DNA of 64,000 nucleotides from Carcharhinus longimanus. Its lineage: Eukaryota. The notes beneath the pieces are model-generated. The model saw nothing but the letters and a program-made list of their open reading frames with translations, searched no databases and was not told the DNA's origin. Shown here in pieces: positions 1-64,000 of this stretch (position 1 is its first letter; each line of letters starts with the position of its first letter). A program made the translations under genes and the position numbers. The stretch is from assembly GCA_030264375.1 (NCBI GenBank), contig JASCQW010000072.1:55642728-55706727 (forward strand), written 5' to 3'.

Positions 1-478
1 TGTCGATTGTTGGAAAAACCCATCTGATTCACTAATGGGCGGCACAGTGGCTAACACTGGTGCCTCACAGCGCCAGGGACCCGGGTTCAATTCCCAGCTT
101 GGGTCACTGTCTATGTGGAGATTGCACATTCTCCCTGTATCTGCATGGGTTTACTTTGGGTCCTCTCCGTCTCCTCCCATAGTCCAAAGATGTGCAGGTT
201 AGGTGAAATGGCCATGCTAAATTCTCCCTCACTTTACACAAACAGGCGCCCGAATGTGGCCATAGGGAATTTTCACAGTAACTTCATTGCAGTGTGAATG
301 TAAGCCTACTTGTGACTAATAAATAAATTTACAACTTATTTTAAAGTCCTTTAGGGAAGGAAACCTGTCATCCATACCTGATCTGGCTTACACGTGACTG
401 CAGACCCACACAGCCTGAAATGCATTTAGTTCCATAGCAGTAGGGATGGGCAATAAATGCTGGCCCAGGTCCCATAAA
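1..478 (+). mobile_element. tRNA-derived SINE 'family B' (GGGCAATAAATGCTGGCC tail), 3' part, split by a V-SINE at 38-331
   Basis: AAAAACCCATCTGATTCACTAATG...GTCCTTTAGGGAAGGAAA...GGGCAATAAATGCTGGCC; the same string is contiguous at 50723-50770. Confidence 0.85.
38..331 (+). mobile_element. HE1-like V-SINE with alternative 3' tail
   Basis: tRNA-like head GGGCGGCACAGTGG...GGGTTCAATTCC, central TCCCATAGTCCAAAGATGTGCAGGTTAGGTG, tail ending CTTGTGACTAATAAATAAA. Confidence 0.9.
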
Positions 479-1814
479 AGAAGAGAGAAAAAATGCCAAG
501 AGTTCTGGGTCTCCCGAACTTTGTTTGATTTATTCTGTTCTGTTGTTGGTTTTCCACAAATGGAATCTCTCTTAGCCACATCTTTATTTTGAGAAACCCT
601 TTTAAAAACAATGCCAATCAACCACTCTGACCCAGAAAGGAATGTTTAAACTTTACTGTCTCAATCATATAGGCAGGACATCTGTCTGGGAGATAGAAAA
701 TACTTTTTAAATTTTTAAACTTTTCTTAATCCAAATCTTTTTATTTCTCTCTGTACCTGATGTGGCACAAATTCATCGAATTTCCGTTGTTCCCTGTTTG
801 TTTCTCAATCCTTAAATTTTGTTGGTTAAAGAATACCATTGGATTCGTTACTTCCTAAGGTTCCAGTTGTCCCTTTTATTCTCACCCCACTGTTATCCAG
901 CTTGTTCATCTGCAATATAATGCTGCAAAGCATTTGAGGAAAGGCTGCAGGAAAGCGTTTGACTAACGGGCCACTGCATGAGGTGTAATATTTGTCGCAA
1001 TAAGGTTTGCAATAACGTTCAGATAAAACCTCTCCAATCAAAGAGAATCCTGCTACCTATCTTTACCTCAATTGCTGACATCCTAAGTAAAAATGCTTTG
1101 AAAGCAGTTCAGGGTGAGCCAACAAAATGCAATCATCAGGAAAGTAGCTTTGCACATCAGTGGATTTAGATCATGGACAATCTCTGCAGCTCTCCAGAAA
1201 TCTGCACAATTGGTCTCAGAAGAACCATATTCAAGACTTTCAATCTAGAGATGCAACTGCAGCAGCCTCAACCAGCAGGGTCACACCGGGTACAGTAACT
1301 TGAGATCTGTGATGCTTGCCAGGGAAAACGCTGACCATACCTTGCCACATAATGCTGCATTAAAGTAGAGCTGTCCAGAGCAAGGATCCCAGTCAATGTG
1401 CACAGATGCTTTTTGACAGATTTCTACGTGCCCAAGGACAAGGCACATTCATTTATCATAGAATTATCTGTAGTGAGGTGTGCATTGCTCACAGGGTCAA
1501 ACCCATCAAACATGTTTATTTGTTCCTTTCTGTCATCAGTAACTCAAACTTTCTCAAGGACTGATCTGAAGTAGGGATTGACGTATGCCACTTTAAACCT
1601 CAACTTTCGTTCCAGACACCGATCGTTATACTGATAGATGACCTCAGGAAATATTCTACTTACCTCATCTCATTTGGCTAGACAGATTCCATGGAGACCA
1701 TTGGGGCAGAATCTTTTTTTAATATATTGACTCCATCTCTTTAGAGTGCTCAATTTTCTTAAAGAACAAGCTAAAAACTTCAGCTGTGTTTAACCAAACC
1801 AGTTTATCTCTGAA

Positions 1815-2135
1815 GGAAAGAATGAACTTGCATTTCGGTCACAGCTTTTCTGGCCTCATGTCCAAAAGCACTTTGCAGCCAGTGCTGTCAATGGTCTAAT
1901 GCACGAAATGCAGCAGCCAATTTGCACACACCAAGCTCCCACAGTCAATGTGATTATCTGTTTTAAAGGTTAATTATAGGATAAATATTGGTCAGTACAT
2001 GGAAAAAGAGTTTTGTAAATGCTGTTATGGGATTACTCACATCCACCCAAGAGCCAGTCTTGGTTTAAAATCTCATCCAAATGATGGCACCTCCCTCAGT
2101 GATGCACTGAATATCAGCCAAGATGATGCGCTCAA
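1815..2135 (-). mobile_element. DeuSINE (SacSINE1/AmnSINE1-like)
   Basis: GCAGCCAATTTGCACACACCAAGCTCCCACA is the reverse complement of the Deu core; L2-like tail near 1820. Confidence 0.8.
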
Positions 2136-2192
2136 CCTAACTTAAACAATTATGCTTTTGTTTGAGATGCAATGGGGTCATGCTTTTTTTAA

Positions 2193-2366
2193 TGTATGCT
2201 GGATACCCCTTTAAAGAGAATGGGTCAGGTGACCTGGGGTGTGGAGTGAGTTGTTTGGGATCTATGTTTGGAGTGTGGAGCAAGTAGACTGAATAAAGAT
2301 CTGTGTTTCCTGGTGCCTAGTATCAGTCATTCTTGAGGAGATACCTTATAAATCAGAGATATAACA
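2193..2366 (+). repeat. Probable LTR of a Ty3/gypsy-type element
   Basis: TG...CCCCTTTAAAG...GTCAGGTGACC...AATAAA...GATATAACA; left boundary uncertain. Confidence 0.55.
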
Positions 2367-2539
2367 CGCATTGATATCAACGGGTGATGCTGCCACGCCG
2401 ACATTTAGTTAATTTTCACCAAAGACGTTGCTGCAAGATTTACAAAAAAAAGTCAAACATTTTTATCTGATGTTCCCGCCTGCTCCAGTGGCTCCAACAG
2501 ATGCAACACAAAGGCACATCATCACTTATCAACAACCAC

Positions 2540-3550
2540 TAGCATGGTCATAGGAGGGAACCCAATTCAGCTCGAAAAATGTTCACTAGAAATTTCAAAA
2601 CGGTTGGGGTAAATTGGACTTCTTTCACTCAGACACGTGTGGGAACATGGAAAGCAAACAAACAAGATCTCTTCATAAACCTGGGAGATCCCAAAATACT
2701 TCATACTGAAGTACTGTTGAAGTGCAGTCACCGTTACAATTTAAAGGAACGGCAGCTAGTTTGTGCACATTGTCCCACAAACTCTACACTGTTGACTGAG
2801 TGATAATTTGTGGATCCTCAAACTGCAACATAGGATTTATCAGGCTTTATCTAATAACTTTATGCAGTTACTCGATGGAAACTACTATCTGATTTTTGAA
2901 GACTAAAGCCCCATTCCATGGCTTAAAAATCACAAAGCTGGCTCAAAACCTTCGACATACCGAAACTACTGAAATGGAGACAACGTCTGCAAAACTTCAT
3001 TCCGAACAATTAACTCGAAGGGTATAAGGGTCATCATGTATCCCATAAGAAGAAGTATCAAGAAGGTAGTTTGGATACTCAGATGGAGACAGACCATGAC
3101 AACCAATCACTGGACAATAGGATCCTGGCTGTCAAAGGAATTTGTCAGACACCATCTAATCATGTCAGCCATGCACTTGGGAGTCCACAAGCATATGAAG
3201 TGACTGGTTAATTGGCGAGAAAGGGTCATGTGGCAAGCCAGCCAACCCTGTATTCAGGTATCTACTTTTCAAGGCAGAGCAACACAAGCAACTGAGATGG
3301 TGAAGTAGCAAATCCCCTGTGAGGGTCGCCTCTATCTGCCCATCTAACTTGCAAATTTTGAACCTTCCCTGCTCTTTTACTTCCCCTGTGGTGCAGGCAG
3401 AGATTTTACAGCGATCTCAGCCTGGCATCTGTAATTTAAAGAACATGGTCTGTAAATTGTCTAACTACACCTTAATTCGCCTCAACATCAAATTCGAAGG
3501 ATTATCAAGTTCAGATTGAAGCCAGCCAAGTCACCAACTTTCAGAAGCTG
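2540..3550 (+). pseudogene. Highly decayed gypsy-like gag remnant, interrupted by a Deu fragment at about 2690-2815
   Basis: GVNWTSFTQ near 2605; SHALGSPQAYEVTG*LARKGHVASQ at about 3167-3241 resembles the H....CPAYG..C..C.K.GH zinc-knuckle region; lies downstream of the LTR. Confidence 0.4.
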
Positions 3551-3874
3551 TAGGCCCTTTAACTTCACAGGACTTTAAAACTGTTTAATCTATCCTCCAA
3601 TTCAAACCTGCATGCGCACATCTCTCAGGTGGGTTTGTGCATGCACATCTCAGAGTGTGTGTGTGTACCAGTGTGTGAGAGAAAGTCAGAGCACAAACAG
3701 CTAAACACTCATTGGATTGGCAAGCACGTCCTTTTTAAAAACAAACTGTTATAGTCAAACAAAGAGTGTGGAAAGAGAGATGCCATTCAATGCCTCCCTC
3801 ACCTGGTCCTAACAGATCTTTGACATGCATCTGAGCAAGCATATTACACTTCAATTTCACATCTTTTCTGATAA

Positions 3875-4005
3875 ACAGCACTTCTGATAAAGGAAGCTTT
3901 TCACCACTGCATCAGACTATCATGCTAGATTGTAGGTTTAAATCTCTGGAGTGAAACTTGTACCCACAGCCTCCTGAATAAGAGATGAGAATGTTACTGC
4001 TGAAC
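3875..4005 (-). mobile_element. DeuSINE head fragment
   Basis: CTGGAGTGAAACTTGTACCCACAGCCTCCTGA...GAGAATGTTACTGCTGA resembles the reverse-complemented heads of other copies. Confidence 0.55.
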
Positions 4006-6934
4006 ATTCTAGAAGTCTTTACTATTATGCACAATTGAGATGGAAAGGGCGAAAACCTGCTTCCATTAATTAATGAATGACTTACAATCCAGCACAGAAT
4101 GAGGAGCTTTACTGAGAGAATGATGACAGAGGTCAGAAGACATTTTTTTATTACACATAGTTTGAATAGAACATAGAACTGTTAACCTTACACGGCGATT
4201 GATGTAGCATTTATTAACCACATTTAAAAATAAATGAGGACATATGTGAAATGGATAAAGTTCCAGGGCTTAGAGCCTGGACTGCTGTAGGTTCAGTTGT
4301 CATTAGTCGAGCAGTTACAAATAGGAATGTGCAAGGGCCAGAATGAGAGAAACACCAGAGGGATCAGGTTGGTTTGGGGTCGTGGGGAGGGAGCATGCAA
4401 TTTGGACAGGATGAGAGAGATAGAGGTGAGACAACGGAGGAGAACAAATACAATAATGTTAAAACTGAGGCCTTGGTGGACTGGACAAGTTAATCAGCAA
4501 CTATTTCAAGCAGCTTAAGTACAAAAATATAGTGCATAAGAAATCTTGATGGTCCCACATTCTTTTTGTTGGTGTGGGAGGCCTTGTCTTGCAACTTTAG
4601 CCAGAATGGTAAGATAATAGATTTTGTTTGGCTGTTTGGGGACAACGGTACATGTATAGCAGTATGGTTAAATAACTTGCAAATACTCAGGCCTGGGCTC
4701 CGGACTATAGAATGACCATATTTTTTAAAATTGGACAAGAATGCCCAAGGAATCAAGGGTAAGGGTTACTTGCCTTCTTTTAAATATTGTGATGTTTGAA
4801 GTATCCTCACATTATCATATAAATGGATCCTAACAGGCCAGTTTGAAGCACATTCAGAAAAGGTTGGCTGGGTTCATAACAGATCAAACCTGTGTGTTGT
4901 CCTTTAGAAAATTCTCACCATCGCTCAACTCTTTCCCCTGGTCGAAGCTTGGTTCCCTTCACTTCGCACACTAAAACATGCACGTGTTTGGCCGAGTTGC
5001 TAGCTCCACCTCTCAGCCTCGTCATTAGGGTAGGCACAGGCCCATGAAGAGGATGTGATAATGAGAGGCCAAATGATGGGCAAGATGTTACAGCTGGCTA
5101 TTTGACGATGGGGGAATGGATTATTCTTCCCACTTTGCTAAGGCTCTCCAGCTTTTATCAGTTTGATTCAGATACTCCTTTCCATTACTTGCATCTTGCT
5201 GCACATTCATCATTGACCAAAGGTGTTGTGCATAGTGGTGCAGTAAATTGAGTCCAACTCCCCTTGGTGTATAACATTCTAAAGCACATTTTAAAAGCTG
5301 AATAAAATTTTATTAGGCAGTTGACTCGTCACATTAGACACATCTTATAGCTGTAACCTTCGAATCCGTTAAAATGGAATGGCACCCTTGCTCACACTAT
5401 GTTAGTTCATTAATATGGCTGAAAGTGGGAGTAATTGTGCAAATTGTAGAGACAGAGTCAGGGGTGAACAAGATGTACATCAGGTATAGAATAGGATAAA
5501 ATGGATAAGATACGGTGGTGTCAGAAACAAAATAAAATGGGGAGATAGGATTGGGAAGGGGATGGATACGAATGACTGTTTTCTAATATTATTAGGTCTA
5601 TATGACCAGGATGGGTTTTTGAGCAGAATCAGACATTTGGCATTTAGTACATGGTATTAAGACACATCTCAACACTTCAATCTCACATCACAGTGGCCAG
5701 ATAACAGGTGGCTATATCAGCCCTTTCATTACCTTCAATCTTGCCTCTACATTAGCTTATTAATTCAACACTCCCAGATTCATACTGCAGAATGACAAGA
5801 AATAACTACCTTATCTACTTACTACAGAAAATAATAAACAGATTGATGTGCCTGAGAATATCTGAATTATCCCAGGCTGCTTTTGCTGCTATTTTATTGA
5901 TAGCATCTGTCAGATACCTTTACAAACTTTACAATTCTAATCACAGAACTAATAGAATGAAAGCAATAGAAGTGATTTTTGCAGATAGAATTGATTTAAT
6001 TATTCCAAATTCTTAACCTCTAGCAGAGAGCAAGTAGAATACAGGAGGAAGAGAAGGGACTGAGTGACTGAACCTCCAGATGAAACAATGAGATATTACA
6101 GTGGGAGGGAGCATGTTAGGATTTGTCTATCATTGACTAGAATTTTACAGTCCCGCCACAAGACTGGAAAATCCTGCCCATTGAATTTATTAGCCTCTTT
6201 TAGATAGAAGATACAGGAGAATAATATTTGACAGTTGTCACCTTGAGATGACTGTACAAACATCCAGTTCCCTTATCCAAGTGGGAAGGTTAGAGATCCA
6301 GGACTAAACCTGTGCTGGGGTAAGGCTGCCAGATTTTAATCGATCATGGATCTGTCACACAGGCTCCGGTCTGCTGAAATCCAAACTCAACAAAGAGCCA
6401 TGCAACAAACTTTCACTGGCTTGTCAGTCAGCTGAGCAGGGGAGAACAGCAATTATACGCTTGGAAATTAATTTACATATACATACATTATAAATTGATT
6501 ACAAAACAAATTCTACCCTATAATTCCAAAACCACAAGTCCTGTCTTGATAAAATTTAGAAATTATAAATCATCACACATTGAAAGGGAGAAAATACTAA
6601 TGAATTATGCTAATTAGGCTCATTTACATATGCAGATAAGACTGCCGGCACTTTAGATCTCCTTCAATGTTATGGCAATCTTGTTGGAAACAACTATTAC
6701 AGAATTGTTATATAGTTCCTTGCACTGTTAGTGGGAGCAGAAAAAATGCAACTTGAAGAAAAATGTGTAATTATGGTGTTCTGTTCTGCCATATATATAA
6801 TAAAGCTGCTGAAATGGCAAACTGACATAATACAGTATATGGGAGATTTTCACAGTAACTTCATTAATGTGTGAATATACGTCTGCTTGTGAATAATAAA
6901 CTGAACTTAAATAAACTACTTCCATATCAATGTA

Positions 6935-7298
6935 TCAGCCATGGCTCAGATGAATCAGGAGGCTTTGGATTTAAACCTAACTTCAGCAAATTTGAGCACA
7001 AAAAATCAAGGCCAACACTCCAGCGCAGCATTGACAGTGTAGCATTCCCTCAGAGGTGCATCTTTCAGGTGATATGTTAAACTAGGGCTCCATGACTGAG
7101 CTAAACGCAAAAAAATCCTGTGGCGTTATCTGAAAGAAAAACAGGCAAATCATCTATCTCTCAATCAACATCCCAAAAACAGATTATCCAGTTATTATCG
7201 CATTGTTGTTTATGGGAGCTTGCTGTGCACAAATGGGCTGCTCTGTTTCCTACAGCAGTTACACTTCAAAAAATATTTAATTGCTTGTAAAGCTGAGA
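6935..7298 (+). mobile_element. DeuSINE, tail cut by an LTR insertion
   Basis: CAGATTATCCAGTTATTATCGCATTGTTGTTTATGGGAGCTTGCTGTGCACAAATGGGCTGC...ACACTTCAAAA. Confidence 0.85.
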
Positions 7299-7556
7299 TG
7301 TTACGCCCTTGTTCCTCAACTGAAATCTATCAGTCATACACAAGGATTGGTGAATCGATGTGTTCTTCATTTGAAGAGTAGACCATATGCAGATAGATTT
7401 CTTAAGAGGCTCAGCATATAGTTCATCTGAGCTCTGCCCAGCTGTTTGCTGTCTGCCTAATAGGACTAATCCATCACATCCTGTTTAGATGTGTAGTAAC
7501 TGGCAGTAGTTAAAAGATATGTTCCCTTAAAGATACATGCACATCATATCATAACA
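7299..7556 (-). repeat. 3' LTR of a gypsy-like element
   Basis: Inverted termini TGTTA...TAACA; purine tract GAACAAAAGGGAGA (minus strand, 7557-7570) directly precedes the TG. Confidence 0.7.
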
Positions 7557-7569
7557 TCTCCTTTTGTTC

Positions 7570-8290
7570 TTTTAAAGAATCAACTATTGACGAGAGCAAA
7601 AGAAAACAACATTGTATCTACATGTACCTTAACACAGAGCAATAAACTTAAAAATTCCTGAAATATATTGATGGTTTGCTTATGTGTCCAGCTTTCATTA
7701 TGGTGATTAGTCTGCTGAATAATAATTTTGTGTTGGTTCGGCAATATGGAGTTTGCGAGTTCAGAATGGGTTTATTTATTCAGTTCAGTGTTTTGTAGGT
7801 TGCTGGCTGATGATCTGAATTGCAGAGAACGTGATCTTATCCCAGTGTAAGCTCGGACTTTCCGATGGCGCTCCTTTTCGTGATCTGTTTTCCGTATCAT
7901 CGTCTTTGTGATACCAGGGATAGTGACCAAGGAACAGGTCCTTGCACATTGGTAGGTTACACTGGACCTGTGGTCTCCACATTATTAAAATATCTGTGGT
8001 TACCAGATGAGCTGTTGCAGTGACATTGGAGTGTAATAGTTCCAAGGAACAGAAACTCAGGGCTAATTTATTTGAGTCTGACCGTTGTTGGTTGAATCAT
8101 AGGTTGGCCATTTCCGTACATAGTGTACGAACTGGAAGGATATATGCACCTGAACTGGTATCTACTTTTTCCACATAGGCTATACTGACCTTGCATCTGT
8201 GACAATAATATCTGGAAGGTGGCAACGGTCTATGTTGGTACCACTGTGCCAATACAGGTTTTGGCAGGAAAATGGTTGCAGACTACAAAA
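7570..8290 (-). pseudogene. Decayed internal region, probably gypsy integrase C-terminus
   Basis: Lies upstream of the PPT/LTR; weak resemblance to SPA....G..RT.LP and PRSY.V.T motifs; many stops. Confidence 0.4.
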
Positions 8291-9289
8291 GTAAAAACAG
8301 CTTTTTAAAAAGATATTTACAGACTTCTTCTAGTTGTACATAAAATGGGGGGTGGGGATGAGTTGAATTTATCCACATAACAATGCCTGCCTTTCAAAAT
8401 TCTACTGTTGTGACACAGCAGCTTTTCAAGCTCCACAAGGGGAGTGGGCAATAAATACTGGCCTAGCCAGCAATGCTCACATTCCATGAATAGGGAAAAA
8501 AAAACCACTGCTGTATTTCAGCCCAAATACACATTTTGCTGTTCCATCCCCAACTCCAATCTGAAGCCTATCCGAAAATGCTCTTTTCTGGTTAACATAT
8601 TCCAATTTGGTCTATCTGATGAGTGAGAGATCTTCCCTGTGCAAGTTAACAGCCTCCTACTTAACAGCTGCTAGTTAGCCACTTGGAGCCCTGCCAGAGA
8701 GGCAATCCAAGATGAAAATTCTCTCGGCACATTACAATCTGCATTTCCCATATTTCCTTTATCTTTTTGACTCTGGGCATTGAACTCCAAGGTACCAGGT
8801 CTGCTTTCTTGGAAAGGATTGTGTTCCTATTCCATAGTGTTAGCACTGCAGCCATCTCTTACAATAAATCCTCGCTGCATCATTTTAAAAATAACTCTGA
8901 TAGCATGCGTATTATTTATGACTTTTCAGTAATAGAGAGGCCATATAAAAAGGTACAAAGTGCCTCTGCATTACCACTATCTCTGATATTACACAAGCTG
9001 CTTACATTCCCTCTCATCAGTGATTAAAATCCAATTAAAACAGTTTGTCATGAATACATCTTTCACTGCAGCATTCTCAGAAGTATCACAACCTCTCAAA
9101 CAACACAAGTCGTTTAAATGTTGAAGATCACGCAAGTCTGATTAAATATTGTCGCTGCAAGAGTTCTTGTAGTTTTGCCTTTTCCTTTCTGTCTCTCTGA
9201 CCCTCTCCTGCTACGAGCTCAGTGAGAGGTGGTTGACTATTCCACCAGGGTGGGGGCTGGGCTCTCAGTCTGTCCACACCCGATTTCCA

Positions 9290-9615
9290 CAAATTTGATT
9301 ATTTTTCAGCTTTGTTTTCAAATCCTTCCGAGACCCCTCCCCTCCCAACCTCCGTAGAGTCCGCCAGCCTGGCGACCATCAGAAATATCTCCTCCAGTGC
9401 TGGCCTCCTGAGCAGCCAGGTTGGTGATACCGACCCCTGGAATTCCCTCCTTAAATCTCTACGTCTTTAAGATGTTCCTGAAAACCTTTCCTTTGCCCCA
9501 ATTTCTGGTCATCTGATCTAATATCTCACACCCTGCAGCCCCAAGTAAAATTTTGCCTGACAACGGGAGTACCTTGGGGACGTCTTACCTTATTAAAAGC
9601 ACTATGCAAATACCA
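9290..9615 (+). mobile_element. L2-like LINE 3' fragment
   Basis: TTGTTTTCAAATCCTTCC...CCTGGAATTCCCTCCTTAAATCTCT...AAAAGCACTATGCAAAT. Confidence 0.7.
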
Positions 9616-10699
9616 GCAATTTCTGGAAATACCACTCAAGACCAGTTGGGAGCACCAATCCAGCATAATTTTCCCTTGCATTGTCCGTAGGTTCTCAGGC
9701 TAATTATAGTGCCACAGCCAAGATCAGAAAACTCAGCACAAGTTGGCTATCAAAGTCTGGAACATTGTATTTGGTGCCTTATCCATGATTTGGGGGGGCG
9801 CTCTAGACTCAATATTTTTGGCTGCTTTTTTTTTAATATTCTACATGAATACCGTTTTGATGTTGGGCTCACCACAAGTCCCATTGAGAGACTATAATAA
9901 GTTGGTTGCTGAGATCAAATCCCTTCCCTTGGGCTGCTCCAAGAAACAAAGTTCTCACAAGTATTAATTTTTCCACAGTAATTGATGTGTTCCATCTCAA
10001 AAAACATCATACAAATTTTTTTTTGGATTTAAAAAACCAAACTGTGAATAAATCAAGTCATAGATTAGCTACAACTCAAACTCAAGAGGAGGCCATTCAG
10101 TCCTTCTGTCTACATCCAACCAGCAAAACAGATTTCACAATCGCCTCTTAAAAATTAACCGCCACCATTTCAAGTGAATCATTAAACTGAAAAATTGATA
10201 ACTGAACATGTTGTGTGGTTGGAAGACAGGTTTGCTAATTAAGTTCCAAGGTTAGTCAAGTCGGAAAATATTAGTTTTGACAGTGTGGATGCTTCCGTGC
10301 ATATTACCACAGAATTTTTATTTTATGGTGTGCACTAATTGAGAAGAAATATAAGCCTTTAATGAAGTGAAGAGGGGAGAGAAATGTTCCGGTGGGGACA
10401 AGCAGCATCAATATAATACTGAGTCATACAGAATAGATGGCACCAGGTTTGGTTCCTGGTCGTGCAGAACTTACTGGTCCCAGGCAGAGCAAGAAAAGTG
10501 ACATTACAGCTCCATGTTCTCCTGTGTTAACTGGAAGGGTCAGCCAATTCCCAGAATGTGCACTTCTGACCAAAAGTAACATTTGCTGATCATCCCTGGT
10601 AAATTATCACAAAAGTGTAGAAGACAATCAAAAGGACATTGATCAGCAACGGTTTGGGCAGATCGGTCACTGCAGAGAAATAAGGTGCAAAATATTTCA

Positions 10700-10900
10700 A
10701 AATCATTCGGTAAAGGAAGAAGATGCTTCAAGTGAAAAGAGGTGGCACAGGTTAAGATGATCATAAAAAGATTTAGGAGGATAAATAAAAATTCACACAA
10801 AGGGTGATTTAAATTGTGGAATTCTCTGCTACAAGCTATTGTAAGAAAATCGACTCAAATAAAAGGGATGGTGAAGGATGTTGGGGGAAAAAAAAGTGAG
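10700..10900 (+). mobile_element. CR1-like LINE 3' fragment
   Basis: CACAGGTTAAGATGAT...TTTAGGAGG...AGGGTGATT...TGGAATTCTCTGC (RVV..WNSLP). Confidence 0.55.
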
Positions 10901-10919
10901 CTGAAGTCTGAAATTAGCT

Positions 10920-11125
10920 CGTCAGACAAAATTCTGTTGGTAGCACTCCCAGAGTCAGAAGGTTGAAGGTTCAAATCCCATTGAGGGAGTACCACACTGT
11001 CAGGTGTCATGTCTCAAATAAGACATCAAATTGAGCTCCTGCCTACTCTCAGGTAGACATTATTTTCAGGTGTTTAAAGATAATTAGATTTATCCATTGC
11101 ATCATGGTCTATATTATTTCCTTAA
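10920..11125 (+). mobile_element. DeuSINE 5' fragment
   Basis: GGTAGCACTC..AGAGTCAGAAGGTTGAAGGTTCAAATCCCA..TGAGGGAGT. Confidence 0.65.
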
Positions 11126-11287
11126 GCGACACAGACACAGACACTGACACCTCTAAGACTTTTTGGTTTGCAGCAATGCAGTCTTCTGGTGGGTTTTCAA
11201 ACTACAAGCAGTTCTCAGCTTTGTTGAGAGGAGTTTCAAAGAGAGGGCAACATTAAGATTGTTGCCCCTACAGTCCCTGTGGCAATC

Positions 11288-11512
11288 TGTTTCTCCAAAA
11301 AGAAGCTGTGGTAGAAGAATCCATCCAGATTGATCTTTTGTTTTCAAGGCAGTTTGTTGTAAGAAACTTCCTCAGTTCTACTAACCTATAAGAGACTCTT
11401 TCCTCAAAGCATTCCAGCTATCTCTGTTTATAGGACAATCAATGTCACATGTTCAATTAGCAATTTCCCTAACAAGATAGTTTCCCCCCCATTGATTAAT
11501 AACACACTGACA
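11288..11512 (-). repeat. Copia 3' LTR
   Basis: TG...CA termini; homologous to 15987-16179 (64/81 identical at 11305-11385; 32/33 at 11421-11453); TATAAA on the minus strand at 11427-11432. Confidence 0.9.
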
Positions 11513-11515
11513 GAT

Positions 11516-11530
11516 TCCCCTCTTTCTTCT
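11516..11530 (-). promoter_or_regulatory. Polypurine tract (PPT)
   Basis: Minus strand AGAAGAAAGAGGGGA lies 3 nt upstream of the LTR TG. Confidence 0.85.
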
Positions 11531-11739
11531 AAATTAAAGATTTGAAAGAAAAATTAAAAATTAAAGAACATTCTTTTGGATCTAAACAGAAATAAAGGAT
11601 CTCACATTTCCACATCAATAAATCCTGTTATGCATTTATCAAATATAAATAAGCCATTATAAAAACAGAAATTAGTTTTTCATTTCATCAATATAACACA
11701 AAGCTGCCCCTCTTCTAATGCATTTAGTAATTTCCTAGA

Positions 11740-12170
11740 GCAGTTCGATAACTTGTAACTAGTATCAACTCATTGTAATTTGGAGATTTCCCTTCTCTCC
11801 AACATTTGGTTTATGCCGGCTCGGCCCTTTCTGCACTTTCTCCATTTGTTATCCCACAGTAATCCATTGTCTATATTATAATCTTTGGATAAACTTTTCC
11901 CACATTCCCCCTTATATAAAATTTCTGACGATATATTGGACAAGTAAACCCCCATATCCAGTGCTTTTACCAATGTCGATGTTTCGTAGCTAATGTGCTT
12001 TTTACAATTGGCTTCCCAAGCCAATAGGCAACATTTCTCTTTTTTTCCCCCCCCACAAACAGTATGATAAACAACCCTGCTGTGCTACAGCATCCATCTG
12101 GGAAATTGGCATGTGAAATATTACAACCAACCAACCTCATATCTTCTGGTTCACCCAAGGTTCAGAACAA
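11740..12170 (-). pseudogene. Copia RNase H remnant
   Basis: MRLVGCNISHANFPDG (SDASHANL-type), AWEA...ETSTLVKALDMGVYLS...IDN.LLWDN...QMLERREI. Confidence 0.85.
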
Positions 12171-12199
12171 ACCTCTCTGAATGCAACTTTTAAATGTTT

Positions 12200-13340
12200 T
12201 ACTTGCTCTCAGAATTTCCTCAAATGAAACATGCTTCATCATAGTACTTAAGTTCTAACACACCACAGCTAGTATCACGTCTAATCTTGAGTGCACAACC
12301 AGTTCAATGATATTATCAAACTTTTCAGTTGTTCTGTTTCTTCCTTGGTAGAAGAAACAAGGGAGGTTCATGAAGAACTAACCTGAGTTATAGGAATATT
12401 ATTAATATTGTCTAAATAAGATTGCTGATTCAGTGTCTCGCCTAACTTGGTTTGATCAATGTCCAGACCCCCCTATGTATTTAAAGACCCCAGACTTGCG
12501 GCTTTGAATTCCTTATCATCTTGAATACCCCTTGTTCAAATTCAACAGAGCCTCCCCACAGGAAATCATCATCATCATGCATAATGATAATACCATAGTT
12601 TCTCCTTATGGTATCAGTAAAACATTGCAAGGTCTATCTTTAACTGGATGTGACATATTTTCACTAGGACAAACTTCATGGAAAAATATCACTCTCTTGG
12701 CACATCACTCAACTTCCATAGCTTTCCTTCTACATCACTAGCTTCTTTGGACAGTTCAAAAAAGTAGTCCCTGAAACTTCTCACCTTGTGAAAATGCAGC
12801 CTGTATGCCAAACATTTTACACTCCCAGGAATATGGTGCAAAAATAACCAAGAAAACCCTCAAACTTACTCTTCCTGCAGTAGGCGAGTCCATCCTGATA
12901 TTCTGATCCCTTAATTTCTCTTCAAAGCCTCAGGCTACTAATCTTGCTATGGCCTTATATGTGCTACATAAGAACATAAGAAATAGGAGCAGGAGTAGGC
13001 CATCTGGCCCTTCGAGCCTGCCCCGCCATTCAATAAGATCANNNNNNNNNNNNNNNNNNNNNNNNNNNNNNNNNNNNNNNNNNNNNNNNNNNNNNNNNNN
13101 NNNNNNNNNNNNNNNNNNNNNNNNNNNNNNNNNNNNNNNNNTTCTTCCTCAACTCCGTTCTAAACCGCCCCCCCTTTATCTTGAGGCTGTGCCCCCTAGT
13201 CCTACTGTCCTTTCTGAGAAGTACCTCTTCTGAATAGATCCTCTGGGGAGATAAAGCTAGTTGTCCCCTGCAGGTACTTCAATAAATATTCCAAATTCCT
13301 GCCAACTTTTTAACTCTGTTTAGGACTCCTTTAATGAGCT
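12200..13340 (-). pseudogene. Copia (RVT_2-type) reverse transcriptase remnant
   Basis: ELKSWQEFGIFIEVP (about 13270-13320); YKAIARLVA*GFEE...MDSPTAG (12880-12959); IQAAFSQG; GKLWKL; MHDDDDFLWGG at 12550-12582 (HVDD-type active site). Confidence 0.9.
12966..13204 (-). mobile_element. CR1-like LINE 3' end nested in the copia RT (spans N-gap)
   Basis: ACATAAGAACATAAGAAATAGGAGCAGGAGTAGGCCAT tail; the copia frame resumes on both sides. Confidence 0.85.
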
Positions 13341-13599
13341 TGTTTTCCAGTTTATTAGCAGTGACCAAATTCTCTCAGTCATGAAGACTTCTCCTTCTAT
13401 TGAGAGTTCCAGCTTGCTTTCTAGTCCTCATTCTTGTTAACTACAGCTCTTACATACATTCTTTTCCCTTTCTGCACTACTACTATGTGATCTGTCTCCC
13501 ATACAAGCACAATTTTGTCCACAAGTCCGTGACCTTTTTCTAGGATCATGGCCATTTTCTGGTTCAGCGTTGGAACTGATACCATGCTTTTTTTTTTAA

Positions 13600-14410
13600 A
13601 CATTGTTTTGCCAATGCAGATATCTTGTCTCTCGTCCTTCCTCCTGCACATTGAGACAGCTTTTGTATTTACCAAAGGCTTTTCCTGTTCTCCCTATTAT
13701 GGTGGCATCCCTGCACATACTGGTATCTTCTGACATGTGTGTTAGCATTATCCTTATTTTACGTAGATGTCTTTTTGAACAAATATCATCCTGTGCCTCA
13801 ATATTACTTTGTTCATAGTCTGTCAAACTGGTGTTTCCCATCATCTGCTCCTCATAACTGTCAGTCCATTTTATGAAGTGCACAGTGCCTCCTCACTTGC
13901 TGAGTACTGTTCAGAACCTGTGAAATGTATAGCCAGTACCAATCAACCGTGAAGAACTTACCCAAACAAACAATCTGATTAGTGTGTTGTACTATTACTA
14001 CTTACAATTACTCCCCATTACGTTGTCAGGCCGTTTCCACTCTTTTTGCCCAAGTCTTTTACAATATACCATATCTCCTTCTCGAAATTCTATTCCTGAT
14101 GGCCTTATGCAGTGTCATATGGCTGACCAAATTTGTTCCGAAGCCTCAGCTTTGATTAAAGCTTTTCTGGTTGCATGCAAGGCATTCAAATGAGCAGGAA
14201 AAGTAGAGCTAATGCTGCTCCCTTCTAGAGCCAGGAGAGCTTCTGATAGCACAGAAAGCACCCTTGGATTTCTATGAAGTGTAGGATATAAATATTCATA
14301 TCCCAAACTTTCAAGTCCATTGAAACTGTGTTCTTAAACTCCCTGGCTGGTGGCAAGTTCACAACAGGACATAGAGGTGTCTTGTGATATTTAATACAGA
14401 TTTCGCATTG
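13600..14410 (-). pseudogene. Copia integrase remnant (zinc-finger end, first D, C-terminal part; core deleted) plus linker
   Basis: QCEICIKYHKTP..PVVNLPPAREFKNTVSMDLKVWD (14300-14410); RNPRVLSVLSEALLALEGSSISSTFPAHLNALHATRKALIKAEASE; DATIIGRTGKAFGKYKSCLNVQEEG. Confidence 0.85.
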
Positions 14411-14454
14411 AATTCAATAAGGTCACCATACTGATTAATAGAGTGATCCGTGTG

Positions 14455-14645
14455 ATCTTACAAGGGAGGACCACCCCTTTGGAGGATATTTACATGCTGT
14501 CATGCCCAAACTTGAAGCAGGCGTTGCTTTCATACCCCCTGATCTTCTGTCAGTCTGTTTCATTGAGTGACACCAAATAGTAATTAAGCCAGTCTCACAC
14601 TTCCAAAGGACAACCACTGTCCAAAACTGCAGAGTTGAAGGAAGT
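14455..14645 (-). pseudogene. Copia aspartic protease remnant
   Basis: FNSAVLDSGC with LDSGC at 14610-14624, followed by ...FKFG...VVLPCKI. Confidence 0.85.
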
Positions 14646-14774
14646 AACCATCAATATTCTCATCAATGGATTCAAACTGTCAGTCATCAATACAAATTCC
14701 ATTATGGCAGCACCGTCATTTTCATTCTCAGATAAATCCATCCCATAGGTTACTTCAAAAACATTAGCTTCACT

Positions 14775-15950
14775 GTGAGCAGTTCAGTACAATGATACTG
14801 GGAATCACATTGATTAAGCACGCCCCATGCATATTTGGGGTTCAAATGCTTATCACTACCATCCCAAGCATGCTTTTGTCCCAACTTTCAAACTGGCTAC
14901 GGTCATGACCAGTTGCCTCACACCACTGGGGATCCAAGTTCAATCTGGGTCTCAGGTGACTATGTGGAGTTTGCACATTTCCCCCCGTGTTTGCATGGGT
15001 TTCTCTAAGCACTCACTTCCTCCCACAGTCCAAAGATGTGCATGTTAGGTGGATTGGCCGTGTTAAATTGCCCCTTAGAGTCAAAGGATAAGAGGTAAAT
15101 GTGTAGGGTTATAGGTATAGGGCAGGAGGTTGGGTCTGGACTCTTTCAGAGAATCAGTGTAGGCTTAATGGGGCAAATGGTCTCTTCCTGCACTTAGGAT
15201 TTAGGTCTCCTGTCATTAATCCCCTCTTGGTATTGGAATTTGTCTAATCTTTGATCAACCCTGAAATTGGGTCACGATTGAATCCTCTATCTGTTGCTTC
15301 ATGGTACTTTTGCTTGTATTTGCTAAGAAAGTGTCTGGGAACAACAGTTTTCCCAGAAATTTTTTAAGGGCTGCAGCTATTTGATTGAGGAGAGGATCTT
15401 TCCCCTGGAATGATTCCCCCATTCGTACCAAAACATTATCAACATGGAAAATGCAGCACAGTCCAATAAAACACCAATACGGATTCCAGAATTTCAAGTT
15501 CAAATTTCTGACATCTCTTGCAACATTTATCAAAATCCAAGAAATATTCTTCCTTGGACTGATCCTCTGATTTCCTAAACTTAAAGATTGCCCAGGTTTC
15601 ATGTACTTTCAGTTACTTGTTCTTTTTGGAACTCGTTCTTTTGATCCAAAAATTATAACAATGTACAAATCTCGCTTCTTGAACGAGATCATCCACTTTT
15701 CACTCTGAAAATACTTTATTCCCTTTCTTAGTTTTGGATGGTAACAATAATATTAATTCCATACCCTGCTTTTTTCAGGGTATGGAACTAATCCAGATCC
15801 ACATTTTCTACTGCTGATATGGTCCAGAGTCAGAAAAAAATTGTGGATAGTCAAAACGCGCAATTTTGTACAAATGCCCTTCCGTCACTTCATAAATTGT
15901 CAGCAACAGTACACTTGATTTCCTCAGACAGAGGCAAAAAGGTTCATATA
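14775..15950 (-). pseudogene. Copia gag remnant, interrupted by a V-SINE
   Basis: KDPLLNQIAAALKKFLGK; degenerate zinc knuckle LNPKYAWGVLNQCDSQYH near 14790-14845; lies between PBS and protease. Confidence 0.7.
14900..15200 (+). mobile_element. HE1-like V-SINE nested in copia gag
   Basis: TGTGGAGTTTGCACATT...TCCCACAGTCCAAAGATGTGCATGTTAGGTGGATTGGCC. Confidence 0.9.
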
Positions 15951-15971
15951 CAGGAGGCAATCACCAAACTT

Positions 15972-15985
15972 ATCCTCTCCTACCA
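15972..15985 (-). promoter_or_regulatory. Primer-binding site complementary to initiator tRNA-Met
   Basis: Minus strand TGGTAGGAGAGGAT vs expected TGGTAGCAGAGGAT (13/14), 1 nt after the 5' LTR. Confidence 0.88.
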
Positions 15986-15986
15986 C

Positions 15987-16179
15987 TGTCATCCCCAACA
16001 AGTGGCTGTGGCAGAGGAATCAATCCAAACTGGTCATTTACGTTCAAGCCAGTTTATTGTCAGACGCTGCCTCAGTGCTACTAACAAGAAGCTCTCCTCA
16101 CCAATGTTACAGCCATCTCTATTTATAGGACAATCAATGTCACATGTTTAACTAGCAATTCCCACACACTGAATTGACA
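15987..16179 (-). repeat. Copia 5' LTR
   Basis: Homology to 11288-11512; TATAAA on the minus strand at 16122-16127; followed by the PBS; right end +/-5 nt. Confidence 0.88.
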
Positions 16180-16889
16180 GTGTGTTTTTATTAGNNNNNN
16201 NNNGTTTGGATCCAGTATATTTTACACTCAAGAGCTGGGCCCTTCTTTCTGGTTTCCAACCGGGACTTAACCATTGCTTCCAAGACCTCTGTGGACTTTG
16301 TGCCTCCATAAAATGACTTTTGATTGTCACAAATTCAACTTGGTAACTGTAGGCCAGTGTCCTTTAATACAAAATTCTTTTCAAATAGTTCAGTACATGT
16401 ATATACAGCAATGACATTACAAATTAATATTCTACATAGCACATCTCTAAGAATGTAGACAGGTAATGTCAAAGACCAGGACAAGACTGGGGCTCAGTTG
16501 TCATGCCCACCATGATCGAATGGTCCACTGGCACTTACTGTCCAGGTTCTCTCAGGATGGGACAGCTTGAATTACAACAGGGAATCTAGCACCAGTGCAA
16601 CAGTCTCCCAGTAACAGCCTGTGCCATCAGGTTAAAATTGAAAAATAGAACAGTAAAGGCGGCAACTTAGCTGAAGCTTGTGTCACTTAGTATGTTGCTT
16701 CAGCCACATCTAATGTTTGAAAGACAACTGTTAATTCACCAGTGGTAAATCCAACAACTAATGCTGTTTTAGATTATTAGGCTTGGATTTTCATGGAGTC
16801 ATGGAGACTACTCAGACATTTAAAAATGGCAGGCTGTATTCGGATTCAGAAGCTCCATCCCCATTTCCGACAGATCTCATTCTCTCACA

Positions 16890-16980
16890 AATTGGAATGT
16901 TAGTCTTCTAAATCGTCTCGGAATTGCTCCTAGTGCATTTACATCTTTCTTTAAAAAAGGAAACCAATACTGTACTATGA
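16890..16980 (-). mobile_element. CR1-like LINE ORF2 fragment
   Basis: VQYWFPFLKKDVNALGAIPRRFRRL matches the CR1 VQFWSP...KD...LE.VQRRFTR motif. Confidence 0.7.
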
Positions 16981-17189
16981 TGAAATGTCCATTTACATCA
17001 ATCCAAGAGTTGATAACGTTATCCTCTATAGATGTTGTGCTAGTGACGTACAGCAATGTAGTTCTTGCAATTATTGCATTTTCTACACACAACTGATTTA
17101 GTTGCATTACAACAACATTCATTGAGCATCTCTATCATCGTAGAATGTCCCAAGCAAATCAATAGTAGAAGCAGAATTTGACACACATC

Positions 17190-17330
17190 CACATATAATA
17201 TTATGATAGGTAAATCAGCCAAAGAGGTAGGTTTTAATGAATGTCTCGAAAGACAAGAAAGTTAGAGATTTAGGAAGAGAATTACAGAGCTTAGAGCCTA
17301 AGCAGATTAAGGCGCAGATAGCTGATAAAC
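17190..17330 (-). mobile_element. L2-like LINE 3' fragment
   Basis: AAAGAGGTAGGTTTTAA...TTAGGAAGAGAATTACAGAGCTTAGAGCCTAAGCAG. Confidence 0.65.
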
Positions 17331-17619
17331 AACGCTGTTTATCTGACACGTAATAAGGTTTCACAGTACATAATTTTCCCTCCCTGCCAAATACTAAAAG
17401 CTCTGAAATTATTAACTTCCAGTGCAGCCCAATAAGATTCATTTCTTCACTGTAATGAGGAATAGAGTATACCACATTATCTCCAGGTTTCATGAGAATG
17501 GTAACCAAATATAACAGCAGCCCAAGACAATCCAAAATGGCTACCGTGTAGCCCCAATCAGGGTGGCTGCCCTGCCTTCCCAAAGTACTTATGACATCCA
17601 ATGCTACTGTACCAGTTCA

Positions 17620-17955
17620 AAGGCAAAATGCTGCAGATAGGAAATCTGAAATCTCAGCAAAGAATGCTCAGCTATCCAGGTAGTATCCATGCAGAGAGAG
17701 AACCACAGTTAATGGGCAGGATTCTCCATTCCTGTTCGTGCCCACCTTGGTGCAAGTGAGAATGGAGAATTTGGTGTTAGACTCCAAAACTCCATTCACT
17801 TTCTGCAGCACCGATATCCCAGCTGCAGACGAGGATGGAGGATTTTGGCCAACATTAAGTTTGTCAGAACTGGTGAATGGTCACTGACCTCTCATGTGAA
17901 CTTGGTTTCTCTCTGCCCTGCCTGCTGAATATTTCCAGCATTTTCTGTTAGTTTT
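17620..17955. mobile_element. Penelope-like terminal hairpin element (family P2) containing a small MITE-like insert at about 17714-17850
   Basis: Inverted arms AAAATGCTG..GAAATCTGAAA...GAGAGAGAACCACAGTTAA and GTTTCTCTCT...TGCTGAATATTTCCAGCATTTTCTG. Confidence 0.6.
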
Positions 17956-18138
17956 ACGAGGCCAAACGGTTTCAATGCATGCTCCCTGTGAGAAAATCAT
18001 ACCAAGATCATTTTGAAAATAAATATTGCCCTTTTGAGAACAGCTGCATCAAATGTGAACCAGCATTCCCAGTTCAGAGTTCAAACTGAATGAGGAGAGG
18101 CTTAACTTTTACAACAGCTGGCAGGCCAATGGAGGGAG

Positions 18139-18493
18139 TAGGGGTGCCAACCCTCCAAGTTTGGCCTGGAGACTCCAGGCATTAAAAATCAATCTCCAGG
18201 ATACTGCTGTGTGTGACCCCGGAGAAAAACTATCAGCGTAGTAAAAAAGGTGCTTTTAATTTTCTTTCAACATTTCTCTTTCTTGGATTGAAAAATATTG
18301 AAGATGTTCGGGGTGGGGGCCATGGAAGGGGGAAGATGACACATTGTAGAATTGGGTAATGAGTCTTTTTGCTTTCCAATTGGAGTAGGATGGCCATGCA
18401 TCACAAGGTATGCACCAATTAATGGCTGGAACGTGGAGGCAAGTCATGCGATGGAATCTCCAGGAATACATTCAATCACTGTTGGCAACCCTA
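18139..18493 (+). mobile_element. Non-autonomous DNA transposon with hAT-like TIR TAGGGTTGCCAAC
   Basis: TAGGGGTGCCAAC ... GTTGGCAACCCTA (12/13 inverted match); no clean TSD. Confidence 0.75.
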
Positions 18494-19534
18494 ATAGAGG
18501 ACCAATATTAAAAAGACAGGGACAAGTTGAAGAAACCAATGCAGCAAGAATTTGCCTAACAATTGATATATCTCCTCAACAAGACAGCTAGAAATCTACT
18601 GACTGTGTGGAGATGTTCCCTGGAGACAGCCAGAGAGTGTGATCGTTTTGAAGGACAGAGTTCATTGTAAAAATGGGAACATTTGTTGAATCATTTGCAA
18701 ACTCTATTTTCTTGGCAGCTGATATTGGATCACTAAGTTACACTTTGTAAAAAAACCCAAAAAGTAAGTTGGCGAGAAAATTAACAGAAGTCATCACTGA
18801 TGGTGAGCACAGTCTCTCCTGCAGTACCAACTCTTAACTAGGAATTTACAGTTTAGGACCACAGAGTATTACTACAGTTCTCTCAATTTATTTAATGAGG
18901 ATTGGCTCAGACACTAAGGTGTTCAACAAGGTTATCTGCACTTAAGCTGGAGGAATGCCAGTCTTCCACCCACCCCCATCGCACTGCTGCCCTCCATGTC
19001 TATTTAGTGGGTTGCCCAATACAGAAAAGGAATAAATTACATCCAAGAATCATTGGATGAATGCAGACAGCCTGCTATGTTGAATACTACTGTTTACTTC
19101 CACCTGCAGAAACAACCAGCAATAGATTGCGGCTATTAACTGTTTGAAATTGATTGCTGGAGATTTGATCCCATGACTTCCCACTGCCTTCAACAGGTTA
19201 CTCCACTCCCCACCCACCCCCATCATCATTAAGTCATGAAACAGTTACAGCACAAAGTGAGACCATTCAGCCCATTATGTTTATGGCAGCTTTCACCAAG
19301 GGCAAATCTACCAGTCCCACCATTGCCTCGGGAATAGGCATAAGTCATTTTTGATGGTAGATAATCACAATTTTGACAGACCTGTAAGAAAAACCATGAG
19401 ATAAAAGGGCATTTAGTGCCAAACAGAATCATTTTGCAAAATCAGAATGGTATTTAGAATTGCACCAGCCCAACATAAAACCAAGATTGGTAGATTTTGT
19501 TACATAAATGTTATTAAAGATTTCAGAGTTAACG

Positions 19535-19970
19535 ATCCATATACAAATTAGGAGGAGCAGGCCACTCGGCCCTTTGAGTCTGCTCCGCCATTCACTAAGA
19601 TTATGCTGATCTGATTGTAACTTTAACCCCACATGCCCACTTAGTCCTGATAGCCTTGCTAATCAAGAATCTAACCCCTCTCTGCCTTAAAAATATTCAA
19701 TGACTCTGCTTCCACTGCCTTTTAAGCAAGTGTTCCAGTGACTTACGATTCTCTGAGAAAACGTTTCTCCTCATCTTGGTCTTAAATGAATGACCTTTTA
19801 TTTTTAAACAGTGGCCCCCGGTTGTAGATTCTCCAAGAGGAAACATTCTCTCAACATCCATTCTGTCACTACCCCTCCAGATCTTAAAGGTTTCAATCAA
19901 GTCAGCTTTTAATTAACCTTTCTTCATAAGACAGCCCACCCATTCCTAGTGCTGGTCTAGTAAATCATCT
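19535..19970 (-). mobile_element. CR1-like LINE 3' fragment
   Basis: IETFKIWRGSDRMDVERMFPLGESTTGGHCLKIKG plus the CR1 tail; a further plus-strand tail at about 19975-20040. Confidence 0.9.
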
Positions 19971-21214
19971 TAAAATTGAATGGCAGAGCAAACCAGAGAG
20001 GCTGAATGGTCTAAGTCTGCTCCAATGTTCCTTTGTTCATGGATGTAAACAACCATGCATAGGGAATTAGAGGCATTCAATGTGCTTGACGTTGCCGTGA
20101 TTGAAGCAGTGACTGCAATGACTAGCAGGGTCAGTGTTGCAGTGATTCCTCACCTTTGGTTTGGGGCCAACGTAAAAGCGCGAATGGGGGTGGTGGAGGA
20201 GTTGAAGGTGGGAGTAACTGTAGGCTTTTAGCAGTTAAGGATTTGACCTTGTGTGTTCTGGAAGTTTCAACCAGGTTACCCATTCCTATGACTACCCAGT
20301 TGTTCCAAACACAACATTCAGACATCTCCCAAGAGAACATCGCTGCACCATTTGTGTCACCTTCTGTGGTTAAACTGCTTGCCAATCATTTGCAATGGAG
20401 ACCTTAACAACAACCATATGGAAGGTTCCCTTAAGCACAACTTCTAATAAAACAATACTCAATTACTGAGGAAGGTCTTCACACCATTTCAGCTGCCCAT
20501 CACCAACAAGATCTTTCCAATTAACATTACAGATCTGGGACACAAATTCCATCACTGGTGAATCTTGCTGAGCTATCGGGTGAGTTTTACATCAGTTTTA
20601 AACTCAACTTGCCTTCAGCTAAATCATCAGGACCTCCATTCTTCCTTCTTCCTCTCTACTCTTCACCCTCATAAGTGTCCTGTATTATGCCCCCATCATC
20701 TTGATTTTTCAGTTTGTAAAAGCAAAGACAGCCCTCTGTGGTCTGATATGAGTGGCTGCAACTCTTCTCTCATTGAAATGGTCAAAAGATCACACGCAAA
20801 ACAGCCTTGATCAGAGAACAGTGTGTCCAAAGTGAATGTTCCTTCAAAGATAGCTATGGACTTGATCTTGAAGGCACAACTCCTGAACAGGTTGTTTAAT
20901 GACTTTGGATCAATAGCAAAGGGGACGGTGAAGATCGCCCATTTAAAAATTACATGACCCTTTGAACTGACTGATTGTATCTTCCATAATATCAGATCTA
21001 TTTTTCCATCAAATGCATTATTACTTCAGTTTCCCAGACTCCCATGAAGAAGCACAGATAAACTGAGGTAACACGTTCTACACTCTACAAAAGATTACGT
21101 TAGTTACTTATCAACTGCCCAGTTGTTTAAACTTATCTATACTCAGTTCACGCACAGTTCAGGCAGCAGCATGTAACAAATACATCACCAAGGGTTATAG
21201 CTTGGCTGACTAAA

Positions 21215-21625
21215 ATTAATTTGCATTTATATAGTGCCCTTTACTGCCAAGGACTATTCCAAGCACTTCTTTGCCCAGGGGTACTTCTGAAACTTAGTCA
21301 CTGTTGCACTGTAGGAACCTCAGCAGCCAATTCACACACAGCAAGCTCCGTCAACAATGTGATAACCTGTTTGGTTTTGTCATGTTGATTGAGTAGAAAT
21401 GTGAAACAACCCCTCCCTCACTCTTCTTCAAAAGACTGCCATGGGCTCCTGTTTGTCCAACTAAGAGAACAGCCAGAGCCTCAGTTCAATGTTTCATCAG
21501 CAAGGCAGCACTTAACAGACCAGCCCTCTGTTAGGGCTGAACTAGAGAGTCAGCCAAGACATCGACGCCCAAGTGTCTGAAGTGGAACTTGAACCCAACA
21601 GAGGCAAGGGTACTACCAACTGTGC
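21215..21625 (-). mobile_element. DeuSINE
   Basis: TTGCATTTATATAGTGCC tail, GCAGCCAATTCACACACAGCAAGCTCC core, GAACTTGAACCCA head. Confidence 0.85.
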
Positions 21626-22079
21626 TATGCCTGCACTGCTAGAGTTATAGCTAGACGCTGGATTGCAAGGGTTGTAATTTAATTTTAACAGTCTCATAAA
21701 ATCATGAATGGCACTTCAATGTCAAATGATCTTTCAACATAAATTTTAATTCCACATACCCGCCAAGATGTGCTATTTAGGCTTACTAGAGTATTACTAG
21801 CACATATCAAACTAAAACCAGTGCATTTCAAATGCTGTCTCGCATTTTTTCATCTCGTCAAGCTATTGCCCCACTGTCCCACGCTTCACACCATTGTATA
21901 TAGCCCTATAACATATCAATACAATATCCCAGTTTATACAGGTCAACATGCTCTTTGATGAACACACATTTTGAACATCTCAATCTCCCACTTGTTCTAC
22001 TGGTGGAGTGTGTTTACTATTCTCTGGATGAAGGTGCTGTTCAGTAAGGAATCCTATGAGTTGGCAAACATCAGCTGGG

Positions 22080-22405
22080 GCTCACTAGAAGTATACATCT
22101 CCGAGTCAGGACACTGTGGGTTCAAGTACCACAATGGTTACACGAACATAAAAATCCAGATGGACACTCCAGTGAGGTGCTCGGAGAAAGTTGCACTCGG
22201 AGGTGCCCTTTTTCAAATAGGACATTAAATCAAGGCCCTGTCTGACCCCTCAGGTCAAAGGCCAATGTGTAAGAAAATTGCAAAGAAAACATTGTCTCGT
22301 CATTATTATATTGCTGGGCACAAATTAGCTGTCATGTTGGTTTTCGATTTTACAATACTTTGGTAAGTTGTGGTAGGCAGTATACAAATGCAAGTCTTTC
22401 TTTCT
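22080..22405 (+). mobile_element. DeuSINE, internally deleted
   Basis: GTGGGTTCAAGTACCAC...GGAGGTGCC...AATGCAAGTCTTTCTTT. Confidence 0.75.
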
Positions 22406-22580
22406 GATCCAGCAAAGTTGAAGGAACAGCGATATAGATAGGTTCTTGATTAGTATGGGGATCAAAGGTTACGGAGAAAACGCGGGATAATGGTGTTGAG
22501 CAACTCATAAGCTGCAATTGAATGGTGGAGCATACATGATGGGCCAAATGGTCTAATTCTGGTCATCTCTCTTATGGTCT
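22405..22580 (+). mobile_element. CR1-like LINE tail
   Basis: ATAGATAGGTTCTTGATTAGT..GGGATCAAAGGTTACGG...GATGGGCCAAATGG. Confidence 0.8.
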
Positions 22581-22999
22581 TAATACATACCCAAATTAAA
22601 AGTGAGACACACTTGGGAGTGACGGCATTGCTATGTCAACTTCTTGGAAGAGTTTAGAAGGTTAATCAAACTTATTTGTACCTTGAAACAAAGGCTTTCC
22701 AAGGCAAACAGGCTGGAAGCGTTCCTAGAGGAATGCATAGCTTGATGCAATTAGCGGTTGAGGGGAGAGATGTGATAGTAACAATGGCAGCCGTGAGTGG
22801 ATTTGACATAAATCAAGGCAGTTAGAGGGATCCATTTTTGTATCAAAAGAGAATAGTTGATAAAGTCTGGCCTTCAAAGCGTTTGTAAACTGTCAAGTCA
22901 GTAAGTCTCGTTTAAAAGAAAAAAATCCTTGCATTTATATGACAACCCATCACAACATTAGATGTCTCAAAGTAACTTATGGCCAGAGATCCATTAAAA

Positions 23000-24230
23000 G
23001 CGCAGAAACAGACCATTCAGCCCACTGAGTCCATGTCAGCTACTGTAAAACAAACTAGTCAGTCCCATTTACTTGCCCTATCCGAGTGACTTTACATCTT
23101 TCAAGTTCCCATCCAACCTCCTTGTGAAATCATTCGTCATCTCCTCCCACTACCCTTATGAACATCGAGCTGGAGGCCAATTAAGAAAAAATTATCCTCA
23201 CATCTCCCTTTGTATCTCTTGCCCAGAACTTTAAATATCCATCACACAGTCTTTGTACAATCAGACTAGCTTTAAATAAAACAGTCAAGAAAAGGCTGTC
23301 ATCATCTTGAACACAAACTTATTTGGACAAATAAATGGGAATCATTGGACACAACAAGTACCTGGTCTCAAATTCAACCTAACATCTCCCTGGCTACAAC
23401 CTTCCCAAGAGTGGTCATTCCTCAACAGGCTCAAGCCCAACCATAGCTCCTGCTTGATCAGTCCCCACAGATAGAGGGCTGGCACTAATATCCCATGTGC
23501 CTGTGGGAGAGAACAAGTTATGCAGCATTTCATAGAAGAGTATCCGATCCACACTCAGCAAAGCAGCACTGGAAGAAACTGCTTGGCTTAGGGACTTAAG
23601 TAAAATAATCATCTCAATTGTATCAGTCCTGAATCACCTTTGCTCTCAAGAGAACAACCCCAGCTTCTCCAACCTAAGCCTGTAGCTAAAATCCCTTTAT
23701 CTCTCAAACCATTTTGGTTGGCACTGCTGCTTCATATGCCAGGGACCCAAGTTTGATTCCAGCCTTAGGTGACTGTGTGGAGTTTGGTCTTAGATGACTG
23801 TGTGGAGTTTGCATATCCTTCCTGTGACCATGCGGGTTTCCTCCAGTTGCTCCGGTTTCCTCCAAAGTCCAAAGATGTGTAGGTTAGGAGGATTGGCCAT
23901 GGGAAATGAGCAGAATTACGGGCTTAGTGTGTGCAGGGGACCGCCTTGGTGGGATGTTCTTTTGGAGGGTCAGTACAGACTTGATGGTCTAAATAGCCTC
24001 TCTCTACACAATAGGGATTTAATGATTTTTTAAAATCTCTTTCTGCACCCTCTTAAAGACCCTCGTATCTTGCCGAGAGTGTGATGACCAGAATTGGATG
24101 CAATATTCTAGCTGTGGCTTAATCAGGGCTTTATAAATGTTCAGCATAAAACTTTCCTGTTTCTGTACAAAATACATCAATTTATGAAACCCAAGATCTG
24201 ATATGCTTTGTTACCCACACTCTCCATGTC
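23000..24230 (-). mobile_element. CR1-like LINE 3' region, fragmented
   Basis: Tail CCATTCAGCCCA at about 23012; AGAACAACCCCAGCTTCTCC; GACCAGAATTGGATGCAATATTCTAG (LEYCIQFWS on the minus strand). Confidence 0.75.
23715..24025 (+). mobile_element. HE1-like V-SINE with small internal duplication
   Basis: TGACTGTGTGGAGTTTG occurs twice; AGTCCAAAGATGTGTAGGTTAGG. Confidence 0.9.
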
Positions 24231-24239
24231 TACTTACAT

Positions 24240-24635
24240 CAACCAGTGAAGTACTTTTTGAAGAGCGGTCTCTGTGATAATGTAGGAAACATGGCAGCCA
24301 ACTTACATTGCTGTTTGTGAGAGCTTGCTATGTGATAATGACTAGAAATCCCTATTTCAAAATGCGATTAAAGTATTGCCCAGGACACTGGGGATAAACT
24401 CTCCTGCTCTTCTTCAAAATAGTGCCAATGGGATCTTTTACAGCTACACAAGCAGAAAGATCAGGCCTAGGTTTAATGGCTCATCCAAAAGATGGCTCTC
24501 AGGCCATCAGGCAGCGCTCCCCGGCCAAGAGGCTCTCCCAGTACCGAAATGTCAGCCATGGGCTTTGTGATCAAGTCCTGAAACCCACAACTATGTGACA
24601 CCAAGGAGAAAGTCAACTGAGCCACAAGTGACACT
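24240..24635 (-). mobile_element. DeuSINE
   Basis: GAAGTACTTTTTGAAG...ATGTAGGAAACATGGCAGCCAA...CTCTTCTTCAAAATAGTGCC. Confidence 0.8.
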
Positions 24636-24929
24636 CAAGGAAAGATGTTTTGGAGTGAATAATAATGGTTTAAATAAATTGATTATCTTCTGTATATTCT
24701 GGAATAGATAAGAGGTTTAATCTATGACATGTACCTTTAATGCTGGCAAAACGTGGTGTACAAAGGGACATGGTTTGCAGCAGTCCCAGTATGTAAGCTG
24801 CCAAATGCCAGTTCTACAAGTGAAAGAGCAACTACTTGAAACAATGCATGTTTAATTCACCTTTAATTTCAGGCCTTGCTTCTTCCTCAATTAATGGACT
24901 AACTGTCATCTGCTCCTGTAGGCAAGTTA

Positions 24930-25165
24930 AAAAAAGGACTTGTGTTTCTGTAGCACCTTTCAGGATGCCCCAAAGCACTGTATAGCTAAGGTGTAGTCAC
25001 TATTTAATGTAGGAAACACAGCAGCCAATTCATGCACAGTAAGCTCCCTCAACCAGCAAACTGAAGACTAGAATCTGCTACAGTGATATTATTTGAGAGA
25101 ACACTGGAGAACTCTCCTGCACTTCTCAAATAATGACAATGGGATCTTTTACATCCACTTCAAAC
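24930..25165 (-). mobile_element. DeuSINE 3' half
   Basis: AATGTAGGAAACACAGCAGCCAATTCATGCACAGTAAGCTCCC. Confidence 0.8.
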
Positions 25166-25324
25166 AAGTCTAAACTGCGAGATCATGGCGAAGCACATCC
25201 TTTGATCTTGCCGCATGTCTCTAAGTCTTTGGCCTACTCCTTGTCTGTTTTCAGAGGCTTCCTATTCAAAGTATGCCCTGATCCTGGCAGGAAAAGCTTG
25301 ATGTTACTGATGTATGAATTTTTA

Positions 25325-26290
25325 AAATTTTCTCACAGGGGTGTGAACATCTCTGGCCAGACATCATTTTTATTGCCCCTCAGATAGCGAGCTACCTCTT
25401 GAGCCTCTGTAGTCCCTGTGGTGTAGGTACACCCACTGTGCTCTTAGGGAGGGAGTTCCAGGATTTTGACCCAGACAGTGAAGAGACAGTGACATATTTC
25501 CAAGTCAGAATGGTGAATGATTTGGTGGGGAGCTACCAGGTGGTGTTCCCAGGTACCTGCTGCTCTTGTCCTTCTAGATAGCGGTCATGGGTTTGTAAAG
25601 TACAGCCTAAGGAAGCTTGGTGAATCCTTGCATCTTTTAAATGGTACACACGGCTGCCACTGCTCTCCAATGGTGGAGGGAGTGAATGTTTGTAGGAGTA
25701 GTAGCAATCAAGTGAGCTGCTTTTACTAGGATGATGTTGAGCTTTGTGTGTTGTTGAAGCTGCACTCATCCAGGCAATTGAAGATTGTTCAACTACACTC
25801 CTGTATCTTGTAGATGGTGGACAAACTGAAGAGCCAGGAGTTACTCACCACAGGTTCTGCTCTGGTAGCCACGGTATTTATATGGCTAGTCCAGTTCTGT
25901 TTCTGGTTAATGGTCAATCCCAGGATGTTGCTAGTGGGAGATTCCGCGATGTAATGTCATTGAATGTCAAGGGGTGATGGTTACATCCTCTCTTGTTGAA
26001 GATGGTTGTTGCCTTGCAATTGCGTGGTGCAAACGTTACTGCCACTCGTCAGCCCAAGACAGGATTTTGTCCGGGTCTTGCTGCATTTGGACCTGAACTA
26101 CTTCAGTATCTGACAAATCATAAATGTGATGAACATTATGCAGTGAGCTGTGAACAACCCCACTTCTGACCTTATGATGGAAGGGAGGTCACTGATGAAG
26201 CAGCCGAAGATGGTTGGGCCTGGAATACTACCGAGGGACAGTAAGGGAGGGAGTTCCAGGATTTTGGCCCAGCGACAGTGAAGGATCGAA
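25325..26290 (-). mobile_element. CR1/L2-group LINE ('family J') 3' part
   Basis: SIPGPTIFGCFISDLPSIIRSEVGLFTAHC (RT QGSVLGP...FADD region); tail TTTATTGCCC near 25370. Confidence 0.85.
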
Positions 26291-26689
26291 AGTGAACAGA
26301 GTTGATCCAATCTCCATATAAAAAGCTCTGGCAATCTAAAACTGTCAGCCACTATTACTGCCATTTTCCTAATCCAGATTTTCCACAGAGCTCTGAATAC
26401 CTCACTCACTGTGACTGGCCAAGTACATTCCACATACAACACCTCCGTGGTCCTGACATCAATGAACTATTCTATTTTTAACCAGCATATAAATTAATCC
26501 AGCTGTCAGTCATTCTGTAAGAAAACAAATATTCCAGGGGTCTGCAACTTGTGGCTCTCAAGCCTCAAACAGTTGGTGAAAAATTAATGTGCCATTTCAA
26601 TGGTGATTAAACACAGCTAAGTAATTCCACAACCAAGACATCAGATCTAAGCTTTTAAAGTCCTACCACAACCAGTCAGGAAAGATGAT

Positions 26690-28350
26690 GGATAACTAAC
26701 TGGAGGAGCAATCTCCACAAATATCCCCATCCTCAACGCTGAGTACACCACAACGTCAGTGCAAAAGACAAAGTTGAAACATTCGCAACACCTTCAGCCT
26801 GAAGGGCCAAATAGATGATCCATCCCAGCTTTCTTCTTCAGCCAACTTGATTCACTCCAAGTGATATCAAGAAACAGCTGAGGAACTGGATATAGCAACG
26901 GCTACAGATACTGATACCATTCTGGCAATAGTACTGAAGGCTTGTGATCCAGAACTAGAGATCCCTAGCCAAGATGTCCCGTCACAGCCGGCATCTACCA
27001 GACCATGTGGAAAATTGCTCAGGTCCTGCCAACGAAAAGCAGGACAAACATAATGCAGCCAATTCTTACCCCATCAACCTACTCTCAGTTAGTCATCAGT
27101 AAAGAGATGGAAGGAGTCATCAAGAGTGCTATCAAGTGTCACTTGCTCAGTAATAACCTGCTCACTGACACTCAGTTTAGATTCTCCCAGAGTCACTCAG
27201 CTCCTGATCCCACTGCTGCCTTGGAGTCAATCATGAACAGATGTGAGGCAAGAGTGACTTCCCTCGATATCGAGGCAACATTTGACCGAGCATGTTCATC
27301 AAGTAACCTGAGCAAAACTGGAGCCAGTGAATATCAGGAGAAAACTCACTGCTGATTAGTGTCATACCTAGCTCAAAGAAAGATGATTGTGGCTGTTGGA
27401 AGTCAATCATCTCAGAGTCCCTACATGCAGAAAGAGACCATGAAGCTCATCAAGTCTGCACCAACAATAATCCCACCCACACTCTATCCCTGTAACATCA
27501 CGTATTTACCCTGCTAATCTCCCTGACACCAAGGGGAAATTTAGGATGGCCAATCAATCTAACCTGCACATCTTAAGAGTGTGGGAGGAAACCCACTCAA
27601 ATACAGGGAGTATGTGCAAACTCTACACTGACAGTGGCCAGCATTGAACTCGGGTCCCTGGTGCTGTGGTAGCAGTGCTAAAATAACATTCATGTCACAC
27701 AAGTTCCACAAATATCCTCAACGAGAGGATCAAACACTTCCTTTTGGCATTCAATGGCTAAATCTCTCAATATCAATATTCTGAGAGTTACCATTGCTCA
27801 GGGACTGAACTGGACCAAGCTTTTAAACACTGTGGCTACAAGAGCAGGTTAGAGGTAGAAATTCTTCATCCACCAACTCGTCCAAGTTGATCCATCATTA
27901 ACAAGACACAAATCAGGAATATGATGAGATACTCTCCATTTGCCCAGATGAGTGCCATTCTAACATCAATATCAACTCCTTTAAGGACAAAGCAACCCGC
28001 TTGATTGGCACCCCATCCACCACCATAAATGTTCAATCCCTCCACAGTGGCAGTCTGTGCACCAAAGATGCATTGCAGGAACTCACCAAGCCTCGTTTGA
28101 GAGCGCTTTCCAAACTCTCAACATCTATCATGTAGGACTAGAGCTGCAGATACCTGGAACAGCCCCTCCAAGTCACCCACCATCCTGGCTTGGAAATACA
28201 TCATCATTTCTTCACTGTCACTGGATCAAATTCTGTGGGTGAACCCACACCATATTCAAGGCAGCAGCTCACCACCATCCCCTCAGGGGCAACTAGGGAC
28301 AGGCAATAAATGCTGGCCAGCCAGCACCACCACATGCCATGCAAAAAAAA
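26690..28350 (+). mobile_element. CR1/L2-group LINE ('family J') RT region to 3' end, with nested V-SINE
   Basis: MWKIAQV...ISKEMEGVIKSAIKCHLLSNNLLTDTQFRF..SHSAPD...LDIEATFDR; ends GGCAATAAATGCTGGCC...poly(A). Confidence 0.9.
27425..27680 (-). mobile_element. HE1-like V-SINE
   Basis: AACCTGCACATCTT...TGTGGGAGGAAACC...TTGAACTCGGGTCCCTGGTGCTGTG. Confidence 0.85.
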
Positions 28351-28916
28351 ATTACTTGTCTTTTTCCCTTAAATTTTTTTTACCTTCGTACTTGCGAAAG
28401 TATCAATTGACAACTTAAACCTTTCAATCAAATGGCCTCTTTCATTTTTATCATTGAATATGAGTAATAGCATTGCGACTCTTAAGATATTGCAGTTTAG
28501 GCTAAATTTAGAATGGTTATTAAGATTGCTAACCCTGAAGTATTTTAATCTGAACTCTCACTTGAAGCTTATTAATTGCTCACTCCAGCTCTACAGCCAC
28601 TGTTTCAGTTAATCATTTACATCCATCCCTGTTTACTCGCCTTGATGACAATGGCTTCAGATAGAATGGACAGGTTTAATAACCAGTCAGTAATAGCCCT
28701 CGCTAATAGACAAGTCATTCATATCCATAATAAGCATTATCACACACTTTAGACGTTTGAAGTGTTAAATGTCATAGCTCAGCCTATTTACCTCATTTAT
28801 CCACAACTCTTTATATTCTATTAACTCCTTTGTATTACTCAAGCCTATTGCTTGACTTGCTGGCTGATTTTACAATAGTATCTCCTACAGCATGTTCTAT
28901 CCAGTGCATTCTATAC

Positions 28917-29342
28917 CAGTAGTGGGCAAACTGCAGTCTGGGGGCCACATGTGGCCCCTCTGGGTTGTGTGTGGCTCACGAGACATCTTACTGATTGTTG
29001 CCCACGCACAGAATTATCACATTTGTTGATTTCCATTCACATAATTTTTTTCTTACTGGTATGACTGAAATGATACAAACATAAAACAAGGGCAAGTGAA
29101 GTGACACAACATTGACTCAGAGCTTTACCCTCCCTCTGCATCCAGAGTATAATTATTTCTTTTGTTTTTAACCATTTGAAGTTGATAATTCTACCTACAA
29201 CTCATTATGAAATACTTGGTGTGTATTTAATCTTATTCATGGGGTCATGGTTAGTGAACAAGCCTGATTTCAATCTTACAGCTCATTGAGATGAAGGAGG
29301 GCCACTCGTGCAGCCCACTCAAGCCTAGGTTGCCCATCACTG
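28917..29342. mobile_element. hAT (Charlie-like) MITE
   Basis: TIRs CAGTAGTGGGCAAACT / AGGTTGCCCATCACTG; 8-bp TSD TTCTATAC / ATCTATAC (7/8). Confidence 0.85.
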
Positions 29343-29989
29343 ATCTATACTGTCCTCCTGAGTCACGTTTCTTTCACATCTGCAAACCACTGAGGCCATC
29401 ACTGAAAGAAAGGCCTTTAATCGTTATATAAATTGGCGCAGCTGCCTACAAGCCCATCTCCAGCCAACTTCAGTGTTAACAACTTAGTCAAGCAATGGCA
29501 TGGGTACTTCACATCAAGATGAAGTGAAGCTAACCCTCCTCACATGGAACTCATTTTTCAAAACATTTTTTGGTTAGTGGTGTCACTTTGAAAATACCGA
29601 CAGGAAACTCTCTAGTGCAGAATTTCTGAACCCAGCATTAAAATGCAAACAACAAGGTGTATCAAAATTCTCAGAATACATAAGTCCCTTTATATGGATG
29701 CCCTGCAGTAGGGAATGCTATTGCTACACTTCAAAGTGGAAGGGCTGTTACACTGATACTTGGAAAGGTGAGCCCGGAAAACATTCTTACATGTGTGTTT
29801 ATTTACTGACAGGCAAATTGGGAGTTCTTTGTATTCCCCCCTTGAGGGGTGAGAAAAAGTCTGATTTTAGACTGTTTAAAACAAGCTTTATTTAGAAGAA
29901 TGGAGCCGAGAACACAGCCACGATTCGGCTAATAGCCCAGAAGATGGATGGTTTGAATGTCACTCTGCAAGCTTCTTTTCTTTTTTTTT

Positions 29990-30470
29990 AAGTTAATTTG
30001 TGGGATGCGGGTGTTGCTGGCAATTCTGACATTATGTGGAGATGCTGGTGTTGGACTGGGGTAAGCACAGTAAGAGCTCTCAAAACACCAGGTTAAAGTC
30101 CAACAGGTTTATCTAGTAGCACAAGCTTTCGGAGTGCTGCTCCTTCATCATGTGAGTGACTCACCTGATGAAGCTGGCACTACCAAATAAACTTGTTTAA
30201 TTTGGACATTTCCTTTCCTTGTTGAGCTTGACTAAAGGGCTTGTCAGGCCTCTTGAGAAGAGCCAACAATGTTGCTGTGGAACTAAATCACACATGGGCC
30301 AGACCAGGCAACAACAACAACTGGCTTCCTTCTCAAAAAGTCATTTGTGAACCAGTTGGCTTTTTAAAACAACAATCCAACAGCTTTAAGGTATCTTTGA
30401 CTGAACCAGTTTTTTGTATACTGATTTTTTAAAATATAAAACTGAATCGCCCAGTGGATAGAACTCAGTT
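29990..30470 (-). mobile_element. SINE family B, interrupted by a Penelope-like hairpin
   Basis: TGGGATGCGGGTGTTGCTGGC...CACATGGGCCAGACCAGG...TGAACCAGTTGGCTTTTTA. Confidence 0.7.
30034..30197. mobile_element. Penelope-like inverted terminal fragment (family P1)
   Basis: ATGTGGAGATGCTGGTGTTGGACTGGGG...; fold-back centre TCATCATGTGAGT/GACTCACCTGATGA. Confidence 0.75.
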
Positions 30471-30905
30471 ACAAGGTTGCAGCTTCAAATCCCACTCTAG
30501 GCCCCAAGACTGAGATAGAGCTGCAAGTCATCCATCGAATGTCCACATTAAAGTTGAAACCCCAGTGTGGTACTGAGGGAGTGCTGCATTGTCGGAGGTG
30601 TTTTTCAAGTGGGACATTAAACCAAGGCCCTGTCTGTAATTTTGGATGAATGTATAAGATTCCGTGGCATTATTTTGAAGGACAGCAGAGTTACCCCTGG
30701 CATCCTGACTAACGATTACCTCTCAATTGACATCACACAAATAGATTATGTGGTCATTATCATATTGCTGCTTGTGGGAACTTGCTGCATATAAATTGAT
30801 CTTCCTACATTATAACAGTGATGACTACACTGCAAACAAATAGCTTAGTGTAATGTTCTGAGACATCTGATGGTCATGGCAAATGCTATAGAAATGCAAG
30901 TCATG
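30470..30905 (+). mobile_element. DeuSINE, well preserved
   Basis: GTACTGAGGGAGTGCTGCATTGTCGGAGGTG...GGTCATTATCATATTGCTGCTTGTGGGAACTTGCTG...CTATAGAAATGCAAG. Confidence 0.9.
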
Positions 30906-32079
30906 AACATCCTGGGTAACCTTATTTAATGAAGAAGGATAAACTTGTTCTGTTTGTTTCAACATTGTTGATAGGGTGTCATTTTTCCCTCTGCCTTTGT
31001 ATCTTTGTTGACTTATCTCCAATGTTTGTCCAGTTTCTTAAGATGCCTCCCTTCAAAGCTTGGCAGAGATCAAAGACATTTGCCAGATGTCTCCTGAATG
31101 AGCAGACAATGCAAAATGAATGGGTCGTGGTTTAGCATTTGTAAAAAGACAACTGCGTTTCAATTACATCTCGCCTAGAAATGGATGGCCCACTCAGCAC
31201 TGAGTGATTCACTGCTCCCCCTCGGGTTAGCCTCTGTCCAAATACAAACAGAAACACAATCTCTTTTCATAGAAAATTAGTCTGAATCGTGACATTGATG
31301 TACAATTTTCTCCTGCCTATATATCCCAGTATTCCCTGCTCCATCCAACAGAAGCAGCAAATACAATGGCTGCTTAATCAGAAAAAAATTGGGCCAGCAT
31401 CAATCCCTAATTTGAATCACTTGCGGCTCAGAACTTGAATGCAAATCTTCCGATGTCCAGAACAGCAAATTCTAGTCTCAAGTCTATGTTGCGCCTCTCT
31501 GGACTTTCTACAGGTTCTGATACCAGCACGTGTTGTAATTGCCCAGGAAACGTACACTTCACGTGAGTCATTCTGCACTGCCTGGGACTCCACGAATGTC
31601 TCTGCCACGGAGATCAAGGTGACCAGCTTGGGCCAGATATGTTGGACTCACCTGGATACTTATCCAGGAACTACAATGCCTGTTTAATACCTAGTCTAAA
31701 TCAGAAAAGCCTGTAACTGAGCACCACAACAGACCCTCTGTCCCCACCCACCTCCTCACTGTACCACCCAAACATTCATCCTTCTACTGTGCCACAATCA
31801 TTCATTAATAAACTGAGACTTTACCCGAATATGGCAGCTGTTACTAAAGCGATAGTATGCCCTCACCATCGCCCACTGGACTAAAAGAAGAGGTTGCAAT
31901 GAACCATTCTTGCTTCAGTTGGGATCGGAGATCCCGGATGAAAATGGGCAGTTCCATCACGAACAGAAAACTTTGCATATAGAGGTAATGTAACCAGCAT
32001 TGCCACAGGCTGGAAGGTCTCCACCATCAAGTTGAAATTTGGTTTGACGTGAACTGAAGTGCTGCAATTTACTGTCTTT

Positions 32080-32770
32080 AATGCCACAAGATTACTAATA
32101 CAATGGCCCAAGTTAATGCTCTGGAATTGTGGGTTCAAATCCCACCACAGCAAAGACAAAATTAAAATTCAGTTGATTAAAAAACAATCTGGGAATGAAA
32201 GCTAGTCTCCCTAATGGTTATGAAACTATTGCACTGTCTACCTCAGCAGGCTATGGAAATTCATGCATTGAATATAATAAAGACAGATCAAAAATATCAA
32301 GGGACAGTGAGACAAAATTTCACTGAGGTAAAAGATCAGCCATGATCTATTTGAATGGCAGAACAGACTCAAGGCACCATATGGCCTACTCCTGGTCGTA
32401 TTTCCTATGTTGTGGTGCCACCCTCGACTCACTGGTGATACCTTTGGAGTCAAAAGCAGTTGGATTCAAGATTCACTCAAGAGACTTGTGGACACAATCC
32501 AGACAGCCACTCCCACAATATTGAGGAGCCTTCAGTCAGACATTAAACTGAGGCCCAGTCTGGCCTCTCAAATGGATAGAAATGCCCCATGGTATAATTT
32601 GAGAACTTTCCCCAAGTTTGCAGGCCAACATATCTCTGAATGAAAGCTAAAAGCAGATTTTGACAAAACGTTATTGATCTGAAACATTAACTTTATTTCT
32701 CTCCACACGGATGCTGAGCATTTCCAGTATCGTCTCTTCATTTGATTTCCAGCATCCATAGTATTTTGCT
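32080..32770 (+). mobile_element. Cluster: SINE-B head (32080-32240), CR1 tail (32270-32410), Deu fragment (32425-32640), P2 fragment (32655-32770)
   Basis: GGGTTCAAATCCCACCAC; GATCAGCCATGATCTATTTGAATGG; TGAAACATTAAC...TTTCCAGCATC. Confidence 0.65.
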
Positions 32771-33429
32771 GATGAATTATTTATTTCACTGCTGTTTGCT
32801 TCTGATCTCACAATCACATCGACCCAGGATGTGATTGTCTCCATTTTTGTAACACTGCTGACTGCCCCCACCCCAAACATCTTAGCTCATCAGCTGTTGA
32901 AACCCTCATCCAAACATTTGTTACTTCTCCTCATGACTATTCCAACACACTCCTGACTGCTCTCCCATATCTTCCTACCCAACTGGACTGCTCCATTGCT
33001 CTGGGAGTGGTTGTATGGGCTGACAAGGTCAGCCCACAAAGTCAGAAGCTGGAAGCTTTATAATTCCCAAGATTACACTCAAACTAACAAGGCTGAACTA
33101 TCCAAACTCCAGTCCCAACACCAAGTCACATTCTGAGGGATCGGGATTTGGAAGCCAACTGACTACAGTGGATAATAATCAGCCATGTGAACCATGTGTT
33201 CTGACACTTGTATTGATTCTTTAATCTGCACTCCAACCTGAACCAGCCTGTGCCTGGAAGCCCAATCAGGAGCTGAAATTCCCACCCAAAGTCAATGGAC
33301 CTTCTGCCAGTCCAGCAAAGTTCCCCATCCTGGCCACAATGATTCCCACCACATATGGGACAAGAATGTCTTGCCCAAAGTTCAGTTCCAATTGCTCCTT
33401 CTGGTAGCGATTGTACTGCCCCCGACTCC

Positions 33430-33660
33430 CACCCCAAGAATCACTAAGCCATCATTCTCATCTCACCTTGTTTGAAGCTCATTTCATTCACCAAGCCCAA
33501 CTTGCACACGCTCACTGATTCAAAGCTGAGCAGTCTCCATTCTAAAATTCCCATCCCGTTTTCAAATCCTTCCACGGTCTCATCCCTCCCTTGGTCCATC
33601 CTCTCATTTCTCTAATTCTGGTCTCAAAGGTCCCCAATTTTAATCACTCCATCAACATTC
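33430..33660 (+). mobile_element. L2-like LINE 3' fragment
   Basis: TAAAATTCCCATCC.GTTTTCAAATCCTTCCACGG...CAATTTTAATCACTCCA. Confidence 0.6.
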
Positions 33661-33672
33661 AATTTGATTTCG

Positions 33673-34506
33673 AAACCACAGAAACCCTACACTGCAGAAG
33701 GAGGCTATTCAACCCATTGAGTCTGCATCAACAATCCCACCCCAGGCCCTAGCCCACAACCCCTGCTAATCCCTCTAACCCAGGGGTCCCCAAACTTTTC
33801 AGTACAAGGGCCACATCATATATTTTACACATTTTTGCAGACCAAAAGATGGTTCTAAAGTTAAGGGGTTACTTTCATAATAAAGTTATTTTTCTAAAAA
33901 AGGCGCCAAATAATTTTAAATTCATTGTGATTGGTAACAGCGTTACAGCAGCATATGGCAATTGGCTGCAGCAGATGTCAGTCACAATGTGGGTGTTGCA
34001 CTGAGCACATCGCTCTACGACTGGTCTGAATTGCCACTGTCACTGTTCTCGTTCATTTCAGACAGATGGAGCTTACAGATTGGATAAAGCAGCTGTCACT
34101 CAGTCAATGCAAAGTGGCAACTGGATAACAGACATCTCAAATGTTGATTCGTTTAATGAATTGTCAGTCACAGGACAGCAGCTCTAATTGGACAATAGGC
34201 TGGTAAAGAGGGCGGGGATTCCCACAGGTCCATCAGACACTGCGCGGAGTGGCAGCACATGTCCAGCCTGTGGCTTCCGTCCCCGCGTCCAGGTCATGAG
34301 TCAGCAGCAGGGCTCCGGACGCGGGAATGTTTTCGGCAGCAGGAATCCCGTCCCACCCCACTGGCTGCAGGACAAATGTAGCCCGCTGTGGGGCAGATGT
34401 GGCCCGCAGGCCAATGTTTGGAGACCCCTGCTCTAACCTACACAGCCTGGGACACTAAGGGACAATTTAACATGGTCAGTAACCTAACCCACACCTGTTT
34501 GGACTG
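33673..34506 (-). mobile_element. HE1-like V-SINE split by a hAT element
   Basis: AGAAACCCTACACTGCAGAAGGAGGC...CCCTCTAACC [insert] CTCTAACCTACAC...GACACTAAGGGACAATTT. Confidence 0.85.
33781..34430. mobile_element. hAT (Charlie-like) non-autonomous DNA transposon, 650 bp
   Basis: TIRs CAGGGGTCCCCAAAC / GTTTGGAGACCCCTG (14/15); perfect 8-bp TSD CTCTAACC at 33773-33780 and 34431-34438. Confidence 0.95.
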
Positions 34507-34606
34507 NNNNNNNNNNNNNNNNNNNNNNNNNNNNNNNNNNNNNNNNNNNNNNNNNNNNNNNNNNNNNNNNNNNNNNNNNNNNNNNNNNNNNNNNNNNNNN
34601 NNNNNN

Positions 34607-35045
34607 CTGCCTGGTTTGGAGGGTAGGTCTTATGAGGAAAGGTTGAGGGAGCTGGGACTTTTCTCTTTAGAGCAGAGTAGGATGAGAGGCGACTTAATAG
34701 AGGTTTATAAGATGATGAGGGGGATAGATAGAGTGGACGTTCAGAGACTACTTCCTCAGGTGGATGTAGCTGTTACTAGGGAGCGTAACTATAAGGTCCA
34801 TGGTGGGAGATATAGGAGGGATATCTGAAGTAGATTCCTTACACGGAGAGTGGTTGGAGTGTGGAATGCACTGCCTGCTTTGATAGTGGAGTTGGACACT
34901 TCAGGAACTTTCAAGCGGTTGTTGGATAGGTACATGGAGCACACCAGAATGATAGGGAGTGGGATAGCTTAAATTTGGACATAGCTCAGCACAACATCAA
35001 GGACCGAAGGGCCTGTACTGTGCTGTACTGTTCTATGTTCTATGG
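34607..35045 (+). mobile_element. CR1/HER1-like LINE 3' end
   Basis: LPGLEGRSYEERLRELGLFSLEQSRMRGDLIEVYKMMRGIDRVD; ends TGTTCTATGTTCTATG. Confidence 0.95.
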
Positions 35046-35507
35046 AGGATCCTGTCAAGAAATTATCTTGAGGATTCTAACATCAAATAAAAACAGTGTT
35101 TTGTCAGGTTATAAGGAGGTTTGGATCATCATAACATCATTACATGTTGAGGGTGGGGGAGATCTTTGAAGATCACTTCCAATTTGCTGTCATGAAACCT
35201 AACCTTTAGCAGAAATCGTGGCTTACCAGAGATAATGAGACATTAGCAGCAATGCGAATGGGGTATCTCTGGAAAAGAATGTAATCCTAAAAGAACTCAT
35301 CATAGAACTTTAATATTTATCCTCTTGAAACTAAGTTTCTGCAGTACAGCCCAGCATGTCGATGCACGAAAAATCCTCCTTCAATCTAATCTTAACTTTT
35401 GTGGCTATGATCAAAACCCATTCACTGCCAACTGAAATCCATCCCCTTTCTTCATTATCCAACAACTTTTCTTATTATGCTTCCTTATCTAGGAAATAGG
35501 TAAAATC

Positions 35508-35690
35508 AACATAGTCCCAGATGACCATAGGCTTCTCCCTTTGAGGTGATTTCAACCAAACCTCAGGCAGGGGCAGGAAAGCTTGAGGGGGTTTCATGAA
35601 TAACCTCAGCAAGTGCTGGAATTGAACATGTTCTGTTGGTGTTGCTTTGCATCACAAACCAGCTGTCCAACCAACTGAACTAACCAACTC
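35508..35690 (-). mobile_element. tRNA-derived SINE, unclassified family C
   Basis: Minus strand GGTTAGTTCAGTTGGTTGGACAGCTGGTTTGTGATGC...GTTCAATTCC head; ends CCTATGGTCATCTGGGACTATG. Confidence 0.65.
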
Positions 35691-36404
35691 TTGTCTACAA
35701 TTACACTCAAAACCTAACCCTGACTAATTGCTTTCTCTCCTGTGAATATGCTATTACATTCACAGTTACAAACTGGAGACTCACTGAGCACCTCCCATTC
35801 CTCCATCTTCCATTAGAAACGTTCATGTTTCATTCTTAATGGGCTTCATATTCATTTTCCTATTTACTCTTTAGCCTCATAAATTCAATCATTTTCTCTT
35901 GTACTCCTTGACAGTTCTTCAGATCCACTCAAAGCTTTTTTGCTTCTCCCCTATAATTTTGCCAATCTNNNNNNNNNNNNNNNNNNNNNNNNNNNNNNNN
36001 NNNNNNNNNNNNNNNNNNNNNNNNNNNNNNNNNNNNNNNNNNNNNNNNNNNNNNNNNNNNNNNNNNNNAGATCCACTCAAAGCATTTTTGCTTCTCCCCT
36101 ATAATTGTGCCAATCTGCTACATTTTTTGATCTATTACAGATTGATTATGTGTCCATTTTTTTCTCATTTCGCTTTTTGTTTGTCCTGGAATTGCAGTTT
36201 TTGCTGCTGTCTCTTTACTGCCTCTCAGAACATGTCCAGATTGTACCATAAATATTCCTTTGATCAGACACCTACACAAAACAGGCTTCACTACAAACCA
36301 ACTGGGCTTAGATAAAGCACAAAGACAAAGAAACGTAGGGATTTCTGATTCAGCAGCTGATGGCAATATAAAATTATATAAAGCAGATGGGTAGTTACCA
36401 GGTT

Positions 36405-36935
36405 ATGATCTCCTTATCTGGGGAAGGATGTTCTTGCTCTAGAGGGAGTGCAGCGAAGGTTTATCAGACTGATTTTTGGATGGCGGGAATGACATACAAG
36501 GACTGACTGAGTTGGTTAGGATTATATTTGTTGGAGTTCAGAAGAATGAGGGAGGCCAGGGGTCTCTTGGAAACATATAAAATTCTAACAGACTACACAG
36601 GATAGATTCAGAAAGAATGTTCGCAATGGTGGGAGTGTCCAGGGGTCACAGTCTGAAAATACAGGGTAAATTTTTTCAGACTAAGATGGGGAGAAATTTC
36701 TCCATCCAGAGCGTGGTGAGCCTTTGGAATTTGCTTCCACAGAAAATAGTTGAGATTCAAAAAAAACTGCAGCTTTTCAAGAAGTCAGATGTAGGTCTTG
36801 GGATGAAAGGGATCAAAGGATTTGGGCAGAAGGTGGGAACAGGTTGAATTGGATGATCAGCCATGGCCATAATGAATAGCAGAGCAAGACTGGAGATGAA
36901 TGGCCTCCTCCTGCTCCTATTTTCTATGGTTCTAT
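36405..36935 (+). mobile_element. CR1-like LINE 3' end
   Basis: CCTTATCTG.GGAAGGATG...GTGCAGCGAAGGTTTA; SRGHSLKIQG...VVSLWNLLPQK; CR1 tail. Confidence 0.9.
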
Positions 36936-37329
36936 GACATCAATGACAGGACTTTAAATTAATTTATGGAATGTGGGTGTCACTGGCTCGTCCCTATTTA
37001 CTCCTGGTAACACCCACTTTCCTCTTCAGAAATGGTTTAAATGTCATGCTGAATGTTGTTATCAAAATGAATCTTTTTTTTAAATCAAATGATGAGTGTT
37101 TCAAAACTACAAACACAAGCACAACACGCTCTTCCAATTTGGCTCTCTTCCTCCTTGGTTTTCTCTCCTTAAGCCCCTGCTTCTCCATCTCTCTTTCCTT
37201 CTTTAAGATGCTCCTTAAGAATGCTTACTCCCATCTCCCTGCTTTAACTCATCTGCTGAAGAAACACCCATCCATACATTTCCAACTATTCCAATGTACT
37301 CCTGGTCAGCCTCCAATTTTCTATAGAAT

Positions 37330-37640
37330 GTTCAAATTCTCAGCCTGGTTTTCAAATCCCACCATCCTCATTTCTAATCCTCTCCAGCCCTACCATCCTC
37401 TCAGGTACCTGCGCTCGTCTAATTCTGACCTCTTTCAGTACCTGCAGTTTTAATTACTCACCATTGATGGCCATGATTTCAGCTGCCAAGAAGCTCCAGA
37501 ATTGACTCTTGACTGTCAACATTTATCTTCTTGAAGAGGCTCCTTAACACCTAGCTCTTTGCTCAAGCTTTGGACAACATCTCCTATGGTGTCAAATTTT
37601 GTTCCATAATGCTCCAGTGAAGAGCATGGAGCTCTTTCAG
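37330..37640 (+). mobile_element. L2-like LINE 3' fragment
   Basis: TAATCCTCTCCAGCCCTACCATCCTCTCAGGTACCTGCGCTC...TTCAGCTGCC. Confidence 0.75.
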
Positions 37641-37724
37641 TAAACCATTTCAACAAAGAACATGAGTTACCGTTTCAGTAAACTAAAGGAACAAATTGCT
37701 ATTCTGATTGTAGGGATTCTATGG

Positions 37725-38030
37725 ATAAAGACAGTGCAGAAGGAGGCCATTCAGCCTATCAAGTCTGCACCAACAACAATCCCACCCAGACTCTATCCCT
37801 GTAACCCCACAAATCCCTCTAACCTATGCATCCTGAAATACTAAGGGCCAATTTAGCATGGCCAATGTACCTAATCCACACGTCTTTGGACTAAGGGAGG
37901 AAACTGGAGCACCCAGAGGAAACCCACGCAGACACAGGGAGAAAGTTCAAATTCCACACAGGCACTGACCCAAGCCAGGAATCGAACGCGGTCCCTGGAG
38001 CTGGGAGGTAGCAGTGCTAGCCACTCTGCC
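37725..38030 (-). mobile_element. HE1-like V-SINE
   Basis: AGAAGGAGGCCATTCAGCC...GGAAACTGGAGCACCCAGAGGAAACCCACGCAGACAC. Confidence 0.9.
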
Positions 38031-38267
38031 TCCTTGACATCTAGCTCTTTGATCAAGCTTTGGGCAATACCTCCTTATGGTATGTTTTACTCCTATAATA
38101 AGAGTAGGAAGCAGGAGGAAGCTTAGGCGGAAAAAACACACGTGACCTCCGCCAAAACTTGATCACAATAGAAATGCCTTTGTTTTGGAATTGGCAGCTA
38201 AGACACACACGAGGCAGACTGACAGTATAACTCTCTACCAAGGCAACACAAGAATGAACAATTGATT

Positions 38268-38590
38268 GACTCTTTTATATAACACCTTTGACAACTTCAG
38301 GACATTCCAAAGTGTTTTGTAGCCAATTAAGTACTTCTGAAGGGTAGTCACTGTTGTAATGTTGGAAATGCAGCAACCACTACAGCAAGCTCCCATAAAT
38401 AGCAATGTGATAACGATCATACAATCTGTTTTAGTGATGTTGACTGAGGGATAACTGGTGGCCAGGACATCATGCATTATTTACATCCTCCTCTTTGAAA
38501 TAGTGCCAAAGGCTCATTCCAAGTCCATCTGAGGGGGAAGGCAGGTCCAAACGATAGCACTTCCGATGCTGCCACACCCCCTCAGCCTTG
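38268..38590 (-). mobile_element. DeuSINE
   Basis: GTAGTCACTGTTGTAATG...ACAGCAAGCTCCCATAAATAGCAATGTGATAA. Confidence 0.88.
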
Positions 38591-38700
38591 CTATTACAGA
38601 GGGACTTTTCCAGCCCCTCTAGCTGGCAGGATCTTCTGGCCCTGCCAAGGTGAATCGAAATTCGAATGACTCACCACACCTGTCATGGCAGGATATGCCG

Positions 38701-39080
38701 TGATGTGGAGATGCTGACGTTGGACTGGGGTAAACACAGTAAGAAATCTCACAACACCAGGTTAAAGTCCAACNNNNNNNNNNNNNNNNNNNNNNNNNNN
38801 NNNNNNNNNNNNNNNNNNNNNNNNNNNNNNNNNNNNNNNNNNNNNNNNNNNNNNNNNNNNNNNNNNNNNNNNNTGTGGAGATGCTGACGTTGGACTGGGG
38901 TAAACACAGTAAGAAATCTCACAACACCAGGTTAAAGTCCAACAGGTTTATTTGGCAGCAAACGCCTCTAGCTTTAGGAGCGCTGCTCCTTCGTCAGGTG
39001 ACTCAGCACTCCAAAAGCTAGCGGCTTTTGCTACCAAATAAACCTGCATGACTTTAACCTGGTGTTGTGAGACTTTTTAC
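38701..39080. mobile_element. Penelope-like inverted terminal fragment (family P1), spanning an N-gap
   Basis: Inverted arms of about 75 bp (38909-38985 / 39004-39080); hammerhead-like core on the minus strand. Confidence 0.8.
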
Positions 39081-40179
39081 TAAGGATATGCCATGCCAAG
39101 ACTGCAAAGCCGTAGCCAAGGAGTCAGAATTGACTTTGCTACTGAAATCTTGCGAATGATGTGTGAAGCAACAGCCTTCTGCGCCAAAGGTAAGAGTCCT
39201 ACTGACTGAGCCACTGTGGACACTCCAATCAACAGTCCAGTCCTACCCAGAAGATTAAACACACCAAGCACATCGACAGCCTGGTTCTACATACCCAGCA
39301 CCTTCTATAACCATAGATTGAGTTACAGAGACACAGTTTGAGGGTATAATTCACAATGTTATCATTGCCACCCATCACGACATTGCGGCTTTACCATCAG
39401 AATCATCCAAAGCTGTGGTGCAATTGTCCAAAACAAAAATATGACCCATTTCAACTTATCCTCAAACACCAAAAAATGTAATTTTCTGCAATAATCGATG
39501 ATGTCAATACTTTGTCAACTCACTGTTTGATTGCAAGTTGAAGAGCATGACAGGAAAATTAATTGCATCAAAACTAATCAGATATAAAAGGTTTCTAATG
39601 ACAATATTCATTTCTTTAGAAGCCATTAGTCAATGGGAGAATCTAATCGCTGAGTAATATATGATTAAGTCCATTATACAACAACAATTAGCATTCTGCT
39701 AAATCATTTTGTCAATCTTGGTGGTCAGGAATGATACGCGTAGGTGGACAGTAAAGGCTTTTAGAGGCCCCAGCACAAGCCTGAGGTTGGCATGGCCAAC
39801 TGATACTTTCTTATTGGGAAGGCCCCATACAATGCAAGACACACAAAGGTAAGAGGATCACGGGGATCCATCTGGAAATAGTAAGAGAAGGCTCATGTTT
39901 TAAAGTGCCAGAATAAAAAGAGGAAAGAAACGTAAAGAAGCAAGAGTTCAACAAGTACGAGGTTGAGCAGAAAAACGGGAGTTAACTGAAATAGTCTGTA
40001 ACACATTGCAGCAGCAACACAAACCAAGCTTCTAATGACCCAGGAAAAAGAATTTTTAAAAATGCAACTGCCAATATGGACATCATAACTGAACACAAGA
40101 ACTGCTCGTGAAAAAAAAACACTGGGAGGGTCCATCTAATTTATCTTTTACTATCCTAGCAGTTGCATTTTTATTCCTT

Positions 40180-40505
40180 CTTTTTTCATGGGCTGGCAAG
40201 GTTATTTTCCAAACCTAATTATCCTAGGAATAGAGTGGCTTGCTCAACCATTTCAGAAGACAATTAAGAGTCAATCACATTGCTGAGAGTCTGGAGTCAC
40301 ATACAGGCCAGGCCAGGTAAGGACGGTAGATTTCAATCCTTAAAAGACATAAATGAACCAGATGGGTTTTTACAATTGATAATATTCTTATGGTATTATA
40401 TCGAGACTAGTTTCATATTCTAAGTTTTATTAGCTGAGTTCAAATTCCACCAGTGGGATTCGAACCTTTGTTCCTAGAACATTAACCTGGACCTCCAGAC
40501 TACTG
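40180..40505 (-). mobile_element. SINE family B, near full length
   Basis: GAGTCAATCACATTGCTG..TCTGGAGTCACAT...TGAACCAGATGGGTTTTTAC...GGGATTCGAACC. Confidence 0.85.
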
Positions 40506-40999
40506 GTTTTTAATCCACCCAAATGATGCAATAATGGAGCAGCTGATTAATTCTGATAATTAATCTCTAATCTACAACAGACCCAGACTGTTTTCAGGAA
40601 AATAATGGAAAATTGAAGGAAAAAAGCCAGTGATGGAAAGCTTGAATGAAACCCAAATGCCTTCACATGGAGCGGAACACAAAAAAAAACTCAGACCACC
40701 TGGACCATAGCCTGGCTTCAGTGGCAAGGTGAGGCAGGAGATTGTCCACCTGCCTTCCACAATTGGCAATGTGTGTGGCTGCTAGTGTGTGGGGCAGTGC
40801 ATTTGGAGACAACATATCCCACCTATGAGTCAAAATCACAAGTGCCTCAAAACAGGTCAACTCTTGGGCAACTCTCCTTCTCCTTCAAAGACAGGCTTGT
40901 AAAGACTAAGAGGAAATAACTTGCTCCTATGCACCCCGGTCCTATTAATTCAGCCAGAATGCTGTGCCTACTGCCCAACAAAGTATATCCTGATTAAGA

Positions 41000-41310
41000 C
41001 AACAGTAGAAGCAGAAGTAAACCATTTGGCCCATTGATGCTGCTCCACCATTCAATGAAATCATGACTGATCTAATATGATAATCCTCAGATCCACTTGC
41101 CTGCCTTATCCCCGTGACCCAAGATTCCTTTACTGATTAAAAATAAATCTGTATCGCAACTTCAAACATGCTTAACGACCAGTCTCTACAGTGAAGAATT
41201 CCACAGATTCACTATCCTTAGGGAAGAAATTCCTCATCTCTATTTTAAATGGGCAACTCTTTAATCTGAGATTATGCCCTCTGATCCTAGACTCTCCCAC
41301 AAGAGTAAAT
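41000..41310 (-). mobile_element. CR1-like LINE 3' end
   Basis: LVGESRIRGHNLRLKSCPFKIEMRNFF plus tail. Confidence 0.85.
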
Positions 41311-42569
41311 AACAGATGTATAACATGTTTCAGTTTTAGAGTGTGTGGAAGGTGCCCAGAGGGAAGCACGCTTACCTCAGAGCTGATGATCGTGGGTTCC
41401 AAACCTACTCCAGAGTGTGCGTAAAAGCTGGCAGGTGCATTTCTGTTACAACAGTGAGTACACTTCAATGTCACGTACGAAACTGATGCTATTGTAATGC
41501 ACATTCTTCCTTTCCCTACAGACTTGATCAAAAATCCAAAAGTGAGGGCCAAGAAAATAAATTCACTAACTGTAAAAGTCAAAATTGAACTTGGTTTGAT
41601 GTTAATCTGAGCAGTTAGATTTGTGTGATAAAATAATGAACCCAGCCGGATATTTCCGCATCAAACTTGTCTCAGCTGCAGTGACCAGAAGATTGGGGCA
41701 GAAAGAGGACTGTATTAAAGTGAAGCTTACAATCCTCCAGTGAGACTGCTGAAAGCATTCACATACACCGAGCAAGACCACTGCTGTCAACTGATTGTGA
41801 TGTGCTCTTGCAATTTGCCAGACAGGCTGGAAAATGCGATATTGCAGTCACACAATCTTTGCCAACCGTATACAGCCCCTGCAGCAACAATAAACACTCT
41901 TTAAAAGGCTCATGACTATGGCAATAGAGCCCACAGTATGAGCTTTAAATTGGCCAAAAATAATGAAATACAGAACCAGATGGAGAACACGTGTGTTCAG
42001 GGTAACACCTTACTAAAAGTCAGACCAATAGAATTGATTCCAGGTGATGGAAGATGGCAGCTTTTCTCAGCTGCCTTTGAGACCTAGATGAAAAAAAGAA
42101 TGGGCAGTGATACATCTTACAATGCCTCGTTTAAACAAACGTCAGCCACCTCAGGAGAACCCTGCAGCCATCTGCTATCCTGCAGCTCCGAGACATGTGT
42201 ATGGGGGGCTGGATCAGTAGAGTCTCTCGTGCGAGTGGTTTCTCATCTTCCCTCCCATCTTATTGGGAGAGTTGTTACTGTGAAAAGCCCAGGGACCATT
42301 TCGCTAGGTTTTCCTGTCAGAGATCACGGAGCTCTGGCCCACCCACCCGCACTGAGGTTGGAGAATGGAGGCAAGGTAGAACACAGTGCTGCTCAGTCTC
42401 ATCATTATCGCTGGTGGTGTCCACTCATTTTAACTTGGCAGAAAAACCCAGGCTTAGTTGGCTTCTGGGCCATGCACATTCTAAATGGTCTCACAACAAA
42501 ACTGGATGCCATGGGTTAATAAGCATGCTCTATTCTCCAACAATAACAGTCATTTCCAGTGAAATGTTA

Positions 42570-43030
42570 ACTATTCAGATGGACAGAAGACAAATTAGAG
42601 GAATGGGCAGTTAGCTGGCAGATAGGAGTTCAATGCAGAGAAATGCAAAGTGATTCGTTTTGGTAGGCAAAACACGGAGAGAATACAAAATAAGTAAAAT
42701 TCTTAAAGGAATGCAGGAGCAGAGGGACCTAGTACATACATGTATAGACCACTGAAGGTGGCAGGAGAGGTGGACAGAGCAGTTAATACAGCGTACAGTA
42801 TTCTGTTTTTTATAATAGGACTTCAGCTGGAATATTGTGTATAGTCTAGGATGCCACACTATAGGAATGATGTGACTGCATTGGAGAGGGTTCAAGAGAG
42901 GTTTACAAGAATGGTTCCAGAATTGAGAGACTTCAGTTATGAGGATACATTGGACAGGCTGGGACTTTTCCTCTTGGAGGAAAGAAGGCTAAGAGGAAAT
43001 TTGATAGAGATGTTCAAAATTATGAGGGGG
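42570..43030 (+). mobile_element. CR1-like LINE ORF2 fragment
   Basis: PHYRNDVTALERVQERFTRMVPELRDFSYEDTLDRLGLFLLEERRLRGNLIEMFKIMRG. Confidence 0.92.
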
Positions 43031-43034
43031 CTGG

Positions 43035-43230
43035 GCATTCTCCCCATGGGTTTCCTCCCACAGTCCAAAGATGTGCGAGTTAGGTGGATTGGCCATGCTA
43101 AATTGCCTCTTATTGCCAGGGCAACTAGCCAAAGTAAAACATATGGGGTTATGGGGATAGGGCCTGGGTGGGATTGCAATTGGTGCAGACTCGATGGGCC
43201 ATATGGCCTCCTTCTGCACCATAGGAGTCA
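43035..43230 (+). mobile_element. HE1-like V-SINE 3' part
   Basis: TTCCTCCCACAGTCCAAAGATGTGCGAGTTAGGTGGATTGGCCATGCTAAATTGCC. Confidence 0.9.
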
Positions 43231-43254
43231 ACGATTCTGCGAACAGCGGGAGCA

Positions 43255-43600
43255 ATGTGTGTACCATCTACAAGATGTACTGCAGGAATTCACCAAGGCT
43301 CCTGCAACAGCATATTCCAAGCCCAATACTACGACCATCCAGAAAGCCAAGAGTAGCAGATATCTGGAAACACCACCACCTGGAGGTTGCCCTCCAAATC
43401 ACTCACTAGCCCAATTTGGAAATATATTGCTGTCCCCTCACTGTCACCGGGTCACACTCCTGGACCTCCTTCTCTGACAGCACTTTGGGTGTACCTACAT
43501 CTCAGGGACTGTAACAGTTCAAAGTGACAACTCACCATCTGATGGGCAATAAATGCTGACCTAACCAGCGATGTCCACATCCCGTAAAATGAATTTTTAT
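43255..43600 (+). mobile_element. LINE family J 3' end
   Basis: GTGTACCATCTACAAGATGTACTGCAGG...GGGCAATAAATGCTGACC...CACATCCCG. Confidence 0.85.
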
Positions 43601-44934
43601 AAATTCGCCACAGACAACAACAAAAAACTAAAGGAAATGTTGCTGAACACAGCATCTTAAACTACTCAGTAATAAGTCTCTCAACACCAGGTTAAAATTA
43701 CTAAATTATTCAGACTGTTTCCCAAAATACTTTCTGAAAGAAATATTAGTACAAATTCAATAGTGTCCCCAAGGACCCTGTGCCAAAGGCTGATCACACA
43801 TTCATTGAAATACTGTTGCTGCCAATTCACAACCCGTTCAAGAACAGGCCAAATCCTCTGGCTTTCCTCTTCCTCAGGGTGAAGTAGTTCATCATGAAAG
43901 CTTCCCGATCGAGGCTGAAGCAGTACAACAGTGACATTCCCATTACGGCAAAGTCCTCTCTACTGACTGTCATCCCATAGTACAGCAAACGCTGGCAGCA
44001 ACCAGGTGCTTTCAGGGTTAAAAGCTCGATAGCAGTTTTCACACACTGCACTGCTATTTTACTAACTATGCCCATTACAGCCAATTGCTACTGGGAGTGT
44101 TAGATGAAAATTAAGTGGAAAATGCAGCAGTGAGCCAACTTGCTGCACATTAGCTAATGCACTCATCTGTGAAGACAGTATAGGTGGGGGAGTTGGAACC
44201 TGGGGATGATCTCACTCAGGCGGCCATCCCAATGCCTGGAAAATCACCCATAATACTGATATCTCCGATATCTGGAATTATGAGGCCACAAAAGATGAAA
44301 AATTAGCTGCAACAGGTCTCTCAATCCTAAAGGAGGGGCAGAGTGAATACGTTAGGCATAGTTCCTTAGAATTCACTCCAACATCAATCCGGCCAACAGA
44401 TCTCCTCAGTTTTCCTTTCACGCTGATTTTCAAAGATAGACAAGGTCTTACCACTCAGGTAATGCTCCAGTGCCGTACTTAATGAATTCATCATGTTGGC
44501 TTGTTCTAATCAGGCTATGTTTCTTCATGTTGCATCCCACTACTCAAAAAATCTATTGTACCGCCTTTGCCAATCCATTCTTTGTCTGTACCTCATACAC
44601 TAACACATGTTGCTTCTCTGCTCTCTTCTCTTCCTCCTCCAAAGCTTTCAAGACAACTTGCTCAGTGTAATATCCTAACTATGTTAGGGGTTGTGGATTT
44701 TAAACAAAAAGAAAAAGACATGGTTTGCACACATCACTTCAAAATAACAATAAGGTTTATTGAGGGGCTGTTGCCCACAGAGAAGAAGAAACTAAAGAGC
44801 CTGTGAAACACTCCAATGACATCGCCAGCAAATCAAGTGACCGGCTCTTAAAGCAATCCTGCAACTATTTAAATATATAAATACTCAGCCTCCTGCAGCA
44901 CCTCGAAATTTCTCAATTTTTACTCAGCAGAAAG

Positions 44935-45625
44935 CAGTTGTGTAGTGGTAATGTCACTGAACAAATAATCCACAGGCTTAGGCTAATGATTTGAGGACAT
45001 GGGTACAAATCCCTTCACTGCAATTCATGGAATTTAAATTCAGTGAAAGTCTGGAATACAAAGTTCGTCTCAGTAATAATAACTGTCCAATAGTTTCTGA
45101 AGAAGTCACATGAACTTGAAACTTTTAACTGTTTCTCCCTCACTGATACCTGCTGAGTGTTTCCAGTATTTTCTGTTTCTATTTTGATTACCACAAAAAC
45201 CCATCTGGTTTACTAATGTCCTTTGGTGAATCTATGGAATTCTCTGCCCGTTGAGGTGGTGGAGGCTGCCTCGCTAAATATTTTCAAGAAGCGGGTTGAN
45301 NNNNNNNNNNNNNNNNNNNNNNNNNNNNNNNNNNNNNNNNNNNNNNNNNNNNNNNNNNNNNNNNNNNNNNNNNNNNNNNNNNNNNNNNNNNNNNNNNNNT
45401 CTTATTGAATGGCGGGGCAGGCTCGAAGGGCCAGATGGCCTACTCCTGCTCCTATTTCTTATGTTCTTATGTTCAGGGAAGGAAATCTGTCATCTTTATC
45501 TGGCCTGGCCTACATGTGACTCCAGACACAGCAATATGGTTGTTGCCCTGAACTGCCTTCTGCAATGACCTAGCATTTCAAGGGCAATCAGGGATAGGCA
45601 ACAAATGCTAGTCTTACCATGAAAG
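44935..45625 (+). mobile_element. SINE family B carrying a nested P2 fragment (45095-45190) and a CR1 3' end (45224-45472)
   Basis: Head GTGTAGTGGTAATGTCACTG; body resumes at AAAAACCCATCTGG and TCAGGGAAGGAAATCTG. Confidence 0.85.
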
Positions 45626-45639
45626 ATTGAACAAGAAAC

Positions 45640-46250
45640 ACCAGACACATGGACACCACCAACTACACATTTTCTTCCCAAGCCACACGCCATCCTGACT
45701 TCAAACTATATTGCCATTCCTTTTCTGTCACTAGGTGAAAATCTTGGAACTCTCTTCCTGACAGCACTGCAGCTGCACCTACGCCAGGCAAACCGCAGCA
45801 ATTCAAAAAGCTAGCTTGCCAACACCTTCTACGGAACACTGTAGTTTCTAAAACTATAAACTTCCAACAGGACTAGGCAGGGTAGATGCGGGAAGCATGT
45901 TCCTGATAACAGGGAGCCCAGAACCAGTCACAGTCTCAGGATAAGATATAAACCTAAGGTGAGGACTGAGACGAGGAGAAATTTCTACAGCCAGAGAGTG
46001 GTCAGCCTATGGAATTCACTATCATACAAAGCAGTTGAAAGCAAGACATTGTATGCTTTCTGAAGGAGTTAGATTTAGTTTTTGGGGCGAAGGATATTAG
46101 GGAAGGCAGGACCAGGCTATTGAGTTGGATGATTAATCATGATTATAATGGATTGCTTTTGAGCAGTCTCAAAAGGCTGAATGGCCATCTCCTACTCATT
46201 TAGTATGTTCCCAGGACAACTGGGGATTGATGGGACCGGTAGATTCCATC
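45640..46250 (+). mobile_element. LINE family J tail interrupted by a CR1 3' end (45850-46205)
   Basis: CCAAGCCACACGCCATCCTGACTT...; GAGAGTGGTCAGCCTATGGAATTCACT; GGACAACTGGGGAT resumes. Confidence 0.75.
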
Positions 46251-46897
46251 AATGTAAATTGCTGGAACATTTAGACCCTCGTTTTTCTCTTCCACTTCAC
46301 CTTAATTTCTCAATCTTAAAAAAAACAACTAATTCACGGGAGAGGTTTCCATTTTGTGTGGCGGTCACTGCTTTTAAACTTGCTGTATATCTTTACGGAA
46401 AAGTGAAATCCATTTTGAATGGAAAGATTTGTGTTGTATAGCAAAATGGAAACGCAGTTAAGGAATGTGTCAGTCTGTATACTCTCTAGGGCACTGACCA
46501 GTGCACAAGGGATCAGAAGATCAGTTTGTAACCTTGATGCTGCTGCTATAGGTTATTAATGTTTGGGAGGCAGTTGCTCGCTGCTATTTTTTTCTGTTCA
46601 CTGAGAATCTCTGGGAGTCAAGGTGTCCAATTTTGCACAGTGAATTCAGTCTGACAACACATTGACCTTTCTTTTAAAAAGGAAGAACGCAAGTAAAAAC
46701 AATGCATTTATATTGTGCTTTTGGTGATCTCAATCCAAATTACTTTATTGCCTATTATGTATTGTTGTCATGTAGAAAAAACACTCACCAATTTATGTGA
46801 TAATGATCCACTAATCCATTTTGATGACGTGGTTGATGGATTAATATTTACCAGTTTAAGGAAAACTCACTTGTTCTTCTTTGAAGAGTTAATAAAA

Positions 46898-47200
46898 ACA
46901 TAGAAATTAGAAGCAAGGATAGGCCATTTGGTCCTTCGAGCCCGCTTGGCCTTCATTTTCATCATGGCTGATCACTGAATTCAATATCCTGACCTCCTCT
47001 TCCTCCCACATCCTTCGATCTCTTTAGCTCCAAGAGCTATAACTAATTTCTTTTTAAAAATCAGATGTTTTGGTTTCAGTTACTTTCTGTGGTAGTGAAT
47101 TCCACGCATTCACCACTTTCTGGATCAAGAAATTTCTCCTCGCTTCAGTTCCAAAAGGTTTACCCCTTATCCTCAAAATATGACACCTACTTCTGGACAC
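46898..47200 (-). mobile_element. CR1-like LINE 3' end
   Basis: ACATAGAAATTAGAAGCAAGGATAGGCCATT...GGTAGTGAATTCCAC. Confidence 0.85.
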
Positions 47201-47294
47201 ACCCAGGATTTTTTTTTATATATATACACACACATCCATCAGAAATGGAGACTTAGTTTAATGGTTCATTTGAAAGACAGTGAGAAATTCACAG

Positions 47295-48050
47295 GAACGC
47301 AAGGAATAGGAGCAGGATTAGACCACTTGGCACTTCAAACCTGATCTGCCATTTACTGTGATCATGGCTGATCTTGGACTTTAAGTCTATTTTCCTGCTG
47401 CTCGCTATATCTCAACTCCCCAAAAATCTACCTATCCAACTGGCCCAAATGTATTCAATGATGGAGCACCCAGAATTCTCTGGGGTAGAGAATTCCAAAG
47501 TTTAACAACCCTGTTTTGAGTGAAGCAATTTCTCTTTATCTCAGTCCTAAACGATCGGTGTCTCATCCTATATCTTTTTAATTCGCTCATGAGATGTGGA
47601 TGTCGTTGGCTGGGCCAGCATTTATTGCCCATCTCAGAGGACATTTAAGAATCAAGCACATTGCTGTGGGTCTGGCGTCACATGTAGGCCAGACTGGGTA
47701 ACGGCAGCAGACTTCCTTCCCCAAAGAGTTTTCAATTACATATCAATAATGGTTTCAAATTCCACCATCAGCCATGGGTGGGATGTGAACTCAGATCCCC
47801 AGAACTTTACCCTGGGTCTCTGGATTATTATACTGCTACTGTCTCCCTGAGATGCTCTCTCCTGTATTTTAGATTCCCTGACCAGTGTGAACAATCTCCC
47901 AGTATCCCCCTTTCAAGCCACTTCAGAACAGTGCAGCTTTAAAAGAGATCATCTTTCATTCTTCTACAGAACATCAGCCCAAATAACTCAGCGTCTCATC
48001 GTGGGACAACCTCTTCAACCCAGGCAGCAATTTAATGAACCTTTTCTCCT
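47295..48050 (-). mobile_element. CR1-like LINE 3' end split by SINE family B (47578-47830)
   Basis: RTEIKRNCFTQNRVVKLWNSLPQR; GCCAGCATTTATTGCCCATC. Confidence 0.8.
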
Positions 48051-48369
48051 ATGTTCATTCATTTATAAGCACAATGCCTTACACTTTCCTTTTCCTTTGC
48101 AATATTTCCAAAAAAAATTTCACTCCATTTTTACATTTTTCCCAGTACAGTTTACAGATAGCTAACACTCTATCCACTCAAACTCTATCAGGCAATTCGC
48201 CACACCATAGAAACACAATCTATATGTTAAACAATTCTTCAATTGCACTCACAGTTTAATATCATCCTTTTACCTGCAGCTGCTTTTCAACACATTGTTT
48301 CAAGTCATGTTTGAATATGAAACTTAAAGCAAATCACAAGTCAATAGACAATGAACGTGCTAATCAAGA

Positions 48370-48838
48370 ACCATAGAATCCGTGCAGTGCAGGAGCCATT
48401 CGGCCCATCGAGTCTGCATCAGCTTTCTGAAAGAGCGTGATACCCAGTCCCAAACCCCATCCTATCTCTGCAAGCCTGCACATTTACCATGGCTAATCTG
48501 CCTAACCTGCATATCTTTGGACATTAAAGGACAATTTAGCATAGCCAATCCACCTAATCTACATATCTATGGAAAGAAACCAGAGAACACAAAGGAAACC
48601 TATGCAGATATGGAGAGAATGTGCAAATTCCAGTCACCCAAGGCCAGAATTCAACTCTGGTCCCTAGTGCTGTAATGATGTAGAGATGCCGGCGTTGGAC
48701 TGGGGAAACTTCCACATACCTGACGAAGGAACACCGTTTCCGAAAGCTTACGGGTTTACTATCAAATAAACTGGTTGGACTTTAACCTGGTGTTGTGAGA
48801 TTCCCTAGGGCTGTAAGGCAGCAGTGTTAACCAGTGTT
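48370..48838 (-). mobile_element. HE1-like V-SINE split by a P1 fragment (48676-48805)
   Basis: GGTCCCTAGTGCTGTAA [insert] CCCTAGGGCTGTAAGGCAGCAGTG. Confidence 0.85.
48717..48753 (+). ncRNA. Minimal type I hammerhead ribozyme motif in a Penelope-like fragment
   Basis: CTGACGA (48720-48726)-A-GGAAC-ACC-GTTTCC-GAA-AGCT-T; catalytic boxes and stem II present, stem I imperfect. Confidence 0.6.
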
Positions 48839-49061
48839 AGACAGGAAGATGACTGAAAAACTATTGCATTTCCACTTTCTCAGCGTAAAAGATGTACTAG
48901 AACAGCTCAATCAATGAAACAGTGTGTGAACTACAGCGGGATATCCACTGGCCTTCAATTTGTCCGCACAAAAATTTCTGTCACACAAATACCCCGATTA
49001 GCTGAAACCTACCCTAGAACCAATCAGAGCACTTCTCTTCACTCTAGGCAATAAGGATAGG

Positions 49062-49365
49062 CAGCAGTGTGGTGGTAAGGGTCACTGGACCAATAATCCA
49101 GAGACCCATCATAATGTTCTGGAGACCCAGGTTCAAATCCCACCATGACAGATGGCAAAATTTGTAATTGATAAAACTCTGGAATTGAGATGGTGAGCAA
49201 GGTAAATAGTCCAGATCTAACTGAAATCTGGGCTCAGATCAATAGATTTTGGATCAGTTAGTTAATGGTAGAAGATAGTAGATGGGAATAGAATAGGGTT
49301 CAAGTTGGCCACTAACTGAATAGTAGTGCAGCCTTGAGGGTGTGAATGGCCTCTTCCTGTTCTAA
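49062..49365 (+). mobile_element. SINE-B head followed by a CR1 tail
   Basis: GGTCACTGGACCAATAATCCAGAGACCC...GGTTCAAATCCCACCATG; ATCAATAGATTTTGG...GAATGGCCTCTTCCTG. Confidence 0.75.
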
Positions 49366-50024
49366 TCTCCACCCACACCCACCTCCATTCCTCCACCTGC
49401 ACCCAATACACCATATGGCTTCTGGAGCTGGCCCTTTCCCTTCACCTCAAAACATGTGCAAGTTCCCCAATGAGCAGTGCAAAACAAACGGGCGAAAAAA
49501 CAACATTAATGAGATTTAGTTTTGTTCTTAATTGCAATATGTTTTGCAATGATGCACCTTCAAATGAAGAGCTGCTTCTTTGAGCATTAAACTGCTCCAG
49601 AAAGCTCTGGGGCAATCATTGCACTTCAGTCACCAGGCATTAAAACACTTGAGTGCAGCTACACTGCACCTCAGACAGGATTGTAAAGAATACACTCAGA
49701 TTTTAACAGAGTGCCATTAATAATGTTAAACTGTAAATGTGATTGTGCATTAATGCACTTGACGTCAATAAACCAGGTGTAACTTCAGCTTAGCTTGGTT
49801 GAAATTTTCTTCTTCAGGTTGTCATTCAGAGGAATGAATGGCTGTTATTGTGGGACCTGTGCATATTAATGAGGCTAATTAAATATTTGAATCAACATCA
49901 CGGGCTATTAGCTAATGTTACCTACACTGGAACATTCCTCCTGCAAGCAGGGCTCTGATCTCTATTATAACATCAACAGAGAATATTCAGCCTCTTAGAA
50001 CGCATCAGTGGAGAGGGAGAAAGA

Positions 50025-50140
50025 GGGGCCAGGATTATCTGCCCAGTCGTGGTGGGAGATTAGGCGGTCCAGTCAAAAATCTATTGATTTCCAGCAGGAC
50101 TTGATGATCCCAATGGCGGGTGAAGCTGGAAGATCCTGCC
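50025..50140. mobile_element. Small MITE-like element with GGGC...GCCC ends, possibly PIF/Harbinger
   Basis: GGCCAGGATTATC ... GAAGATCCTGCCC imperfect inverted ends; similar short elements at about 6135-6180, 17714-17850, 33250-33378. Confidence 0.45.
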
Positions 50141-50634
50141 CAGAGTTAATGGCCGGAATCCTCCACCATGGAGTCTACATTTGGTGGATGTAGCAGAAAT
50201 GGGAGTGATTACCGCTGTGAGGGTGGGATGACTGACCACATCGTGAACTTGTGCCATCCAGCTCATCACATGTGCATCCATGAGAAGCTCACTGAATCTT
50301 GCAGCAAGGTCAGGCAAGAAGTCATTGTCCCCTTTGTTACCTTATGGGATTAAAGATCCAGATGCCACATTTAAAGAACACTCGAACAACCTGCACTATT
50401 CCCTCCACCCTTTCCCGCTAACCCCTCCCCCCCCCACCACCCAGTTTCAAGCTGACACTTACTCAGACGTTCCCCAAAGAGGACAATGTGGTGGTAACTC
50501 ACCATTAATCACAGAAGAAGTCTACCTCACCAGAGGCACGCCACTTGCACAAATAGGAACTTAAGTGAACGGGGAATTTAATTCAGATGAGACAGCTTTT
50601 TAAATGCATGCATGAAATGCTAATACATGCAAAG

Positions 50635-50895
50635 CAGCAACAGACGGTGAAATTTGAATTCCATAAAAAAATCTGGAATTAAGAATCTACTGATGACCAT
50701 GAAACCATTGTTGATTGTTGGAAAAAACTCATCTGGTTCACTAATGTCCTTCAGGGAAAGGAAATCTGCCATCCATAGCTGATCTCGCCTACACGTGATT
50801 CCAAAATGTGGTTCGACTCTCAAGTGCTCTCTGAAATAGGGGACAGTTAGGGTGGGCAATAAATGCCAACGCCAATATCCCTAAATTAGTTTGAA
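50635..50895 (+). mobile_element. SINE family B body and tail
   Basis: GGTGAAATTTGAATTC...GACCATGAAACCATTG...GGGCAATAAATGC. Confidence 0.9.
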
Positions 50896-51071
50896 AAAAA
50901 GTAACTTGGTACATGTAAAGAGTTTTGGGTGACCTCAAGTTCAGAGGAGAGAACATGGGAGGCCAGCCAGGGATGTGCTAGAATATGCACGTCAGATTTC
51001 AGCAGCAGCAGAGCTAAGGCAGGACGTAGCTGGACAATGCCTCAGAGGCTGAAATTAGCAGTCTTTGCAAA

Positions 51072-51172
51072 TGATGTGGAGATGCCAGCATTGGACTGGG
51101 ATAAACACAGTAAAATGTCTCACAACACCAGGTTAAAGCCCAACAGGATTATTTGGTAGCACGAGCCACTAG
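51072..51172. mobile_element. Penelope-like P1 fragment
   Basis: TGATGTGGAGATGCCAGCATTGGACTGGG...CACAACACCAGGTTAAAG. Confidence 0.8.
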
Positions 51173-51324
51173 CACACGGGATGCATCAAATCTGGCTCAC
51201 CAAAAACTGGTGGCGTCCGACAAACAAACATTCAATTTTTAAGCAGACCAGGCAAGAAGTTTAAATGGGTGAAAAAAAAGTAGGCTTTGTTTGGGGAATT
51301 GCTGCATTGGCATGTGTCTCTTTA

Positions 51325-51655
51325 TTCATTCATAGAATGTGCGCATCGCTGGCTGGGCCAGCATTTATTGCCCATCCCCAATTGCCCTTGAGGGGGCATT
51401 TAAGAGTCAACCATGTTGGATCTGGAGTCACATGTAGGTCAAGCTAGGAAAGGACAACAGATTTCCTCCCCTAAAGGACACTAGTGAACCAGATGGTTTT
51501 TTTTTTAAAAGGCAATGGTTTTGCGGTCACCATTAGACTTTTGATCAATTCAAATGTCACCATCAGCCGTTTTGGGATTCAAACCTGGGTCACTAGAGCA
51601 TTACACTAGGTTTCTGGAATGCAAGCCCAATGACAATATCACTACGCCACCACCT
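51325..51655 (-). mobile_element. SINE family B, near full length
   Basis: GCCAGCATTTATTGCCCATCC...GGGATTCAAACCTGGG...ATCACTACGCCAC. Confidence 0.9.
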
Positions 51656-53044
51656 CCCCAGTTATCTGCCTGACATTCCGAGTGGTCTGGCCACACTGAC
51701 CCCACCTGAGCTAACTCGGAAAAGCTTTGGGAGCTGCTCCTTGCCTTTCCTTCCTCTTGCTCCAAGTGGTCAGAAATGCAGCAGAAGATTGCTGAACTCA
51801 TCCAGGAAAAAGCAGAACGCAAGGGGGTAGAATATTTAGCCATGGGATCAGGACGTATTCATACTAGAGTATTTGATGCCACTGTGGTCACACAAACCAA
51901 ACTAAATTCAAACATTGCACTTGATTCCCAGAAAACTTTCAAATCCCATTTGTTTTACATCATTTCAGCTTGATTGATCTCTTCTCATTTTAAACAGGAT
52001 GTGCTGATGTAGGGAAGTGGGGGAGCCATGAAGGAATTATTAAACCCAGTGTGAGAAGTGAAATAATATCAGCAGAGACATGGCCATTAACCTGCAATCA
52101 TACCATTTGGCTTTCACGTGCCCCTACTCACCGAATTAAGGAGACGTCTGGATTTCTTCCCCCACCACCCACTCTCTGAACTCCAGCATGTTCCCAGTCC
52201 TAAGACTGCTGGTTTTGAGCCACTATACCTCTCTGCTCGAGCTGTATTGAACTCTCCTCTCGGAGATCAGCTCAAAAATAATTGGAAAAGCAATTTTCCT
52301 TTTGTTAAAAGTTCAATCATTTTGAATAAACAAAATTAATTTTGCCCTTATCCAACAGGAACTATTAGCAGCCGTCAGGGAACTGTTCATATATAGTCAT
52401 TCTGTTCAGTGAGAAAAATGGAACAGAATATTAAGGGCCCCAGGAGCAAATATCTTGTGTATATTTGAGAACTTTTAATACCTTATTGATCTGCATCTCC
52501 TAGCACTTTAAATTGAATCTTTGATTAACAAATAATGACAAGGCAGAATTTACTGCATTTATTTAATTAGTGCAACATTTTGTGTCTTCATTATCAGTTG
52601 TAACTTGGCATTTTTTTCTGGCTGGGGCGAAAAAAGTGCTTGTGAATTTTGCCCACATTTTCTATCAGCAGCATGGACAAAGGGCTGCCTGGTCACAACA
52701 AACAGCCATAACCCCAACATGAGCCATTGGATCGAAGTAAGAGTGCAGTCAATATTGTGTTAAGTGTTGCTCCAAACTGAGTCATTTTACTCAAAGTCCT
52801 TTTACATATTTAAGGGGCTTTGATCCCCTTAGTCTGGATTACATTTAAACTCAGAACCTAAGGAGCTGCAAGTGGAATTCTGAGTCCTATTGTGGCATTA
52901 TAAGATTGTATAAAATGCCAAGGGCTTATGGCCACAAGGGGATAATTTTATCCTCAAACTGTAAATTCTGTACTATTTCATTATGCCTTGATTTTAAAGT
53001 GTGTGCGTGCTCTCACTTTAGTTTGATAAAATTGTAAAACCTGT

Positions 53045-53370
53045 TATGAGGGACATAGATAGGGTAGACAAAAAGTAGAGAGGGGGGTCAGTAACCTGAG
53101 GCATAGATTTAAGGCAAGGGACAGGAGATTTAGAGGCAGTTTGAGGAAAAATATTTTCATCCACAGCGTGGTGGAAATCTGGAACTCACTGCCTGAAAGG
53201 ACAATAGAGGTGGGAACCCTCACCAACATTAAGTATTTCGATGAGCTCTTGAATGCCGTAGCATACAAGGCTACAGACCAAGTGCAGGAATATGGGATGA
53301 GAATAGGTAGGAGCTTGATGGCTGTTGTAGGACATGATGGGCCAAAGAGCCTCTGCTTTCTGCTATAAGA
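53045..53370 (+). mobile_element. CR1-like LINE 3' end
   Basis: RKNIFIHSVVEIWNSLPER...; GATGGGCCAAAGAGCCTC tail. Confidence 0.85.
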
Positions 53371-53929
53371 GCTCTTCAACTCTAATGAGTGCTATATAAA
53401 TGTAGATTGCGTCTGGTGATGAGATGGTGGCGATGAGAGTGACAGAATTTACTCCCAATGAGCTAAAATGGCGTCATGGACAAATCGATAAGGGAGGAGC
53501 TGCAGGAAGAATCAGAACGATCAGGCAAACTGATAAAACTCCGATTACATAACTATTCAAAAGCCACTTCTGAGAAAATGGTCTCAGACGTCTTGTATTA
53601 CATGGAGACCACTCATGATGACGCTGCTACCAGTCTGCCCATTACATGCACAATTGACAAAATGACAATACCCGCTGCCACCCCAGGAAAGTGAATTGAA
53701 ATGATTAGGTTCACAAGCAACGACAAAGAACCTATGTTTTTTGTTAAACTTTTAACAGGTCTGCTTGTCAAAGTTCTACAGCAATCTGTAACTTTGAGGA
53801 GAACTCCAATCTTCCTACTGCTTCAGCAGTTCCTAACTGTGGAGGAGGATTTGCTTGGAGGCAGGGAAATATGGGTACTATTATGGTTAAATAGTCCAAT
53901 CTTGCAGTCACAGACTTTGCCACAGGTAG

Positions 53930-54510
53930 CAGGTGGTGTTTGATGAGGTGACACTCTTCTGCTCTCTCTTTTCACTGTTTACACTTGGCTTTTGTGTGCC
54001 CTACCCAGTGATGCTAGAGGTGATTGTTGCCTTCACAGCTGCTTTTTCTCCAATTTGTACATTCTAAGGCAAGCAATTTCCACGTGTTGATGGGGATGTT
54101 GCACTTAGGGAGGCTTTCAGAGTGTCCTTGTAGCATCTCCTCTGCCCTCCTAGTAATTGCTTGCCATTGCGTAGCTCAGAATAGAGCACTTGTTTCGGAA
54201 CTCTTGTATTGGGCACGTGGACAATCTGACCTACCCATCACAACTGGTCAAGTGTGATCAGTGCCTCAATGCTGGGGGCTTTGGCATGGGAGAGGACACT
54301 CACATTGAAAGCCTTATCCTGCCAGTGGATTTGCAGGATTTTGCAGAGGCAATGTTGGTAATACCTCTCCAGTGATCTCTCCAATGCTATACATTGTCCA
54401 TGTTTCTGATCCATACATGTGTGCAGGCACCATAGTTGTTCTGTAGACTGTGAGCTTGGTGCTGGTTTGATGTCTCAGGTTTTGAATACACTGTCCCTCA
54501 GATGTCCAGT
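53930..54510 (-). mobile_element. RTE-clade LINE RT C-terminal fragment
   Basis: Minus strand reads TKLTVY...YGSETWTM...LERYYQHCLCKILQIHWQD...NV.VLS...PSIEALITL..L.WVG...PKQVLYSELR. Confidence 0.85.
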
Positions 54511-54519
54511 AACATTGTA

Positions 54520-55035
54520 CTAATGGGAGCCAGACAGGGGCATACAGGAAAGACCTGTTTCCCCTAGCTGAGGAATCACTTATCAGGAGCCATAAAGGTT
54601 GGTGGAAGGACTAGAGGGGACATGAGGAAAACACTTTCACCCAGAGTGTGATGGGTATCTGGAATTCACTGCGTACGTATGTGGTTGAGGCTGAAATGCT
54701 CAACTTATTTAAAAAGGTACTGGGATCTGTGTCTAAGTGCTGGAAACTGCAAGGCTACAGACCAAGTGCTGGGAAGTCAGGGTTAAGATTTATTTCCCTT
54801 TTTTGGCTGGCAAAGACACAATGGACTATCTTTGCACCGTAACCTTTCTATGGTTCTACAGGAACAATGGAACTCTCAAAGTCAAAGGTTGATAAATTTT
54901 TGTCACATGAATGTATCAAAGGATTTGTAGCAAGCCTGACTAAATGGAGTTGAGGTGCAGAGCAGCCATGATCTAACCGGATGACAGAACAGGCTACAGG
55001 GGCTGATGGCCTTCTTCTGCTCTTGCGTTCCTCCA
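54520..55035 (+). mobile_element. Two adjacent CR1-like LINE tails
   Basis: CACCCAGAGTGTGATGGGTATCTGGAATTCACTG; CAGCCATGATCT...GATGGCCTTCTTCTGCTC. Confidence 0.8.
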
Positions 55036-55291
55036 ATAATATCAGGATTCAAGAACCAATGAGGTACTTGATGCTGAGAAATGTTGAACAAAATCTGAGA
55101 ATCTGGTTGCAGTGAAAAGTGTGGCAGTTTCTGAGAGGAAATTGTGCGAGTGCTGATTGAGCTTGGAAGCCTATTGCTTGAATTCAGTTGCTTGATGTGG
55201 AAGTGTTAATTTCAAGGCATTAATATTGCCATCGTTTAAGGGCGCAAGACATGGATGGAAAGGGAGAAACTATTACTGTATTAATGGATAC

Positions 55292-55465
55292 AAAGAACTT
55301 GCATTTATGATGGCAGTCCATCACTTCCTCAGCCTAAAGCATTTTTCATCGAGTGAATCATTATTGACGTGTGGTCAATGTTGCAACATAGCAAACACTG
55401 AAGCCACTTTGCACACAACCAGATCTCACAAGCAGCAGTGCGATGAATGACCAGATAATCAGTCT
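55292..55465 (-). mobile_element. DeuSINE 3' fragment
   Basis: AAGAACTTGCATTTAT...TTTGCACACAACCAGATCTCACAA...ATGACCAGATAATC. Confidence 0.75.
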
Positions 55466-55699
55466 GTTTGAGGAACGCATCAACCTGAATGCTGGAAGAT
55501 TTTTCACCTAAAGATGCCTCAAATCCATACCATCATAGATGAGGCATTAAAGTGGGGCTCTGCCTAAAAGAAAGCCAATCTGACAAAGCCTTTGCCTTGG
55601 TGGATTTGTGCTGTTGAGAATCTGGTACATGACAAAAAAGACATAAGCCACATACCATATTATTGGGCTATCCAACGGTTTTCACCCACATTCTACCCT

Positions 55700-56079
55700 C
55701 CTCAAAGGTGAGCTCATCTAAAATTCTGCTGCCCATGTCCTAACTCACAACCAACTCCCCCCATCACCCCTGCGCTTGTTAAGTTTACACTGGCTTCCGG
55801 TCTGGCAATACTGCAATTTTAAAATTACATCCTATTCGAATCCCTCCTTGGCCCTGCCCTACCTCTGTAATCTTCTCAAGCCCCACAGCCCTCTGAGTTA
55901 CCCATTCTCTTCCAATTCTGGCCTCATGATTTCCATCACGCCAGCACCAGACGCTGTGTCTTCATCAGCCTGGGCTCCAGCTCTGGAGTCTCCTTCCTAA
56001 ATCTCTTTGCCTCTCTACCTTCCTTTAAGGCTTTCCCCAAAATCTACCTCTTTGACCAATGTTTGGTGCGCTGTCCTTG
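55700..56079 (+). mobile_element. L2-like LINE 3' fragment
   Basis: LHWLPV motif; TACCTCTTTGACCAA. Confidence 0.8.
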
Positions 56080-56404
56080 NNNNNNNNNNTAAAAACCACC
56101 CCTGTTAAAGGGATATTTTAAGGACAAATGCAAACTGTTATCACACTAATAGGTTCATTCACAAAGGCTGTTACACAAATACGGAATAGCACTTGTCATA
56201 ATATAGTCCCATGTGGATTAGAGTGTCAACGGTATAGGTTGCAGAGCTAGAAGGAGGAAGGGCAATAGAAGCACTTAATTATGAGGTTAAGGTGTAAATT
56301 GGAAGGGTTGTGGAACCAATAGAAATCACTGTGAATGGGGTTCCTGGGTGTTTGGGATACAGCGGTAGAGGCATCCGTATTGTAGCTGCAACACCCAACT
56401 GCAA

Positions 56405-56520
56405 AGACAAAATGCTGGAGAATCTCAGTATGTCTGACAGCATCTGTGGAGAGGGAACAGAGCTAATGTTTCAAGTCTGGATGACAAAGATTACAGTATC
56501 TGCAGTAATTTGTTTTTAGC
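56405..56520. mobile_element. Penelope-like P2 fragment
   Basis: AAAATGCTGGAGAATCTCAG...CAGCATCTGTGGAGAGGGAACAGAGCTAATGTTTCA. Confidence 0.65.
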
Positions 56521-57534
56521 ATATTGCCAAGTCCCTTTTGATTCACTGCACATGACATCACGAGATAGGGTAATTGGGAAAATCCAGTGTCTCTCCACCC
56601 CCCTCCCCCATCATGCAGAGAAAGCTCGCGAGGTCATGATGCTGCAGGTAATTGTACTTTTGTTGTCTGTTGAGCACAGTACCAGCATTAATGCCATAGA
56701 CAATGGAGACTTCATTCGCCCAAGCCACAGTACAGCAGGAGAACCTCACTCCCCAATAGTACGGCAGTGGCCTTGTGGTCAAGATTAGAATGGGCAGCCA
56801 GGGCAACATTCAATATGCTTGGAGGACACAATGGAGCCACAATAATGGGGAGTGTGCAAGTTCCCGTGTCCTCTGAAAACACTTGATCCCCTGATCAATA
56901 TCAGATTTGAATTTCTGTAGAGCACACAATTAAATGCACTGGGAGAATTCGCAATGATGAACAACCCCAACATGGCCCCTGAAGAAAATTATCTTTATCT
57001 TCCCCAGTGTTTCTAAGTTCTGTTTGTGAGAGGCAGAAAGAGGGCAATTGATCTATTTTTGTTTCAGCTCTTTAATCCACCGCCCTTTACACGTGTCTAC
57101 TTTTACATACCGCTTCACAGATACTAGAATTGACTGGATTAAATATTTAAGGAAAAATGTATTTATTAAAATCCACCTACTTCTGAAAGCACTGTTCCAT
57201 CAAGTGATTCATAATATGCTGCATTCAAATTTAAATTCATCTTCCTGGATAAACCTACTGTTTCAACTTAAAGATTCCATACGCTGTCTCTTTAATGTGT
57301 CAGCGCGTTTCAATTTGTGAAGTAAAATGAAAATAGGTCAATATCCGAACGAGCCCACCAGGAGCAGAAGTTCTTCGCTTGCTGTTATTAAATTTTTTGC
57401 ATGTATTGCTTTTTTCTTGCTGTTAACTATGTAAATACAGCTGATGCGTTAAAGAGGGTGTACATGTGTGAGCTACCCGGTGGTTTAGTAAGAACAGAGC
57501 TCCCAGCTCCATTCGCCGTGATTGCTGCAGGAAT

Positions 57535-57845
57535 CAGTTGCCAACTGTGGTGCAACTGTATTCTTGGAGGTTTTGTCACATGATCACCTGCTCCCCGACA
57601 CCCCCTTCCTCTCAGCAGACCAAGTGAAAAGCAAACAGATTCTTGTCACCCAGTTGAAAAGACCTTGACTATCGAAGAACCTTTCTTTCAAAACTGAAAA
57701 TCCACATTTTCACATCTCAACAAAAGTGTTTGAAAGAAAACAGGAAACTATAAGTTTTTTTTTGTTAATGCTCAGGTAGCTCACAACAGTCCCTCAGAGA
57801 TTAAGATTGTGTTCCCGGAGACTCCTGGGGAGTTGGCGACCCGAT
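57535..57845 (-). mobile_element. Second copy of the TAGGGTTGCCAAC DNA element
   Basis: GTTGCCAACTGTGG...TGTATTCTTGGAG and GGAGACTCC...GAGTTGGCGACCC align to the reverse complement of 18139-18493. Confidence 0.6.
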
Positions 57846-58899
57846 GGTGGTGGTTCACTAGTCGGGCCAAGTAGCTCTGGACTAGATAAGAGTGCCAGGA
57901 TGTGACTGGCTGATCACTAGAGTGACATCTGCTGGAGACTGCATGTACTGAACATGGAAAGAAAGGCCATCCATCTTTACCTTTAACCAAGAGGTATTCT
58001 TTCACTCGTTACCACCTGTCAAAGGGGCTTGCAGCGAGCACTGGGGATCTGTTGCACAAATGTATTCGCAGTGTTTATTCCCTTGGGCATCCTTTCATCA
58101 TTTTCCCCAAAGAATTGAAATGTCCCTTTATCTGCACTAGTTAATTCCTGTCTAATAACTGAACCAGTAAATAAACTGAAGTGGATCCATGATGGTAGGC
58201 CACACAGACACGTTATTCAAAACGTGCAAAGCAAGGAGTTCAAAACAGGGAGAGAAATTTCACAGTGATTTGGCTTCAGATCTTCCTTGTGGAATTTCTA
58301 CAACTCCTCGCTACTTTCCGCTGAGCTGCCATCCTTGCAAGTGGCAACTTTTCAGCCTCAAAGAGGAACTCCAGAAATGGACATTTGGCCCAATGTTTCT
58401 GACAGCACACAAGCCTCCTCTCACCCTAATTACCTCAATGTGTCCCTCCTGTTACTTCCTTCGCCCTAACGCTACATTAAGTCACCCCTTAAGCACACTA
58501 ACGGTGTCTGCTTCTCCACTCCATGTGGCAGCAAGTTTAACATTCTCAACACAGGGCGAGAAATTCTTTTGTTTGATCTGCTTTTGTATAGTTATACAGC
58601 CTTTTTCTGCTCTCACCCACAGATGAAAACTATTTCTCCACATCCACCCCACTGAACCTCTTTGTAATTTTTAAGACCTTCTATTAATCAATATACTCAC
58701 ATCATACCCCCAACCCCACACAGTCACTACCAGCTTGGCTGAGTGGCTCACAAGCTCATCTTTTGATCAGACATTTGTGAGTCCAAGACCTACACTAGGG
58801 CCGAGGTCCCATCCACTCTCCATGAACGGTAGGGAGTTCACGCACTGTAATGGCCAACATTCCTCCCTCAATCTATAGTAAAACACATTGAATGGGTCA

Positions 58900-59670
58900 C
58901 AGTGGAAGCCTTGGGGAAGGTTTCAGAGGGACTGGCATGATACCAGGAACCATGTACTTTAGGTTTTGGACAGACTGGAAAATCATAGAATCACATTACT
59001 GCTACAGTGCAAAGGCCACCATTTGGCCCATGGAATCTGCACCAACTCTCCAAAAGCACCCACTCCATCCCCCTAACCCAACACATTTACCCCATTAATC
59101 TCCCTAACCTACACATCTTAGGACACTAAGGGACAATTTAGCATGGCCAGTCCACCTGAACTGCACATCTCTGGACTGTGGGAGGAAACCCGAGCACCTG
59201 GAGGAAACCCATTCAGACACTGGAAGAACATGCAAATTCCACACTCATCCGAGGCTAGAATCAAACCCAAATTCCTGGCACTCTGAAGCAGCAGTGCTAA
59301 CCCATGTGCCATCATTGTTCCTCCGCAAGAACAGGAGGTGAAGCAATGTTTTAATAGAGATGTTCAAAATTATGAAGGGTTTTGATATCATAGATTGGAG
59401 TCAGGGGGATAGGGGACGGAAACCATAGCCAGTGGGAGAAGTAACATTAACCGGGGACACAGACTGAAGGCAAAAGAATCAGACAGCTGTGATGTGGAAA
59501 TTGTGGTGGAAGCAGATTCAGTTGTAATGCTCAAAAAGGGAGTTGGGTGTATTCTTGAGAAGGACAAGTGACATGGGAGAAGGAGTAGAGGGTGGTACTA
59601 ACTAGATAACTCTTTCAAAGAGCTGGCACAGTCATGACAGGCTGAATGGCCTACTTCAAGTAGTATGATT
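58900..59670 (+). mobile_element. CR1-like LINE 3' end split by an HE1-like V-SINE (minus, 58985-59315)
   Basis: TAATAGAGATGTTCAAAATTATGAAGGG; GGACTGTGGGAGGAAACCCGAGCACC. Confidence 0.8.
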
Positions 59671-59909
59671 ATCCATCTCACTGCTGTTCGCCCAAAGCAA
59701 TGGGCTGCCCCATTCAGCTAGATGACCAGCACCATATCTGAAAAGTAATTATGTATTTTGAGGCAACAGCAAAATAGTAGGATATGATACTGGGCGTTCT
59801 CTATGTGACAGTGATCGTTGTGCTGACGATAGATACCTAAGCAAAGGGAAGCAAGCACAGTGTTTGATACAGATGAGGTAATCTGATCTGCTGGAGGTCA
59901 ACACCAACA

Positions 59910-60170
59910 ACAAGCTGCATTTATATGGCACCCTGAATGTAACTAAACCTCAAGGTGTTTTTCAGTAATGTTTTCTGACAAATATGACACCAAGAGCATC
60001 GACATATATTAAGACAGATGATCGAAAGGTGCCAGTGTTTAGAAATATCTTTTTTAGGGTAGAGATCTTGGAGGTTGGGGGGCTGAAGGAAGTTAGAGGT
60101 AAAGGGAAGGGAAAGACCATGGAGGAATTTAAAAACAAGGATGAGATTTTTTAAAATGGAAGAACGGCCT
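59910..60170 (-). mobile_element. L2-like LINE 3' fragment
   Basis: LKNLILVFKFLHGLS; CAACAACAAGCTGCATTTATATGGCACC tail. Confidence 0.75.
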
Positions 60171-60237
60171 GGTGTCTCCAGGGATTGATAATCTGTTTTC
60201 AGTGCGTGACACTGGACAAAAATCATTTGAAAAATTT

Positions 60238-60730
60238 ATAGAATCATACAGCGCAGAAAAGGCCCTTTGGCCCATTGAGCTCACACTGACAATCTCCCCA
60301 TGGCTGCGTGGGTTTCCTCCAGGTGCTCCAGTTTCCTCCCACAGTCCAAAGATGCATGGCCATGCTAAATTACCCCTTAGTGTCGCAAGATATGTCGGTT
60401 AGGGGAATTGTGGAGTTACAGGCCTGGATAAGATGAAAAACCTGGGTTGGTGCAGATTCGATGGGTTGAACGGCCTCTTTTAAAGTTTATTTATTAGTCA
60501 CAAGTAAGGCTTATATTATCACTGCAATGAAGTTATTGTAAATTTCCCCCAGTTGCCACATTCCAGCCCGTTCGGGTCAATGCACCTAACCAGCATGTCT
60601 TTCAGACTTGTGGGAGGAAACCGGGGTACCTGAAGGAAACCCCAGCAGATACGGGGAAAACGTGCAAACTCTAGATAGACAGTGACCCCAGCCGGGAATT
60701 GAACCCGGGTCATGCTGCCCCACTCTGCAA
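60238..60730. mobile_element. V-SINE cluster: plus-strand HE1-like part (60295-60480) and minus-strand alternative-tail copy (60481-60730)
   Basis: GGGTTTCCTCCAGGTGCTCC...; TTTATTTATTAGTCACAAGTAAGGCTT...GGGAATTGAACCCGGGTC. Confidence 0.85.
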
Positions 60731-61604
60731 TGTAGGGGTTCAATGATTCTATATCCCTTCAATGTCTTCATCCAATTTGCTTTGATACTATGATAGTTTC
60801 CACTATCTATCATATAGTGCATTCCAAATCCGAATGAGAAAGCTTTTTCCCTCATGTTATCTCTGGTTAAACACCTTTAAATATTGGTTATTCACCAGTG
60901 ATTGGAAAGAATCTACTTACATTGTACCTGATTTTAAACATCTCTAACTAATCTTCTCTTAGCCTTCACTGCTGGAAGCAGAACCAGAGGGGATTATAAA
61001 GTTTGTACTGACTGCAGAAACAGGGGTTAACCAGTCAAATCATTTCCTACGTGAAGCAGAATGCCTCATCTATTCATCAGAGCAACAATATGAAACGGCT
61101 CAGAAACAGAAAGATAAACTGCAAACATATGACATTTATAGTGAGCAATGAACTGTTCTGGGCCTCTTTGCTACAGCATGATCTGTCACCCTTTGAAGAA
61201 TGGCAGCTTTCTTCAACGAGTCAAACAAACGTAGATGTCACCATCTTTATCGAAGAAAGTGCAAACAAGAGAAGGACAAATACTGAAATATCGCTGGCAC
61301 ACAATGATTCACGAGCTCCTTATTTTAAAAAATCTCTTCCCTTCCTCCGTTGCCAGTTCCAACTGCTTGCTGGAAGATGATGCCATGTGAGCCAGTCACC
61401 CTCCAGCTCCTCACCCAGGCCATTCACGAGCCTTAGCAATGAGTGTTGACAGGCATGATAGCTAAATACAATCCAACGACCACCTTTACAGCTAGCTCAC
61501 TGGGCAGGTGAGGGAACCATAACCGATTTTTCCTCCTTAGTTGTTCTGTGCCAACTGGGATTGGCAAACTCAGAGCAGACAGGTGATCAAAGCAGAGCCC
61601 TTCC

Positions 61605-61895
61605 AGTGGTTAGTATTGCTGCCTCACAGTGCCAGGGACTCAGGTTCAAATCTGCCCTTGAGTGACTGTCTGTGTGGAATTTGCACATTCTCCTTGTGTT
61701 TGCTTGGGTTTCCTCCGGGTGCTCCGGTTTCTTCCCACAATCCAAAAATGTGCAGGTTAGGTGGATTGCCCATGGTAAATGTGTGGGGTTACAGGGATAG
61801 AGCAGGGAGGGTAAGCCAGGGCTAGATGCTCTTCAGTGAGTCAGTGCAGACTCAATGGGCTGAATGGCCTCCTTCTGCATTGTAAGGGTTCTACA
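61605..61895 (+). mobile_element. HE1-like V-SINE, near full length
   Basis: CAGTGGTTAGTATTGCTGCCTCACAGTGCCAGGGAC...GGCTGAATGGCCTCCTTCTGCATTGTA. Confidence 0.92.
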
Positions 61896-62344
61896 GAGAG
61901 AGGGAGCAAGAGTGAGCGCATGGGGGGGGAAACAAAAATACAACCAAAAGAATGGACACTCGAGGGCAAATAGAAAAATCAAAAAAACATAGAAAGGACA
62001 TTTATTGCCTCCAGTAGCCTACCTGACAGATATAGTGTGCCAATTTGAATCAAGTTTATGTTTTTGCATATCCTATGAGTGAAAAATCTCACAAATATAA
62101 AGGTATATCAAGCTTCAGTTAAAAATAATATCAATACCCAATGAAACCCCCTTTCTTGCTTTCAGCCGAGCCCTGACTCAGCTGAGGTTACCAATTCTGG
62201 ACAACAGCAGTCTGGAAATAGCTGTATTTAAAGCAGACAAGAGTGAGGGAGAATGGCGAGACATTTGACTGTTCAGGGAGATAAAAATTTTCAAGCTCAC
62301 TTGATTGTCCAATCAGTGAAGTTGCTGGCTGGTTCTATATCTGT

Positions 62345-62812
62345 CAGCTGTGGCTCAGTGAGAAGCACACTCACCTCTGAATAACAAGGTTCTGAGTTCA
62401 AGTCCCATATCAGAACTTAGTGCAGTACTGCACTACCGGAGATCTTTTGGTCGGGTCATGAGAACCAAGGTTTCATCTGCCCTGCTTGGGTTGATGCAAC
62501 AGGTCCCATGGTGGTATTTTTGAGGGGCTGGGGGCGTAAGCCTGGCGCCCAGGCCAATATTTATCCCTCACTTAATGCGTCACAGAGAACAGATTATCTA
62601 ATCATAATCATGTTGCTGTTTGTGGAATCTTGCTGTGTGCTAGTTAACTAGTGGCGTTTATTACCAAATAAACCTGTTGGACTTTAACCGGGTATCGTGA
62701 GACTTCTTACTGTGCTGGTCTACATTACAATTCAAAAAATTACCTCATTGGCTGTAAAGCCCTTTGAGATGTCCAGTGATCGCAAAAAAAGGTTTATAAA
62801 CGCAAATCCTAT
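62345..62812 (+). mobile_element. DeuSINE with a nested P1 fragment (about 62648-62716)
   Basis: CAGCTGTGGCTCAGT head; TTGCTGTTTGTGGAATCTTGCTGTG core; CCAAATAAACCTGTTGGACTTTAACC insert. Confidence 0.85.
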
Positions 62813-62864
62813 TTCATACTGAGGAGTATGATGCTCTCCCTGTAGTGGAATACTATAATTAACT

Positions 62865-63605
62865 ATTGATAACATTCACATCACACAAGTGTCAAACAAT
62901 GACCATCTCCAGTAAGGGAGGATCTAGCCATTGCTCCATGACATTATATGGCATTAACATCATTGAATCGGCCACTATCAACATTATTGAATCGGCCACT
63001 ATCAACATCCTGGGCTTACTGTTGACCAGAAACTGAACTGGACTACCCACATAAATACTGTGGCTATGAGCATGGATCAGGAGCTGGGAATCTTGCAGTG
63101 AGTAACTTAACCCGACTCCCTAAAGCCTGTCCACCATTTACAAGGCACAATTCAGGAGTGTAACGGAACACTCGCCACTTGCCTGGATGAATGCAGCTCC
63201 GACAACACTCAAGAAGCTTGACACGATCCAGGACAAAGCAGACTGCTTGACTGGTATCCCCCCCACAAACATTTCAATCCCCACCAACAGTATTGCATAC
63301 TATCAACAAGATGTACTACAGAAAGTCACCAAGGTTCCTTAGGCAGCACCTTTCAAACCCATGATCACTACCATCTAGAAAGACAAGAGCAGCAGATACC
63401 TGGGAACACCATCATGCTGACTTGGAAACACATCGCTGTTCCTTCACAGCCGCTGGGTAAAAATCCTGAAACCCCCCCTCTAACCACACTGAGTGTACCT
63501 AAACCACATGGATTGCAGCAGGTCAAGAAAGTAGTTCACCACCACCACCTTGTCAAGGGGCAATAAATGCTTGCCCAGCCAGCAACACCCACATCCTATG
63601 AATGA
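62865..63605 (+). mobile_element. LINE family J 3' part
   Basis: GACCAGAAACTGAACTGGAC...CCATTTACAAGGCACAA...GGGCAATAAATGC...CCCACATCCTATGAATGA. Confidence 0.9.
62962..63008 (+). repeat. 24-bp-period tandem duplication within a LINE
   Basis: ATTGAATCGGCCACTATCAACAT occurs twice. Confidence 0.95.
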
Positions 63606-64000
63606 TTTTGTTTAAACTGTCACATCTGACATTAGGGTGGTGGAATCCAGGTGAAATTATTCCTGGCTGAAAACGTGTCAGTTTAAAAGAGGACAAGGCC
63701 AAGCTATGAAGACAGTCACGTCAAAGCAGTCAACTCTGGGGCAGAATTAGGAATGATCTCTTGGGGATTACTTTACACACAGAGCACCTGCCGATTTACT
63801 GACGGGCTCCACTGATTTCGATGGAACTTAAAATTGGATGAAGGACATAATAAAAAGACGGCCAACCAGTTATTGCCCATTTACGACCCGGCTCTACCCC
63901 TCATCCTCCAATCCCCTCCTGCTGCTGAAGTTGAAAAAATAAACAGAATTGTTTGGACTTCGATCTTCACTCATTGATTTACACCATCAGAACCTCCCCC

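Follow-up and report, generated by a model that had tools for sequence, protein, structure and literature searches.

A broken GalEa-type Ty1/copia retrotransposon copy in a shark genome, probably left by an ancient burst

What is the minus-strand element at positions 11288-16179 of the window (the whole stretch of 64,000 nucleotides analysed), and how did it come to its present state? Host alpha- and beta-globin exons gave their best match to PDB entries 1gcv and 3mkb, which we take to be shark haemoglobins. We conclude with high confidence that a shark genome here carries a GalEa-type Ty1/copia LTR retrotransposon in a broken, non-functional copy, probably inserted during an ancient burst and left since then to largely neutral decay. 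A sequence-only reading had proposed copia, the GalEa clade, a shark host and decay, and all four are supported, by reference matches, a tree, the codon-position pattern and the globin exons.

The same reading had listed two LTRs, a primer-binding site (PBS), a polypurine tract (PPT) and a minus-strand gag-to-RNase H set in copia order, all of which were located (Table 1). Its single motifs (degenerate zinc knuckle, LDSGC, CxxC/MDLKVWD, ARLVA*GFEE, HDDDDFLWGG and RNase H) were each found on the minus strand, with CEIC..MDLKVWD of the integrase at 14407-14300. This two-LTR gag-protease-integrase-RT-RNase H layout, with the integrase before the RT, is that of Ty1/copia. An intact polyprotein of 1472 aa (P0157) aligned collinearly with the element in nine pieces at 28-55% identity. 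The RT/RNase H frame, used as a protein query, found RVT_2 relatives, and nine of nine scanned carry RVT_2. A Pfam scan of nine window frames yielded RVT_2 as a weak direct match (E=0.25) and a zf-NPL4 match that was dismissed as chance; a word-based protein search with the decayed RT/RNase H frame gave 0 of 1280 candidates. A gypsy or BEL identity is ruled out by the domain order and the RVT_2 relatives.

Table 1. Coordinates of the element's features in the window
Feature	Position	Strand	Remarks
3' LTR	11288..11512	-	225 bp, TGT..ACA
Polypurine tract	11515..11530	-	16 purines, two bases ahead of 3' LTR
Decayed RT + RNase H	11701..12961	-	ARLVA*GFEE 12947-12918, HDDDDFLWGG 12579-12550; several frameshifts and stops
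Nested repeat insertion 2	12962..13220		100-N gap at 13042-13141 within; absent at site in 16/18 paralogous loci
Integrase C-terminal part + linker + RT start	13221..14273	-	stops and frameshifts
Integrase remnant	14274..14430	-	CxxC half of zinc finger + MDLKVWD (first catalytic Asp); between deletions
Protease region	14431..14699	-	LDSGC at 14624-14610; ends at deletion 1
gag CCHC zinc-knuckle remnant	14780..14826	-	CDSQYH at 14809; frameshifted
Nested repeat insertion 1	14914..15207		~295 bp; absent at site in 11/13 paralogous loci
Decayed gag, N-terminal part	15208..15864	-	tblastn; homology to ~15351; frameshifted
Primer-binding site	15972..15985	-	13/14 letters complementary to 3' end of host tRNA-Met(CAT)
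5' LTR	15987..16179	-	193 bp from TGTCAAT at 16179; alternative start ~16204 at 9-N gap

The sequence-only reading had given a Met PBS as a mark of the GalEa clade. A tRNA-Met-complementary stretch does stand right after the 5' LTR, but in the window copy (TGGTAGGAGAGG) it agrees with the published TGGTAGCAGAGC in ten of 12 letters and differs in two. The first 11 letters of TGGTAGCAGAGC are exact in two paralogous copies (L042 and L044), where position 12 is a G that matches the host tRNA-Met. Of 22 paralogous 5' LTRs, 15 are followed by a stretch that matches the tRNA-Met complement in 11 or more of 14 positions; the same holds for none of 18 paralogous 3' LTRs. ARAGORN called a tRNA in one of the seven loci from the pattern search.

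The element does reach from one LTR to the other, yet to call it 'end-to-end' is an overstatement, since the integrase core is deleted. Two segments are missing, ~290 bp at ~14430 (deletion 1) and ~365 bp at ~14273 (deletion 2), and together they held the integrase HH motif and the catalytic core. The HH pattern, deleted here, had no match in any of 31 paralogous loci either; DNGxEF was present in 6/31 and (C/L)E(R/K)NH in 5/31. The window copy retains LDSGC, ARLVA, a degenerate GIQAAF, HDDDD and NISH. Among the 31 loci we found LDSGC/LDTGC in five, DIKAAF in four, H(V/I)DDF in seven, TRPDV/SRPDL in two, SDASH in six and an exact ADCLTK in none; a full gag CCHC knuckle of the kind left as a remnant here is retained in two paralogous loci (L047 and L076). 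The first nested insertion is presumably SINE/LINE-tail-like, and the second, presumably a CR1-like 3' tail, must be much younger than the element, because repeats elsewhere match its tail at 97-100% identity.

Do both LTRs belong to a single insertion? The pair is identical at 154 of 191 aligned sites (~81%; K2P 0.227), and in the 11 paralogs having both LTRs the K2P between them was 0.18-0.37. In the comparison with paralogous LTRs, the window pair was 78% identical to each other and 72-82% identical to those LTRs, that is, no closer to each other, and LTR identity alone is therefore no proof of a single insertion. The two halves might stem from separate insertions that ectopic recombination, or scaffolding across the 100-N gap inside the element, has brought together, and a pair as divergent as any two LTRs of the family would fit this. 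So would the missing target-site duplication, as none of five letters agreed at 16179/11288. The 5' boundary used for that comparison is ambiguous, however: a 9-N gap (16195-16203) lies beside the outer end of the 5' LTR, and the element may start at 16179 or at ~16204. The latter reading outscored 16179 against seven of the eight anchorable paralogous LTRs (14 compared, six without an anchor). A boundary inside the 9-N gap would hide the duplication. Furthermore, the 100-N gap lies within one nested repeat whose ends abut adjacent RT positions, separated by only 1-13 bp in 16 of 18 paralogous loci, and copies that were near-identical when a single burst produced them should have LTRs of equal divergence anyway. 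We thus regard two joined insertions as very unlikely and treat the element as one insertion. Paralogous copies show the 5-bp target-site duplication to varying extents (5/5 letters in L077, 4/5 in L042 and L073, 3/5 in L031 and 2/5 in L074).

The genome contains at least 40 equally decayed copies of this family, and more than 100 decayed RT matches (124 of 150 scored), though not all of these belong to the family. Two loci, L050 and L080, overlap one copy and were tallied once wherever copies are called distinct. No stop-free frame of more than 263 codons occurred in the 40 loci examined. An 882-aa open frame at one RT match had the appearance of a young or domesticated copy and was dropped because the locus has no stop-free frame of more than 179 codons. 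All of 20 further LTR matches look solo within the 1-kb stretches examined; among 12 solo LTRs with both ends aligned, target-site letters agreed at 4/5 in six and at 3/5 in three. Differences among copies are spread nearly evenly over the codon positions (0.30/0.26/0.33), compared with 0.36/0.29/0.56 between families. We infer that the copies stem from an old burst, ~100-190 My, and the window copy is likely to be more than 100 million years old.

Contigs of three other organisms bridge the junction of the 3' LTR with its flank (11288), so that these organisms share the insertion. The comparison covered the 3' half of the element, with runs of small word share left out. For run X7 (organism C), no contig among those listed bridges 11288, and the sequencing runs listed as matching include no RNA run. 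An insertion common to at least three other organisms could have been kept because the host co-opted an LTR or a coding remnant. Yet in organism I the divergence inside the element (30/429 and 23/352 differences) is close to that of the flank (10/153), and the reading frames are broken throughout. Moreover, retention of old insertions is to be expected anyway in slowly evolving genomes, according to PMC13100897. Co-option is thus extremely improbable, and neutral retention of a dead copy is the reading we prefer.

Copia elements follow a standard cycle of LTR-driven RNA synthesis, Gag-Pol production, tRNA-primed reverse transcription and integration. While the family was active, RNA would have been transcribed from the 5' LTR and a Gag-Pol polyprotein made. 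Host Met-tRNA would have primed reverse transcription at the PBS, whose match is seen on family copies, and the PPT would have primed plus-strand synthesis. Integration would then have produced the 5-bp target duplication that family copies display. Since its insertion, the window copy has been stripped of two integrase segments, has taken in two younger repeats and has become riddled with stops and frameshifts, and many sister copies have shrunk to solo LTRs.

The element was matched by each of the 128 reference proteins with GalEa motifs, compared with 0 of 97 branch-2 copia proteins. In a tree with 43 GalEa-motif and seven branch-2 proteins, the outgroup being one branch-2 lineage and other copia clades being absent, the window copy and ten paralogs grouped in a star-like clade with an SH-aLRT support of 100, which lies within the GalEa-motif references and apart from the outgroup. 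Rows P0169, P0015, P0062 and P0340, in which no anchor motif was found, were left out; the copies were projected onto the columns of P0157, which can draw them towards P0157 and one another. The references were classed by published motifs and recruited by similarity to the element, and none is labelled GalEa (no GalEa1 or Zeco1). With such a tree, and with G at PBS position 12 of the family in place of the C of six published metazoan GalEa elements, the element could belong to a branch-1 lineage that is related to GalEa but falls outside the clade in its authors' definition. Against this, single copies keep DSGC, RLVA, DIKAAF, HVDD, TRPDV/SRPDL and SDAS, as tabulated for GalEa1, Zeco1 and Olco1; the short TGT..CA LTRs, the 5-bp duplication and the length of ~5 kb all fit GalEa; and GalEa is the only clade in both shark genomes classified so far (PMC11889832 Additional file 3). 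We consider a position outside GalEa decidedly improbable and retain the assignment to the clade.

The novelty suggested by the sequence-only reading does not survive at clade level, as GalEa clusters were listed in 2025 for two sharks, seven in Scyliorhinus canicula (719 copia copies) and three in Carcharodon carcharias (210 copies; PMC11889832 Additional file 3). The element is mostly ordinary and involves no new mechanism. In the same survey, the one that has sorted shark copia into clades, three of eight chondrichthyan genomes were without copia and three more had only one or two unclassifiable copies (Additional files 1 and 3); its authors warn that ancient copies escape their method. Counts as low as these need not mean that copia is absent and can be due to age, as the more than 100 decayed RT matches in the genome studied here show. 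A search of openly accessible papers turned up no work dedicated to old GalEa families of sharks, and the family may be uncatalogued. With this family, GalEa in sharks can be traced further into the past, and old fixed insertions of this kind serve as neutral clocks and phylogenetic markers. Possibly, though less likely than not, the family belongs to a shark-specific GalEa sub-lineage that comprises at least three extinct families and has stayed undescribed because LTR-pair finders miss copies of such age; its primer site would have been re-templated to 14-16 vertebrate Met-tRNA letters, it would have spread in a Mesozoic burst, and its fixed orthologous insertions could be used as presence/absence markers of shark phylogeny.

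The clusters of S. canicula and C. carcharias share clade and host group with this family. They differ in having been found by LTRharvest at an LTR similarity of at least 80%, a level reached by only three of 11 paralogs here even on gap-free columns; the present family is therefore older than most that the survey could detect. The best overall match is P0157 (559 summed bits). It and the group that contains protein P0148 of the anomuran crab Petrolisthes manimaculis join the shark families at SH-aLRT 100. The element shares with them a longer GFEE-DSPT spacer, at only 43-57% identity over RT/RNase H; the sister position of P0157 (support 81) may be inflated because P0157 is the alignment template. 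According to PMC3587641 and PMC5445492 (with its Additional file 5), the metazoan GalEa elements (GalEa1, CoRex1-3, Zeco1, Olco1 and Cico1) resemble ours in their TGT..CA LTRs, their length of ~5 kb and an integrase that precedes the RT, with LTRs of 133-217 bp in CoRex compared with ~225 bp here and mostly 205-229 bp across the family. The Met-tRNA PBS that directly follows the 5' LTR and, on family copies, the 5-bp target duplication are likewise common to both, as are the protease DSGC of GalEa1, the RLVA, DIKAAF and HVDD of Olco1, and SDAS. The element differs in being dead, deleted and hosted by a shark, and the PBS of its family continues as TGGTAGCAGAGGAT, with 14-16 letters matching the host tRNA-Met, where metazoan GalEa elements have TGGTAGCAGAGC.

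The sequence-only reading had described a minus-strand LTR retrotransposon with two LTRs, a polypurine tract and a primer-binding site; its existence was borne out by coordinates in the window (see the table), and every motif listed was found again in the window frames. The LTRs are identical at 154 of 191 aligned sites (K2P 0.227). Pfam gave only a faint match on these frames (RVT_2, E=0.25). A HMMER search with one RT/RH frame as query returned 128 proteins (E up to 0.001), a few of which align to a nested repeat alone. RVT_2 was found in all nine of these proteins scanned, and integrase lies ahead of RT in all seven with an integrase match. The best overall match, an unnamed intact reference polyprotein of 1472 aa (P0157), is collinear with the element across nine aligned pieces, which are 28-55% identical and reach from gag (15846) to RNase H (11701). 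The RT catalytic motif is HDDDDF in the window copy (12579-12562), spanning a run of GAT triplets, and H(V/I)DDF in paralogs, which suggests that slippage may have occurred once the copy was dead. The whole window (1-64000) is without a long host ORF; it holds five 100-N gaps and nine stop-to-stop frames of at least 130 aa, some of which presumably resemble LINE fragments.

Features of the element in the window
Feature	Position	Strand	Remarks
5' LTR, inner end	15987	-	primer site begins beyond a one-base spacer
Nested repeat 1	~15207-14914		site empty in 11/13 paralogous loci
Nested repeat 2	~13220-12962		site empty in 16/18 paralogous loci; contains 100-N gap
Polypurine tract	11530-11515	-	16 purines, ahead of 3' LTR
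3' LTR	11512-11288	-	225 bp, TG..CA

In tblastn comparisons, the element was matched by all 128 long GalEa-motif reference proteins (median 270 bits) and by none of 97 proteins of another copia branch (branch 2, WVDD type), for which an unrelated small contig had been the starting point. The contrast is partly built in, since the first set had been collected for its similarity to the element or to the element's best relative. In an RT/RH tree (69 rows, 470 columns, LG+G4, supports given as SH-aLRT only), the window copy and 10 paralogs formed a star-like clade (100). All 19 host copies formed one clade (97) that splits into three families and is nested among GalEa-motif proteins; together with P0157 and a set including a Petrolisthes protein they grouped at 100, in a tree with unlabelled references classed by GalEa motifs, a single outgroup lineage and a template bias towards P0157. 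Motifs of single copies agree with a published GalEa table (PMC5445492 Additional file 5). A GalEa-type copia had thus been recognised correctly, as a dead copy, and with references classed by motif its membership of the GalEa clade is likely.

The element, previously called end-to-end, does span LTR to LTR but is incomplete, with two internal deletions relative to its paralogs, both also visible as gaps at the protein level. The deletion at 14430, which removed the protease end and the zinc-finger HH half of integrase, measures 250-308 bp against 7 of 11 distinct copies measured and is larger against the remainder. The integrase catalytic core was lost with the deletion at 14273, whose size is 314-375 bp against 11 of 16 distinct copies. 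We take nested repeat 1 to be SINE-like and nested repeat 2 to be CR1-like. Because the tail of the latter is 97-100% identical to repeats at other loci, it is far younger than the element. Without the inserts, and with the deleted DNA restored, the original element comes to roughly 5 kb.

A 5' start at 16179 requires two deletions within the LTR head. An alternative start at ~16204, inside a 9-N gap, gives a nearly gap-free alignment and outscores 16179 against seven of eight anchorable paralogous LTRs (14 compared, six without anchor), with its first 10 letters unpenalised. No target duplication was seen at 16179/11288. In the 3' flank, a 40-bp patch (11161-11201) attracts many partially matching contigs in all four sequencing runs compared, which argues for another old repeat fragment there.

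After 15 of 22 paralogous 5' LTRs we found at least 11 of the 14 letters of TGGTAGCAGAGGAT, which is exact in two paralogs (L042 and L044) and present with 13 letters in the window copy; after 3' LTRs the match was at most nine letters in 18/18. The sequence is complementary to a host tRNA-Met(CAT) at its 3' end; this is presumably the initiator tRNA. A tRNA-Met pattern search of the host gave 25 matches versus one in the reversed control, and ARAGORN called a tRNA in one of seven of these loci (L084). The six published metazoan GalEa elements (PMC5445492 Additional file 5) have C at primer-site position 12, whereas the shark family has G and agrees with the host tRNA over 14-16 letters. This longer match could be accounted for if the tRNA primer was copied during plus-strand synthesis.

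In DNA searches of the 2.68-Gb host genome, the best 40 of 279, 172, 265 and 111 candidates were scored; among these, long matches had 66-77% identity, with one at 83%. None of 40 fetched loci contained a stop-free frame above 263 codons. LTR-LTR K2P in the 11 paralogs with both LTRs was 0.18-0.37 (median 0.25), some ends being misaligned. All 20 further LTR matches fetched look solo, judged within 1 kb; the 12 with both ends aligned shared 4/5 flank letters in six cases, 3/5 in three and 0-2 in three. Among full-length copies, target-site letters agreed at 5/5 in L077, 4/5 in L042 and L073, three in L031 and two in L074. Differences by codon position among 11 copies (55 pairs) were almost even (0.30, 0.26, 0.33), whereas third positions dominate between the window family and two other GalEa-like groups of the host (0.56, 0.60). 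This is the pattern that neutral decay following a burst would predict, with selection restricted to active lineages.

Two more GalEa-like families are present in the host (L063-L071, e.g. G000:C109:18822500-18832499). One is less decayed (within-group distance ~0.20 vs 0.30), pointing to probable activity in more than one wave. A piece 1.1 Mb off on the window's contig (L022, G000:C72:56796382-56796876) is 83% identical over 520 bp to window 13734-14252, above the 67-79% usual for paralogous pieces. It may go back to an old duplication or conversion event nearby.

A different copia, of branch 2, is represented by open-frame fragments at L051 (G000:C49681; WVDD-type), L052 (G000:C20289; 53-67% identity to proteins including fish and coral entries) and L057 (G000:C53401). 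If genuine, they would mean that a shark carries two copia clades. They are confined to contigs below 1.5 kb, no close copy was found on large host scaffolds, and they are probably contamination.

Consistent with a shark host, its alpha- and beta-globin exons have their best matches in PDB entries 1gcv and 3mkb, haemoglobins of two sharks; for alpha these score 128 and 122 bits, compared with 60 bits for 1cg5, from a ray, and no more than 56 for single-chain tetrapod entries. Window stretch 10800-12950 is present in sequencing runs of nine organisms from 12 studies. Contigs bridge the LTR-flank junction at 11288 in three of four runs compared (organisms B, D and I, differing at 12 letters over 867, 13 over 515 and 17 over 270, respectively), and the insertion is therefore older than those splits. 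The LTR-LTR distance of the window copy is three to four times the deepest of them. Combining K=0.227 with the whale shark-zebra shark dS reported in PMC13100897 (0.061-0.111 over ~50 My) would place the insertion at about 100-190 My, at a rate borrowed from another lineage and site class, over 191 sites only, and inflated by CpG loss (CpG o/e 0.23-0.35).

The window copy is a dead copia, likely of GalEa type and one of many out of an old burst. For comparison we used GalEa features from PMC3587641 and PMC5445492, with PMC4350176 and PMC10587355 as background only. The suggestion that chondrichthyan GalEa is possibly poorly described did not hold at the level of the clade, which had already been reported from sharks. 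According to PMC11889832, a screen of eight chondrichthyan genomes found no copia in three, one or two unclassified copies in three, and GalEa only in the two classified genomes (S. canicula, seven clusters; C. carcharias, three); Copia is also recorded in whale shark (PMC8455134). The 80% LTR-similarity threshold of the eight-genome screen is passed narrowly, on gap-free columns, by three of 11 paralogs and the window copy. Set beside the published clusters by description, the window family is at best a new member of shark GalEa, of mild interest for its age, three host families, longer tRNA match and shared insertion.
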